This document shows positions 1 through 64,000 of a stretch of DNA of 64,000 bases, piece after piece. The notes beneath the pieces were generated by a model. The model was not told where the DNA came from. It was given only the letters and a program-made list of their open reading frames with translations, and searched no databases. This DNA is from Octopus bimaculoides (Eukaryota). Positions within the stretch are counted from its first letter, which is position 1. Every line of letters starts with the position of its first letter. Position numbers and translations under genes: made by a program. The stretch lies in the NCBI RefSeq assembly GCF_001194135.2, contig NC_069001.1:3514735-3578734 (forward strand). The letters run 5' to 3'.

Positions 1-363
1 GTCGGGTTATAATGCTAGTGATAATATAAAAATATGAAAAATAAAAAAGATATTATATGGTTAATTATTCTGTATTGGGATCAAGTTATGACTAATATTA
101 TTAAGGAGACACTTAAAATAGTAAAAATGGCTTTTAAAAAGGACAATAGTTATTCAAATATAGTTTCCAATAAAACCATAAGACTGGCACTGAAGTAATT
201 TTACATTTAGTAAAATGAAGTATTGAACCCCTAACTCCTGAATCAAATAACCACACAATTTTATTTCTAAAGCACTTGAATAGACTATATAAATAATTTT
301 TTTTAAAAATAAATAAAAAATAAAAAATAATGCAATAATTTAAATAAAATAAATATATGAATT

Positions 364-611
364 TTACTTGTTTCAGTCATTTGACTGCACTCATGCTGGA
401 GCACCGCCTTTAGTCGAGCAAATTGACCCCAAGACTTATTAATTGTAAGCCTAGTACTTATTCTATCAGTCTCATTTGCCGAACTGCTAAGTTACAGGGA
501 CGTAAACACACCAGCATTGATTGTCAAGTGACATTGGGGGGGACAAACACAGACACACAAACATATACACACACATACATATATATGATGGGCTTCTTTC
601 AGTTTCTGTCT
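364..611 (-). mobile_element. SINE family A (tRNA-headed), 3' half plus central microsatellite
   Basis: ttgtttcagtcatttgactgc..atgctggagcaccgcc..gggacgtaaacacacc..gggggacaaacacagacac..gggcttctttcagtttc is shared with the full-length copies at 28334 and 58697. Confidence 0.85.
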
Positions 612-635
612 GAACTCAAGACCATATACCTGCAA

Positions 636-726
636 AGCAGAAAGGCAAAGTTGACCTCAGCAGGATTTGATCTGAGTGCAGACCTTGAGACATTCTATAC
701 GAGACATTCTAAGAATTCTACCAATT
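636..726 (-). mobile_element. SINE family B fragment
   Basis: gaaaggcaaagttgacctcagcaggatttga is the reverse complement of the family B core seen at 38030..38245. Confidence 0.65.
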
Positions 727-1544
727 TGTTACCTTACTGTCATTCAAAAACTAATGACACACCAGATAATGTAGACCTAAATGTATCATGTTTGGAGAAA
801 AAAAAAAGAAAGATGGACAGAAAGAAATGGGTAATCACTTCTTAAATATCTTCCATCATACATCAGCTTGATCAGACCTAGCCTGGGGTTAATCAGCATC
901 AATACACATATACCCAATTATTACTACCAGTACAAATTATATAACATTATGAATACACAATCACACAAACTGCAGCCACTACACATACCTAGATATAATC
1001 ACCAGTGAATATATGTGGTGATATATTATATAATATAATATACATATTCTATTTACATATATTATATAATAATGTAATAGATATTATATAATAGTATATA
1101 TATATATTATATATATTATATAATATATCCAGATAAACTACCACCACCACATATACACATCTATTACCATAGCCACCACCTATTATATAAAATGATAAAT
1201 ACACTATCACATTAACTACTACTACAATTACATCTCCTCAGCTATTACCACTAGTATATATCATATAATGTCATGTAAGTTAACAAGGGAACCTCTACAT
1301 AATCTAACAGAGCTTGTTTTCACATCACTTCACAATTACTCATCCTTATTTACACTGATGGTAATGTATTTCATATATGAGTGTTCTGTAGTTAATCTGT
1401 ATGTGTGTGTAGGTAAATATATGATCCATGGATTGCAGCCATGCTAGGGCACCACCTACTTAGTCTGGAACTAATTTTCTTAACTGAATGGTTAAGAATG
1501 CCTTTGGTGTAAAGAAACACAAAATACTTTTACTTGTCACAGTG

Positions 1545-1547
<3 letters not shown>

Positions 1548-1592
<45 letters not shown>
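1548..1592. repeat. (CA)n microsatellite
   Basis: Direct reading. Confidence 0.95.
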
Positions 1593-1597
<5 letters not shown>

Positions 1598-4500
1598 TGT
1601 GTGTATGCCCAATAGGTCCTTGCACAGTCTGTCACCAAAATTTCACTCACAAGGCATTGGTCAACTCAAGGCTAATACCTTAGGCATTTGCCATAGGTGC
1701 TGCATATCGCTTCAAAGCAAATATCTTAATCATGCAGGTGCATGTGTGTGAGTGTGTGCATGCATGTGTGTGTACATGTGTATGTGGGTGTCATATAAAT
1801 TAATACAAATCAATAGGAATTCATGAAAATGAAGGGATTTCCATAGATGTGTGGAGAAGGATTACATATGATACTTGGATGATGCAGTTGGAAGGGAAGC
1901 TTGGAGGTGAGGTGTGCAACAAAATGGGACAGCTGAGAATGACAACATGCCAATAGATGAAGACTATAAAGCGGTGAAGGAGGGTAGTAGTCAGTATGTT
2001 GTAAGGAACAGTAGAAGTAAATAGAGGATAAAGCAGTGCTGATGAGCCAGAGAGCAGGAGTTATGTTACAGTTACACTTTATGTATGCGTATTTGTCCAT
2101 GTGTATGTGTGTGTGCATGTACATGTCTAGTGTGTGAGTTGTTTTATATATATATACATATATAATTTTGCATATGCTTGCCATACTGGCATGGATTAGA
2201 CAGGTTGTTGTCGCAGTCTGAGTTAGTTCCTATTTGGATATTTGGAGTTACTGCCTTCCTAACAGTTGAAGGATCACATCTTATTTGCAGAACAAATGGC
2301 ATGCTCAGCCATGCATTTCAGTCATGACTGCAATGGCATTGCAACAGAGAATGGCCAATGACACTTGCTACATCAGCCACTCCACTTCATAGGGCTCATT
2401 TCTCAGATTGGCCACCCTTATCCTGATTTTGCAGAGGTAATCAGTAATATGGGGTTCAATAACACCTGAGGAACCAACAGCAGCCAGCACAAACTGATAG
2501 TAGTTGGTCAGGTCCCTGTGTTCATTTTTCTCTCTTCTGCATTACAGGCAGTGATATCTGGGTTTCCATCAGCCAATTCCAATACTGTATTAGAAGTTGT
2601 GGGTAAGATGCTACATTGTTTAAAAAGGGGGTCTAAAAAGGGAGATGAAAATGAAAGGTAGGGCTGGAAATGTGGGACGGTAGGGGATACAAACAATTTT
2701 GTTTAAATATCTAAGAAATACATGTCACAAAATCTGAGAATAAAATGTTAATTGGTGACAGAATTACATTACATATTCAAACATGTACACACATACATAC
2801 ATGTGTGAAAGCAGATATGCTCACAGAGCATTCTGTAAAGCATATTACATGCTCACACGCACAGATTAACAAACACACACAATATATACATCATACAAGC
2901 ACTCACAATACATTTACAGCACACAAACTCATGCATATACTATACAGTCACAATGAACAAACAATACATACACCATATATTCACTGTACACAAATACACA
3001 CATACATACATTGACACACCATACAGTCAATGTATACAAATATACACATACAGCACACACACACACACCCTACATACATACAGACACAAAAAATGTTCTC
3101 ATTTTGAAGTTTGTACTTCAATAAAATCACATCTTGTAAGAGAGATTAGTATTGAATTACAAAACAGTAATTATTTTTCTTAATGGTAACTTTGAGGGAA
3201 TGAAGAAATCAAAGGAACTAGTGTCAAATCTCTGTCTGGGAGTTGTGTAGAATGGTGTTTAGTTCTTTAGAAATTACTGTGAAAGAGGAGAGGGAGGAGT
3301 GGACAAGGGAGAAGGATAGATGAGAGGGTGGATAAAGATTGATACATAATGAAGTGGATATATATATATATATATATATGAATAGCTATATCGATAGATA
3401 GATAAATGGACAGGTAGACAGGACAGTATATAGATAAGTAATATGGTTAGAAAGATAAGTAGAGAGAGATGGGTAAGTAGAGATAGGTAGATAGGCAGCT
3501 GGACACTTAGATATGCTGGTTTGTAAGGAAATAGAGCAGAGCAAGCTACTTGTGGTCACACATCCACAAAACAAACCTATCTTTGTAGATCTTCTTTCAA
3601 AAGACTGAGACATATTTAAAGATGAGAAGAGGAGGGGAGGAAATATCAACAGCCAAGAAATCTCCTATTATCACATCCTGAGATTATTGGCAGAGGTGAG
3701 ACATGGAATATCCTTCCATCATATACACATATGCACACACGTGCGCACGCACGTACACATGCACAAACTTTACTAGTCAAGGAGAGCTGGGAACACAGGT
3801 AGAGAGAGAGAGAGGTGAGAGTTGGTGGGGCTGCTGTATGATGATCTGTCCTGGTTTGCAAGAGAATTTTTAGCATAATTCTTTTACTACTTTCAGGCTG
3901 GGGTTCCAAGAGATTTTAGTTGGTCATATCAACTCTAGTACTTATTTTATCGATATCTATTTATCAAATGGCTAGCTTTCTGATTTAACAATAATAATCT
4001 GGGTTAATAATAACAGTTCTGATACCAACCTCCCCTGTACCATCATCATCATAACCAGCTCACTCTAATATGTTCCCTTCTCTATCACTCCTCCACACAC
4101 ACACACATATCCAACCTGACTCAAGTACTCACTCATACTCACACATTACAGTGACTCTCAACTGCTGTCTACCAGCCACAGCTATGCAGTGTCTACTTCT
4201 ACCAATCTTCTATTGATTGATTCTGATGTCTTTCTTAATAAATCCGCTATTGTATTGATTGCTTAAAGGAAGAAGCTTCTCTGTAGACATTCTATCAATC
4301 AGCTGTGTAGTATCTTAAGCAATGTGCCACAAATAGAAGAGAACTGTGTGTGAATGCACGTGCTTGTGTGCGTGTGCATGTGGATTTCTTTTTGTTGTTG
4401 TTGCACTGCACAAACAACGGTGAAGGAGGACTTCCATTCCAAGTTCCTTCCCATCTTCATGGTGTTGGCTGAAAAAAATAGAATTTCTTCACTTTTTATT

Positions 4501-4709
4501 CCTGACTCTGTTTTAATCTGTTTTATGTTTGTTTTCTTCTACTTCTTAAATATTCAGATATCTCTGACCTACAGTGGTTTAATTGCTGTGTGGCAGGGGG
4601 GGGGACGTAGGATTGTGCACAGAGATATGGCTGCATAAACTCTCTCACACAACACATACATGCAAAAACATACACACACACGTATGTATAAAAATCTCTC
4701 ACACTCTCT

Positions 4710-4810
<101 letters not shown>

Positions 4811-4844
4811 CATATATACATACATACATACACACACATACTTT

Positions 4845-5200
4845 ATCATCATCGTCATCATCATTTTACTTCACATTTCCATGTGTACATTAAATGGATG
4901 GGTACCTTCCAGCACAGTGTTTCATCACTTGTCACAGTCCTGTTATCTCCTTTGTGAGGTTCAGCCTCTTGAGATCAGCCTTACACCTTTTCTTCCCATG
5001 TCTTGCTTGGTCTTCTTTAGATTCATTCCACTTGGATCACACTGCACTTCTATACCAGTTTGCCTACCTCCATATGCATCAGTAGATCTGTACCAGCTCC
5101 ATCTTCTCTCAGGCATACTACATCTGATTTCTTTTCTACTCAGTTTTTCTCAGTTCATTTGTGCTCCATCGTTCATACAAATTACATTACACAACCAGTA
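4845..5200 (-). mobile_element. 3' end of a decayed RTE-clade LINE with (GAT)n tail
   Basis: The minus strand translates with frameshifts as EIRCSMPERRWSWY...[24 protein letters not shown], matching the RTE ORF2 C-terminus (ERRLRWYGH..GRPRKTW..V..DL..L.LT). It ends in catggaaatgtgaagtaaaatgatgatgacgatgatgat. Confidence 0.8.
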
Positions 5201-5234
5201 GTGCATACTTATTTTATTTCTTTCCAACCTATGT

Positions 5235-5395
5235 AGTTGGCAAAAACATTAGCTTCACAACCATGTCATTTCAAGTTTAAGCTAACAATTCTGTACTAAG
5301 TAATTGTCTTCAACCATAGCATCTGGCTAACCAAGTGCCTTGTGAGTGAAATTAGGTAGACAGAATCTATGTGCAAGACGATGGTATACATACAC
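5235..5395 (+). mobile_element. SINE family A head fragment (degenerate)
   Basis: gtcttcaaccatagc..ccaagtgccttgtgagtgaaattaggtagacagaa matches the family A body. Confidence 0.6.
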
Positions 5396-5400
5396 ACACA

Positions 5401-5565
5401 ACATCATCATCTTAACTCCATTTTCCATGTTGGCATGAGATGGATGATTTGACAAAATCCAGCAAAATGCAAGGTTGTATCAAGCTCCAAAATCAAATTT
5501 GGTGTTGTTTCTGTGGTTTGATGCTCTTCCTAACGCTAACCACTTAACTGTGTGTACTGGGTGAA
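5401..5565 (-). mobile_element. SINE family C fragment with (GAT)n tail
   Basis: catcatcatc..ttttccatgttggcatg..gatgctcttcctaacgctaaccac is the reverse complement of the family C core gtggttggtgttaggaagagcatccagc. Confidence 0.75.
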
Positions 5566-6696
5566 GTTGCCAACTAACTTGCAAGGCAGGAAAAGAGCAG
5601 GTGGAAGTCCTTTTGACTAAGTGGTGGTGGGTAGTTTTTGAGATGGTGGAGTGGCTTTATGTCAGGTGTTGAAAGACTAAAGTATAATAAAGGGATATGT
5701 GCAAATGTCATGCTACAAAGAAGATACATGGTTACCCTGTATTACATAAGTGTGGGTGAGAGCAGTTGAGAAGAAGATAAAGATGGTAGTGATGGGGAGT
5801 GAGAGCAAGCCCTAGAGATACAAGAAGATGAGCATAAGACTGTAGATTGGGAGGGAGAAAGGAGGTTAGTTTCATAAAAGTGTAAGGGGGGTGTAATATA
5901 TAGAGATTGGCAGGGTTGATGGTGAATGTGGTGAGTGACGAATAAGGATGCAATTGATGGGAAATACTAGTAGGGAGAGGGTGTAAGGTGAGAAGAGTGG
6001 AAATGGTTCAGGAATAATAGATCAGGAAGTAGAGGGGGTGATGTGCAAGGTGTAGGAGCAGAAAGGAGAGAGAGACATGGAGGTACATATAGTGAGAGTG
6101 AGAGAGGGTGTGATGGCAGGTATGAGAGGGCATGGTGAATGATAACAGATGTGTATAGATGCATGTGCATATCTTTTGCTGATTGACAAAGGAAGCAAAC
6201 ATCAGTGAAAAGCCAGTACTCTTCAAACAAATTCCTTTGCACCAAGTTACAGACACTCCTTTGTCACTGTTGCTATCAGAAATGCATTGAACCAGTGATT
6301 GGTCTGTTGGAAAACTATCACAAACTGTGATATAAAAACAAGTGGGGAGAGACAAGAAGAGAGATGGCTGGAAGTAAAAATCATTAGATGATAGGGACAG
6401 ATGGTATATCGTTGGGAGCACATTATTAGAAACAGTGAAACAGTAACAGACTAGCAACAGTTAATTCAGTGTTAGCCCTCTCAGAGCAATGTTGAACTCC
6501 ATGAAACCTCAAAAATTTATGTGTCTAGGTTTCCAATTGATTCAGGTATTTGTTCTAATATAGGCTTAATCAAGTTTACATTATTTACATTATAGAACTG
6601 TATTAATCAAGTTTATTGCTAATTAATTTCTGCTGTAAGCTGTTGTCACACCTATATTCTTTCTGGTATTACCTCTCTATTATTAACAGGAGTCAC

Positions 6697-6742
<46 letters not shown>

Positions 6743-7663
6743 NNNNNNNNNNNNNNNNNNNNNNNNNNNNNNNNNNNNNNNNNNNNNNNNNNNNNNNNNN
6801 NNNNNNNNNNNNNNNNNNNNNNNNNNNNNNNNNNNNNNNNNNNNNNNNNNNNNNNNNNNNNNNNNNNNNNNNNNNNNNNNNNNNNNNNNNNNNNNNNNNN
6901 NNNNNNNNNNNNNNNNNNNNNNNNNNNNNNNNNNNNNNNNNNNNNNNNNNNNNNNNNNNNNNNNNNNNNNNNNNNNNNNNNNNNNNNNNNNNNNNNNNNN
7001 NNNNNNNNNNNNNNNNNNNNNNNNNNNNNNNNNNNNNNNNNNNNNNNNNNNNNNNNNNNNNNNNNNNNNNNNNNNNNNNNNNNNNNNNNNNNNNNNNNNN
7101 NNNNNNNNNNNNNNNNNNNNNNNNNNNNNNNNNNNNNNNNNNNNNNNNNNNNNNNNNNNNNNNNNNNNNNNNNNNNNNNNNNNNNNNNNNNNNNNNNNNN
7201 NNNNNNNNNNNNNNNNNNNNNNNNNNNNNNNNNNNNNNNNNNNNNNNNNNNNNNNNNNNNNNNNNNNNNNNNNNNNNNNNNNNNNNNNNNNNNNNNNNNN
7301 NNNNNNNNNNNNNNNNNNNNNNNNNNNNNNNNNNNNNNNNNNNNNNNNNNNNNNNNNNNNNNNNNNNNNNNNNNNNNNNNNNNNNNNNNNNNNNNNNNNN
7401 NNNNNNNNNNNNNNNNNNNNNNNNNNNNNNNNNNNNNNNNNNNNNNNNNNNNNNNNNNNNNNNNNNNNNNNNNNNNNNNNNNNNNNNNNNNNNNNNNNNN
7501 NNNNNNNNNNNNNNNNNNNNNNNNNNNNNNNNNNNNNNNNNNNNNNNNNNNNNNNNNNNNNNNNNNNNNNNNNNNNNNNNNNNNNNNNNNNNNNNNNNNN
7601 NNNNNNNNNNNNNNNNNNNNNNNNNNNNNNNNNNNNNNNNNNNNNNNNNNNNNNNNNNNNNNN
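6743..7663. other. Assembly gap (N run); other gaps at 11752..12365, 19236..19245, 24908..24963, 43755..43792, 46297..47109, 54242..54371, 62446..62561
   Basis: N characters; most gaps are flanked by (TA)n or (CT)n. Confidence 1.
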
Positions 7664-7698
<35 letters not shown>

Positions 7699-8245
7699 CT
7701 GGGAAAGGAGATCTATCTACTCTTATCTGTATAAAACTGATTTATTTATACACATACACGCACACACACACACACACCACAAGCAGACGCTAACACATAC
7801 AGGATTATATCAGTGATCATCTTTATCAAACACAAAATATTACATGAGTAAATAATTAAAATTATCTTAGAGATCTTCAGAATTTATTTCTCAGTTACAT
7901 AACTGCTAAAGAATTTTATCTATTGTTGTTGTTGTTGAATTAAATAGTACATATTTAAAGATTAAAAAAAAAAAAAAAGAAAAAAAGAGATTCAAATCTA
8001 ACACTTCTGACAGCATTCATAGCATCACTGCTTTTAACCTTCTCTTAAATTTCCAAACAATATTACTCATTTATTGTCATTTTTGCTGGGTTATTTTTTT
8101 TTTTAATCTTTTCCTCAGAATTTTTCAACACTTTTACAAGCTTTGAATTATTAAATAGTTAAAGTAAAAAAAAAAAAACGAATAAATAAATAAAAACTCT
8201 TGTAACAAATAAGATACTTTTTGCAGTGATGTAGCAATGAAGTAT

Positions 8246-8246
<1 letters not shown>

Positions 8247-8283
<37 letters not shown>
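8247..8283. repeat. (GTA)n microsatellite
   Basis: Direct reading. Confidence 0.9.
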
Positions 8284-8284
<1 letters not shown>

Positions 8285-8671
8285 CACACCCACCCCAGAC
8301 TGTTTCTTCATTGGTATCTGATAAAAAGCAAAATGTAATAAAATAATAAAAATTAAGGCTAAAATTCTCTATTTTATTTTGTTTTGTTTTATCATTGTAT
8401 TTAGTAATCTAATGGAAGGATTTTATTTAATGACTTTCAGAAAAATGCATCCAACAAGAATATTTTCTGACAGTTTGATAGAAAGAAATTTTTTTGAAAA
8501 ATAAATAAACAAATAAAACTCGTCAACCGAGCTTAATTATTTCAGTCAAAATAAAACGTCAGTTAACATTGACAGAGAATCACAGTTCCTGAATGTGGTA
8601 AATCATATTCTAAACAAATGGCACAGCAGTGCCTACCAAATAATGGGCAAATGTATATGTATATATATATA

Positions 8672-8783
8672 TGGCATTAGGAACAGCATCCAGCTGCATG
8701 AACCATGCCAAATCAAACTGGAACTTGGTGCAGCTCTCTGGCTTACCAGCTCCAGTCAACCTGTTTAACCCATGCCAGCATGG
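8672..8783 (+). mobile_element. SINE family C fragment
   Basis: ggcattaggaacagcatccagctg..aacccatgccagcatgg. Confidence 0.75.
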
Positions 8784-10191
8784 CTATAGTAGAAGACACT
8801 TGTCAAAGCATAGAATAAACAACCCACATCAATTGTTCTGTCAAAACACTGTATCCTTCAGAAAATCAATGCTTCCCAAAATTCACCAACAGTACTCCTG
8901 ACATGCCCATTATACTCTCTCCTCTTCATGGCTCTCTAATTGTTTAGTTTTCTATCTTGTGTCTTATCCTGTGTATTATGCATGTACTTTTGGCTATCAT
9001 TAGTCTTTATTTTACTTGACTTATTACTGACTTCCATCCCTCTTTTTAAAAAAGTTGTAGTGCACTGGAACACTATATACAATAAACACATTATTACATT
9101 TGGAGGAGTGCAGAGAGACTCTTTATTTATTTAGTTTGGATGATATTCAAAATCTAACAGCAAACAGGGCAGATCACCACCACCACCATGAAACTCCCAA
9201 AAGAATATGGTCTTTTGAGAGTGGGCATATGGCTTGTGAATGTATGGAATATGGGATTATAGTTAGCGTTCTCCTGCAACCAGGTCAGCTCAATCTCCCC
9301 TTCCCCACCGTACAACCTGTTCCCTAAAAAATAAAGGCTTTTTGTAATATTTTTCTTTACTTACTAACTTACGCTGTAATGGTAATTTGTAACTTACAAG
9401 CAAAGAATACAGTCAATTATATCATCCCTAAGTACATAACTGGTATTTATTTATTTATTTATGTGTTTCAGCCAAGTGGCTGCGGTCATGCTGGTGCACC
9501 ACTATCCCTGTATATGACTAATATAGTCAATTATATCTACCATTTGCAGTCATAACTGGTATTGTTACTTATATTTACCATCTTCAAGTACATGATTGGT
9601 ATAGTCAATTATACTAACTCTCAGAAACATGAAAGGTAAAATCAATTGTGTAAATATAATTAATAAGCTAAATTTCAACCAAAATGAAAATTATAATTGA
9701 CTAGAAAGTATATGTGTGGCAGGTGGATATGTGAGCAGGAATGCATGTGTGTTAGAGTGTATGCATGCAAGTGTTTGCATGAGCAAAAGTGCACATGTGT
9801 GAGGGTGTATGAATGAGCATGTGTTCAAATGCAAGAGCACCAGATGTAGAATATCAAAAGTAAGATCTCTGCTAGGTACATGTAGTATCAAAGTACAATA
9901 ACTTCTGAGTAAGTGTATCTTGTAATATGTAGTACATTAAGGGTAAGTTAGCTTGCAAAAACACATTCCTCATCAATCCTTGCTTATTTGTCGTAAAATG
10001 TAGCTGCTTCCTAAGCAGGTGAGAGATAAAAAAAAAAATCATAAAATTCCTTCTGGTCATGTCATCAGCATATCGTAACTAAAATTTCTCAGACAATCTA
10101 TTACTTACCTCAGACATCCCAGGTGAACTAAGACAATGTAGAATAAACCACTGTGAATCAACATTAGTGGTAATATTTGAACTCAGGTGAT

Positions 10192-11345
10192 AGATTGGCA
10201 AAATAGTTTCAGCTTTGGGCAAAATGCTTTGCTGTGTTTTAGCTATGTTCCTTTACATTCTGCGTTCCAATTCTGCCTTTCATCTTTCTATGGTTGCAAA
10301 TATCAAATACCAGTCAAGTATTGGGGATCAATTTAATCAACTATACCCTCCATTCAAATTTGCAAGTATTAGAAATATAAATAGTTGGTAGGACACTACA
10401 AGCTAATGAATACACATCAATTATAAAGGCCTTAACTTAAACTCTAGCTCTCACTGCAGATAGAACTGCAACATACCACACCTAGTTTTCAAATTCTATA
10501 AATTTACAGAATTTGAAAACTAGGTGTCTCAACCACGGACACAACAAAGTATTAGAAAGGAACAAGAAATCCATTTCCAATATTGGCAGTAAGAAAAAAA
10601 AAAAAGGAAGCTTAGATAGCCATAAACTTAAATATAAATATAGAGGTGCATCAGCAGAACCAGCAGAGGTGACAGACAAGATACCTTGTGATATTTATTT
10701 GAGTAGTTTTATATCCAGAGTTCAAATTACACAAGGTCAACTTCGCCTTTCATCCTTCCAGGGTCAATAACATAAGTAACAATTGAGTATAGTGAGGAGA
10801 AGGGGAAATCAATCTAATCAACTCTACTCATTCCCTCGTGTCTATATCAGAAATCAATATAGAACCAGTCTCACTGATATTAACATAGGGAGAAAATTAA
10901 TTAGATCACAGTTATTTTATCATGAACTTGTCGCTAGATTCATTGTTGTGGAATACTGTGAAAACTAAACTTATTGGGAAAAAAAATAGGTCTTGCCAAT
11001 ATTCTCTAGTGAAAATCTAACTGGCTTGTGTAGAACTGGATTGAGGATTCTATAATAAATTATTATTGCTTGCTTTCTTTTCATCAGTGCCAATAGAAAT
11101 ATATAACTGGTGTTTGAAGTGATAATATTCAGAATTAATTATACCATCGGTTTCTAAATCATATGTTAGATATAACCGTCTATAAAAAAAAGTACAATTG
11201 AGCAGTAGACATTGGTAGGACACGAAACTAGCTAACAGTATTATTCAATCTAGCTTTACTACATTCTGAGCTCGAACTCCAGTAGAATTGACTTTACTCT
11301 CTACTTATCTGCATCTCTTGATGTTGGTAGAATACGTACCAGTAA
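10192..11345 (+). mobile_element. Cluster of three degenerate SINE family B copies (about 10192..10375, 10700..10845, 11200..11345)
   Basis: Each carries variants of gagttcaaat..gaggtcaactttgcctttcatcc..gtacca. Confidence 0.6.
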
Positions 11346-11707
11346 TACTTCAACTGAAATTCAATTAAATTAATTACAGAATTTCTCTATGAAATTGACT
11401 GTTCTACCTAATTAAGTGACAGAATCTAGTTTTAAACCTTTGATGAGGCACTATGAATGTAAAAGTATGGTACTGCTGCTTGACCACTGACTAAAAGGTG
11501 AAACTTTGTTGTAACAGGCTGATTTTGAACAGCTGACCAATCTTTTATCTTCCACTTATTTCAGTCATTAGACTGCAGCCATGCTGGGGCACCACCTAAA
11601 AGAATTTTTTTTAGTTGAATGAACTGACACTATTATTCACATTATTTCTCTACTTGACTAAGTTTGTTACATATATATATAAATACATACATACATATAT
11701 ATCTATA

Positions 11708-11751
<44 letters not shown>

Positions 11752-13344
11752 NNNNNNNNNNNNNNNNNNNNNNNNNNNNNNNNNNNNNNNNNNNNNNNNN
11801 NNNNNNNNNNNNNNNNNNNNNNNNNNNNNNNNNNNNNNNNNNNNNNNNNNNNNNNNNNNNNNNNNNNNNNNNNNNNNNNNNNNNNNNNNNNNNNNNNNNN
11901 NNNNNNNNNNNNNNNNNNNNNNNNNNNNNNNNNNNNNNNNNNNNNNNNNNNNNNNNNNNNNNNNNNNNNNNNNNNNNNNNNNNNNNNNNNNNNNNNNNNN
12001 NNNNNNNNNNNNNNNNNNNNNNNNNNNNNNNNNNNNNNNNNNNNNNNNNNNNNNNNNNNNNNNNNNNNNNNNNNNNNNNNNNNNNNNNNNNNNNNNNNNN
12101 NNNNNNNNNNNNNNNNNNNNNNNNNNNNNNNNNNNNNNNNNNNNNNNNNNNNNNNNNNNNNNNNNNNNNNNNNNNNNNNNNNNNNNNNNNNNNNNNNNNN
12201 NNNNNNNNNNNNNNNNNNNNNNNNNNNNNNNNNNNNNNNNNNNNNNNNNNNNNNNNNNNNNNNNNNNNNNNNNNNNNNNNNNNNNNNNNNNNNNNNNNNN
12301 NNNNNNNNNNNNNNNNNNNNNNNNNNNNNNNNNNNNNNNNNNNNNNNNNNNNNNNNNNNNNNNNNTTTTTTTTTTTTTTTTTTTGTATAATTTTCTTCAT
12401 TTAATAAATCTTCATTGTGGATAAAATTTGAAAAAGATAGTTTTTGATAAAATACAGAATAAACATTATTTTGGTGTTTTCATTATCAACTACATTAGAC
12501 TGTGATTGACTGTGATTAATGTTAACCCACTTGTCCCCAGTCATTAACCCATTTATCCATAGTTGCTTTGTTAACTCCCTTATGCCCAATTATTGAGTAA
12601 TTCTAAGTATATGAAAGTCATTGTCTGGAATACATGTGTCTGGCAAAGATAACTGAAGAATACTACAAGGAATTGAAAAGACCGTTTTATGGGACAAGTT
12701 AAATGTTTGCTATACAATTTACTATACAGATGCATATTAATTTTAAAAAAATATAACTTGGACTTGCTGCAACATCAGAAAATTATGTGTACAGAGTTAT
12801 TGCCTTATAGAATAATAAGTAAAATGATGTGACAGTTGATGCTAAGATATATGAATCTGTTTTAGCTGAGATAAATTAAGAATATCAAAGAGAATTGGAA
12901 AATATGAAAAGGGTCAAGTCAACAAATGTCATGGACATACATCAATAAAATAGTTAGCATGGACAGGATGGAGTATAAGTAAATTATCATATGGACAAAT
13001 TGTCCTCTAAGTGAAAAAAGAAACTAAAAAAAAGCCATTTTATATTTGTTTTATTGTATAATCTATACGTGTGTAGCATAACCATAATAACTTATGAATA
13101 GAAGTATTGTAATTTATCACTTATAATGTGAACTTAATAGCCAGGATAATTTCATAAGAGTTTCAATTAGTGATGCTATGCAATTAAATAAATTCATTAG
13201 TATATAGATATGCATATATTTATGCATATTATTCAATTCTTTGGTTTTGCTCAATCAATTTGATCCCAGTCCCAACTTAATCTGTAGCTCTCTCTTTGCT
13301 GAACTTATAAGTATTGAAGACATAAACAAATCCACACATAGACA

Positions 13345-13460
13345 CACACACACACATGGAACAGGCCTCTGTACAGTTTCTGACAACTAAATTCACTCAC
13401 AAGGCATTGCTCAACCCCAGCTTATAGTAGAAGACATATTTTCAATGCCCCACACACTGG
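13345..13460 (-). mobile_element. SINE family A fragment
   Basis: aaattcactcacaaggcattg..ttatagtagaagac. Confidence 0.7.
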
Positions 13461-13461
13461 G

Positions 13462-13625
13462 GTGCAGGCATAGCTCAGTGGTTAAGAGTTCACTTCCCAA
13501 ATGTGGATTCAGGTTCAATTCCAGACTGCAGCACATTGAGCAAAGATATTCTACTGCAGCTCTGGCCAACACTTTGTGAGAGAATTTGGCAGACAGAATC
13601 TGTAGCAAACCAGATACACATACAC
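13462..13625 (+). mobile_element. SINE family A head with clear Pol III boxes
   Basis: A box tagctcagtggttaag and B box ggttcaattcc, followed by the family A body (ctttgtgagagaatttggcagacagaa). It has no full cloverleaf, so it is not a tRNA gene. Confidence 0.8.
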
Positions 13626-13808
13626 ACATATATGTATAATAAACAAACATATGCATATACACACATGCATACATGTAGATGCACACACAAGTACACCCAC
13701 ATGCATGAGCATGCACGTATATGCATGCACACATACATGCATATACACATGCATCCGTGCACACATATGCGAGCATGCACACGCACATACGCATACGCAC
13801 ACGCACAT

Positions 13809-13845
<37 letters not shown>

Positions 13846-14959
13846 CACATGTATTTGTTAGAAGCTGACAATTAACACTACTCAGGGTTTCTTGCCATGT
13901 ACAACACTTCAGGCAACATGAACAAAAGAACTCAGTTGCAGATTCACAGAATAAAGATTCACAGATTCACAGAATAAATGGCATGGAATTATTTAATTTT
14001 TCATTGGTTGGTTTTGGTCAAGTTTATAAAGAGCCTTGTAATGTAGGACTGGTTGCCAGTTGATGTAGTGGGAGGAGGAGGAGGTCTGTAGAAATGATCA
14101 ATACCTGTCTGCCACTTGTAGAGTACTAGGAAGAGATTGTTATGAGAAAGCAGAATTGTGGTAGACAGGTAAACAGTGTAATACTGTGATGCAGCTGCTG
14201 GTGGTGTCTTTAGTCAATGATCTGTGAGGATGAGGTAACCCCATCACCACCACCAATCCTTCTGTCTATAATTGAAACTTTTTTTTCAGGGGATACTGAA
14301 CAAATTCATCCAGAAAGAATTTCATCTGTAGACTATTACTGTTTTCCATTGGAGGGAAGGGAGGGTCATGTTTTAAATTAACACTATTAATAATGATTAT
14401 TGTGAGAAACATTAACTAGCATTTAATGTTGTTTTTAGTAAGGTGGGAGGGTCAATGTTGAAGCTAACACTATTAAAGAATCAACTGAAAACTAATTCCA
14501 TTTTCTTTGTATATGCAGTTATTTAACTACTCCAGACTAATTATCATTTCATTCTGTGTTGTCGTTATCTCTTGAAATACATTGAAACAATGCAATTTGA
14601 TAAAACTGAAGAGTTAATTTCTATATCAATGAAAGCTGTCATTTAAGATATCTCGTGTTTATTGATCTGGAAAGCTGAGAGAACAGTTACTCTGAAGCTG
14701 CTGCAATAACTGACGACATTATTATTTCTATTATTATTATTGTTATTGTTATCAAAAAGTCAACAAAATCAGACAATCTCTCATTGAGATGTAATGATAT
14801 CATACATTAAATTGAAGTCAATTTGTCATGTCAGCAATGAGATACAGCAGCACTATGGTTAACAATCATTAATGGTGGCACAAGAGATATATATATATAA
14901 TATATATTTGCATGTGTGTGTGTGAGTATTGATTTCTTCAGTAGGCATATTTAGATTTA

Positions 14960-15065
14960 GTGAGGGGAACAATCAATTACATCAATCCTCTTCCCCAGTA
15001 GTTGACTGGTACTTTATTTTAACAACTCTGAATGGATGAAGAAACAAAGTCAACCTTTGTGTATG
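14960..15065 (-). mobile_element. SINE family B fragment
   Basis: caattacatcaatcc..gactggtactttatttt..gatgaagaaacaaagtcaacct. Confidence 0.55.
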
Positions 15066-15289
15066 AAAAAGCAAAAAAGGATATAACTAAATACTGTAAA
15101 ACATTTTGTCAGATGTTTTAGCAACTCTGCAACTCTACCACCCTTTCTATATGAAGAATGCTTTATATATTTATACATACATACATATAAATGATACGTA
15201 TTTAGCACCATTTACTAAAATATTTCATGAATGTAATAGTCCTACAATTTACATCTGGTTAAGTTCTATAACAACCTTTGCGTGGGACG

Positions 15290-15445
15290 CTATATGACAG
15301 AATTCCACTCAGTTTCCTTCTAACAAGTTCCACACAAAAGGCATTGGTCAACTCCAGGCTATTGTAGAGCACATTTGTACAAAGTGTCACATCATGATGT
15401 CAAACTTGGAACCACATACTTCTGAATTGAACTTCTTAACCAGAG
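15290..15445 (-). mobile_element. SINE family A head fragment
   Basis: cagtttccttcta..aaggcattggtcaactccaggctattgtagag..gaaccacat..cttcttaacc. Confidence 0.65.
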
Positions 15446-16921
15446 ATACATAGATATGTAAAGTCAAAACCATGAAGGACCAAGTGATTAATAGGACCAA
15501 ATAACCAGCTGAGAGCACAGGGAGTTACTCTCTTGTCAGACACACAGCTGTGTCTATGGTCAAGACACTTTCAAATACCCCAGTCCACCAAGTTGTACCA
15601 CATAAGACAACTTGCTGCTCTAAGCAGCAGCAGCAGTTCCATTGTAAAATAGAAATGTGGTTTAATGAGTCTGCAGTACTAAGTTCGACCCAACTGTTGT
15701 AGGTCTGATGAACTCATGCACACAGTTACACACATGTTGCTACATATGCACAACATACTTGTACACATATTTAATTGACTGATGCATACAGAATTGAGGG
15801 GTTTGCTTTTTGTTCTTCAGATTTAAACAAAATAACTGACTGCAGATTTGATTTCCTGTACCATGAGGTAATAGACCAATGCCTTATCCATTCAGCCATT
15901 TCATCTTAAACAAACAAATAGACACAAACATACCAGTATAGTTTAGAAGTTTGTTTGTTTTTAATTGGTCACTACAAGCACTTTGCCAAATGACTATAAG
16001 AACACAAAATGTGCTCAATGTTATTGGAAATTTCAACATCAATGGTGATGTAGACAAATTATATTTTCCATGCAAAGAGACAGGCTGCGCCTTAAATCTA
16101 TTTTAATATTGTACAAGACCTGGGGTGTAACATCTTCAGAAGAGAAAAAAAGCTCAATAACTCTCCAAAATTCGTGAACACAAACATCATCAAGATAGCA
16201 AATGAACTTGAGGAGAGACGAAATAAAAAGCTGATGCAGATCTCTATCTCTCTCTCTCTCTCTCTCAAAGAACAACAAAATCAAAAATAGACCAGTTAAC
16301 TGAATAACAGACCCTAGAATGAATAAACTACATTAAAGGCCTAGCATGAAGTACTAACAAATTTATAAGACCTGACCTTGAAAGTTATTTCCATGCAATG
16401 CAAATGAAAGAAATCTCCACAAATACCTTCTACACTAAAGACATATGTTATCAGCTGGCAACAAATGTAGACTCTGCAAAACCAGAACTGAAGACATTAA
16501 CTACATAGTTGTCAACTCTGAAAGAATGACTCCCACAGTGCCTTCCTATAAAGCATTCTGTAGTAGACAGAGCAATCTAGAATAGAGTGAGTAAGGAAAT
16601 TGAAAATAATGATAAATATCATAAAACTGAAGATCAAAAGAATATCAGTGGAACCTAAGAATAGAAGCAGCAAACCAAACCAAATTAAAACACAACTGGC
16701 CTGATGTTGGTATTTGGAACCAGAAAATGAAAACACAATCTAGTGTGGAAGTCAGTTGCTCACAAGATGCCAAGATGGTATGGAAAATACAAAAGAAAGA
16801 AAATCATCTATGGGCTGTTGATGAAAAGTATGCATACATATATACACACACACACATATACATACATATAAATATGCACATGTATGTGTGTGTGTGTATA
16901 TGCATATGTGAATATATATAT

Positions 16922-16960
<39 letters not shown>

Positions 16961-18019
16961 TACAAATGTATATGCATCTATGTATCCATATATACATATA
17001 TACATATGTACAAATACATATGATGCATAAAACAGATTGAATATTCTTTCAATCATATCTTAATAATTAACAAACTATTTTCAACTCAATCATTGTGAAT
17101 TGAATAATGTATAAACACACGCACCCATCTACATCTTCATATACACACATGTCTATCATACAATATAATTTGTATAGGAACATATGAAACATATGTTTTA
17201 TACAATGGAATATCGTTTTTTGAAAAAAATATTTAAATATGCAAGCAATTGAAAATATTTATCAGAGCTAAAAGCACGATAATTTCTATGAGGCATAGAA
17301 AAAAAGATTAAAAGAAACTGGCAGCAAACTAACTCTAAAGCTGCACATGGCAACAAAGAAGAATGCAGAAACTATGTTTCTGAAAGCTGTAAAGATTGAA
17401 TTAAGAATAGAAGGAATTAACAAAGGATATCGCAGAAATTTGAATACGAGAGAAGTAAGGTTAATAGGTGTAGGTGTTTATCAAGCAGCTAAGCACTTCA
17501 CATCATAATCATCTAGTGAGGGTGCTTCTTTGTACTGTACACCCTCGACTGACCTACTCTGAATGTCTTCACTAAATCTTCCTCAACATCTGTAAGTTGT
17601 AAAGACCAGATGACCAATCAGTCCATCTCACGGCTTCAGAGATTAACCAATTACAACAGACTTGATTGAACTGACTCAACAATATACATCTGGTTGGCTA
17701 CACTTGACAGATAACTTGGCTCATTATATTAATTTGGAAGATATGTTTAAAATAAATGTATAAAATGTCTAATTAATTTTATTCTATTTGTATATTTAAT
17801 GAACAATAGCATCAATTGGTTTTTGCAATGGAACAATCATTTACATATCCAGTGGAGTGTCTGCACAACTAGTGCAGAATAAATACTACAAAGTATTTTC
17901 ATTTGATGCACTTGTTTCTCAGTGAAAGATATTAACATCAGTGAAGAAATTGCTAACGTATGCACATACACACATGCGCGTGCATGCACACACACACACG
18001 CACGCACGCGCACACTCAT

Positions 18020-18492
18020 TTGAGTTCAGCATGGTTTCCATCTACCAAATTAACCACACAAAATATTGGTTAACCTGAGGTTATGCACATGGTCCCAGAA
18101 TGAATTTAATTCAGAAACTTTTATTTCCAAACTAATGTTCTTATTCATTAGGTCACTTGCACCCATGGCTACTTTAGCCATGGGTTGATCAATACATATC
18201 AATGGAATTTGGTGAATGAAAACTGTACAGAAGTCCATTTTGTGTTAATGCACATACATGTGTGTATATGTGTGTGTGTGTGTGAATTTGTATGTATCTG
18301 TGGACATTGGTGTAAATGGTGCATTGAGTTGTGTCCCTTTATATCAAAAGTTTAACTTAGAAATTCAGTAAATAGAGACTGGTGCAATCACTAGAGTGAA
18401 ATAAATACTGAGGTTGATATGATCGACTAACATCTTTGAAGGTGGCAACTTCAGCAACTTGGCCAAGTTCAATGACTGAAACCAGTAAATAA
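18020..18492. mobile_element. Two divergently oriented SINE family A copies (about 18020..18150 minus; about 18168..18492 plus)
   Basis: First copy ggtttccatctaccaaatt..cctgaggttat; second copy ggaatttggtgaatgaaaactgtacagaagtcc, then a microsatellite, then ..aatgactgaaaccag. Confidence 0.65.
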
Positions 18493-19197
18493 ATAATATG
18501 CAAATTAGGGTAAATTTTGAAACAAATTGTCAAATGTCAAAAAAAAATAGAGTAGACAAAAAGAAAATATTTAGAAATAAAAGAAAGCAAAAAAAAAATG
18601 ACTGTTCACACTAAGACTACTGCATGGGAAAGGAGAATATATATATATATTGGTGGTGAAAAGCTGATAATAGAACTAACATTAAACAGATTTGTATTGA
18701 GAGAAAATATTAGTGAGATAAGTTTTACAATAATGTAGTGAAAAAGAAAGATCAATAATTGTGTGTTAAGGGCTGTAGTTGGAAGAAGTACTGTTACATA
18801 CTTGAAAACAATTTGAAATAAAACACAGAAAATGCTATCTATGCTTAATAAAAATGTTTCTCGAGAAATTACCAATAAATGTTTAGATAAAATGTTATCA
18901 TCTCATTATTGGATTATTGCCGAATGCAAACCATTTATTTCTTACATCATTGTAAATGTCTGTTAATGTGTGTGTATGATTTTGAGAGAAAGAGGGGGGG
19001 GGGAGAGAGAAAGAGAAATTGATAGTTGGATATGCAATGTATATATGTGTATATGTATGGTATATACATATATACGCACACATATACATACACTCACGCA
19101 CATGAATGTTTGTGTGTGTGTGGTGTGTATGTACATATATACACGTTACAAGTAAATGTATGAAGATGTGTACACATGTATGTGTGTTTGTGTATGG

Positions 19198-19234
<37 letters not shown>

Positions 19235-19245
19235 TNNNNNNNNNN

Positions 19246-19283
<38 letters not shown>

Positions 19284-19329
19284 GACAGACACACAGATAG
19301 ATATCATCATTGTCTGAATTGGTTCTTAT

Positions 19330-19465
19330 TTGGAATGCCTTCTGTCTTAGATGGGACAAAAGGTCACATCTTACTCATATGTTTCCATTTTGGTGTCAAT
19401 GGCTGGATGCTCTTCCTGAAGCCATCCACTTTATGAGGTGGACTGGGTGCATTTCCCTGCTAGGA
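19330..19465 (-). mobile_element. SINE family C fragment
   Basis: ggctggatgctcttcctgaagccatccacttt..gactgggtgc. Confidence 0.65.
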
Positions 19466-19830
19466 AGCAGAATTGCCTGGCCCATTCCTAGAACAAAATA
19501 CATTGGGAAAGTAACACTCCTACTCCGTTGTATCATCTCTGAGACAAACCAGTAGTTATCAGAGTGCATTTAATTTTAATAGTACAAAAGTTTGTATATG
19601 TTGGATTATTTCCTTACATTTCAGAAGACATGTCTATAAAATACCAAACTTTTACTTTCTTTTTAAGTTTTTAAATTTTATTTGCACTTTAGTAGGTATT
19701 ATTTACTTGGGTTTTAATTTTGATATATGGTCTTTGATGGAGAGGGTATGTTTTCATTTAACAGCCAGCAATAAATATCTAACATTGCTCCCAGAAGTAT
19801 GTATGTATGTATTTATATAAACTTTCTCTA

Positions 19831-19864
<34 letters not shown>

Positions 19865-21109
19865 TTAGATATATAGAAAATACTAACAATCTAAGCAACA
19901 CCATTAGAAAAAGAAATATATCATGGTATAATCCTCCAGAAAACTTAACCATTATAAAACCAATATCACAAAACTTTTTCACTGTGCTATCAAAACACAT
20001 TCACTCAAAACAAAAACGTTTTTACTAAAAAACACAATGTACTCTTAGAGTCCTGTCGTACTTTCTCCACATAAATCTATCAAACCTATTAGAAGCTAAA
20101 TATTTCAATGAAATGCAGTTAGTTTAATGTAAAAATCATGAATGAAATTTGTGGATATGATATAATAATCATTGGTATCCATTATGAATGTGATTTTTAT
20201 CTGTTGTCATGTCACTTTAACCTACTCAGGTAGATTGAATATAGGTAAATTGATATCATGTAGGTGTTTTCACATATATTTACAAGATATCGATTCCTGG
20301 GCATTGATTTCCTGTCTACAAGTTGAATTTGTACTCCAGTTCATCTCTGTAACTTGGAAACTGCACAGCTCTCATTACAGAAAGCCTTCTCAGATAAGCC
20401 TTCATCTCCATTCAAAGGTTTTGTAAGGCTCAAGAAATGAACATTATTTACTCTTATTATAATAATCTTGCTCCCATCATAGACTCACCAGTATGCATTT
20501 AAAATATATCAGCAAATTGATGTTTTTTTTTAATCCTTATCACTCACTAATTAAAACATCAATGCAATATCAACTTCCTGACAACTCCACTTCAGCTCAG
20601 AATCGATAAATCTCAGATAGCTGAGGTGTACAGATGATACTGAAATATCACATTATTTTCTCCAAGAACCGGACTCTCTTTCTCTAATTAAATCATAATA
20701 TATGAGCAATGATAAATAAATCATTAATAAATAACATCATTGGATTCTAACTCACTACTTGTAGTATTAACTGCTACTATGCTTGAAAATCAAGGGAGGA
20801 AAAGTTCAGAGAAATTCACTTCATGAAATACAAAAATACAAAAACATGGTGCAAACAGGAAGTTCCCTGAGGCTAAACTTTATTTCTTGAACAGAAGAGT
20901 GTTTAATTCTAGTTTTCAACCCCAAACAACAATACTATTTGAATTGCAGCCATGTACAGTTGTGTATCTGTTGACAGTTGTGATTACTGACAGTGTAGGA
21001 GTTTAGACTCAAAATATCCTATTCTCCAACACCTTAATTTCCCACAAACACTACTGTCCTCAACTATTCTTCAACTTAATAAATCCTATCATTATGTCCA
21101 CCATACAAC

Positions 21110-21450
21110 CAAAAACTTTAGTCATCATCAGCTGCTTCAGATGACTTTCAGTGTCACCTGGATGCAGAAAGTGACCAATGAACCACTTTATGACAAACTC
21201 CCCCTGTTGAGCAAGAAGACAGTAGGAAGATGGCTACAGATTTTGGGGAACCATTTGTGACTTCTCAGCCAAGTCATTGTCTAGGAACTGACCCATGTAT
21301 GGACATCCTTCCACAATTATGGTCAAAACCCTGATATATGGAAAATGGTGTAGTGAGTGCTGATGAACATTGGACACTGATGACAGAACAGGATATGTGA
21401 TGCATTTGTCATTGTGCAAGGCAAATGAAAATTGTAAGTGATAGATGATG
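21110..21450 (+). mobile_element. 3' end of a decayed RTE-like LINE (second subfamily)
   Basis: WMQKVTNEPLYDKLPLLSKKTVGRWLQILGNH..SQVIV*E..GHPSTIMVKTL..VSADEHWTLM resembles the RTE ORF2 C-terminus (TNE.LYG.LP.VS.KI..RRL.LAGH..LW.P.HG..T..D.L..M.DR). Confidence 0.7.
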
Positions 21451-21667
21451 ATGGTTTAATCCCCGTTATACTGAGGGACCACCAAGTAACTTTAGTCACA
21501 ATTATTTTCTGTACATAAAAGCAACATTAATAACATCATAATGTTTATAAATTAATTCATAAAATATATTTCCTGTTTTTAAAAGACATTTTATACTGTG
21601 CTTATTAGATATCTTATAATGTAAAAATAATAATCGACATAGCACAGTCATGCATCTAAAGTCTGTT

Positions 21668-21707
<40 letters not shown>

Positions 21708-22329
21708 ACACACACACACACACACATGTGCACACAGGCATACATGATGAAATTTACAAATTCTTTTGGAAAATTAAAAGAATGATTTCTAATCAAAGAA
21801 AAGTAAATATGAATTTACTCTTTTCACCTATTCATAGAGTGTATATTTCTGAACAGTGTAGACAAATGTATAAATAGTAACCTATGCATTTTGATCAGTT
21901 TTAATGTAACCCAGAAAGAAACCTAATTTTTGCACATCAGAAATGCACACTGATCAGATGCCCTAGATTTTGGAAAATTCATTCATACAAAATGGAATAT
22001 TCTTGTACGCTACACTTAATGAAACTGCAGACTATATATACTGTATAACAGCCCTGACCTTTGTATCCATTTAAATATGTCCCACTTTCAAAAATAGCTT
22101 CGTTCCACGATGTTACAAATCACCTGAACTATTTGATACACTTTGCTTACAAATTCCTTGTTTCTTGACTAATTTGAAACACTAGGCATTTATTTTGAAT
22201 CTACAATCTCCAGACTTCCTAATGGTGCACTCAAATTTTTTTGACAGAGTTGCACACAGGGAAATGACCATGAACGTTAGTTGCATTATTATTTGTGTCG
22301 ATCTTATTGAAACAGAAGGCTAGTATAGA

Positions 22330-23215
22330 CAGTTATGACAATATAATTTTATTCAAATATGGTGAAACATACTACAGGTTTACTAGGGAATGTAACCTAG
22401 TTGAAAATTTGAAAAATAATTGTGTTATTTACTCGCATATTTAAGATTTGAATATATGATTAGCTAATTTGCATATATAATCAAAAATTAATTCTCTTTT
22501 GCACAAGGAACCAGCATACCAAGTTTGATCAGTGTGCTACTTATAAAGCTTGAGATATTTCATTTAGGCATCTCGAGATTTGTGTATTAAAATTTCCCTG
22601 AAAATGCACTTTCAAGAGTCAATTGTACAAATATGCAATAAATCATATTAATTTAATTTGTAAACTGAAGACTTTTCAAAACTGTGATACCTGACACATT
22701 TTTTATTAAATTTATATATCATATTTTAAAAATATACTTTAGTCAAATATGTAAACTTGCAAGCTAGATGGTGATGTCAATAGTGCCAGTAGCACAAAAA
22801 AAGCACCCAGTACACTCTGTAAAGTGGTTGGTGTTAGGAAGAGCATCCAGCAGTAGAAATCATACCAAAGCAGACATTAGAGCATGATGCAGTCCTTGGA
22901 CTCATGGGAGCCTTGTCAAACTGTCCGACCTGTGCCAGCATGGAATATGGACATTAAATGAAGATGATTTCATAATGTGAAAGTGACAGATTTAGTAGAT
23001 GAAAATAGCATACAGTGAATACATAATATCTAAACATGTATGTAATATTTAATAATATATCAATGTCTAATTATGTATGCAAATTAGCTAATTATATATA
23101 CAAATTTCAAATATGCAAATTAAGCATGATAATTTTCCTAACTTTCAACATGGTTATATCCTTCAATAAATCTGTTATATGTTTTACTAGAATTGTTGTA
23201 TTTGTCATAGTAACC
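22330..23215. mobile_element. Non-autonomous fold-back / MITE-like element with about 150-bp diverged terminal inverted repeats
   Basis: 22330..22482 matches the reverse complement of 23069..23215 (e.g. gtgaaacatactacaggtttactagggaatgtaacctagttg vs gtaaaacatataacagatttattgaaggatataaccatgttg; gattagctaatttgcata vs aattagctaatttgcata). It is non-coding and has a SINE nested inside. No TSD was identified. Confidence 0.7.
22770..22970 (+). mobile_element. SINE family C copy nested in the fold-back element
   Basis: aagcacccagtacactctgtaaagtggttggtgttaggaagagcatccagc..gccagcatggaatatggacattaaatgaagatgat. Confidence 0.85.
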
Positions 23216-23745
23216 CTTAGATTAGCATCACACCCTTAATATATATTTCTAGTTATCAGCATACCATGATTACACATGTCTAATTAGGCAACACACCTTG
23301 TATACATGTCTCTAATTAATACACTCTGAATACACATGGTGGATTAGCAATGACCTGAATATACATCTCTAATTAGCAACACACTCTTGAATACATATTT
23401 CCATCAGCAAACTCCCTTGAACACATATTTAGTTAGCAATCTTCTTTGAATATATATATCTAATTAGCAACATCCTTGAATATACATCTTTAATTAACAA
23501 CATACCATGAACACATATAACTAAATAACAACACATTCTGAATACACATCCCTAATTAGCAACACACTCTGGAAACACATTTCTAATTAGGAACAATTAG
23601 GAACTGTTGTACACATCTCCAATTAGCAACTTTCTGAATACACATCTCTAATAGCAGTACACAGAATACACATTTGTAATTAACAACACACTCTGAATGC
23701 AAAGCAATACACTATAATATACGTCTTTAATTGGCAACACCCCAT
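23215..23745. repeat. Degenerate minisatellite, about 30-bp unit, about 16 copies
   Basis: The consensus is approximately CTAATTAGCAACACACTCTGAATACACAT(CT), repeated head-to-tail without unique spacers. Confidence 0.9.
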
Positions 23746-24963
23746 TATTAAATGTCCTGTGTCCACTTGTCTTTCAGATCTCAGTTAAAGCTTTATATAC
23801 TCTTGACCACTGAATAGAAGAATAGATAAATCTTTCCTATTCCAAACAGGATAGGACACCACCACAGGTTACATTTTCTAGACAAACTGGTACCTATATA
23901 CCTATACACCTTTGAGATTTTGGTTCTCAACCTGGGGCATGAATACTCCCTTCCACAATAAAAAAATTTGAGATATAATATAGGACCTGTAATCTGAAAT
24001 AACTTTAAAATCTGGTTTAAATAGATGGGTTAAAGTATGTCAGAGTGACTCTGTGCTTGGTAAGCTATGTTCAACATTACCTCATTTCACTATCTATTTG
24101 TAAGATCATTTGGGAATGTTACTATGAGAGGCTGGTCTTATCCAGGAAGTGGAGATGTATTTATATCACATCCACTTCACACTATAAAGCTGAAACTAAG
24201 CAAATATCCCTTCAAAGACCCATGGGGCTTAAAAGACATTTACAGTTACATTACATCTTCACAATTCTCATCATTGTTGTTATTGCTGTCCTGTTACCAT
24301 AGATTCGTGAATAAAAGTTCAGCAACAGAACAGATAGATATATAGTGGATATATGGTTGATGAGTGGCACTTATTCAGCTCACAATGGAAGACATTAATT
24401 ATAATAAACAGATCAGTTTAAGTTGAGAGCTTTTACAAGAAAAAAAAATCAATAATTCAGTCATGTAGAGCATCGATGCTATTAACAATATCAGAAGTGT
24501 CAATGTAGCTTTGATGCCTGCTAATCTATAAGCTATTAAGAGTGCTTCTATGAAATATTGGTCACTAAGCTTCAACAGGATTTCCTTCTTTAAAAACCAC
24601 AAGAACACTTCTGCTTTTGAATTCTTGATTTACCAACTTAAGAAAATCTCTAAAAATAATTTCAGGTTTTATATAAATTCTAAATGGTTCAGTTTTGGAA
24701 CACAAGGGTCTACTATAGACCAGCAATAGAGCTTATATGGACAGACACAATGAGACATAATGATGTACTATGGCAGTGCAGTTAGAATACTGATGGATAA
24801 CTGCCTGTAAGGTTACAAGTTCAAACTATAGTATTTCAAACATTCCATTCATCTCTGAATACAACTAGCTTTTTTGAAACTACTGCAACTGAGACTACCC
24901 TTTGACTNNNNNNNNNNNNNNNNNNNNNNNNNNNNNNNNNNNNNNNNNNNNNNNNNNNNNNNN

Positions 24964-24997
<34 letters not shown>

Positions 24998-26934
24998 GTA
25001 TGTGGGTGTGTTTGTGTATGTACATATGTGTGTGTGTGTGTGTGTACATACCAACCAAAGTCATAACCAACCCAGTGACATAACTCCTAACTAAATCCCC
25101 TACCCAATTTGTCTCATCACCTTTTCGCAGCAACCTCAAACCAGATGTGTCCTCCACCTCCAAAAATAGAGAGCAGTCACCATATTTCATTCCATATTGG
25201 CTACCTCTGATGAGCATAGGGTTATATAATCGGATTGTTACCTAACACTCCATTGCACCCCTAGCATGAAACCGATTGGTAAGATCAGCCATGATGGATA
25301 TATAACATTGTACACTTTAGATAATATATATATATACACACACACATACACATACATATTTGAAAGAAGACCTGTTCCAAATATATCTATTGACTTCTTC
25401 TCACACATACATACATGCACACACACACACATATATATAAAGAAACTAGACTTCAATGTAGGTGAAGTTAGTGGAGGGAGTAGTGGTGCTATAAATCAGC
25501 TGATAGTCAATAGTAAATATGAGAGAGTCAGTTCTCACCTATGTTGTAGAGTAAGTTGAGAAGCTTTGATCAACTAAGCTTATCGAATCAATTGGATAAT
25601 CTGTACTTAGTATGCAGAATGCTCCTGAAAAGTTTTTTCTCAGCCATGTTGTTGATAGGTCAACAGGTCGCTGTATCCACCACACTACATTAACATTTGC
25701 TTCAGTAAATGGTAGTTAAGTCGATGTTAGCATATTTGATGCAAGGAGCATCAAAATAGTGAACTTGAAAAAAATATGCAGTAGTAAATAAATAACATTA
25801 GTCAATGACTAATAATATTTCCATTTGTATACAGACAATAGAATGTGTTTTAGTTTTATTCTGAGCTCATCAGCAAAATATAGGTTTCAACAGAATGCAG
25901 TAATACAAGTAGTAAGAAGAGTGGGAGTTGTAGAGGTAATAGCCAGGTTTTGTTCTAGTGAGTCACTGATAACAACAGGAGTGGTCAGCTGTGTAATGTC
26001 CAGAGGAAATAATCTAAAAGAACTCATAAGTAAATGGACAACCAATCTGTTCTCTTTGTTCAGTCACACAAACAGAGTAAATAATGTAAGTATGATAATG
26101 TATTGCAGAGTAAATAGATCGGCTATGATTTCTTATTAACAGCAACCTGACTAATGGGTGTATAATCAGTAGATAATGGATGTATAAATAATAGGCTGGC
26201 TGCAGACAATACAAACATGTACCAATGATTATAGCTGTTGTTGTTTAGCAAAAGTTGTTGTTTAGCTCCAAATTAGTCTTAGTTGTGCAGCTGTATGATC
26301 AAATGCAATCCAGCCATGGCAGTCTGCCTTTTTAGGAGGTTTTTTTTTTATAACTAACTACATTATCCACTGTATCCTTTCTTTACTCTGAGATGGTAGT
26401 GTATTTCCTTTCTTTTCTCTGAAATGGTATCAGAGGTGGGATTCACTGTAAAGGATGTAACTAAATATGGTCGGATATAAAATCTAATGCCCTCCTACAT
26501 CACACACTCCATAACCCTTGCCAATGGGTGAGCATTTATGTGGTCACTCAACCTGCTAGAAATATCAATCAACTTCCCTCAATCACATTCCAGTTTTAAA
26601 AATGGGAAGATTGCATTAATATAGTCCAAGAAAAACCTAAAAGAAGGAACCTAAAAGAATCCATGGTCATACAGATTTTGATCACAAGTGCGTCTGATAT
26701 AATAACAAATAATAATATACATAATAGTTTCAAAAGGAAACATTCTGCTTACCTATGTTGCTGCTGAAATTTCCATAATTTAGTATATACATCAAAAGTC
26801 CTACCAAAGTAGGACTGCCATTGTTTATGGCCATACTGAGGCAAATCTCTGAAAAAGAAAAAGCAAGCAATGAAAAAAATATATACACAAAAAAATAAGA
26901 TAAAAGATTTCTTACATTGCTACAATGTCAAAGA

Positions 26935-26998
<64 letters not shown>

Positions 26999-27015
26999 GC
27001 AATAATAATAATAAT
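26935..27015. repeat. (AAT)n microsatellite
   Basis: Direct reading. Confidence 0.95.
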
Positions 27016-27095
27016 GATGATTTCAAATTTTGGCACAAGGCCAGAAAGTTCCAGGGCGGGGGGGGGGAGTAAATCAGCAGAGTGTGATTTGAACA
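27015..27095 (-). mobile_element. SINE family B 3' fragment ending in (AAT)n
   Basis: tttcaaattttggcacaaggccagaaa is the reverse complement of the 3' end of the copy at 38030..38245. Confidence 0.65.
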
Positions 27096-28333
27096 CCCTG
27101 TTGTTTGGCTGCTAATTCTAGCAGATCCAGCAACTATGTCAAGGTTCCTTTGCCAGTTTCTTAAACTGAAGCTTATACCAGTCATGATGGTGGTGGTGGT
27201 TGTGAGAGTGGCAACAGCAGCAGTAGTGGTAGCAAAGATGATAACAATGATAGTAGTGATGCTAATGATGATGATAGTGATGATGTTGGCAGTGGTATGA
27301 TGATGATGATGATGAGGTTAGTGAAAATTCGGAAAGTAAAAAAAATTGGTTAAAATTAATTTGCTATTATATAATTTATTATTGTTGATTTTTAATCATC
27401 TAATCAAAATAGCCGTAGATTAGGAATAATAAATGTATAAATTACATGCAACTTAAGAGTTCCAAACCTCCAAATCAATTTCCATCCAATTAGAGAATAA
27501 CTGTTATAAAATTAATTTGGAAATTTCTGAGAAATAATGAAAACTAGAATATTAACATTGGTAAACCTTCTGTGACACTGAATCATATTATTGGTAATAA
27601 ATGTTGGCTGCTATTGTTGTTTAGCCCCAGGCTAGTGCTGTTTAAGTGGAAGCTTCAACAAAAGCATTCTAGCTGTAGCCATCCCATTTGTTTGTATATC
27701 TAGGGCTACAATTTTAAGATGGGAGGAGTGCGATTTGATGGAATTTAGCTGTTGTTTCTTCAGGTTAAGTGACCACATTGAGCAACCCTTTTTCGGTTCA
27801 AGATGCTGGCTGTTATTTAGTAGTGTTGTAGTGGTAGATGTAGTAATAGTGTTTGTTGTTTGATCCCAGGTCAACTGTAACTGAGCAAACCTGTAATCAA
27901 ATACATTCCAGCCGTCATCACTACATTTTGGTCATTTTTCTTTCAGGCATGATATGACTATTATTTTTAGCAGGTGAATCAATCATGAAGAGAGATTCCA
28001 TTGTTATTCAATTCCATTATGGGAACATGATATGAAGCTACCAACAAACAGCCAATATGAGAGCCTTTATGCATTCACTCAACCTGCTAGAAAAAGTAGA
28101 CAGATCTTCTCAACTCAGACCCTACTGAAAAAAATAGATAGGATCATCATCATAGCAGGATTATTAGCTTGCTTATCAGTTCTGATTTAGATTAAAACAA
28201 CAGCAACCAATTTATAGTGCTAAATAATCCAGCATGCATCATCCATTCTTGATACATGTTCACCATACAAGTCAATGAGGGAAACTGAAACCACAATATT
28301 TCAGTGGCCAGATCTTTTATCTTTTACTGTGTA

Positions 28334-28703
28334 GTTGTTTCAATCATTAGACTCAGCCATGCTAGGACACCACTTTGAAGCATTTCAGTTGAGTGAATTG
28401 ACCCCAAAACTTATAATTTTAAGGCATGATACTTATTCTATCAGTCTAGAATACAGGGACATAAACACACCAACACCAGTTGTCAAGCGGTGGTGGGGGA
28501 CAAACACAGACACAAAGACATGTACACACACACACATATATGGCAGGCTTCTTTCAGTTTCCATCTACCAAATCCACTCACAAAGCTTTGGTCAGCCTGA
28601 GGTTATAGTAGAAGACACTTGCCCAAGGTGCCATGCAGTGGGACTGAACCCAGAACCATGTGGTTGGGAAACAGACTTCTTACCACACAGCCACACCTGC
28701 ACC
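28334..28703 (-). mobile_element. Full-length SINE family A copy (tRNA-derived head, central CA microsatellite, 3' tail)
   Basis: The minus strand starts aggtgcaggtgtggctgtgtggtaag (A box) ..gggttcagtccc (B box) ..ccttgggcaagtgtcttctactata..ggatttggtagatggaaactgaaagaagcc, then a microsatellite, then ..tgattgaaacaac. It resembles the tRNA-derived octopus SINEs (OK/OR type); the exact family name is unverified. Confidence 0.9.
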
Positions 28704-29925
28704 TATGTACCCTCACTAAATTTGCCCAAATAAATAAAATATAAACGGACCCTCTAGGTTTAAGTGATGAGTATTCAGTTGTTCAATTAACTGAATGATC
28801 TACTCTTTGAATTAACATTTAAGTGACTGCGTATTCTTTAGACCTTTTCATCCATTCATCAGAACACATGTCTCTCCAGCTGGAGAAAACCTTCTCTTGA
28901 CTCCATCTGGCACCATCTAATTTGTTGCTGGCCTTTGTTTCAAGGATCTGCCTTACTCACTATGCTAAGCCTACAGGTTAATGAGGGGTCATTTTTTTAG
29001 GAACCCAGCTGGAAGTTGACTCAGAAAGAAAAGAACCAGAACAAATAGGAACAAACAGGACTGAACCCAGGACATTATGATTGTGCAGAGAACTGTTTAA
29101 TCATTTGGCTATGCAACTTGACTAATATACCTCAAATATATACAAACCAGAGTCAAAAAACTGGTGGTGGTCTGAATCAACAAAGCATTATTTAGAGAAG
29201 GAAAATTTGCTTAAGTTCAGATGTCATATAGGAGGGATGAAGTATCCTAACATATCAACCAAAACACTTCATCACAGAGTGAAAAACAGTTTTCTGTCCC
29301 CAATGAATGGCTTTCATTGAAAGATCAGGATTCTCTTCTCATCTCTCTATACAAACATATCCAATGGGGGCCCTACAAAAGGTCATAAGCACTAACCCTA
29401 ACCCTCCCTTCCTCACTAAAAGATTAAAAAACAAAGCAATAAATATGAACATCCATACCCATCAATTATGCAATGCCTCTACTACTTAGAGCTGTGAAGA
29501 GTGTACCTCAGCATGAAACCTATTATTAGAACAATTTTTTATTTATGCAGTTTTCTTTTATTTATTTGCCAAAAACAGGGGGAACATCAGCAACAATCAG
29601 TTGATTCACTGGCCAATAAACCGGCATCTTAAGATAAAGATGAATAACAAAAAAAACCCAACTTGCACGCAGTTTGTCATTTACTCTAGTGTAATCACTA
29701 TTAAATCCCCAAAAACCAAAAGAAGCCACACAAAAGGTAGATGAGCAAAACTGTACTAAAAAGGTACATTAACAGATTTTTACCTGGCTTTAGTAAAGTA
29801 AACAAAGAGGGAAATAAATGCAATAATCAAATTTTATAATTTTTTTAAGATTTTAATGAGTGTTTCAAAAATCTCTCTATCTCATATACCTTAAATCTGT
29901 TTATTTCACCAACACCACCACCCAC

Positions 29926-29965
<40 letters not shown>

Positions 29966-29966
29966 A

Positions 29967-30005
<39 letters not shown>

Positions 30006-31020
30006 GTACTGTAAATCAATTTCCCCTAACATACCTTAAATCGCTCTTTCTCCCCCCCCCCTTCTTTATTTCTCTCCCTCATTCTGATCCTGCAAACTGA
30101 AGCAATAATTTTCAACAAAAACAAAACAAAAATAAATTTTAAAACCCCTTTAATGATACTTTTATTTAATATGCACGCCAAAACTGATTTTTTAATTTAT
30201 TTTTAAAAAAAAACAAACAAATTTTTTTTAAATAAAATTTTAAAAAATAAGAATCGAGAATTTTAGAAAAACAAAAACAAAAATAAAAGGAATGGAATGC
30301 AAAAAATTGTTTAAATTTCATTGAACTCTGGGATAAAATAATTCCAAGCAATAGTGTCTGAAATCAATAGAAAACTACAAAGATTTACAAGTGAAAAATG
30401 ATAAAGAGCACAGCAACAGCATACTAATGATGTTAATATGACTGAGGTTGTAGTGTAGTTGTGGTGATGGTGGTAGTGGTGAGAGGGAGAGAAAGTGAAA
30501 GAGAGAAGGGGATGTGAGGATGATATAATTAGAGTCCTCTTTTGCTATATGTTAAATGAGATATATATGCATACGCATACACTCAAATACACGGACATGC
30601 TTACATGCACTCACACAAATGTGGCCATGCATGCATATTCACATATATATTTACATGCACATACATATGCACGCAAACAGATACATGTTTACACACATAT
30701 ATAGTAATGCATATTCACATGTATATATACATATATGTACACAAATCCATACACACATTACAGAGAAACATGCACACATACAAACATATATTCTTTTATT
30801 TGTTTCAGTCATTTGACTGTGGCCATGCTGGAGTACTACCGTTAATCAAACAAATTTACCCCAGGTCTTATTCTTTGTAAGCCTGGTACTTATTCTATTG
30901 GTCTCTTTTGTCAAACCGCTAAGCTATGGGGACATAAACACACCAACATCAGTTGTCAAGTGATGGTGAGGGGACAAACAGACACACAAACATGTATGTA
31001 TATATATATAAATATATATA

Positions 31021-31183
31021 TGGGAGAATATACAAATAATAACAACAGACGAGGACAGGTGGTGTAAATAACAAAAGTATATATTAGTATGACGCTCGGG
31101 AATACGGAAAGTCTTTGACGTTTCGAGCTACGCTCTTCAACAGAAAGAATACGGAGACAAGGAGAAAAACACGGAGAAAAAAA
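31021..31183 (-). mobile_element. Young Penelope-like (PLE) terminal fragment inserted in a (TA)n tract inside a SINE
   Basis: Unusually CpG-rich for this window (gacgagg, gacgctcggg, tacgg, gacgtttcgagctacgc, acacgg). It carries a minimal hammerhead motif of the kind found in PLE pseudo-LTRs and abuts (TA)n. No RT or GIY-YIG coding sequence is present, so the family call is inferred. Confidence 0.6.
31112..31148 (-). ncRNA. Minimal type I hammerhead ribozyme-like motif with variant core (CUGUUGA)
   Basis: The minus-strand RNA reads UCUUU CUGUUGA A GAGC GUA GCUC GAAAC GUC AAAGA. Stem I is UCUUU/AAAGA, stem II is GAGC/GCUC, stem III is minimal with the palindrome ACGU, and GUC is the cleavage triplet. 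Confidence 0.7.
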
Positions 31184-31358
31184 ATTGCCATAACTAAGAG
31201 TGTAAATCTACTATTAGCATTATAATGCTGCTAGAATTGAAATAGAGACATATTTGAACTTGGCCAGAAAGCTATCTGTCTATCTACTTCTCTATCTGCT
31301 CAGCTATAGCTTTCAAATGCAATTTGGGTATCATATTTTATAACAAAGGGTTTCTATA
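31184..31358 (+). repeat. 175-bp exact direct repeat, copy 1
   Basis: attgccataactaagagtg...acaaagggtttctata is identical by eye to 32522..32696. Confidence 0.95.
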
Positions 31359-31545
31359 TATATATATGATGGGCTTCTTTTAGTTTCCGTCTACCAAATC
31401 CACTCACAAGGCTTTGATCAGCCTGAGGCTATAATAGAAAACACATGCCCAAGGAGACATGCAGTAAGACTGAACCAGGAACCATATGGTTGGGAAGCAA
31501 GCTTCTTACCACACAGCCACACCTATGTATATATAATCTTAAGTA

Positions 31546-31602
<57 letters not shown>

Positions 31603-32521
31603 AAAGCAGTTGAAGACAGAAGCAATGTCATCACAAAGATGACAACAAATACATGTGAAGTACAAGGATAAGATTATAAATATCTGCCAACATGTAACAT
31701 TGGTTTCAAATTTTGATATAATGCCAGGATTACATTCAAAGTAGACATGTTTGTCTTTTGTGAGCAGATAATTCAGCGTTCAACTGGTACTTATTTTATC
31801 GACCCCCATAAAGATGAAAGGCAAAGATATCTACATATCTACCTGAATATCTATCCATCAAGATGTCTATGTCTGTCTGTTCGTTTCTATCTGCCCAAGT
31901 TTATCCGAGTTTATCTGAGTCTATATTCTTACTATAATAGATTAGGCCAACATCTAATGACTAGCTGTAAGAGTAAGGAACAACAGATCACAGTAAAAGT
32001 AAGCTATTTGTAAAGGTAAATAATTGAAGATTAAAAGTGGGGCTTCCAAAGCAGGGCCCAAGAAGTGGGAACCTAGAAAGAGAAATCAAAAACAAGGCTT
32101 AAAAGCATAAAGGCAAGTACTTACAGTGGGGCTTAAAGATAGGGCTCAAAATTAGGTTCTAAAGCAAAAGAAATTCCTTCAGATTATGAAAATAGCAAAC
32201 GACTATGGCTACATGATGAATAAAATAGAGACAAACTGTTGGAATAACAAGTCAAATTGGTAGAGAATAACTACAAAGCAACAGATACTGTGCATAATGA
32301 TTACAGCAATAAATTATAACAGAACTATAATTTACCTAACATAAACAGTGTTCAGTAAATTAACAAGGAAACCCATATATAAAAACACCCAAATGGTGTT
32401 TATGTTATAAAGATTATAATTATGTCTTGCGTTAAGAAAAGATTCATTAGTAGAAATAGCAGAAGAAATCGGACATGATATAACTGCCTGCTGGAAAGAC
32501 ATATTCTTCACACAATCAGAC

Positions 32522-32696
32522 ATTGCCATAACTAAGAGTGTAAATCTACTATTAGCATTATAATGCTGCTAGAATTGAAATAGAGACATATTTGAACTTG
32601 GCCAGAAAGCTATCTGTCTATCTACTTCTCTATCTGCTCAGCTATAGCTTTCAAATGCAATTTGGGTATCATATTTTATAACAAAGGGTTTCTATA
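32522..32696 (+). repeat. 175-bp exact direct repeat, copy 2
   Basis: Identical to 31184..31358. Confidence 0.95.
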
Positions 32697-32793
32697 AATA
32701 TTCTTGAATTTTTTCAACTTATGAGTAGATGGCAGAATTGATAAAGTGGAGAAGATATTTCATAGAATTTTGGGTATGTCCTGTTACATTCTA

Positions 32794-32972
32794 TTTAAAG
32801 TTATCTCTGGAGATGTTCTTTAGAAATTAATGCCAACACTGATTTGTCAAGACATTTCATTTATGAATACGTCTATTTAAACAATGCAACTGAAGCTAGA
32901 AAAATAGGTAATGTCATAACAAATCAATGCTGGCTCTAACTTCTATAGAATATCTGTAGAGATAACTTTAAA
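32794..32972. repeat. Fold-back inverted repeat (about 70-bp arms, about 38-nt spacer), MITE-like hairpin
   Basis: Left arm tttaaagttatctctggagatgttctttagaaattaatgccaacactgatttgtcaagacatt; reverse complement of the right arm tttaaagttatctctacagatattctatagaagttagagccagcattgatttgttatgacatt. Confidence 0.85.
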
Positions 32973-33039
32973 AAGTAAATTAATAGCACTGCTAACACAT
33001 GTGAGGCACTGTATTGACTTATAAAGCCTTTAATACACT

Positions 33040-33545
33040 TGGTAGTGTATTACGGTTGCATAACAAAATACAGTGTCTCTACCAGCAATTTATGTGTCAC
33101 ACTCTATGTTCAAATCCCAACCAGATTGATTTTGTTTACCATCACTGAAGTTGATGAAATAAAGTATTGTATATACAGTCCTCAAGAGGTGCTCCAGAAT
33201 GATACAGTCCAATGGCTGGAACTAGTACAAGAATAAAATAATGTGTGTGTGTGCATCCAGAAAAATAGCCATGGCCTGACCAAGTGGTTAAGAAGTCTGC
33301 TTCTCAATCACAAGGTTGTATGTTCGTATGTTCAATCCTATTCTCTGGGGTTGATCCATGCTTTGAAAGTGAAATTGGTACCTGTAATTTAACAATCCAG
33401 CTTTGTCATACACAGCATTACACTGATTCTACTTGAAGATTATGTTAAGAGTAGGAATGTCTGTGGAATACTCAATCTTTTGTGAGCAGATAATCCACTT
33501 GATCTAGCAACTGGTACACTCATTGTGGAAACTGACAGAGATCCA
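33040..33545 (+). mobile_element. Degenerate SINE family B copy followed by another tRNA-headed SINE-like fragment
   Basis: atgttcaaatcccaacc..gaggtgctccagaatg..aatggctggaac; then ggcctgaccaagtggttaag..gttcaatcc. Confidence 0.55.
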
Positions 33546-33939
33546 TTTACTATTTCTGAGTGGGATATTTTTCATTTTAAGGATGAAGAGTGTTGAAAAA
33601 AAGTTGCAGTAAGACAGAGAGAGGGTTTAGTTTCGGGTTGAAGTATGGTGTTGGGAATTTATTTCTGCAGGAGGTGAAGGAAGAGGCAGATAGTGAACAA
33701 TATAGTAATTGGATAGATCAAGACTGAAGGAGATAGAGAGAGAGTGAGAAGCAGAAAGAGAAAAAGTAAGTAAAAACAATTAGACTAGAGGTCAGAGGAG
33801 GAACAGACATACAAAGAGAAAGAGTATGAGAGAGAGGGAGTTGACAGTGAAGATAAGAAATCATGAATGATTGTCAAGTATAAAGTGAGAAGGATTTGTG
33901 TGTGTGATTACTCACAAATACACACACACACGTCCATAA

Positions 33940-36110
33940 TATATTTATTCAGGTCTGTAAATGTAAGTCCTACTGCAAAGTGTTTGTCCAAACACAGCCA
34001 TGGCTGCAAGAGGTTCTTTACATCCGGAAGCTTTATTCAATTGAATAACCGAGCTTCTTTCATCAAACTGGTAACCATGTTAAATTGCACTGATCACCTG
34101 ACCATTGGATTGAGTCACATGATATACCAAGTATGTAAATCATGTGAAGCATGCAATGCTGCTGCACAAATGTTATATTCTTTTCCCATTTGTTTTATAT
34201 ACTGCATTCACACTAAGGACTATATTTGATCATTAGCGTACCTTTGTTTATTCCTGTAAATCTATATAAGCTTTACCACAGCATAGGTGATTACTGGTCA
34301 AGTTTGCTGACTTGCAGCACTTTGATACTTTCATCAATACTCTCATCGCTTGATTAAATCTGTAAGCTAAATTCGAGTTCTAGCCTTCAATAAGGATCCA
34401 TATATTATAAGGGCCTCTTGCACTTTCTCAAGGTTTGATATCAGATATGATCACATGACTGCTTTTAACCCATCAACATGATACATAATCAAATCAATCT
34501 AACCTTTCTCTTATTCACTACAAACTGAATCAAATTAGAATTTGGCTGGTATTTTTCTGGTTGTCAATTTTTCAAGAGAACACACTCACCCACTCAATAT
34601 CCAAGTACTTAGTATTTTGATCAGGAAAATATTTCATATTAGATTTTGCTCTATTGTCTTTACCTCTATTATCTATTACCTTTTTCTTTTCTTTGTTTTG
34701 TTTTGTTTTTTTCCTGCTACAGGAATTTCAAAATGTGGAAGTTCTGTAAGAGGCAATTTCACAGTCAAAGAAATTGTTATTTTTGTTGATAAACGAACAA
34801 TGAAGACTTCCAAGTTTCTTCCTTCCACTGTCTGTCTTTTGAATTGGTGACTTCATTACTTTGCAATGGTTCTACCAAACTTTTCTACTGAGTAATTGCT
34901 TGGAGATGTAATTTTTGGAAGTGAAATTCTTCAATGTTTTATACTTCAGTATTCTAAATATACTTCACAGTTTATAAAGTGTAGACCACTATCACAAATG
35001 ATACTTTTTAGAATTCCCCACAATGTGAAAAGCAATTCTATACAACTGATCCAATTATGAGTTCCAGTTGGTTTCATGACAAATATCTCTTGCCAGCATG
35101 ACATGCTACATTTAGAATAACTGTGATTTTCTGATGGGTGGCAGACTTTTGAAATCCACATGCAGTCTCTCCCATATATTTGGAATTATAGATATCATTA
35201 AGGATTTTAACAGCTCAGACAGTTCAAGTGATACACATATCAAACAATTTTTACTTTATCTTTGTCAATACTAGCCCAGCACACTTTACTTCTTGGAAGT
35301 TGCTTTTTTAAACCTGACATTCCTGGGCAATATCTAATACTTTTGTTCTTAACACAAAAGGAATGATGATTCGATTTCTTTGAAGAATGATATCTGATTT
35401 CTCTATAAGCTCTTGTTTTATAGGCAAATAAATACTAGTAGCTGGATTTTTTCCATTCACCAGTTCACAGTACTTCTATTGCTTGGATAGTTGAGTTTTC
35501 CTTTCAAAGTTTTAGTAAGATAGATAAAGTTACTATAGCTTTAGAAATTACATTTGCAATATGTTAGATTCTGGGTGCTCTTTATTAACTGAAGTTAGTA
35601 TCACAGGACATCAATCTAAGTTTTCAGCAAAGTATTCTTGACAAAGGCTTTGCCTTTATATCAAATAGTTGTTGATGGTCACTAAAAATGTCGAATGGTC
35701 TTCCATACAGATATATGCGGAATTTTCACATATCCATACCACAAAAGGTCTTCTTTTTCAGTTTTATAACACCAGTGTTTGATTTTTGAAAGTACTTTGG
35801 AAGCATAGGAAATAACATGATATTCACCTCCTGGAATCATGCACTGATATGGTGTCCAACTCAACAGAACTGGTATTAAAGTGTGATAATATTATAGATG
35901 TTATGCAGTGATTTTAATTCCTGAAATTTTTCAACTTGTTTATTACTCCAATGATTTCCCACCCACCCCAATATAATCTGCTGAAAGAAATAAATGTTAT
36001 ATGATGCATTGATGGATCTAATCCTACTTGATGATAGCCGGTATTAAGATCCAGTTTTAAAAGGAAGCATGATCCATTTAAATTTTCCAATACCTCATCA
36101 ATGGTAAGTA
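33940..36110 (-). mobile_element. Decayed Ty3/Gypsy LTR retrotransposon pol fragment (RT - RNase H - integrase), no LTRs or gag seen
   Basis: RT start LTIDEVLENLNGSCFLLKLDLNTGYHQVGLDPSMHHITF (35914..36110); RNase H NTSSVELDTI and YHVISYASKVLS..EKE (35682..35890); integrase core ELLFTLWGILKSIICDSGLHFIN (34946..35161); downstream KDNRAKSNMKYFPD-like segment. The domain order RT-RH-IN fits Ty3/Gypsy. There are many stops and frameshifts, and the lower boundary is approximate. Confidence 0.85.
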
Positions 36111-36149
36111 GTGAATATTGCATCTTTTAGAAATACAATTTATTCACAA

Positions 36150-36560
36150 AAATTAACCATGGATTTGAAAGAAGAAATTGACAATGATGATGATGGTGGT
36201 CACTATGATAATGGTAATGACTGTGATAATGCAGAAAATACACTATTGATAAAAACTATGAAGATGAAAATGACTATGATAATGCTGACAGGAGTGCTGA
36301 CAATAATGACTATTATGATTAATGATGACTATAATGCTTCTGACACTGATACTGCTTCCAGTGATATGAAGACTACACCTATGACAATGATGATGCTTCA
36401 TTGATCAAAAGAGATGAAAAACAAAATGAAGAGGGAGCACAACAACTTTTAGCAATATTCCTCAATATGCCATAAAAGAGACACTAATGTTAACATCATC
36501 ATCATCATCACCATCACAATCATGATACTGCTACTGCTGCTCAGTTGTGATAGTTGTGAA
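36150..36560. repeat. Degenerate (GAT/GAC/AAT)n low-complexity tract
   Basis: Trinucleotide periodicity that produces spurious D/M-rich ORFs. Confidence 0.75.
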
Positions 36561-36749
36561 AGTGACAACAGGAATGGTGTATGTTGTAAGCTGTATATAA
36601 TAAGACTAAACCTAGAGCAACAATGTTTATACAATCAATATAGAACTGCTAAACTCACTGATTGCCACTTCTTTTTACAGGTCTTTACAATAAATAACAA
36701 CACAACATTGCTCTGTTTAATCTGCTCGTAATATTTTTTCTTAATTTTG

Positions 36750-36780
36750 CAGTCACTCTCTCCCCCATCTCCTCCCTCCC

Positions 36781-36824
<44 letters not shown>

Positions 36825-36895
36825 TACAAAAACACAGAATCACACATATTGATATCTTCTGCTACTACCCAACAGCAATGCCTCTCTATCTTCCT

Positions 36896-36933
<38 letters not shown>

Positions 36934-36996
36934 TACTCTCGCGCACTTTAAAATATTCCTCTACTACTACCCAATAGCAATTTCTCTCTCTTTCTC

Positions 36997-37038
<42 letters not shown>

Positions 37039-37080
37039 CTTCCTCTGCTACTACCCAACAGTAATTTCCTTATCTCTCCA
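36750..37080. repeat. Higher-order repeat: three units of (CT)n(CA)n plus a ctgctactacccaacagcaat linker
   Basis: Linker copies lie near 36858, 36958 and 37043. Confidence 0.75.
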
Positions 37081-37270
37081 AGTATCTATCTTTCTAATCT
37101 TTACAGCTATCTCTCTCTATCTAATCTTTACAACCATCTATCTATCAATCTATCTCATCTTTCCATCTATCTGTCAATGTAATCTTTATATCTGTCTAAT
37201 CTTTCCCTCTGATCTATCTATCTATCTATCTATCTATCTCTTATTCTATCTAATCTGCATATCTATCTAG

Positions 37271-37420
37271 TCTTTATATCAATCTACCTATCTAATCTTT
37301 ATATCTATCTACCTATCTAATCTTTATATCTATCTACCTATCTAGTCTTTATATCTATCTACCTATCTAGTCTTTATATCTATCTACCTATCTAATCTTT
37401 ATATCTACCTACCTATCTAA
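37271..37420. repeat. 25-bp tandem repeat x6 within an (ATCT)n tract
   Basis: Unit tctttatatctatctacctatcta(a/g). Confidence 0.9.
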
Positions 37421-37653
37421 TCTTTCTCTGTCTCTCTTCATCTATCCTATTTATCCAACTCTCTACTTAGCTATGTATCTTTTCCTGCACTCTTTTTCCT
37501 TTCCCCGTCTTCCAAAGCTGTTAATTTGATGACTGGTACAGATTCCACTCCAGTTTTTATCATAATACGGCTATCATGTCAGGGAACATTTTATTCAATA
37601 TGGCTTTGTGCTGCATTCTAACTCAATGTAAAAGAACATCATACTGAGGCTCA

Positions 37654-37691
<38 letters not shown>

Positions 37692-37858
37692 GGAAAGGAG
37701 AAATTACATTAATGAAGATGAAAAAAAAAATCCAAAGCAGTTGTACTGAAGACCCTGGCAAATGTAACACTTGATTGGATAGAAGTGAGGAAGAGGGTAT
37801 TTTTAATTGTTGCTGTAAGTCTTCATTACAAAAGGGGAAGAAAAAAAATATATTCAAC

Positions 37859-38025
37859 TACAGGTATGACTGTGTGGTGAAGAAGTTGGCTTCAAAACCA
37901 CATGGTTCTAGGTTTGAGCCCACTGCACAGCACTCCTTGGGCAAGTGTCTTCAACTACAATAGTTTCGGGTTGACCAATGCCTTGTGAGTGGAATTTGGT
38001 AAATGGAAACTGTGCAGAAGATCTA
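37859..38025 (+). mobile_element. SINE family A head
   Basis: gactgtgtggtgaagaag..ggtttgagcccactgc..ccttgggcaagtgtcttc..gccttgtgagtggaatttggtaaatggaaactg. Confidence 0.85.
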
Positions 38026-38029
38026 TGCT

Positions 38030-38245
38030 AAAGTGGCAAGCTGGCAGAATTATTACTGAGCAGGAGAAAATGCTTAGTAGCATTTCTTGTGATTTTACAC
38101 CCTGAGTTCAAATATCACTGGGGTCAACTTTGCTTTTCATCCTTTCGGGGTCAATATAATAAAATCCCAATTGAACACTAGGGCCAATGATATTGACTTA
38201 CTTCGTTCCCTGAAATTTCTGGTCTTGTGCCAAAATTTGAAACCA
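38030..38245 (+). mobile_element. Near full-length SINE family B copy
   Basis: gtggcaagctggcagaat..gagttcaaat..gggtcaactttgcttttcatcctttcggggtcaat..ggtcttgtgccaaaatttgaaacc. Confidence 0.85.
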
Positions 38246-38744
38246 TCATTGTAACTGCTGCTGCTAACACCAAACTTCTACAACCACTAATTAGATATAA
38301 CAATGTATCATATGATCTTCTAATGAGTTCTTGATATCAAAAGCTTGCATGTAACTCAACTATAGTTTGTTTTTTTTATCACATTAGCAAACTGATTCAA
38401 TATCTTTACCTACAGTTTTACATTTATAATTATGAAAGGCCTCTGTTGTAGATTTGTTTTTAGTGTGTGTGTCTGTGTGCATGTGTGCGCACGCACGCAT
38501 GCCTGTGTGTATGCATGCATGTTTAATGGGTTAGTCAGAGAAGGGAGGCAGCCTCTATGACACTTCTCCAGAGATTCTGAGACTAGTGAATGAAGTGGGG
38601 AGGCCATCTTCATATTGGAGGCCTGGCTTGAATGTTTGCAACACAGTAGACTCTACTAAAGGTACCCAAGAACTTGGTGGTGATGTAAACTGGCTGATGG
38701 ATTGAATCTACCACCCAATACAGAGAACAATCTCCTCAGTAAGC

Positions 38745-38885
38745 TTCTACATTTTCCCACTGCCAAACTTCATTCCCTAAACTTCGGTCAATCTCAGAGT
38801 GTCACAGGTACCACATAATGGAAATCAAACTTGAAACTATAAAACTGTGAAGTGAACTTTTTCACCACACAGCCATACCTGTATA
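38745..38885 (-). mobile_element. SINE family A head fragment
   Basis: ttcccactgccaaacttca..ttcaccacacagccatacctg. Confidence 0.6.
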
Positions 38886-39228
38886 CATGTATTCATTCCA
38901 ATCACTGTATTGTGGCTATGCTGGAGCACTGCATCTATAATATTTGTTTGTATTTTAAAACTATCATAAGAGAAAAATTTAAACACTGTCTTTAGTAAAA
39001 CTTTTGTAAAAAAATTTTTAAATCATAAATATATATTCAATATCATAAATTTGTAAGATTAATCAGATTGATAATTATTCATTAATTTTGATTAGATACA
39101 AAGACAATTTTACCTTGAGGCAGGGAATAATAATTTGAATAAAAAGTTTGCAACTCTTTGTAGTCACTGTTTGCCGACAGACAATCACTAGTTTCCTGAG
39201 ATTCTACTGTTCTGCTGTCATAGTTAGT

Positions 39229-39345
39229 ATTTACCCAGAAGGTAAGGTATAATAATTTGAATTTACCAAGAAGTAGGATATAATAATTTGAATTTACTCA
39301 GAGGTAGGGTATAATATTTTAAAGTTATTTAAGAGTAATATATAA
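39229..39345. repeat. 31-32-bp tandem repeat, 3 copies plus a degenerate fourth
   Basis: atttacc.agaag.tagg.tataataatttga, starting at 39229, 39261 and 39292. Confidence 0.8.
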
Positions 39346-39702
39346 TCATTACAAAGTTTTAAGCAAAACTTTTGAGTATGACATGTTTTGGTGCAGCCAT
39401 TTTGGCCCCACATATTTGGCATCACTGATTCAATGCTGATCTATAATAGGAAAATTCAAGTTCAGTTGGACAGGTGACTTTTAAAAGAAAATCAATGTTG
39501 AAAAGGGATACTCTTTGTAATCATTCAATCTGATAGAAATAGCAGCCAAATCATCTACAAATATCCTGCTCATCCTAAAGAAAAGTCACATTGGCCAATG
39601 TGGTCCAACTATTCCATATTTGAATCCTGAATAAAAGACAACATGGTCACAACTGAAACATATTTGGTTATAGGTCAGATAACTTTCAAGGTTGAGCTTA
39701 AG

Positions 39703-39753
39703 TGAAGCAATTACACTAATGAAGCAATTACACTAATGAAACAATTACACTAA
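39703..39753. repeat. 17-bp tandem repeat x3
   Basis: tgaagcaattacactaa. Confidence 0.9.
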
Positions 39754-39829
39754 ACATAGAAAATGAAGAAAAGTTCACAGCTAAAGCAGATACAAGGTGG
39801 TGTCAGGAAAATTATAATTTTTTATATAT

Positions 39830-40005
39830 ATGGCAGTGTGATTAAGAAGCTTACTTTGCAACCATGAGGTTTTGGATTCAATCCCACAGCACAGCACCTT
39901 GAGTGTCTTCTATTATAGTAGAAAACACTTGCCCAAGGGGCTATACAGTGAGACTGAACCCAATACCATGTAATTGTAAAGTGAGCTTCTTAACTACACA
40001 GCCAT
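39830..40005. mobile_element. Two convergent SINE family A heads fused into a hairpin
   Basis: The plus head (39830..39912) and minus head (39919..40005) pair with each other around a 6-nt loop, ttatag. Confidence 0.85.
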
Positions 40006-40344
40006 GTGGACATCTATACCCCACTAAACTTCTCTAAAATTTTGGTTATTTGGAAAATTAACTGAAACACTGAGTCATCTTGTTTTTCTTCAGTCAGGCA
40101 CAATCACACACACACACACACACTATTCCATATCTCATTCATAACAGAAGTTTAATGGTACTATTCCACAGTTATGTCTTTAAAAGGTAGCAATACCTCA
40201 GTTTACTGTTCCTCATAGGAATACTTTGACTGTTGGGATTTAGTTTCAGCCATTGTCAAATGTCAAGAACAACTGAGAAGATTCATTCAGGATTCACAGT
40301 CATAATCTCATTGCTTGAAGAATCTTTGGAGAATAGCAGCATCA

Positions 40345-40510
40345 GTTGATGAAATTGGTCCAAACATTTGATTGATACTTTATTTTGTGAACTCTGGAAA
40401 AATGGAAGGCAAAACCACCCTCGGTGGAATTTGATCTCAAAATGTAAATGGCTAATGCTGAATATTGCATGGCATTTTTGCCTTACACTAATACAGCCAA
40501 TTCACTCATT
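40345..40510 (-). mobile_element. SINE family B fragment
   Basis: gatactttattt..ggaaggcaaaaccaccctcggtggaatttgatctc. Confidence 0.6.
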
Positions 40511-41090
40511 TGCTTTATAGCTACAAAACAGGTCATTAGTAAAGACACATGGTCAGCAAAGAGTTAAAAGACACAGTCTGCTGTTGCTTGAAATATAGAC
40601 AATTAAATTATAAATTCTAATAGAGGTTATGCATTCACTGATGAGGTCATAAGGTTAAAATATATCAGGAGTTATCCGCCATATCAAACACTAACTGAAC
40701 ATATGATCTGTTGTTTGGTAAATGACAAAAAGATTAAGCTCGTTAGATGCAAATAATTTTGAAGAGTCTTTGTGAGTCTCACTGCACCAACATTTGTGCT
40801 ACCATTAGAATGTTCATCAATTCAGATGTTCAATAAATTCGTTAGTTAAAGAGAAAGCCATTCGTTTACAAAAACTGAATCAATTTTCATAATTTTGTTA
40901 ATATTAATCTTGAGAAATAAGTTATTTCTTAATTTTTATCTAATATTACAAGTAAAAAAAAAAGTATTTAATAATCTTAAATGAAAAATGAAAAATTAAT
41001 CTTAACTTTCTCTTTTCTTTTTTATCAACGTCCAAAGTATTGTATTGCAAGATTCAGGTGAATTTTCTCTTTATGTGTATTTGTGTGTGC

Positions 41091-41121
<31 letters not shown>

Positions 41122-42520
41122 TGCACATCTGTTTATGTATGTATATATGTATGCATATCTACTTGTATGTGTGTATGTCTCTGCCTAGATACCTGCATGT
41201 ATGTGTGTGTGTGTGTACATGTGCTTTATATATTTTAACCAAGTTTATTTTGTGTATTTAGGCTTTTGTCTGTGTTTGAAGAAAATACAGTTTGTATGTT
41301 GTATCAATGCATATGATCACATGAATTACGCAGTTTTGGTGAGTGTATATAAAGATGATGTGTGTGTGTGTGTATGTGTGTATTTAGTTTTAAGACGTAC
41401 ACAATGGTGTCTATGTGTGTTTAGACAATAAAGGTATTTTAGCAATTTTTCATTTTTGCCATTAACAATTTAACAATGTCAGTGAGTTAAAACAATTGTA
41501 TTTACTGAGTACAATTAAATACAGATGATAGACAAGACAGATACAAAAAACATCATCATCATCATTGACATTGTCGTTGTTGCTGCTGCTCTTATACAAC
41601 AACCAGCAGACCTTTACCAAAAGAAGAAAAATAAGAAAGTGAACAATAATGTGTGAGAATTGTTTTATTAATGGGCCAAACATGACAGGCCATTTATCTG
41701 TAGATCTACTCAGTAATAAGTCATCTGATCAAACAAATAACACATTGATTTTTAACTCAATTTTTACAAAATTCAAGATGTGCGCCATCATATGTTCAAT
41801 TCTAACTTAATGAATAATGTTCCTGGTTTCTATTTCAAGGTGTTGTAGAGATAATTTATCAAAGTGTAAACTAGATCTTCGAGGGTTTATCCCAGTTATG
41901 ATAATAATAGAAAATAGAACATTCTAGCAATCATTTCTTCAACAGAAATTAAAGAAAGCATTACTTTACGCAGATTTGAAGAAACATACAAAATATATAA
42001 ACAATTTAAGGAAATTTAAATTATAGTAAAGAAAGAAATGAAAAACAGACTTCTCAGCAGCTAGGTCAAGAGTTTTTCAACAATCACTAGTAAAACAAAG
42101 GTGCTAATAGAGTATATTTCAAATATAGAATTATCTAGATATTTATAATTAAACTGACATATATCTTTGCCATAAATAAAACCCAAACAACTATTACATT
42201 CATTTTGATTAAATGACTTTATATTCATGGAAACAAAATGTCAAATTTAGCCTGAATTTTTCTCTTACATTTTTGAAAATTTAATCTTAAATAAATCACA
42301 AGAATTTGACAGGACTAGTCCTGGTTTCCTTCAGATATGTGATGAAAAAAAAAAAATTGAAGAGAGAACATGTAATCTTCCTGAAGCACTGAATATAACA
42401 AGATGATCCATTTGCTGCATAAAGTAGCACTTACACAAGCATTGCACATAAACAAAAACAGAAAAATGTAGAGAGACACACACATGTGTGTGTGTGTTCC
42501 CCTTTCTCTTTGAGTGTGTC

Positions 42521-42566
<46 letters not shown>

Positions 42567-42619
42567 TGGGAAGACACACACGCACACAAGAGGTTAGCTG
42601 AAATGATACATGGTTGATA

Positions 42620-42810
42620 CTGTACTCAGTGCTCCTGTGGAACCCCTACGTGGACACACTAGAAGAGGGAGACTGAGGATGATATATGTTGATGCACTAA
42701 GGACAGACACAGCTCTCTGGGAGACACAGGACATGGCAGCGATGATGAGGGACAAAGACCGCTGGAGAGAACTCGTCCATGAATCTCAGGAATTTTGCCC
42801 ACCCTAGATT
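42620..42810 (+). mobile_element. Short 3' end of an RTE-like LINE (same group as 21110..21450)
   Basis: PVEPLRGHTRRGRLRMIYVDALRTDTALWETQDMAAMMRDKDRWRELVHESQE matches the RTE C-terminal pattern EP.HG..RRGR..Y.D.L..DTG....M.D...WR..V. Confidence 0.8.
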
Positions 42811-42872
42811 TATATATATATAACATTAATGTAATAATGTTCAGAATATCTTATTTCCCTATCTATTATATT

Positions 42873-43078
42873 CCCCTAAATATTTCACTGTGTATGGTGT
42901 ACCCACTAAACATTTCACTATCCATATCAGAAATCATCTCACTATCCATAATATACTACAAAACATTTCAATATCCATCACATAGTAGTAAATATTTAAC
43001 TATCCTTGGTATAGCTACAAAATATTTCACTATGCTATAACCCTAAATATCCCTCTATCCATGGCATAGCCCTAAAGC
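42873..43078. repeat. Degenerate minisatellite, 25-30-bp unit, about 7 copies
   Basis: Consensus approximately ctaaatatttcactatccatggtatagcc. Confidence 0.75.
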
Positions 43079-43489
43079 AATAAAATCAGTTCTGAATATG
43101 AAAATTACTCAGAATATAAATGTAACAAGAGATGGGCAGTGATATCACCCACATTGTAAACAGTAAAACAACCAAAAGAGAAATAGGGAGAAACTGATGA
43201 AATTCTATTTGCTGATTGAAAAGCTAAATTGCTGGCATAGCTAGAAAATATTTCAGTGATTGTGAATGGTCATAAAATCTGTATTATTGTTAATGAATAA
43301 ATGGTATGGTGACCAGAAATCAAAGTAACAAAAAAAAATTATATATAGAAAGAGAGAGGGAGGGTGCAATGTGTTTATAGAAATGATAGCATTCCAGACT
43401 AAATCTGTTGTGGCAACAATTTACAGGTCATGTTCTGATGTAAGTGGGCTTATGATTTTGTTCCTAATCCCACAGAGTTATTGTTGCTG

Positions 43490-43700
43490 TTATATTTTAG
43501 CTCAGGTCAGCTTGGTGTTGATGTTGTTTAGTCTGAAGTTAATCCCTATGTTCAAAAGCAGTCAAACCATGACCACCTTGTTTGTTTACTTTTCAGAAAT
43601 AGCATTCCCTGGACTACATTATCCACTGTTGCCTTTTTCGTCACAGTTTCGTCTTCTCTCTCTCTCTCTCTCACTCTCTCTCTCACTCTTTCTCTCTCTC

Positions 43701-43754
<54 letters not shown>

Positions 43755-43792
43755 NNNNNNNNNNNNNNNNNNNNNNNNNNNNNNNNNNNNNN

Positions 43793-43853
<61 letters not shown>

Positions 43854-44460
43854 ATTGCCATTCATCTCCTTTACTGCAAGATATCTATTTCTGTCACCAT
43901 TTGGCTCAAAGCCTCCTCCCTCAACATTACTTCCCCACTTCAGTTGAGGGAGCTTGTTTTACAAGTTATTTAATGGCCTTACTGCTGCTGCTGCCACATG
44001 GGATGCACCCCATAAAGTGGTTGGTGTTAGGAAGGACATCCAGCCTTAGCAGACAGTAGAGCTTGGTACAGTCTTCTGTCTTGGCAGCTCCTGTCAAACC
44101 ATCCAAACCATGCCAACATAAAACAAGGACTTAAAGGAGATGGTGGTAGTGATGTTGATGATTTGAGAGGAGATTTGGCTGTTCTTTTTGACTGGTCAAA
44201 CTATCACCTTACTAGTTCATATTAATACAGATGATAACACGGTGATTGCTGTTGCTTAACCCAAGCAATAGACCTTATTTAGACCAAAGGAGTTCCAATT
44301 GTGACCACTCTGCAGTTGGATTATTGTATTTAGTGTCGTTTGTATTGATTGACTCAAGACAGCCCTAATCCAGTATTAGACTTTCCCTACTCGTGACTAT
44401 CCTGCCTTTTAGTCACACAATATATCTATGAGTACATTATTCATATTATGTCTGCTTTCT
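43490..44460 (+). mobile_element. Family D fragments (about 43490..43640, 44162..44460) flanking a (CT)n tract and a SINE family C copy (about 43995..44160)
   Basis: ctcaggtcagc..ggactacattatcc; aaagtggttggtgttaggaaggacatccagc..aaaccatccaaaccatgccaac; gaggagatttggctg. Confidence 0.65.
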
Positions 44461-45759
44461 GTCCCCAATTAATTTTTTCAGAAAAATTGTAGTGCAAGCT
44501 CATTATTTAAAAGGCAGTGTATTTCATTGGAAATATGGTAAGAAAAGAGTTAAAGGGCATGCTGCTATATAATTCTGCTTGCACCAGTCTGTCTGGCTAA
44601 CTGGCAAAAATAATAAAATCAGATTCCACTTCATTCATACTTTATGGGTGAGTGGTTAATGGTAGGAAAGGCCAGCTGCTATAACTTTTGCTTGACTGAC
44701 TGACTGACGAATAGACAGGCTCCACTCCATTCGTACTTTACAGTTGAGTAGCAGTTAGTGATAGGAAGGGCATCGAGCTGTGAAAGAAAAAACAAAAATG
44801 CTCCAACAAACATGCTATCCTACCTAGCCAACATTGAGAAATAGATGTAACATGATTAAAATATCTATATTGATAAATTCATATATTTACAAATGAAAAT
44901 AAAGAAAAGTAGTGTTTTGAAAAAGCAGCAAAATTGAAAATATTTTTAAAGACTCAAAAATTTGGTTTAGTAAAACGTAAGAGGGGGGGGGGCAGAAATA
45001 AGTTAATATGATTATGAATTCTTAAAACAAAAACTACACCAGCCTATAATTAGCAGATTATATATAGTTAGTCATATAAAGGTGATAATCCCAGTAAGAT
45101 GGAGATTTTATGGTATTTGTACAATTGATTTTATTCAAGGCTTCTGTCAAAACTACTGTTAATGTTTTAGTATACATACGTATACACATGCATAAATATA
45201 TATAAGTGTATGTGTATATGCTTAAGTGTATGTGTGAATATATATTACTCTTCACACAGAAATAGGTTACATATTGATTATTTCATAGCCATAATGCCTA
45301 TGATTTATGAGAGAAAGATAGAAGATTAGGTGACATTCATGCCACTGGAGGGTCAACATCAAAGTAAAACAGTTACAATGCAAAACTCAAACTAATTTAC
45401 TGACTTCACTTAGATGTAACTTGCCTATTTGATGTGGCACAGTGACAGCTTGTCTACTTTGCATGACACACAGGCAGCCACTCAACAGTGCATTATGCTG
45501 GGGAGGAGCTAAAGGCACTTGTAGAACCTTCACTTCAATTAACAAAGGAAATTCCGTGTCCCTTCAAACCTGTGTCCAGTATGTGGAGTCAACTTGTCCC
45601 TCACATGCCCCTCTTGCTAAGCTTCTGGCAGCTTGTCTACATAACACTACAGCAGTCTGTCTACTCTCAGTTTCTTTTCCAGAAATCATGCAACAAATTG
45701 TTTGGTTCTTAATTACAATTACAAATCAACCTTGATTTCTACAATATCCTCCAATATAA

Positions 45760-46230
45760 ACGTAATTATCATCATCACCAACAACATGATCATCACTATC
45801 CTTATTATCATGATTATCATCAACATTAACACCACTACCATGATTATTACTTTCCCTCACCATCCCATTGGCATTATTACTACCAACAACGTCATCATGA
45901 ATGTTACCATTACCAACACCACCATGATTATTACTTTCCCTCACCATCCCATTGGCATTATTACTACCAACAACGTCATCATGAATTTTACCATTACCAA
46001 CACCACCATGATTATTACCTCCATCACCATTACTATGATCTGTGATCACTACCACTACCACCACCATCATTACTGATAATCATCATGATTATCTCCATCT
46101 CCATCAAGTTCAACAGCTCCACCACCATCATGATAATCATTACCAGTATCATGGTTCTTACCACTACCATTGTGACTGTCACCATCACTACCAATCATTA
46201 TTATCATCACCAGTCTTATATTTACTTGAT
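45760..46230. repeat. Degenerate (ACC/ATC/ATT)n tract containing an 84-bp tandem duplication (units start at 45837, 45921, 46005)
   Basis: accatgattattactttccctcaccatcccattggc... recurs at exact 84-bp spacing. Confidence 0.85.
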
Positions 46231-46232
46231 CA

Positions 46233-46267
<35 letters not shown>

Positions 46268-48094
46268 ATATATATATATATATATGATATATATATNNNN
46301 NNNNNNNNNNNNNNNNNNNNNNNNNNNNNNNNNNNNNNNNNNNNNNNNNNNNNNNNNNNNNNNNNNNNNNNNNNNNNNNNNNNNNNNNNNNNNNNNNNNN
46401 NNNNNNNNNNNNNNNNNNNNNNNNNNNNNNNNNNNNNNNNNNNNNNNNNNNNNNNNNNNNNNNNNNNNNNNNNNNNNNNNNNNNNNNNNNNNNNNNNNNN
46501 NNNNNNNNNNNNNNNNNNNNNNNNNNNNNNNNNNNNNNNNNNNNNNNNNNNNNNNNNNNNNNNNNNNNNNNNNNNNNNNNNNNNNNNNNNNNNNNNNNNN
46601 NNNNNNNNNNNNNNNNNNNNNNNNNNNNNNNNNNNNNNNNNNNNNNNNNNNNNNNNNNNNNNNNNNNNNNNNNNNNNNNNNNNNNNNNNNNNNNNNNNNN
46701 NNNNNNNNNNNNNNNNNNNNNNNNNNNNNNNNNNNNNNNNNNNNNNNNNNNNNNNNNNNNNNNNNNNNNNNNNNNNNNNNNNNNNNNNNNNNNNNNNNNN
46801 NNNNNNNNNNNNNNNNNNNNNNNNNNNNNNNNNNNNNNNNNNNNNNNNNNNNNNNNNNNNNNNNNNNNNNNNNNNNNNNNNNNNNNNNNNNNNNNNNNNN
46901 NNNNNNNNNNNNNNNNNNNNNNNNNNNNNNNNNNNNNNNNNNNNNNNNNNNNNNNNNNNNNNNNNNNNNNNNNNNNNNNNNNNNNNNNNNNNNNNNNNNN
47001 NNNNNNNNNNNNNNNNNNNNNNNNNNNNNNNNNNNNNNNNNNNNNNNNNNNNNNNNNNNNNNNNNNNNNNNNNNNNNNNNNNNNNNNNNNNNNNNNNNNN
47101 NNNNNNNNNATAGCACAATGCAAGACCACACCTTTGATGCAAGTCTGAGGTGCCATTCTAATGTCTAAAACTGCAAATATTACATAAATTTCACTTCAAA
47201 CTTTTGTGTAAACTGGCATTGAAAGCAGAGTGGGTACTGAATCAATTGTAACTGATCATTGAAGATGTTTTAAAGTATTTCTTTGTCTTATTATTTGGAT
47301 TATATATATTTATATATAGAAGCTAAATATGAAAAAGTAAAGTTTAGATATGTTGCTATTACCAACCCTTAAGTGGTTGATCAATTAGTTGGTAGGGGGG
47401 TTAATTCTTATCAAGGTTTACATGTTATCAAACAGAACTGAAATAAACATAACACATCTCTCACAGTAATATACATAAACATGTGTGTGTGTGCATGCGC
47501 ACACGCACATGTGTGTGAATTAACAAATTATCATATCATATAACACATATGAGATAACTGTATTTGTTCACACAGATGTGAGTGTATGTGTGTTAAAGAC
47601 AGAGAGAAAGGAAGAGAGAGAGAAAGGGAAAGAGAGAAGGAGGATTGTATTTCATGGAAACAGGATTTATTCATAAAGACTGTGTAGAGTCGGAATGAGC
47701 TGCTTGCCATTCCAATCTAAATGTGAGTCCCATGAGTTTTCTATGCACAGCTCCACTCAACTAGCTAATGTATGTCACAGCCCAGCAACACAGATATTTT
47801 ACTGCGACTAAGCCAACATTCTTTATTATTATGACCAACAATAGGAAAAACAAAACAAACAAACAAAAGTAAGAAAAATGAAAAATCAATGTTAGATATT
47901 GTTGGAGTTTCTGCAGTTACAATAGACAGACAAGTTCAAGAGTCTTTTGTTTTTGTTGGGTAATGTAAGTCAGGAGAAGAGGTGCAATGCCAATGGTCTT
48001 TGCCTTCCATACTCATGGACTGAGGAGATTGATATGGTGACCTTTTGTCTGACCTGAACAACTGCAAGTCAATATCTTTGAGCAAGCATTGCTA

Positions 48095-48190
48095 ATTGGC
48101 TTAGTGGTTACAGTGATGGACTCGTGACTGTAAGATTGTGGTCTCAGTTCCTGGACTGGGCAATGAGTTGTATTCTTGAGCAAAACACTC
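48095..48190 (+). mobile_element. tRNA-headed SINE fragment (family E)
   Basis: ttggcttagtggttacagtgatggactc (A-box-like)..gtctcagttcctggactggg..gtattcttgagcaaaacact. Confidence 0.5.
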
Positions 48191-48484
48191 CTTATTCTTA
48201 TGAAATCTTCTAATGTTTGGCAAAATACTGTACCAAAGGGAACCAAGGATTTGAAGGATTTTAATGAGCAATTATTGTGATTAAGACATAAACAAAAGGG
48301 CACAAGATGACACTCTTCTAATAAATATATAAGAAACTTGAAAGCAGATGTTTCAGTTTAAATACTGGGGATTTTTTTGGTGTTGGAGATTGCCTTATTT
48401 ATTGCACAACTCAGGTGAAACAAATAGCATTTTGCTCAAAAATGGCAAGTTAATTTTCTCAACAAAAGATGTGTGTGTGTAATG

Positions 48485-48620
48485 TGCTTCTGCACAGTTT
48501 TCAGTTTTCCATTCCATATGAGGTTATAGTAAAAGACCCTGGGTACCATACTATGAGATTGAGCCGAGACCCATATGATGTACAGCAAGGTGCCTAAGTA
48601 CCTAACCACGCTGCACTCAT
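48485..48620 (-). mobile_element. Degenerate SINE family A fragment
   Basis: cagttttcc..gaggttatagtaaaagac..gattgagccgagacc. Confidence 0.5.
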
Positions 48621-49125
48621 ATTTGCTTCCTATCTAAAGGGCTTGTCATTTTTATCCTTTGAAAACTGTATATGTAGAGTCATTGGGTTGGATGCTTAAA
48701 CAAACTAAAAAGTGGTGGGGAGGAGGGAAAACAGGAAGAGATTTATTTTGGTGAATATGGAAAAAAGATTGTGTCTTCAAGGCCAAGGAAAGTAGAACAT
48801 ATAAAGTCTGCAAAGATCTGCAATGATTTGGTACTGCAAGACAGACTAATATCAAATGATTTACATAAAACTAATTTATGATAGACCATATATATATGGA
48901 ATACTGGGAAATTACATGACAGTCATATAGAATACTGATGAAGCAGTGTATAATGCATGTGTTTGATTATATACATTGCTACTCACATTAACATATAAAC
49001 ACACACATACAAAGTCTATTAATAGAGATACTCTAGAAATAATTACATTTGAAAATATAATTTAAATTGTGTTTGAGAGAAAAATGAAATATTTCTAATA
49101 ATCTATACATTTAACAAAATAATAT

Positions 49126-49151
49126 CATTATTATTATTATTATCATTATTA

Positions 49152-49197
<46 letters not shown>

Positions 49198-49203
49198 TAT
49201 TAT
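49126..49203. repeat. (ATT)n microsatellite
   Basis: Direct reading. Confidence 0.95.
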
Positions 49204-50221
49204 TCAAAGTGGGCCTACCCATGTAATTTAAATTATAATCTATATACTTCTACACTTCATATATTCAGCACCAGGATATATATACAAAGCATACATTTCT
49301 TCTTGTAAATAATGTGCTTTTATGTACACCCTATGCAGGTAGTTGTAAGCAACTAACTACTCACTCCCTTACCTTCTCTTGTCCAGGGCTACAGCCTAGT
49401 AAATGCTTGTATAAAGCCCACAAAAGAATAAATAATAATGCAATTATATTAAAATGCAAATGTTGTTAACTAGTTGTTTGCATTGGTGTATGTAAATATG
49501 AAAACAAACAAACAAAAAAAGAAAACATGGAAACAACATTGTATTTCAAAACTGTCCTCTTGTGTACACAACTTCTATTCAAATTACACAGAGAAGGGGG
49601 AAAAAAACCTGGCTTTTGATGTAATCATGGGAAAGTGTAGGAATTGGCGGGTATTAGTCTAAGAAGTAATATATTAGCATTCTTTGTTCAGAATGTAGAC
49701 AAAGTAAATTTGATATAAAAACAAATATCTAACAGAATGCTTCAATCTGGATTTTATTATGAAAACAAATTTGCACAAGCAGTGATAATTGGTTAAGATA
49801 CAAATTAACCATTGAAATTCAAATAGAAATTCATAAAATGAAAATAGAGTGGAGACTGTACAGACTGTAGTAAGCTAAGTAGAGGAAATAGAATTTAGTT
49901 ACGAATCGGATACAAAGGTACAAATATGTATTTTTTTAATAAAAACAAATTTCATTGAAATTTAATTTGCTTATTTAACAAATTGCTATGAAAACACCAG
50001 AATTTTGAGAAACAAACACTGAAAGTCTATAAAGTTATAATCACATTTATTTATTATCTTTTTTTTAGTGTGTATGTGTGTGTGCGTGTGTCTAACAGAA
50101 ATGGCTGATATTCATATAGAAGAAAACTAACGCAAAAAGAAAAAAGAAAACAATACTTTGAAAAAATATTGTCTGTTAAGATGTAGATTAAATTTTTTTT
50201 GTTTTATGTAAAAAAAAAACT

Positions 50222-50310
50222 AGCAGTGGATTGGTGGAATTGTTAGAGAATCGGATGGGATGCCTTGCTGTATTTGTTCTAGTTCTGTGTATACCGAGTT
50301 CAAATTCCAC
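50222..50310 (+). mobile_element. SINE family B head fragment
   Basis: ttggtggaattgttagag..atgccttgctgtatt..gagttcaaattcc. Confidence 0.6.
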
Positions 50311-50807
50311 CCAGTAACAAAAAAAAAAAAAGAACAGAGACACTTTTGCTAGGAGTTGAGACTGGCAGATAGTATCAGCAATATGAAAAACCAATGAAAA
50401 TCAATGAAAACAGTTTCCTTGGTTCGGTCAGAAGATCGACTGCCACCATTACACCATGTAAGAAGCTTAAAATAAAATGTAATAATCATAAATAATGTTA
50501 ATTAATGTCTAAGATTTCAGGTTTAGACTGAATAATTGAACACCACTATCTGACCCTTTGAGTGATTTTATCAGAGTTCACTCCATTGCAACTAGCCTGA
50601 TAATACCTTCCTTCCAATAGTCATAGAGGCCCTGAAAAGGATCATAGGGGTGACCTTGCCTCATCTTACTAAACCATTACAAAAAAAGAAAATTTATCTG
50701 CTAAATAACTCATTAAACGATCTTCACTCATGAATGAAGATGTCTTCCAACATAAACTTAGACAAATAGCATATTTCAAATATACCTACATGAATAAACA
50801 GATTAAC

Positions 50808-51003
50808 TTTTCAAGACATTCAATGTAATTTTCACAAAAATTTTCCCCGGTGACTGAAATGGTCTCAACAATTTGGTTCATTTATGTTACAAAATATAAA
50901 TAAATCTATAAAATAAATTTTTCAAGACAATCCACATAATTTACATAGAAATTTTTACCCTACTTTTGACATGGTTTCAACTATTTGGTTCCATTTATGT
51001 TAC
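50808..51003. repeat. Old tandem duplication, period about 110 bp, 2 copies
   Basis: ttttcaagaca..atgg.ctcaac.atttggttc.atttatgttac at about 50808 and about 50918. Confidence 0.7.
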
Positions 51004-51239
51004 TTTATGCAAATATTCATTACAATGTAAGTAAAAATGCAAAAGCAATTTAAACAATGATTGGAACAGAATGAAACTTCAATTCACTTTCAGCATCGAA
51101 TTCAGTAAAAATGTCACCATTAGAAATAATGGAATTTAACATTTTTACAAAATGCACTTAACTAAATTTTGCATCTAAGAGAGGAAAATAATTGCCATAA
51201 AGCAACTGGAATAATAAATGGGATGAATTAGACAAAACA

Positions 51240-51400
51240 ATATTTCTACTAAATTCCTGTTATATCAAAATCTCAGCAGAAAATATTGGGTTTTTGGTTT
51301 TGTTTTTTTGGTTTATATACCAAATAACACTTTATATTTTGAAGGAAGCAAGGAGGTCTCCCTACCCCTTTTCTTGGATGCAGCAGACATAGTTAAATGA
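51240..51400 (-). pseudogene. Possible decayed relic of a LINE ORF2 apurinic-endonuclease N-terminus
   Basis: The minus strand reads FNYVCCIQEKG* (VCCIQE at 51371..51388), then in a shifted frame RGRETSLLPSKYKVLFG (YKVLFG at 51319..51336). This resembles the RTE-type endonuclease motif DxCCIQExRWRG...YKxFWxG. The match is short and broken by a stop and a frameshift. Confidence 0.35.
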
Positions 51401-51572
51401 TGTTAAACAGTGTAACTGGAATATAATTAGAAATATACATAATTTGTTTATTTAAGTTAATTAGAAATTTATAGAAAAAAGTAGTTAGTCTAATTTTGGA
51501 AATATTAGTAGAATATTACATGGTCATGATTCTGTAGTTGTTATAGTCAGTACTGTTTGTGTTTATCAGTTA

Positions 51573-52946
51573 TCAGTTTCTGGGTAATATCACCCGAGAA
51601 TCCCTGGCATCTTTACAAAAAAGAACTCGAATGCCAATACTAAAATTGGTTGCCAGAGCACGAGACCCAAGTTTACTGAGGTGTATTCCATCTCTTGATA
51701 AATATTCCTTATTCACACCACCATCAGTCCAGAAAGCACTGTAATTGTCTAAGAATGCAAAACCACGAACCTGGCATGCACGCATGCAGCAACAATTTGT
51801 AACATTAGTTTTACGGTTCCATTCCCAAGACATTCCACTTCTAGGAAGAATGGAAGAAAACATGATTTTCGTCCCTTTTGGAACAGATAATTTAATTTGT
51901 TCCAACATTGCTCCAACTTTATGGGAAACCAGCTCTGCTGAACTTGTCTCAGCAAGATCATTGCCGCCAGCATGAACAATTATTCCTTTATAATCACCAT
52001 TCTTTGTCAGTTTAATCGCTTCTTCAGAAATTTTTTCAATACAAGCATTATTAAAACTCCTTATATCAATATGACTGATACTTTGCCGAGCCATGTTTTT
52101 CACACCACCTCCCCACACATGTTTAATAACTGAACAGCCAATGATAAGAACTTTATTACCAAATCCTTGTTCAAAGTTTGTGCCATTTTCTTGAATTCTA
52201 CAACAATTACTCTGTAAATGACTACACTCGTCTTTACTCCAAGACGATGATGCACATGAACTCAAACAATGCTGAGAACATGCCAGACTTGGACATGGAC
52301 TTGTTGATGATGTTCGGCGAGGAGATGGTACATACAAACTACTTTTGGGGTTGTTAAAGCAATCAGGACTAAAGTCTATCCAATCAGTAACATCTATCCC
52401 TGGAGGAGTTTGATGCTTTGGTGATGGTTCTGAACACTCCATAGAAATGTCAACTGCCTGACTGTGTTCAATATGGCTCTCTAAATATTCCACACAACCT
52501 TCCAGTTCATGACACTTCCATTTCAGTTCATTATTATCTTGATGCAATTTAGATATTTCTTGTTTCAATTCTTCATTGCAGTCCTCAAGAGATTTTATCT
52601 GTTTCCGTATGTGGTAAAGTCCTCCTTCAAGTCGACAAAGTCTACAAACAAGACTGAATTCTGGTTCATCCACGTTATTATCACGACTAACAATGTTATA
52701 TTCAGACAAACATGTGGAACATATTCTAGTGTTTGAACTGTTGGTTTGAGTACCGTTAGTCTGAACGTGTAAATCTGTGATAGATTTATCAGCACCCATC
52801 ACTTTGCTCGATGATTTGGAAAGATCTTTCAGTATGTGCAAATTATCAGAAATATGGTTGTGTGTAATCTCACAATTTTTAATTGAGTTTTCTGGAACAA
52901 GAAGAAAATTTTCAGAACAGTTTTGTTCCTTAGAGTTACAGCTCAT
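51573..52946 (-). CDS. Intact intronless ORF1p-like protein (457 aa): zinc finger + coiled coil + SGNH/GDSL esterase, non-LTR retrotransposon (CR1/L2/RTE-X type) derived
   Basis: The ORF is uninterrupted and bounded by an in-frame TGA two codons upstream of the ATG (TGA AAA ATG) and by TGA TAA at the end. CSTC (52710..52721) and CRLC (52635..52646) give CX2C-X21-CX2C. The heptads LYHIRKQ IKSLEDC NEELKQE ISKLHQD NNELKWK CHELEGC VEYLESH follow. SGNH blocks are VLIIGCSVIK (Ser codon 52131..52133), IIVHAGGNDL (51957..51968), IMFSSILPR, FLDNY and LSRDGIHLSKLG (51681..51692). Confidence 0.88.
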   Translation of the reverse strand: MSCNSKEQNCSENFLLVPENSIKNCEITHNHISDNLHILKDLSKSSSKVMGADKSITDLHVQTNGTQTNSSNTRICSTCLSEYNIVSRDNNVDEPEFSLVCRLCRLEGGLYHIRKQIKSLEDCNEELKQEISKLHQDNNELKWKCHELEGCVEYLESHIEHSQAVDISMECSEPSPKHQTPPGIDVTDWIDFSPDCFNNPKSSLYVPSPRRTSSTSPCPSLACSQHCLSSCASSSWSKDECSHLQSNCCRIQENGTNFEQGFGNKVLIIGCSVIKHVWGGGVKNMARQSISHIDIRSFNNACIEKISEEAIKLTKNGDYKGIIVHAGGNDLAETSSAELVSHKVGAMLEQIKLSVPKGTKIMFSSILPRSGMSWEWNRKTNVTNCCCMRACQVRGFAFLDNYSAFWTDGGVNKEYLSRDGIHLSKLGSRALATNFSIGIRVLFCKDARDSRVILPRN

Positions 52947-53058
52947 TTTTCACAAAGATATGTACTACATTGAGATTTTCATTTATTTTAACCAAATTAA
53001 TCCAGTGTGTAGTCTAACAATGAACTTGTTAGTGATGTCAAGTGTGGTAAAATGTTGG

Positions 53059-53062
<4 letters not shown>

Positions 53063-53097
<35 letters not shown>
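53063..53097. repeat. (AAT)n microsatellite upstream of the esterase ORF
   Basis: Direct reading. Confidence 0.95.
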
Positions 53098-53098
<1 letters not shown>

Positions 53099-54411
53099 TT
53101 GGTAAAATCCAATTCTCAATAACAAAGAAAAAATATTCCAGTGTCAGCCACTAGATAGACCAGAGAAGAACCGACTGACTTTACACACAATCAACTGTCT
53201 GCTATTTGTGTGCTTATCATTTCCAAACAATGGATGTTTTTATATATGTATTGTGTAGAAATAGTGAATTATAAAATAATGACAATCATTTCCACTGACA
53301 TATATCCATCAAGTAGTCTCAGCAATCTCCTGTTCAAGTGATATTGTAAAGGGTCTCTTAGCAACCCTGTGTTCAAGCAATGTTATACATGGGGTGTTGT
53401 AATATATAAATGTTGATGTATTGAATAGAAAGTAGTAAAGGGAATTCCATAACATATGATATATGATGGTGATATATTATTCCGGAAACGTTTTGGTCAA
53501 TCTGATGTAATTATTAGAAATAATCCATTAATTAGGGAAGCCAGACGTCGCCCATTTTTTTTTTTTTTAAGTTAACAAAATGAAAAGAGGCTGAAGAAGA
53601 GTTAGAAAGTCATTCAGTTGTTAAAGGTGAAATGTTTTCATTTCATACAAGGCAACTGAGAGAGAGAGGGAGAGAAAGAGCAAACACACTGCTTCACCGC
53701 TTGTCTCAGTTGTCTTGAATCAATATAAATAATAGCCGAGATGTGAAGATTAACTACATGGCAGTTTGTGCCCTTTAATCAGGTAAATAACTGTTCTTGA
53801 TTGGCAGCATACAACTAGAGCTGGGTTGAAACAGTGGGGTTAACCAGATTAGTATGCGTATTTATACAATTTCAACTGATTAGTGGTGACTGATTTAGTT
53901 TGCTCGAGATAATTCAGAGCAAAGCTAATAACTGGCTGCATGTGTTTGCAAATCAAACTACATCTACTGATAATATTCATTTTCACTAAATCCTAATACT
54001 GATGAATTAAAATTGCTGAGCCATGCAATCTGGATACGTCACTTTACACATCAATTCAGGTAGGACATCCTCACTGACAGTTTCCATCTGCTCAGTCCAG
54101 TAAGCAAACAGAGTATTTTAAATTACATTGGATATTTCACTGGAGTTGAATCAAAGAAGATACTCAGTGAAATGTCTAGAAAAGCTTACAACCTATATTT
54201 TCGTGAACAATAAACAAACCATGGCCTTTTTTTTTTAAAATNNNNNNNNNNNNNNNNNNNNNNNNNNNNNNNNNNNNNNNNNNNNNNNNNNNNNNNNNNN
54301 NNNNNNNNNNNNNNNNNNNNNNNNNNNNNNNNNNNNNNNNNNNNNNNNNNNNNNNNNNNNNNNNNNNNNNNTATATATATATATGTATGTATGTATGTAT
54401 TTGTATGCATA

Positions 54412-54444
<33 letters not shown>

Positions 54445-54533
54445 TTGTATGCATATATATCTGTGTGTGAGTGTATATATACGATACACACACACACAGT
54501 GAATGAGAAATTAGAAGACAAGGGATATGTGAA

Positions 54534-54599
<66 letters not shown>

Positions 54600-55119
54600 G
54601 ATTAAATCCAAAAGTAATTATACAGACCAACTTAAGATTAAAAAATAAACATTGATATTAACAATTGTTGATAAGATGAGAAATCCCAACAATGATATTA
54701 TATATATATTTATGTGTGTGTGTGTGTGTGTGTATCATGGATGATGATGTTGATGTATGTGTATTTATATACATATAAACATGAAAAAAAGAAACAAACT
54801 AACAAAAGAAGAATTGAATAGAATACTGACATTTGAGTAAGTATTGTTAATCTGTGAGTGGATATCTGCAGTTTGGAATTATTGCTGGAGAATCTTAGCC
54901 GATGTTATTACTAACATTAAATCTTGTTCTCTTTTAGTGTCAGCTAACCTCATTAGCAACAGAGAGTGTCTTGCTGTTAGGGAATTACAAGGGTACCAGC
55001 ATCTAGTTGTTTGTCTTGCTAAAAACAGCAGCTGAAATTACCTCACACCATTATCTATTATCATAATGAAAAAAAAACATGGGTATTTAGGATAATGTTA
55101 TTCTAGATATGCTATGATT

Positions 55120-55445
55120 CAATAAGACTAGGTGGTCATGGCTTGAGCATCTTGATCAGAGGTCTGCTGGATCAGCGCTGACAAAAGCAACTCTTCCAGT
55201 GATACCACACATCAGCAAAGAAGCACTTATGACATCACTTAACCTGTTAGAAATAGCGATCAAATCTCACCCTCCCAGCTTCGAAAAGAACGCTCAAATT
55301 AGATAATGCAGTTCTAAATGCACTAACTCTGAATTTATAAGAAAAATAAAAAGACAGGATAATCACAGCTGAATGAAAGCTGACCTAGGGCTAAACAGTA
55401 ATGACAACTGAGTCAAGAAATATGGGAGTTGTTTCTAGCAGGATG
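55120..55445 (-). mobile_element. Family D repeat copy
   Basis: cacttaacctgttagaaatagcgatcaaatctc..ataatcacagctgaatg..gacctagggctaaacag. Confidence 0.65.
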
Positions 55446-56939
55446 AATGACCATATAGAAGTCTTTCTTAATGGTTTATGCTTTGTTCATAAGACTGTCT
55501 CATACAAAATGAAAAAGACAACAAACCAATTAAAACTAGATTTACATTAATTATAAGTAACACTAACATCATTAAGTAGATGGTATGAGTGTGTGGGGGG
55601 GGGGGGGTTTAATGATGTCTAATTGATTTTTTTTTTTCTTACATAAAGATTTATTTTTATGTCATGTATCTGATTACTATTTATATATTATGTTCAGTTC
55701 ATTATAAAATTACCTAATTATTTAAGTTAATTTCTTGACTTCATCCATCTTCTTTTCTCTCCTCTCTTCCTAATGTTTACGACCACTTTCATTGAATGTT
55801 AGGTGGGTCCTCTCTCTCCTCCGTGATTGGTCTCTGAAGAGAATTCCCATCATGAAAATATGTTGGGGAAATGGTTTTTAACCTGAATGATGGGTTGTTG
55901 TGACAGGTGATCACTGTGGAGGGGGAGGTGCATTTCATGATGAGCTTCATTACACACCTTCTCCAGACTATCATTCTAGACAAGGTATGTAATGGAGGGG
56001 ATGTTGCAGAGGTAATGAAGTAGGCATTATGGTCGGGGAGGAGGGGGAGTGGCGGGCATTGTGGATGAGTTCAGGTCGATGTCAGTTAAGTATCTTGGTG
56101 AAGCACACAAAATAATGTATTGTACTTTGGTTTATGTAAAAAACTGTATAGTAGCAAATAGAGATTGATAAAATAAGTGCCAAAGTGAAAGAAGAATTGT
56201 GGTTGGCATGATCAACTAAAACCCTTCCATGATTTTAGTTGATTATATCAGGTTGGTGCAATAAGATATGTCACTATCACACATATAGTGTTGTTTTTTT
56301 GTAATCTCCCATTAAAAAAAAAAAAGACCTGACTAGGGATAATCTCACATTTGCTTGGAAACAAGTAAGGGTCAGAAACAGAAAGAGAGTTTGGCCAAAA
56401 ATCTGCCCCCAATGAATTTCACTTCACCTATGTGATGATGGAAAAATAGGTGTTCAAATGATGATGACATACATGTATGTATGTACGTACATATGTGTAT
56501 GTTAGTATGAGTGTATATATATGTGTATGTATGTGTGGATATACGTATGTGTGTATGCATGTGAGTATGTATGTACATATGCATAAATATATCTTAGTAA
56601 TAATGTTATAGTTTAAAAATCTGAAAAGAACAGGTATAAAAATGAAATAGAAAGGGGACAGAAAAAAAAAAGAAGAAAACTCTCATATTGGAGGAGAACT
56701 TAAGGTGATCTCTATTAATTTGCCTCTGGCAGCAGAGAGAAAATCTATGTCGAACACCTCTACAATGAAAGGAGATTATAGAGAATAAGCAAAAAGACAA
56801 GAAAACATATTTCTGCTGCTGGCTGTTGCTCCTGAGAACTGTGTAGCTTGCAGATACTGTGTAGGTTTTACATAAATATAACACATGTGTATATATGTAT
56901 AGACACACATACACAAGCATACATGTGTATAGGTGCAGA

Positions 56940-56974
56940 TATATATATACATACATACATACATATATATATAT

Positions 56975-57015
<41 letters not shown>

Positions 57016-57051
57016 GAGATAGATAGATAGATAGATAGATAAATAGATAGA

Positions 57052-57097
<46 letters not shown>
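56940..57097. repeat. Compound (TA)/(TACA)/(TAGA)/(TA) microsatellite
   Basis: Direct reading. Confidence 0.95.
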
Positions 57098-57101
<4 letters not shown>

Positions 57102-58254
57102 TGTTGAAGTAAAGTCATGTGACAAGTTACTAATGAGAGAGAGAGAGAAAGAAAAAGAGCATTTGTTTAGCTAGAGAATGAAATTTAAATTTTCTGAAAT
57201 ATATTTACATAAATAATTTAACAGTCGAATTTCATTTGCTTTTATTTACTTTTTTATCCTCTCCCACCTCTACGATACTAAATTCCCATTATTTAATTTG
57301 AATTTCCCAATGGCTTTTTTCTTTCTTTTTTTTTCCACCCTGTTATTGTTGATTTGTTTGATATTTTCCTAAACTGAAGAAAATGAGAGAGAAATAGAAA
57401 AAAAAAAAGATTTTTGACAATCAGACATCAATGTAAGAGAGTACAGAAACAATTTGAACAGACAGAGAGGGAGAGGGGAAAGAGAGTATTGAGAGGGAGG
57501 GAGGGAAGGAGAATCTTATTCTCTCTAGTTAAGCCAATAAGTTAAAACGGTTTAAGCTATAATGCATGAGTAGCAGCTAATATAATAGTGAAGTCCTTCA
57601 GCTTTATACAGATTACAATAACATACAGACACGTGCAAGCACGCGCACACGCAACCGTATCACACATGCGCACACAGCACACCTTCATTTAGAAGAATAC
57701 AAACACACGCACATCAGTGATTGATCTGTACCAAATAGATGCACAATGATGATTATACTATAGATATACATAAACACACACACACACACTAATGAATACA
57801 CCATACATAGATAAATATCTTTTTTTTTAAGCTTACTCAGCTGATGACTCTTTTCCAGAGACCGTGAGACTGGTGGGAGGGAGAGAGGAAGTTTTCCTCA
57901 GACCAGATACCTGACCTCCACTAAAGGTACCCAGGCACCAGGTGGTGACATTAAGCTAAACAATAAATTACTTCTATCACACAAAATAGACACAATACAC
58001 ACACACAATACATATACTTACAAACACAATTATATTCAGTCATTCACACAAACACACACACACTAATTAACAATACCACATACACACCTTTGCCTCTGGC
58101 TGCGAAATGCTACTTCACCAAACAACAGATAAGATGAAAAAATCAATAAAGACACTCTGTCATAAATAAGTAATTTATTCAACTTCAAAGCAATTCAGAA
58201 GATTTTTAACAGAAATTTTCTACCTGAATGAAGGTGTATTTCTAAAATTGTAAA

Positions 58255-58256
<2 letters not shown>

Positions 58257-58346
<90 letters not shown>

Positions 58347-58360
58347 TACATACATACATA
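58257..58360. repeat. Compound (CT)n(TA)n(CA)n microsatellite
   Basis: Direct reading. Confidence 0.95.
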
Positions 58361-58400
58361 TACAGAGAAAGAAATAGAAATTACACAATTACACTGTGTA

Positions 58401-58431
<31 letters not shown>

Positions 58432-58696
58432 TACATAATGTATAAATGTATATATAAGTGTATGCATATATATGCTTACATGTGTAAGGGTATATATATC
58501 ATTCCTGGGGTGACCTGTTCATAGGTACATGCTCAAGCTACTTAGAATAAAGAACTCCAAGTGAGAAGTCCGAGTGTCAATACATTTAACACATAACTGA
58601 GTCTAACAAAATACATACTCTGTTTTGCCCATGGGCTCTTCATGTGTGTTTGTGTGTGTGTGCACACGCATGTGTGTATCTTTTTACCTTTTATCT

Positions 58697-59042
58697 ATTA
58701 CTTGTTTCAATCATAAGACTGTGACCATGCTGGGACATTGCCTTGAAGAATTTTAGTCAAATGAATCAACCCCAGTATTTGTTATTTAATAAGCCTGGTA
58801 TTTATTCTATCTGTCTCTTTTGCCAAACTGTTAAGTTATGGGGACATGAACACACCAACACCAGTTGTCAATCAGTGGTGCAGGACAAAGATACACACAC
58901 ACACACACATGATACGCTTCTTTCAGTTTCTGTCTACCAAATCCACTCACACAGCTTAGGTCAGACCAAGATGCTTTGCAGTGGGACTGAACCCAGAACC
59001 ATGTGGTCGGGAAACAAACTTCTTACCACATAGCCAAGCCTG
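58697..59042 (-). mobile_element. Near full-length SINE family A copy with a short internal deletion
   Basis: It aligns with 28334..28703 along its length but lacks the tatagtagaagacacttgcccaagg segment. Confidence 0.88.
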
Positions 59043-59229
59043 TAAAATATAACCATTGTTTAAATGTGTATATGTGTACGTTTGGCGTTTATACATATTA
59101 TGTATAGCTTGCACTGCGAGACCCTCCTTTGATCAGCTGTCAGTTAAGATCACAATGAATTCAGCATTTTCTGAAGGTATTGCTCCTCCTTCCAGCTGTA
59201 CCAAGTACAACCAATGTCTGAGCTGGGTT

Positions 59230-59560
59230 TTTGTTTTTTGTTTGCCCACAATAGCACACTCCCTCTCCCACCACCATTACTCTTACATCCATCACACCAA
59301 TCCAGGTGCAGCTGTGACTACTCCAACCATACACAGACTATTTGTTTTACTATTCACTGAAGGTTTGTTCTTTGCTCTCAACATTGGTCTATCTCTCTCA
59401 TATATATCTGCCATACCCATGATGAAGCATTTTCTGCTTCTCTCCCCATTTCACTAATTTCTGTTCTGCTGCCCTTTCTAAGTCCAATACTAGCCAGGTA
59501 AGACAAATCCATGACATCTTCCCTCAAATGGAAGTACCATACACTTCTACCCATTGTACC
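59230..59560 (-). mobile_element. Probable decayed RTE LINE RT-region fragment
   Basis: The minus strand gives DLSYLASIGLRKGSRTEISEMG, similar to F.YLGS.I...G....EI..R; the flanks are purine-rich and degenerate. Confidence 0.35.
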
Positions 59561-61335
59561 TCACATCAAAAATATCATTGGCATTTTCATATAATTTACT
59601 TTATCAATCTATAAAATTTGCTTTTTGTCTATGATTTAAACATTCCGAGAAAAAAAAAATTAATTTTTTTAGCTTTTATATTTTTGAGTTTTGCTTGAAT
59701 AATTACATTTTTTTTCCTGTAAAAAGCACTGCCTGTAAAAGGAGTGGACTAGCAAGGAAAATGCATCTGAAGGAATGATAACATTCTTAATTGAACCTAC
59801 CATAATAATGAATTGAAGAAAAAGGTAGTTATCGATATGCTAGTTTAAGTCTTGCAAGGCATAGCATTTGGTAACAACCCAGCCCAGAGTTAGAAGTGAA
59901 GCCATAAGATGCAGTAGAGTGGATGTAGGATCTCAGTGAAAGGGTCAGCTACTGACCAATGATAACACACACAGCACTGGGCAAAAGCCAGGATCATGAA
60001 GCTCCCAAAGCATATTACTGCTTAACATATATTAGGTCCTGTGTTGATGGGTGAAGCTAGCAAATCATTTAAATGGCTGTCACTAAAATCAAATCTTCAT
60101 CCCACTTTACCTTTCATGTAGATAACCGAGGGCCAGGTTCTGTTGCAGGACTGGCAATGGACCAGCATTCTAAACAATCAGCAACAATGCTAAAAGTATT
60201 GAAGTCAAATAAGCTCAACAAAAGGTCACATTATAACAGCCACAGGACATCATCACAGACAATTGTCAGTCAACTAATCTAGCTGACAGAAGACGTCAAC
60301 TAGATTAGAGAAAAGCAGGAAAGATATCCTATATCCTGCCTAATGTGGCACACACTAAGAAAGTTCTTGAAATTGCCAAATTTTGATTTTTAAAGATATT
60401 TTTTTATAAATAAATACTTCAATATTCCAATATACACACACAGAAGAAACTTAAGACATGCACCTACATCTTTTTTCTCACTTTGTGTGTGTGTGTGTGT
60501 GTGGTATTTTTCTATAACAAAGAAAAGGTCTCTAGCAAAGAAACGAGGCTCCATTTCGGGAATTTTTCATGATAATGTATGTATATATGTGTATGCATAC
60601 AGACACATACACATACACACACAGGTGGATTTGCAAACAAGAGGAGAAAGTATTCAATACTGAATATTGTGATTCTTCACTGATCCATGCAGAATCACAA
60701 AACTGAGCAGCAACGTTACACACACATGAAGGTGACAAATTCTTTCTGACCCATTCGAGCATGGAAAATGGATGTTAATTGATGATGGTGATGATGATGT
60801 ATGCGCGCGCACACACACACACACACACACAGAATTTAGATGTTATGTAGCTTGTTTCAGCCATCCTTGCCAAGGCCATGCTATAGCACACCATCTTCAA
60901 AAACACTATCTGTAGAAAATAAATTTCAAAAGGAAAAAGAATACAAAACTACAGCAGCAAACTATTTAAGAATTTAGTGAATTTGCAATATTGTAAACAC
61001 GGTAAATAAGATGAGTATTTTGAAGAATGAGAGGCTCCAAAATGTCTAGAGACTATTTGAGTAACAGTTACATAGAAATCCCAATAAACTGTGGACATGA
61101 AGGAAAAGATTGCATATGGCAGCATTTACTTTAATTAACAACTATGGCAGAGTTAAAAAAATAATAAATAAAAACACACACAGTTCTTATCATACAGAAT
61201 ATTTATGGGCTTTTTAAAAAAAAACAATACCAATAAAATTAAGATCATGAATAAATTACATGAAATCAATGTAATAAGCTTCGTTAAGCCAACACAGTAT
61301 CTTAGATAAATTGGGAGATTAAGAAAGAGTTTGAC

Positions 61336-61373
<38 letters not shown>

Positions 61374-62399
61374 GAACAAGCTGACTTTGCAAGTTAGGAT
61401 TTATAGTTAGAAATCTTTATAAAGACAAAAGTGGGTGATAACAGTGTATCTTGATTGATAAAATGGCTGACCCTTGAGTAAGTACTTAAAGTACATCAAT
61501 AAATTAAGATTTAAGATATATCTATTTTTTCCTTCTGTTTTTAATTTATTTCCAAGCAGTATGGCATTGATGAAAGAGGAACCTTGAAGTTTTGTAGCTA
61601 TCCAGAAAGAATTAGTTCAATTTTGTCTGTTAAATGACAACTTAATTATTCTGCTTCAAATGATGGAAGAGCTAAGGTTGAACTGTAGTTGTTGGTCAGC
61701 TGCACAATCTTGGTCTTGTCTTCTTGGCTCTGGTCAAACAAAGCTTCTTCACAGAGTTGACCAGATAAATCAAACAACAGTGCACAAGACATGGTGAATT
61801 TGTAAAATATGTTTAAGTTCAATTGTCATAAGAAGTGAAAAGTCTAACATCATACAAAGACAAAGGCATTGCTGGTCTGAATATAGGCCTACAACCAAGC
61901 CAATAATACCTTTGCACTTTTGTCTTCCTCTATTTTCTGTTGAAAGAAGAGCCCAAAATGTTAGACTTTTATCTCCTCATGGCAATTGAACTAATTGATA
62001 TTTTGTTCACTATCCTATTGACTAATTGTTGTCAGCACAGACCCTCACCTGTTTCCTTCTATTCTGGATCGATAAGACATAAGGTTTACTATTTTTAACT
62101 AGTTTCACAGCCACTGAATGTTACTGAATGTGAAGGCTCACACATTACACAGGAACTCCCTGAACTCAACCATCATCACCTTAAATAATCTTTTGGTAGT
62201 TCAGAGATGGAGAAGGAATCAGCTAGAATGAGGGCAATATAAGCATTCAAAAGCTGAGTGAACAAGCACTTCCAACATATATGAATGTGTAGTAGTAGAG
62301 TCTACAAATGTTTTGAGCCAATAAATTTAACATAACTTTTACTTACCAGAGTGTCTGACTGGAAGTAGCTTTCAGGTAAAGAAGTACTAATACTGTGGA

Positions 62400-62445
<46 letters not shown>

Positions 62446-63119
62446 NNNNNNNNNNNNNNNNNNNNNNNNNNNNNNNNNNNNNNNNNNNNNNNNNNNNNNN
62501 NNNNNNNNNNNNNNNNNNNNNNNNNNNNNNNNNNNNNNNNNNNNNNNNNNNNNNNNNNNNNATATATATGTATATATATACACACACACCTCAAGCTAAC
62601 TAAAATCAAAGCTACATAGGTATATAAATATAAAAATCCAGCATCATAAAATTGTATACTACCACAAAAAAATAATTAAAAAAATTCTTTTATATATTTT
62701 TAAAGAAACTTAGGCTACACACACAAAAAAATATATATATATAATTGTTTTAATATTTTATTTGTTTGCTTTATATGTAATGGCATTCTGAAAGTCTCTT
62801 GTTATGTTTTGTTTTGTTTTTTTCTCTTTCATTTAAAACTATTTCTTTAGAATCTTTCCTTAATCTAATACTAGCTGCTATCTAACAAAAATCATCAGCT
62901 GAAATTAGCTATTAGAACAATTAGAAATGTAAACAGATCAATAGAATCAAGATTTAGTAGTCATTTTGTTTGCACAAAAACTGAAATTGTAGAGAAAGGT
63001 CTAACAAATCACAGATACATTCTAAGGAATGGCAAAAAAAAATAGCTAAGACATCACAAAGTCATGTCAAAGTTTAATAAAGCACTGTGATAGATACTAC
63101 CATCCTTTCTACTTAAAGA

Positions 63120-63640
63120 GAGAGGTTCAACATACTCACATGTTGCTAGAAATAGAAACCAAATCTCTCAAGTTACACCCTACTGTCTTTATAGAAAAAA
63201 AGCAATGCACTGCATTATGTAGTCCTGGATACACTATGATTGAATAAAAATCATGATGATCGTGACTGAAACACTTTCAGTCATAAGTCCACTGGATTTG
63301 GATTGATGGAAGGGAAGGGGTTAAACAATTACATTAAATTACATTCCGATAAAGAACCCACCACACAGATATATGACCTGCTAGAAATGGAAGTTAAATC
63401 TTCCTCAACTTACACCCTTTGTCTCAACAAAAAAAATGGAGCATGTTAGATGAATTGCTCTTCATCGTTTTAATGTCTACTTTCCCAAGCTTGCATGGGT
63501 CAGAGAAGCAGAATTTTCTACAGCTGGATGTAAAATAGAAGTATAGTGTTCCAAAGTTGTACTTGCATGGCAATGAATTTCAGATGGGACTGAGCATGGA
63601 AACTGACACAATTTCATTGTGGCTGAGTCATGATAACCAC
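63120..63640 (-). mobile_element. Family D fragments (about 63120..63270, 63370..63460) and a SINE family C fragment (about 63460..63540)
   Basis: gttgctagaaatag..ccaaatctctc; gacctgctagaaatgg; catcgttttaatgtctactttcc..ttctacagctggatg. Confidence 0.6.
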
Positions 63641-64000
63641 ACATATACCATTATTTTCAAAATTTTCTCATAAAATTCTGTACTATCAAGAAATAAGGTA
63701 CTGCAGACAAAAACAAAGCCTCACCACTACCACCAGCACCACCACCACCACCACCACCAGCTCACCACTGCCAGAATAACAAAAACATGATGTAAGAAAA
63801 TTGTATGTGTCAATGGTAAAATACTGTATGTGTTGCCATAGTTATTCATTGATCGTTCCTACAATAAACAAACAGACAATAATGGTGATTGCTAAGACCT
63901 AAATTAACGTCTCAAGACTATACCAGTTTACTAGTCATCTTTGTGATTAAATGATCAATCTAGCTGAATGACTCTTGTTCCGTAAACAGCACTGTTCTAA

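Follow-up and report, generated by a model that had tools for sequence, protein, structure and literature searches.

Does an open reading frame (ORF) that resembles the first protein of an esterase-type LINE retrotransposon, but stands without its reverse transcriptase partner, represent a decaying transposon copy or a gene kept by the host? This question was raised by a 64-kb stretch of Octopus bimaculoides DNA (NC_069001.1, here called the window). A preliminary description of this sequence noted an intact ORF1 with no ORF2 and proposed that it had been preserved by selection as a host gene. In this study, the domain architecture, orthologues, genomic context, selection and transcription of the ORF were analyzed, and the domestication idea is supported.

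Domain architecture of the ORF

An ATG-to-TGA ORF of 457 codons occupies exactly positions 51573..52946, on the minus strand, which the preliminary description did not state. With the base composition of the window, a 458-codon open frame is expected about 6e-11 times in 64 kb, and this is the only long non-artefactual ORF in the window. The complete single-exon coding sequence encodes a Cys4 zinc-ribbon-like motif, a leucine zipper of seven heptads, a predicted disordered linker rich in Ser, Pro and Cys, and an SGNH (GDSL-type) esterase domain. The exact-sequence look-up of the protein found nothing. The gene is unannotated or truncated in current annotations, with a "hypothetical protein, partial" in Argonauta hians, probably because repeat masking hides it.

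The N-terminal region (52722..52946, minus strand, residues 1-75) is predicted to be disordered with pLDDT below 50 and is fast-evolving, displaying 68% identity to A. hians, poor alignability to a second clade of orthologues and a 12-codon in-frame deletion in a congeneric species, yet it is present in all orthologues. It is followed by the Cys4 motif (52635..52721, minus strand), C76-x2-C79, 21 residues, then C101-x2-C104, in which all four Cys are invariant in the five orthologues. A similar CxxC...CxxC module directly precedes the coiled coil in the TE ORF1 protein P0022. The leucine zipper (52473..52619, minus strand, residues 110-158) is composed of the heptads LYHIRKQ, IKSLEDC, NEELKQE, ISKLHQD, NNELKWK, CHELEGC and VEYLESH, with Leu at position d in six consecutive heptads and I/N/I/N at position a, and lies inside a 70-residue helix (99-168) predicted by AlphaFold with pLDDT 85-97. 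The a and d positions are conserved in all five orthologues while other positions vary. The linker (52161..52442, minus strand, residues 169-262, pLDDT below 50) possesses a DWID motif and six or more Cys positions conserved across both clades, with pN/pS of about 0.2 against A. hians. The N-terminal region and the linker, suggested as possible lineage additions, are present in both clades, so they are not recent lineage additions.

The esterase domain (51612..52160, minus strand, residues 263-445) scores E=1.3e-9 with Pfam Lipase_GDSL_2 (PF13472), above its cut-off, and its predicted structure has pLDDT above 90. The best PDB sequence hit is 4c1b, the ZfL2-1 LINE ORF1p esterase of zebrafish, at E=6.8e-6, and the model matches SGNH hydrolases with Foldseek TM 0.76-0.78, normalised to target length. 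Block I GCS (S272), block III HAGGND (H325, N329) and block V DGIH (D419, H422) are canonical, whereas the block II Gly is replaced by Asn (N300, SFNNA). S272, D419, H422 and N329 are present in all five orthologues. Interestingly, the oxyanion Gly (ZfL2-1 G165) is Asn in the three octopod sequences but Gly in the two proteins of the second clade (P0153 and P0155). The two residues reported as specific to transposon esterases, H191 and S228 of ZfL2-1 (PMC3905857), are retained as H325 and S364.

No ORF2 follows the ORF. Pfam finds nothing in three frames over 2.4 kb downstream, and tblastn with two LINE ORF2 proteins finds nothing at E<1 anywhere in the window, although the same probes detect the Mytilus ORF2 at E=1e-55. 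No EN/RT was found at any of the four loci examined, including those of the congeneric species and of a distant genome. By contrast, the nearest non-orthologous relatives are ORF1 proteins; in two of them an EN/RT ORF2 of 1,022-1,080 aa starts 76-115 nt downstream, and in a third ORF2 remnants follow directly. No convincing target-site duplications or LINE tail were found around the ORF. Rfam gave no hits in the window, and the other TE coding remnant that was checked, an LTR-type pol at 34949-36126, is indeed fragmented, as the preliminary description had stated for such remnants.

Orthologues, synteny and purifying selection

Five intact orthologues were identified in two deep clades: the window, the congeneric species, A. 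hians, and two members of a clade that is only 57% identical; the four outside the window are 445-473 aa in length. An exhaustive HMMER search of 1.84 billion representative proteins gives only 2 hits below E=1e-30, and everything else is at most about 36% identical. A word-index search with the A. hians protein finds just three 90%-identity clusters of this gene, though this index proved incomplete, as the esterase domain alone returned only a 28-residue overlap with the protein P0002 and the N-terminus returned nothing. One copy is present in the window. No further copies appear in the protein databases, but without a search of a whole cephalopod genome the copy number remains inconclusive.

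The flanks are colinear with three contigs of the congeneric species. A conserved 3'UTR block or poly(A) signal between the window and one of these contigs was not supported, since identity fluctuates from 84% to 95% without a boundary and the only AATAAA (51452) is not conserved. In the much more distant genome (L018), the ORF lies upstream of the same coding exon of the host gene SCAI on the same strand as in the window. This exon is located at 26753..26848 (minus strand) in the window, about 24.7 kb downstream of the ORF. It displays 93% nucleotide identity to L018 16453-16548, with all 7 differences at third codon positions, an identical 32-aa peptide, and AG and GT splice sites, and it matches Pfam SCAI (PF12070) at E=1.2e-15 over profile positions 15-46. 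A probe for further SCAI exons found only this one. The gene is not an isolated orphan, as first described, but nested at the SCAI locus, its position inside rather than upstream of SCAI being inferred.

Comparison of the window with the Argonauta locus (plus or minus 10 kb, with flanks reaching only 9.5 kb downstream) revealed only short dispersed repeats instead of shared coding neighbours, and no 3' flank similarity. The only alignable non-coding sequence between them is the motif AATGAAAATCTCAATGTAGTACATA (52959..52983, minus strand), 13-37 nt upstream of the ATG. In A. hians it forms the core of a 75-bp unit repeated 8.6 times that ends 9 nt before the ATG, whereas it occurs once in the window. 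It is a candidate promoter or 5'UTR element, with its function inferred. Note that a tandem monomer array of this kind is also a hallmark of active LINE 5'UTRs.

The dN/dS value is 0.07 (bootstrap 0.037-0.114; Fisher p=1e-25) between the window and the congeneric species and 0.14 within the second clade. The esterase domain, which is 93% identical to A. hians and about 88% to the second clade, shows omega of 0.014-0.07 in all pairs. Against A. hians, pS is 0.78 and pN 0.10, while GC3 shifted from 0.27 to 0.58, and silent sites are saturated between clades. Codon-position mismatches are 10/7/57. Moreover, all indels in the ORF are in frame. Against the congeneric species the ORF has one in-frame indel, while the flanks have accumulated 8-20% mismatches and 15 indels, 13 of which break frame.

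Transcription in the second clade

Transcription is shown only in the second clade, in the P0153 species. There the ORF was assembled in more than 20 runs, with 22 contigs on record, and an identical CDS was found in at least 10 runs examined. One contig (L012) is spliced from a GT donor 13 nt after the stop codon (TTTGAT|GTAATT) to the SCAI exon, which follows a polypyrimidine tract and CAG. A transcript spliced in this way should be a target of nonsense-mediated decay, and that isoform may be a by-product. Most contigs are unspliced at this donor, and two of them end 16-19 nt after an ATTAAA located 167 nt past the stop codon, which fits an independent short mRNA. Contigs of the congeneric species could be genomic DNA.

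Origin and possible function

We consider it likely that this is a host gene born from the first ORF of an esterase-type LINE, whose exact clade (CR1, L2 or RTE-X-like) is not resolvable. The LINE copy sat at the SCAI locus, most likely inside a SCAI intron in the sense direction, and lost its EN/RT ORF2 and its 3' tail. Selection has kept its ORF1 since before the split of Octopus and Argonauta, and given the SCAI-linked orthologue in a clade only 57% identical, the gene probably dates from much deeper in cephalopod evolution. The protein is inferred to dimerise through its leucine zipper, as the ZfL2-1 ORF1p coiled coil does. The zipper has Asn at position a, and by this analogy a dimer is more likely than a higher multimer. 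The SGNH domain would then bind, and probably hydrolyse, ester lipids at negatively charged membranes, and the Cys-rich linker may add metal binding or S-acylation. Retained catalysis is about as likely as not. The triad and the oxyanion Asn are intact in all five orthologues but the block II Gly-to-Asn change in octopods may abolish it.

An alternative is that the domesticated protein acts as a restriction factor against esterase-type LINEs, for example by poisoning their ORF1p dimers or RNPs through the coiled coil. The complete ORF1p architecture is retained, a genome-defence role was proposed for L1TD1 (PMC4161310), and octopod genomes probably carry many LINEs. However, this reading seems unlikely, as there is no sign of the rapid or positive evolution expected in an arms race, and the very low, uniform omega fits a fixed cellular biochemical role better. 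The closest TE ORF1 proteins are also too divergent for heteromerisation with current elements to be other than doubtful. Slightly less likely still, the ORF exon could be functionally part of the SCAI transcription unit, either as an alternative first exon and promoter derived from the LINE 5'UTR or as a long upstream ORF that regulates SCAI, with the encoded protein secondary. The spliced contig, the arrangement conserved in two clades and the conserved upstream motif would agree with this. But constraint acts at the amino-acid level, with third-position changes dominating and catalytic residues and heptad positions invariant, which a merely regulatory exon would not show.

It is improbable that the ORF is an ORF1-only non-autonomous retrotransposon, the CR1/L2 counterpart of the mammalian HAL1 "half-L1" elements, or a low-copy LINE lineage in which only functional masters propagate. 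Active TE lineages also show omega below 1, the Argonauta array resembles some LINE 5'UTR promoters, and no genome-wide measure of copy number is available to set against this view. However, the ORF holds the same position relative to SCAI in two distant genomes, its flanks are colinear in the congeneric species, no 3' tail is shared between lineages, and no decayed or paralogous fragments appear in exhaustive protein searches, which include an ENA assembly in which even 33-aa ORFs were called. HAL1 elements likewise have an intact ORF1 without ORF2 but are generally multi-copy and mobile, whereas no other copies were detected here in the protein databases. Finally, a recent, 3'-deleted LINE copy, intact and with ORF1p architecture because it has not yet had time to decay, is refuted by intact orthologues at silent-site saturation (pS 0.68-0.94) in Argonauta and in the second clade and by the contrast between ORF and flanks.

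Among known systems, ZfL2-1 ORF1p (PDB 4c1b; Schneider et al. 2013, PMC3905857) also has a coiled coil followed by an SGNH esterase, with the catalytic Ser/Asp/His, the oxyanion Asn and the transposon-specific His and Ser. The gene described here differs in having no ORF2, in being apparently single-copy and syntenic, in its extra N-terminal region, Cys4 motif and roughly 95-residue Cys-rich linker, and in the block II Asn of octopods, and sequence identity is only about 24%. PAF acetylhydrolase Ib catalytic subunits and bacterial sialate O-acetylesterases match the predicted fold (TM 0.71-0.78, normalised to target length) and catalytic blocks I, III and V, but are only 17-20% identical, have no zinc ribbon, zipper or linker, and have a different evolutionary origin. 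The same evolutionary route, a LINE ORF1 kept as a host gene after loss of ORF2, was taken by the mammalian L1TD1 (ECAT11). L1TD1 has an unrelated fold (L1 ORF1p coiled coil, RRM and CTD, an RNA binder) with no esterase, and shows positive selection and repeated losses in contrast to the strong purifying selection here. Pfam gives no Transposase_22 hit to our protein, only GDSL and generic coiled-coil noise.

More speculatively, the gene may be a coleoid-wide innovation, present in octopods and in decapodiform squids or cuttlefish and hence hundreds of millions of years old. A LINE 5'UTR-derived promoter and the ORF1 esterase would have been captured together inside SCAI, and the protein and SCAI would be produced from a coupled transcription unit, with the protein serving a new membrane-lipid or signalling function in cephalopods. 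We regard this as possible but unlikely; it would be the first domesticated esterase-type ORF1p and a natural experiment on what the enigmatic LINE esterase does.

Domestication of LINE ORF1 proteins is very rare. L1TD1 is described as the only gene whose coding sequence derives from a LINE-1 ORF1 (PMC4161310, PMC11014241), and it belongs to a structurally unrelated ORF1p class. The role of the SGNH esterase in CR1, L2 and RTE-X ORF1 proteins is still open, with lipid and membrane binding having been proposed (PMC3905857). A host-retained copy under very strong constraint in several cephalopod lineages offers a tractable, apparently single-copy version of that protein for biochemistry and genetics, a natural mutant series with the oxyanion Gly in one clade and Asn in the other, and a new example of lineage-specific gene birth in cephalopods.

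Architecture and LINE ORF1p ancestry of the encoded protein

An ORF of 457 codons, running from ATG to TGA, was found in the window at 51573-52946 on the minus strand, which the preliminary description did not state. Given the A+T-rich composition, with a stop probability of 0.074 per codon, about 6e-11 such open frames are expected in 64 kb. It is the only long ORF in the window that is not a simple-repeat or N-gap artefact. All the motifs listed in the preliminary description are present. These comprise C76-x2-C79, 21 residues and then C101-x2-C104; seven heptads from residue 110, with Leu at position d in six consecutive heptads and I/N/I/N/C/V at position a; and block I GCS (S272), block III HAGGND (H325, N329) and block V DGIH (D419, H422), with Asn (N300) where SGNH hydrolases have the block II Gly. 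The Pfam domain Lipase_GDSL_2 passes its cut-off (E=1.3e-9), and the best PDB match by sequence is 4c1b, the esterase of the zebrafish ZfL2-1 LINE ORF1p (E=6.8e-6, residues 265-440). An AlphaFold model built with 62 sequences gives a disordered N-terminus (residues 1-70), a single 70-residue helix (99-168, pLDDT 85-97), a disordered linker (169-262) and a confident esterase domain (263-445, pLDDT above 90). The model matches SGNH esterases with TM 0.76-0.78, normalised to target length.

Esterase-containing ORF1ps were defined by Schneider et al. as a separate architectural class (PMC3905857), featuring a coiled coil plus an SGNH esterase, catalytic S143/D279/H282, oxyanion G165/N195, and two positions conserved only in transposon esterases (H191, S228). 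In the sequence alignment to 4c1b these map to S272, D419, H422, N300 (not Gly), N329, H325 and S364. Outside the orthologues, the nearest relatives among 1.84 billion representative proteins are at most about 36% identical. They have a coiled coil and an esterase, often with PHD or CCHC modules, and one comes from Mytilus. We further examined the contigs encoding such relatives. ORF1 is followed after 76 nt by an EN/RT ORF2 of 1,022 aa in contig L005 and after 115 nt by an EN/RT ORF2 of 1,080 aa in contig L007, while ORF2 remnants follow ORF1 directly in the Mytilus locus L006. The protein is therefore clearly ORF1p-derived.

However, three-frame Pfam scans of the 2.4 kb downstream of the ORF find nothing. 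Searches by tblastn with the two ORF2 proteins also find nothing at E<1 in the whole window, the 21-kb Argonauta locus (L001), the Logan contig or the second-clade genomic locus, although the same probes recover the Mytilus ORF2 at E=1e-55. Target-site duplications and a tail were looked for, and none that was convincing was found.

Orthologues and purifying selection

Five intact full-length sequences were found. Besides the window, these are P0001, from three Logan runs, which is 96% identical; a full 473-codon ORF from Argonauta hians at L001 10055-11476, which is 80% identical and whose annotated 'hypothetical protein, partial' is simply truncated; P0153, from 22 Logan contigs; and P0155, from a 76-kb ENA genomic contig (L018). 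P0153 and P0155 are 89% identical to each other and 57% identical to the window. Sequence alignments reveal conservation of the start and stop positions, the four Cys, the heptad a and d positions, a DWID motif, the linker Cys pattern and nearly the whole esterase. P0153 and P0155 retain the block II Gly (SFNGAS), and the Gly-to-Asn change is therefore derived within octopods.

Substitution rates were estimated by the Nei-Gojobori method. The comparison of the window with P0001 gives dN 0.017, dS 0.238 and omega 0.07 (bootstrap 0.037-0.114; Fisher p=1e-25), whereas that of P0153 with P0155 gives omega 0.14. For the esterase domain, omega is 0.014-0.07 in all pairs. Between the window and A. 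hians the silent sites are saturated (pS 0.78), with pN 0.10 overall and 0.03 in the esterase, and GC3 shifted from 0.27 in the window to 0.58 in A. hians. Mismatches by codon position between the window and P0001 are 10/7/57. The ORF has a single 36-nt in-frame indel, while the roughly 1.6 kb of aligned flanks have 15 indels, 13 of them not multiples of three. A 7-bp tandem duplication relative to the congeneric sequence (AACTGAT twice, window 51566-51579) spans the stop codon, and the protein end (..PRN*) is unchanged.

DNA similarity between the window and Argonauta begins 4 nt before the ATG and ends at the stop codon. The only non-coding sequence alignable between them is AATGAAAAYCTCAATGTAGKACATA, which lies 13-37 nt upstream of the ATG in the window (52959-52983). 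Interestingly, in Argonauta it forms the core of a 75-bp unit repeated 8.6 times (97% matches) at L001 9398-10045, directly upstream of the ORF and ending 9 nt before the ATG. It may be a promoter or 5'UTR element, possibly a relic of the LINE 5'UTR, but remains unexplained. In addition, a short dispersed, SINE-like repeat is present in both orientations in the window (28546-28637, 31368-31454, 58916-58970, 13361-13432 and 37935-38012) and in Argonauta hians (L001 12585-12680 and 18019-18076), with 78-90% identity between them; no tRNA or Rfam match was found in the window. Three other stretches, at window 5483-5656 (-), 19399-19569 (-) and 43853-44056 (+), share in translation a motif of the form HP(V/I)H/K..KW(L/M)..GR(A/T)S and are probably copies of another dispersed repeat family.

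Synteny with SCAI, transcription and copy number

The Logan contigs L002-L004, from the congeneric species, are colinear with the window from 53074 to 50131, through both flanks. Divergence there looks neutral, with an identity of 76-80% on the 5' side and about 84-95% on the 3' side. A tandem duplication of about 113 bp in the 3' flank (window 50778-51003, 75% identity between the copies) is also present in L002 and is thus older than that species split.

The decisive evidence is a downstream exon. L018 carries, 5 kb downstream of its ORF on the same strand, a 96-nt exon with canonical AG and GT splice sites, which is 93% identical to window 26848-26753, on the minus strand and about 24.7 kb downstream of the window ORF. 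All 7 differences are at third codon positions, and the 32-aa peptide, DLPQYGHKQWQSYFGRTFDVYTKLWKFQQQHR, is identical. The peptide is the N-terminal part of the conserved host gene product SCAI (Pfam PF12070, E=1.2e-15, profile positions 15-46). A probe of presumed vertebrate SCAI sequence matches it 33/33 and matches no other exon in the window; no other SCAI exon was detectable in the 64 kb, so the introns here are very long. No other block is conserved between L018 and the window, and the upstream SCAI coding exon therefore probably lies beyond both loci. An intronic, sense-oriented position is thus inferred to be the most likely arrangement, from these two loci and without Argonauta, whose flank is only 9.5 kb. 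The spacing in the window is approximate, since two of the assembly gaps, which are runs of N flanked by microsatellites (6743-7663, 11752-12365, 43755-43792, 46297-47109, 54242-54371, 62446-62561 and others), lie between the ORF and the SCAI exon. A degraded LTR-retrotransposon-type pol at window 34949-36126 (-) also lies between them and helps explain the expanded spacing. Fragments resembling RT, RNase H, the integrase zinc region and the integrase core lie in that order but in different frames, and only the RT piece reaches a weak Pfam RVT_1 hit (E=7.8e-4).

Transcription was detected in the P0153 species, where the CDS is identical in all ten runs examined and all the 3' flanks are identical. 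Contig L012 of this species diverges from the others exactly at TTTGAT|GTAATT, 13 nt after the stop codon, and continues with 30 nt that match the SCAI exon of L018 perfectly; that exon is preceded by TTTTTTTTTCACAG. This is a genuine splice junction, so the runs contain RNA. Moreover, two contigs end 16-19 nt after an ATTAAA located 167 nt past the stop codon, which suggests an independent short mRNA as well. Upstream of the A-run about 75 nt before the ATG, contig L011 of the same species has about 500 nt of 5' sequence that differs from contigs L009, L010 and L012 and does not match L018. It could be an alternative 5' exon, a polymorphism, or an assembly join through the poly-A run.

The window has one copy of the ORF. 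Only two hits fall below E=1e-30 in the exhaustive protein search, and there are only three clusters at 90% identity. One of these comes from an ENA assembly in which even 33-aa ORFs were called, and no decayed fragments turn up there. This evidence for a low copy number is indirect, since no cephalopod genome was searched directly.

Interpretation of the gene

The preliminary description proposed that the ORF has been kept by selection as a host gene, and the evidence supports a domesticated ORF1 gene with rather high confidence. Among the alternatives, a purely regulatory exon of SCAI is unlikely, and a HAL1-like ORF1-only element is more doubtful still. A young truncated copy is refuted. 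The uniform, very low omega also argues against an arms-race restriction role. Domestication of TE genes is known already, and L1TD1, from the unrelated L1 ORF1p class, is described as the only LINE-1 ORF1-derived gene; no description of an esterase-type ORF1 domestication was found in the literature that could be searched.

The mechanism is inferred by analogy with ZfL2-1 ORF1p, which forms a coiled-coil dimer, has an active esterase, and binds acidic phospholipids and liposomes (PMC3905857). We propose that the protein forms a zipper-mediated dimer whose SGNH domain binds, and may hydrolyse, ester lipids at membranes.
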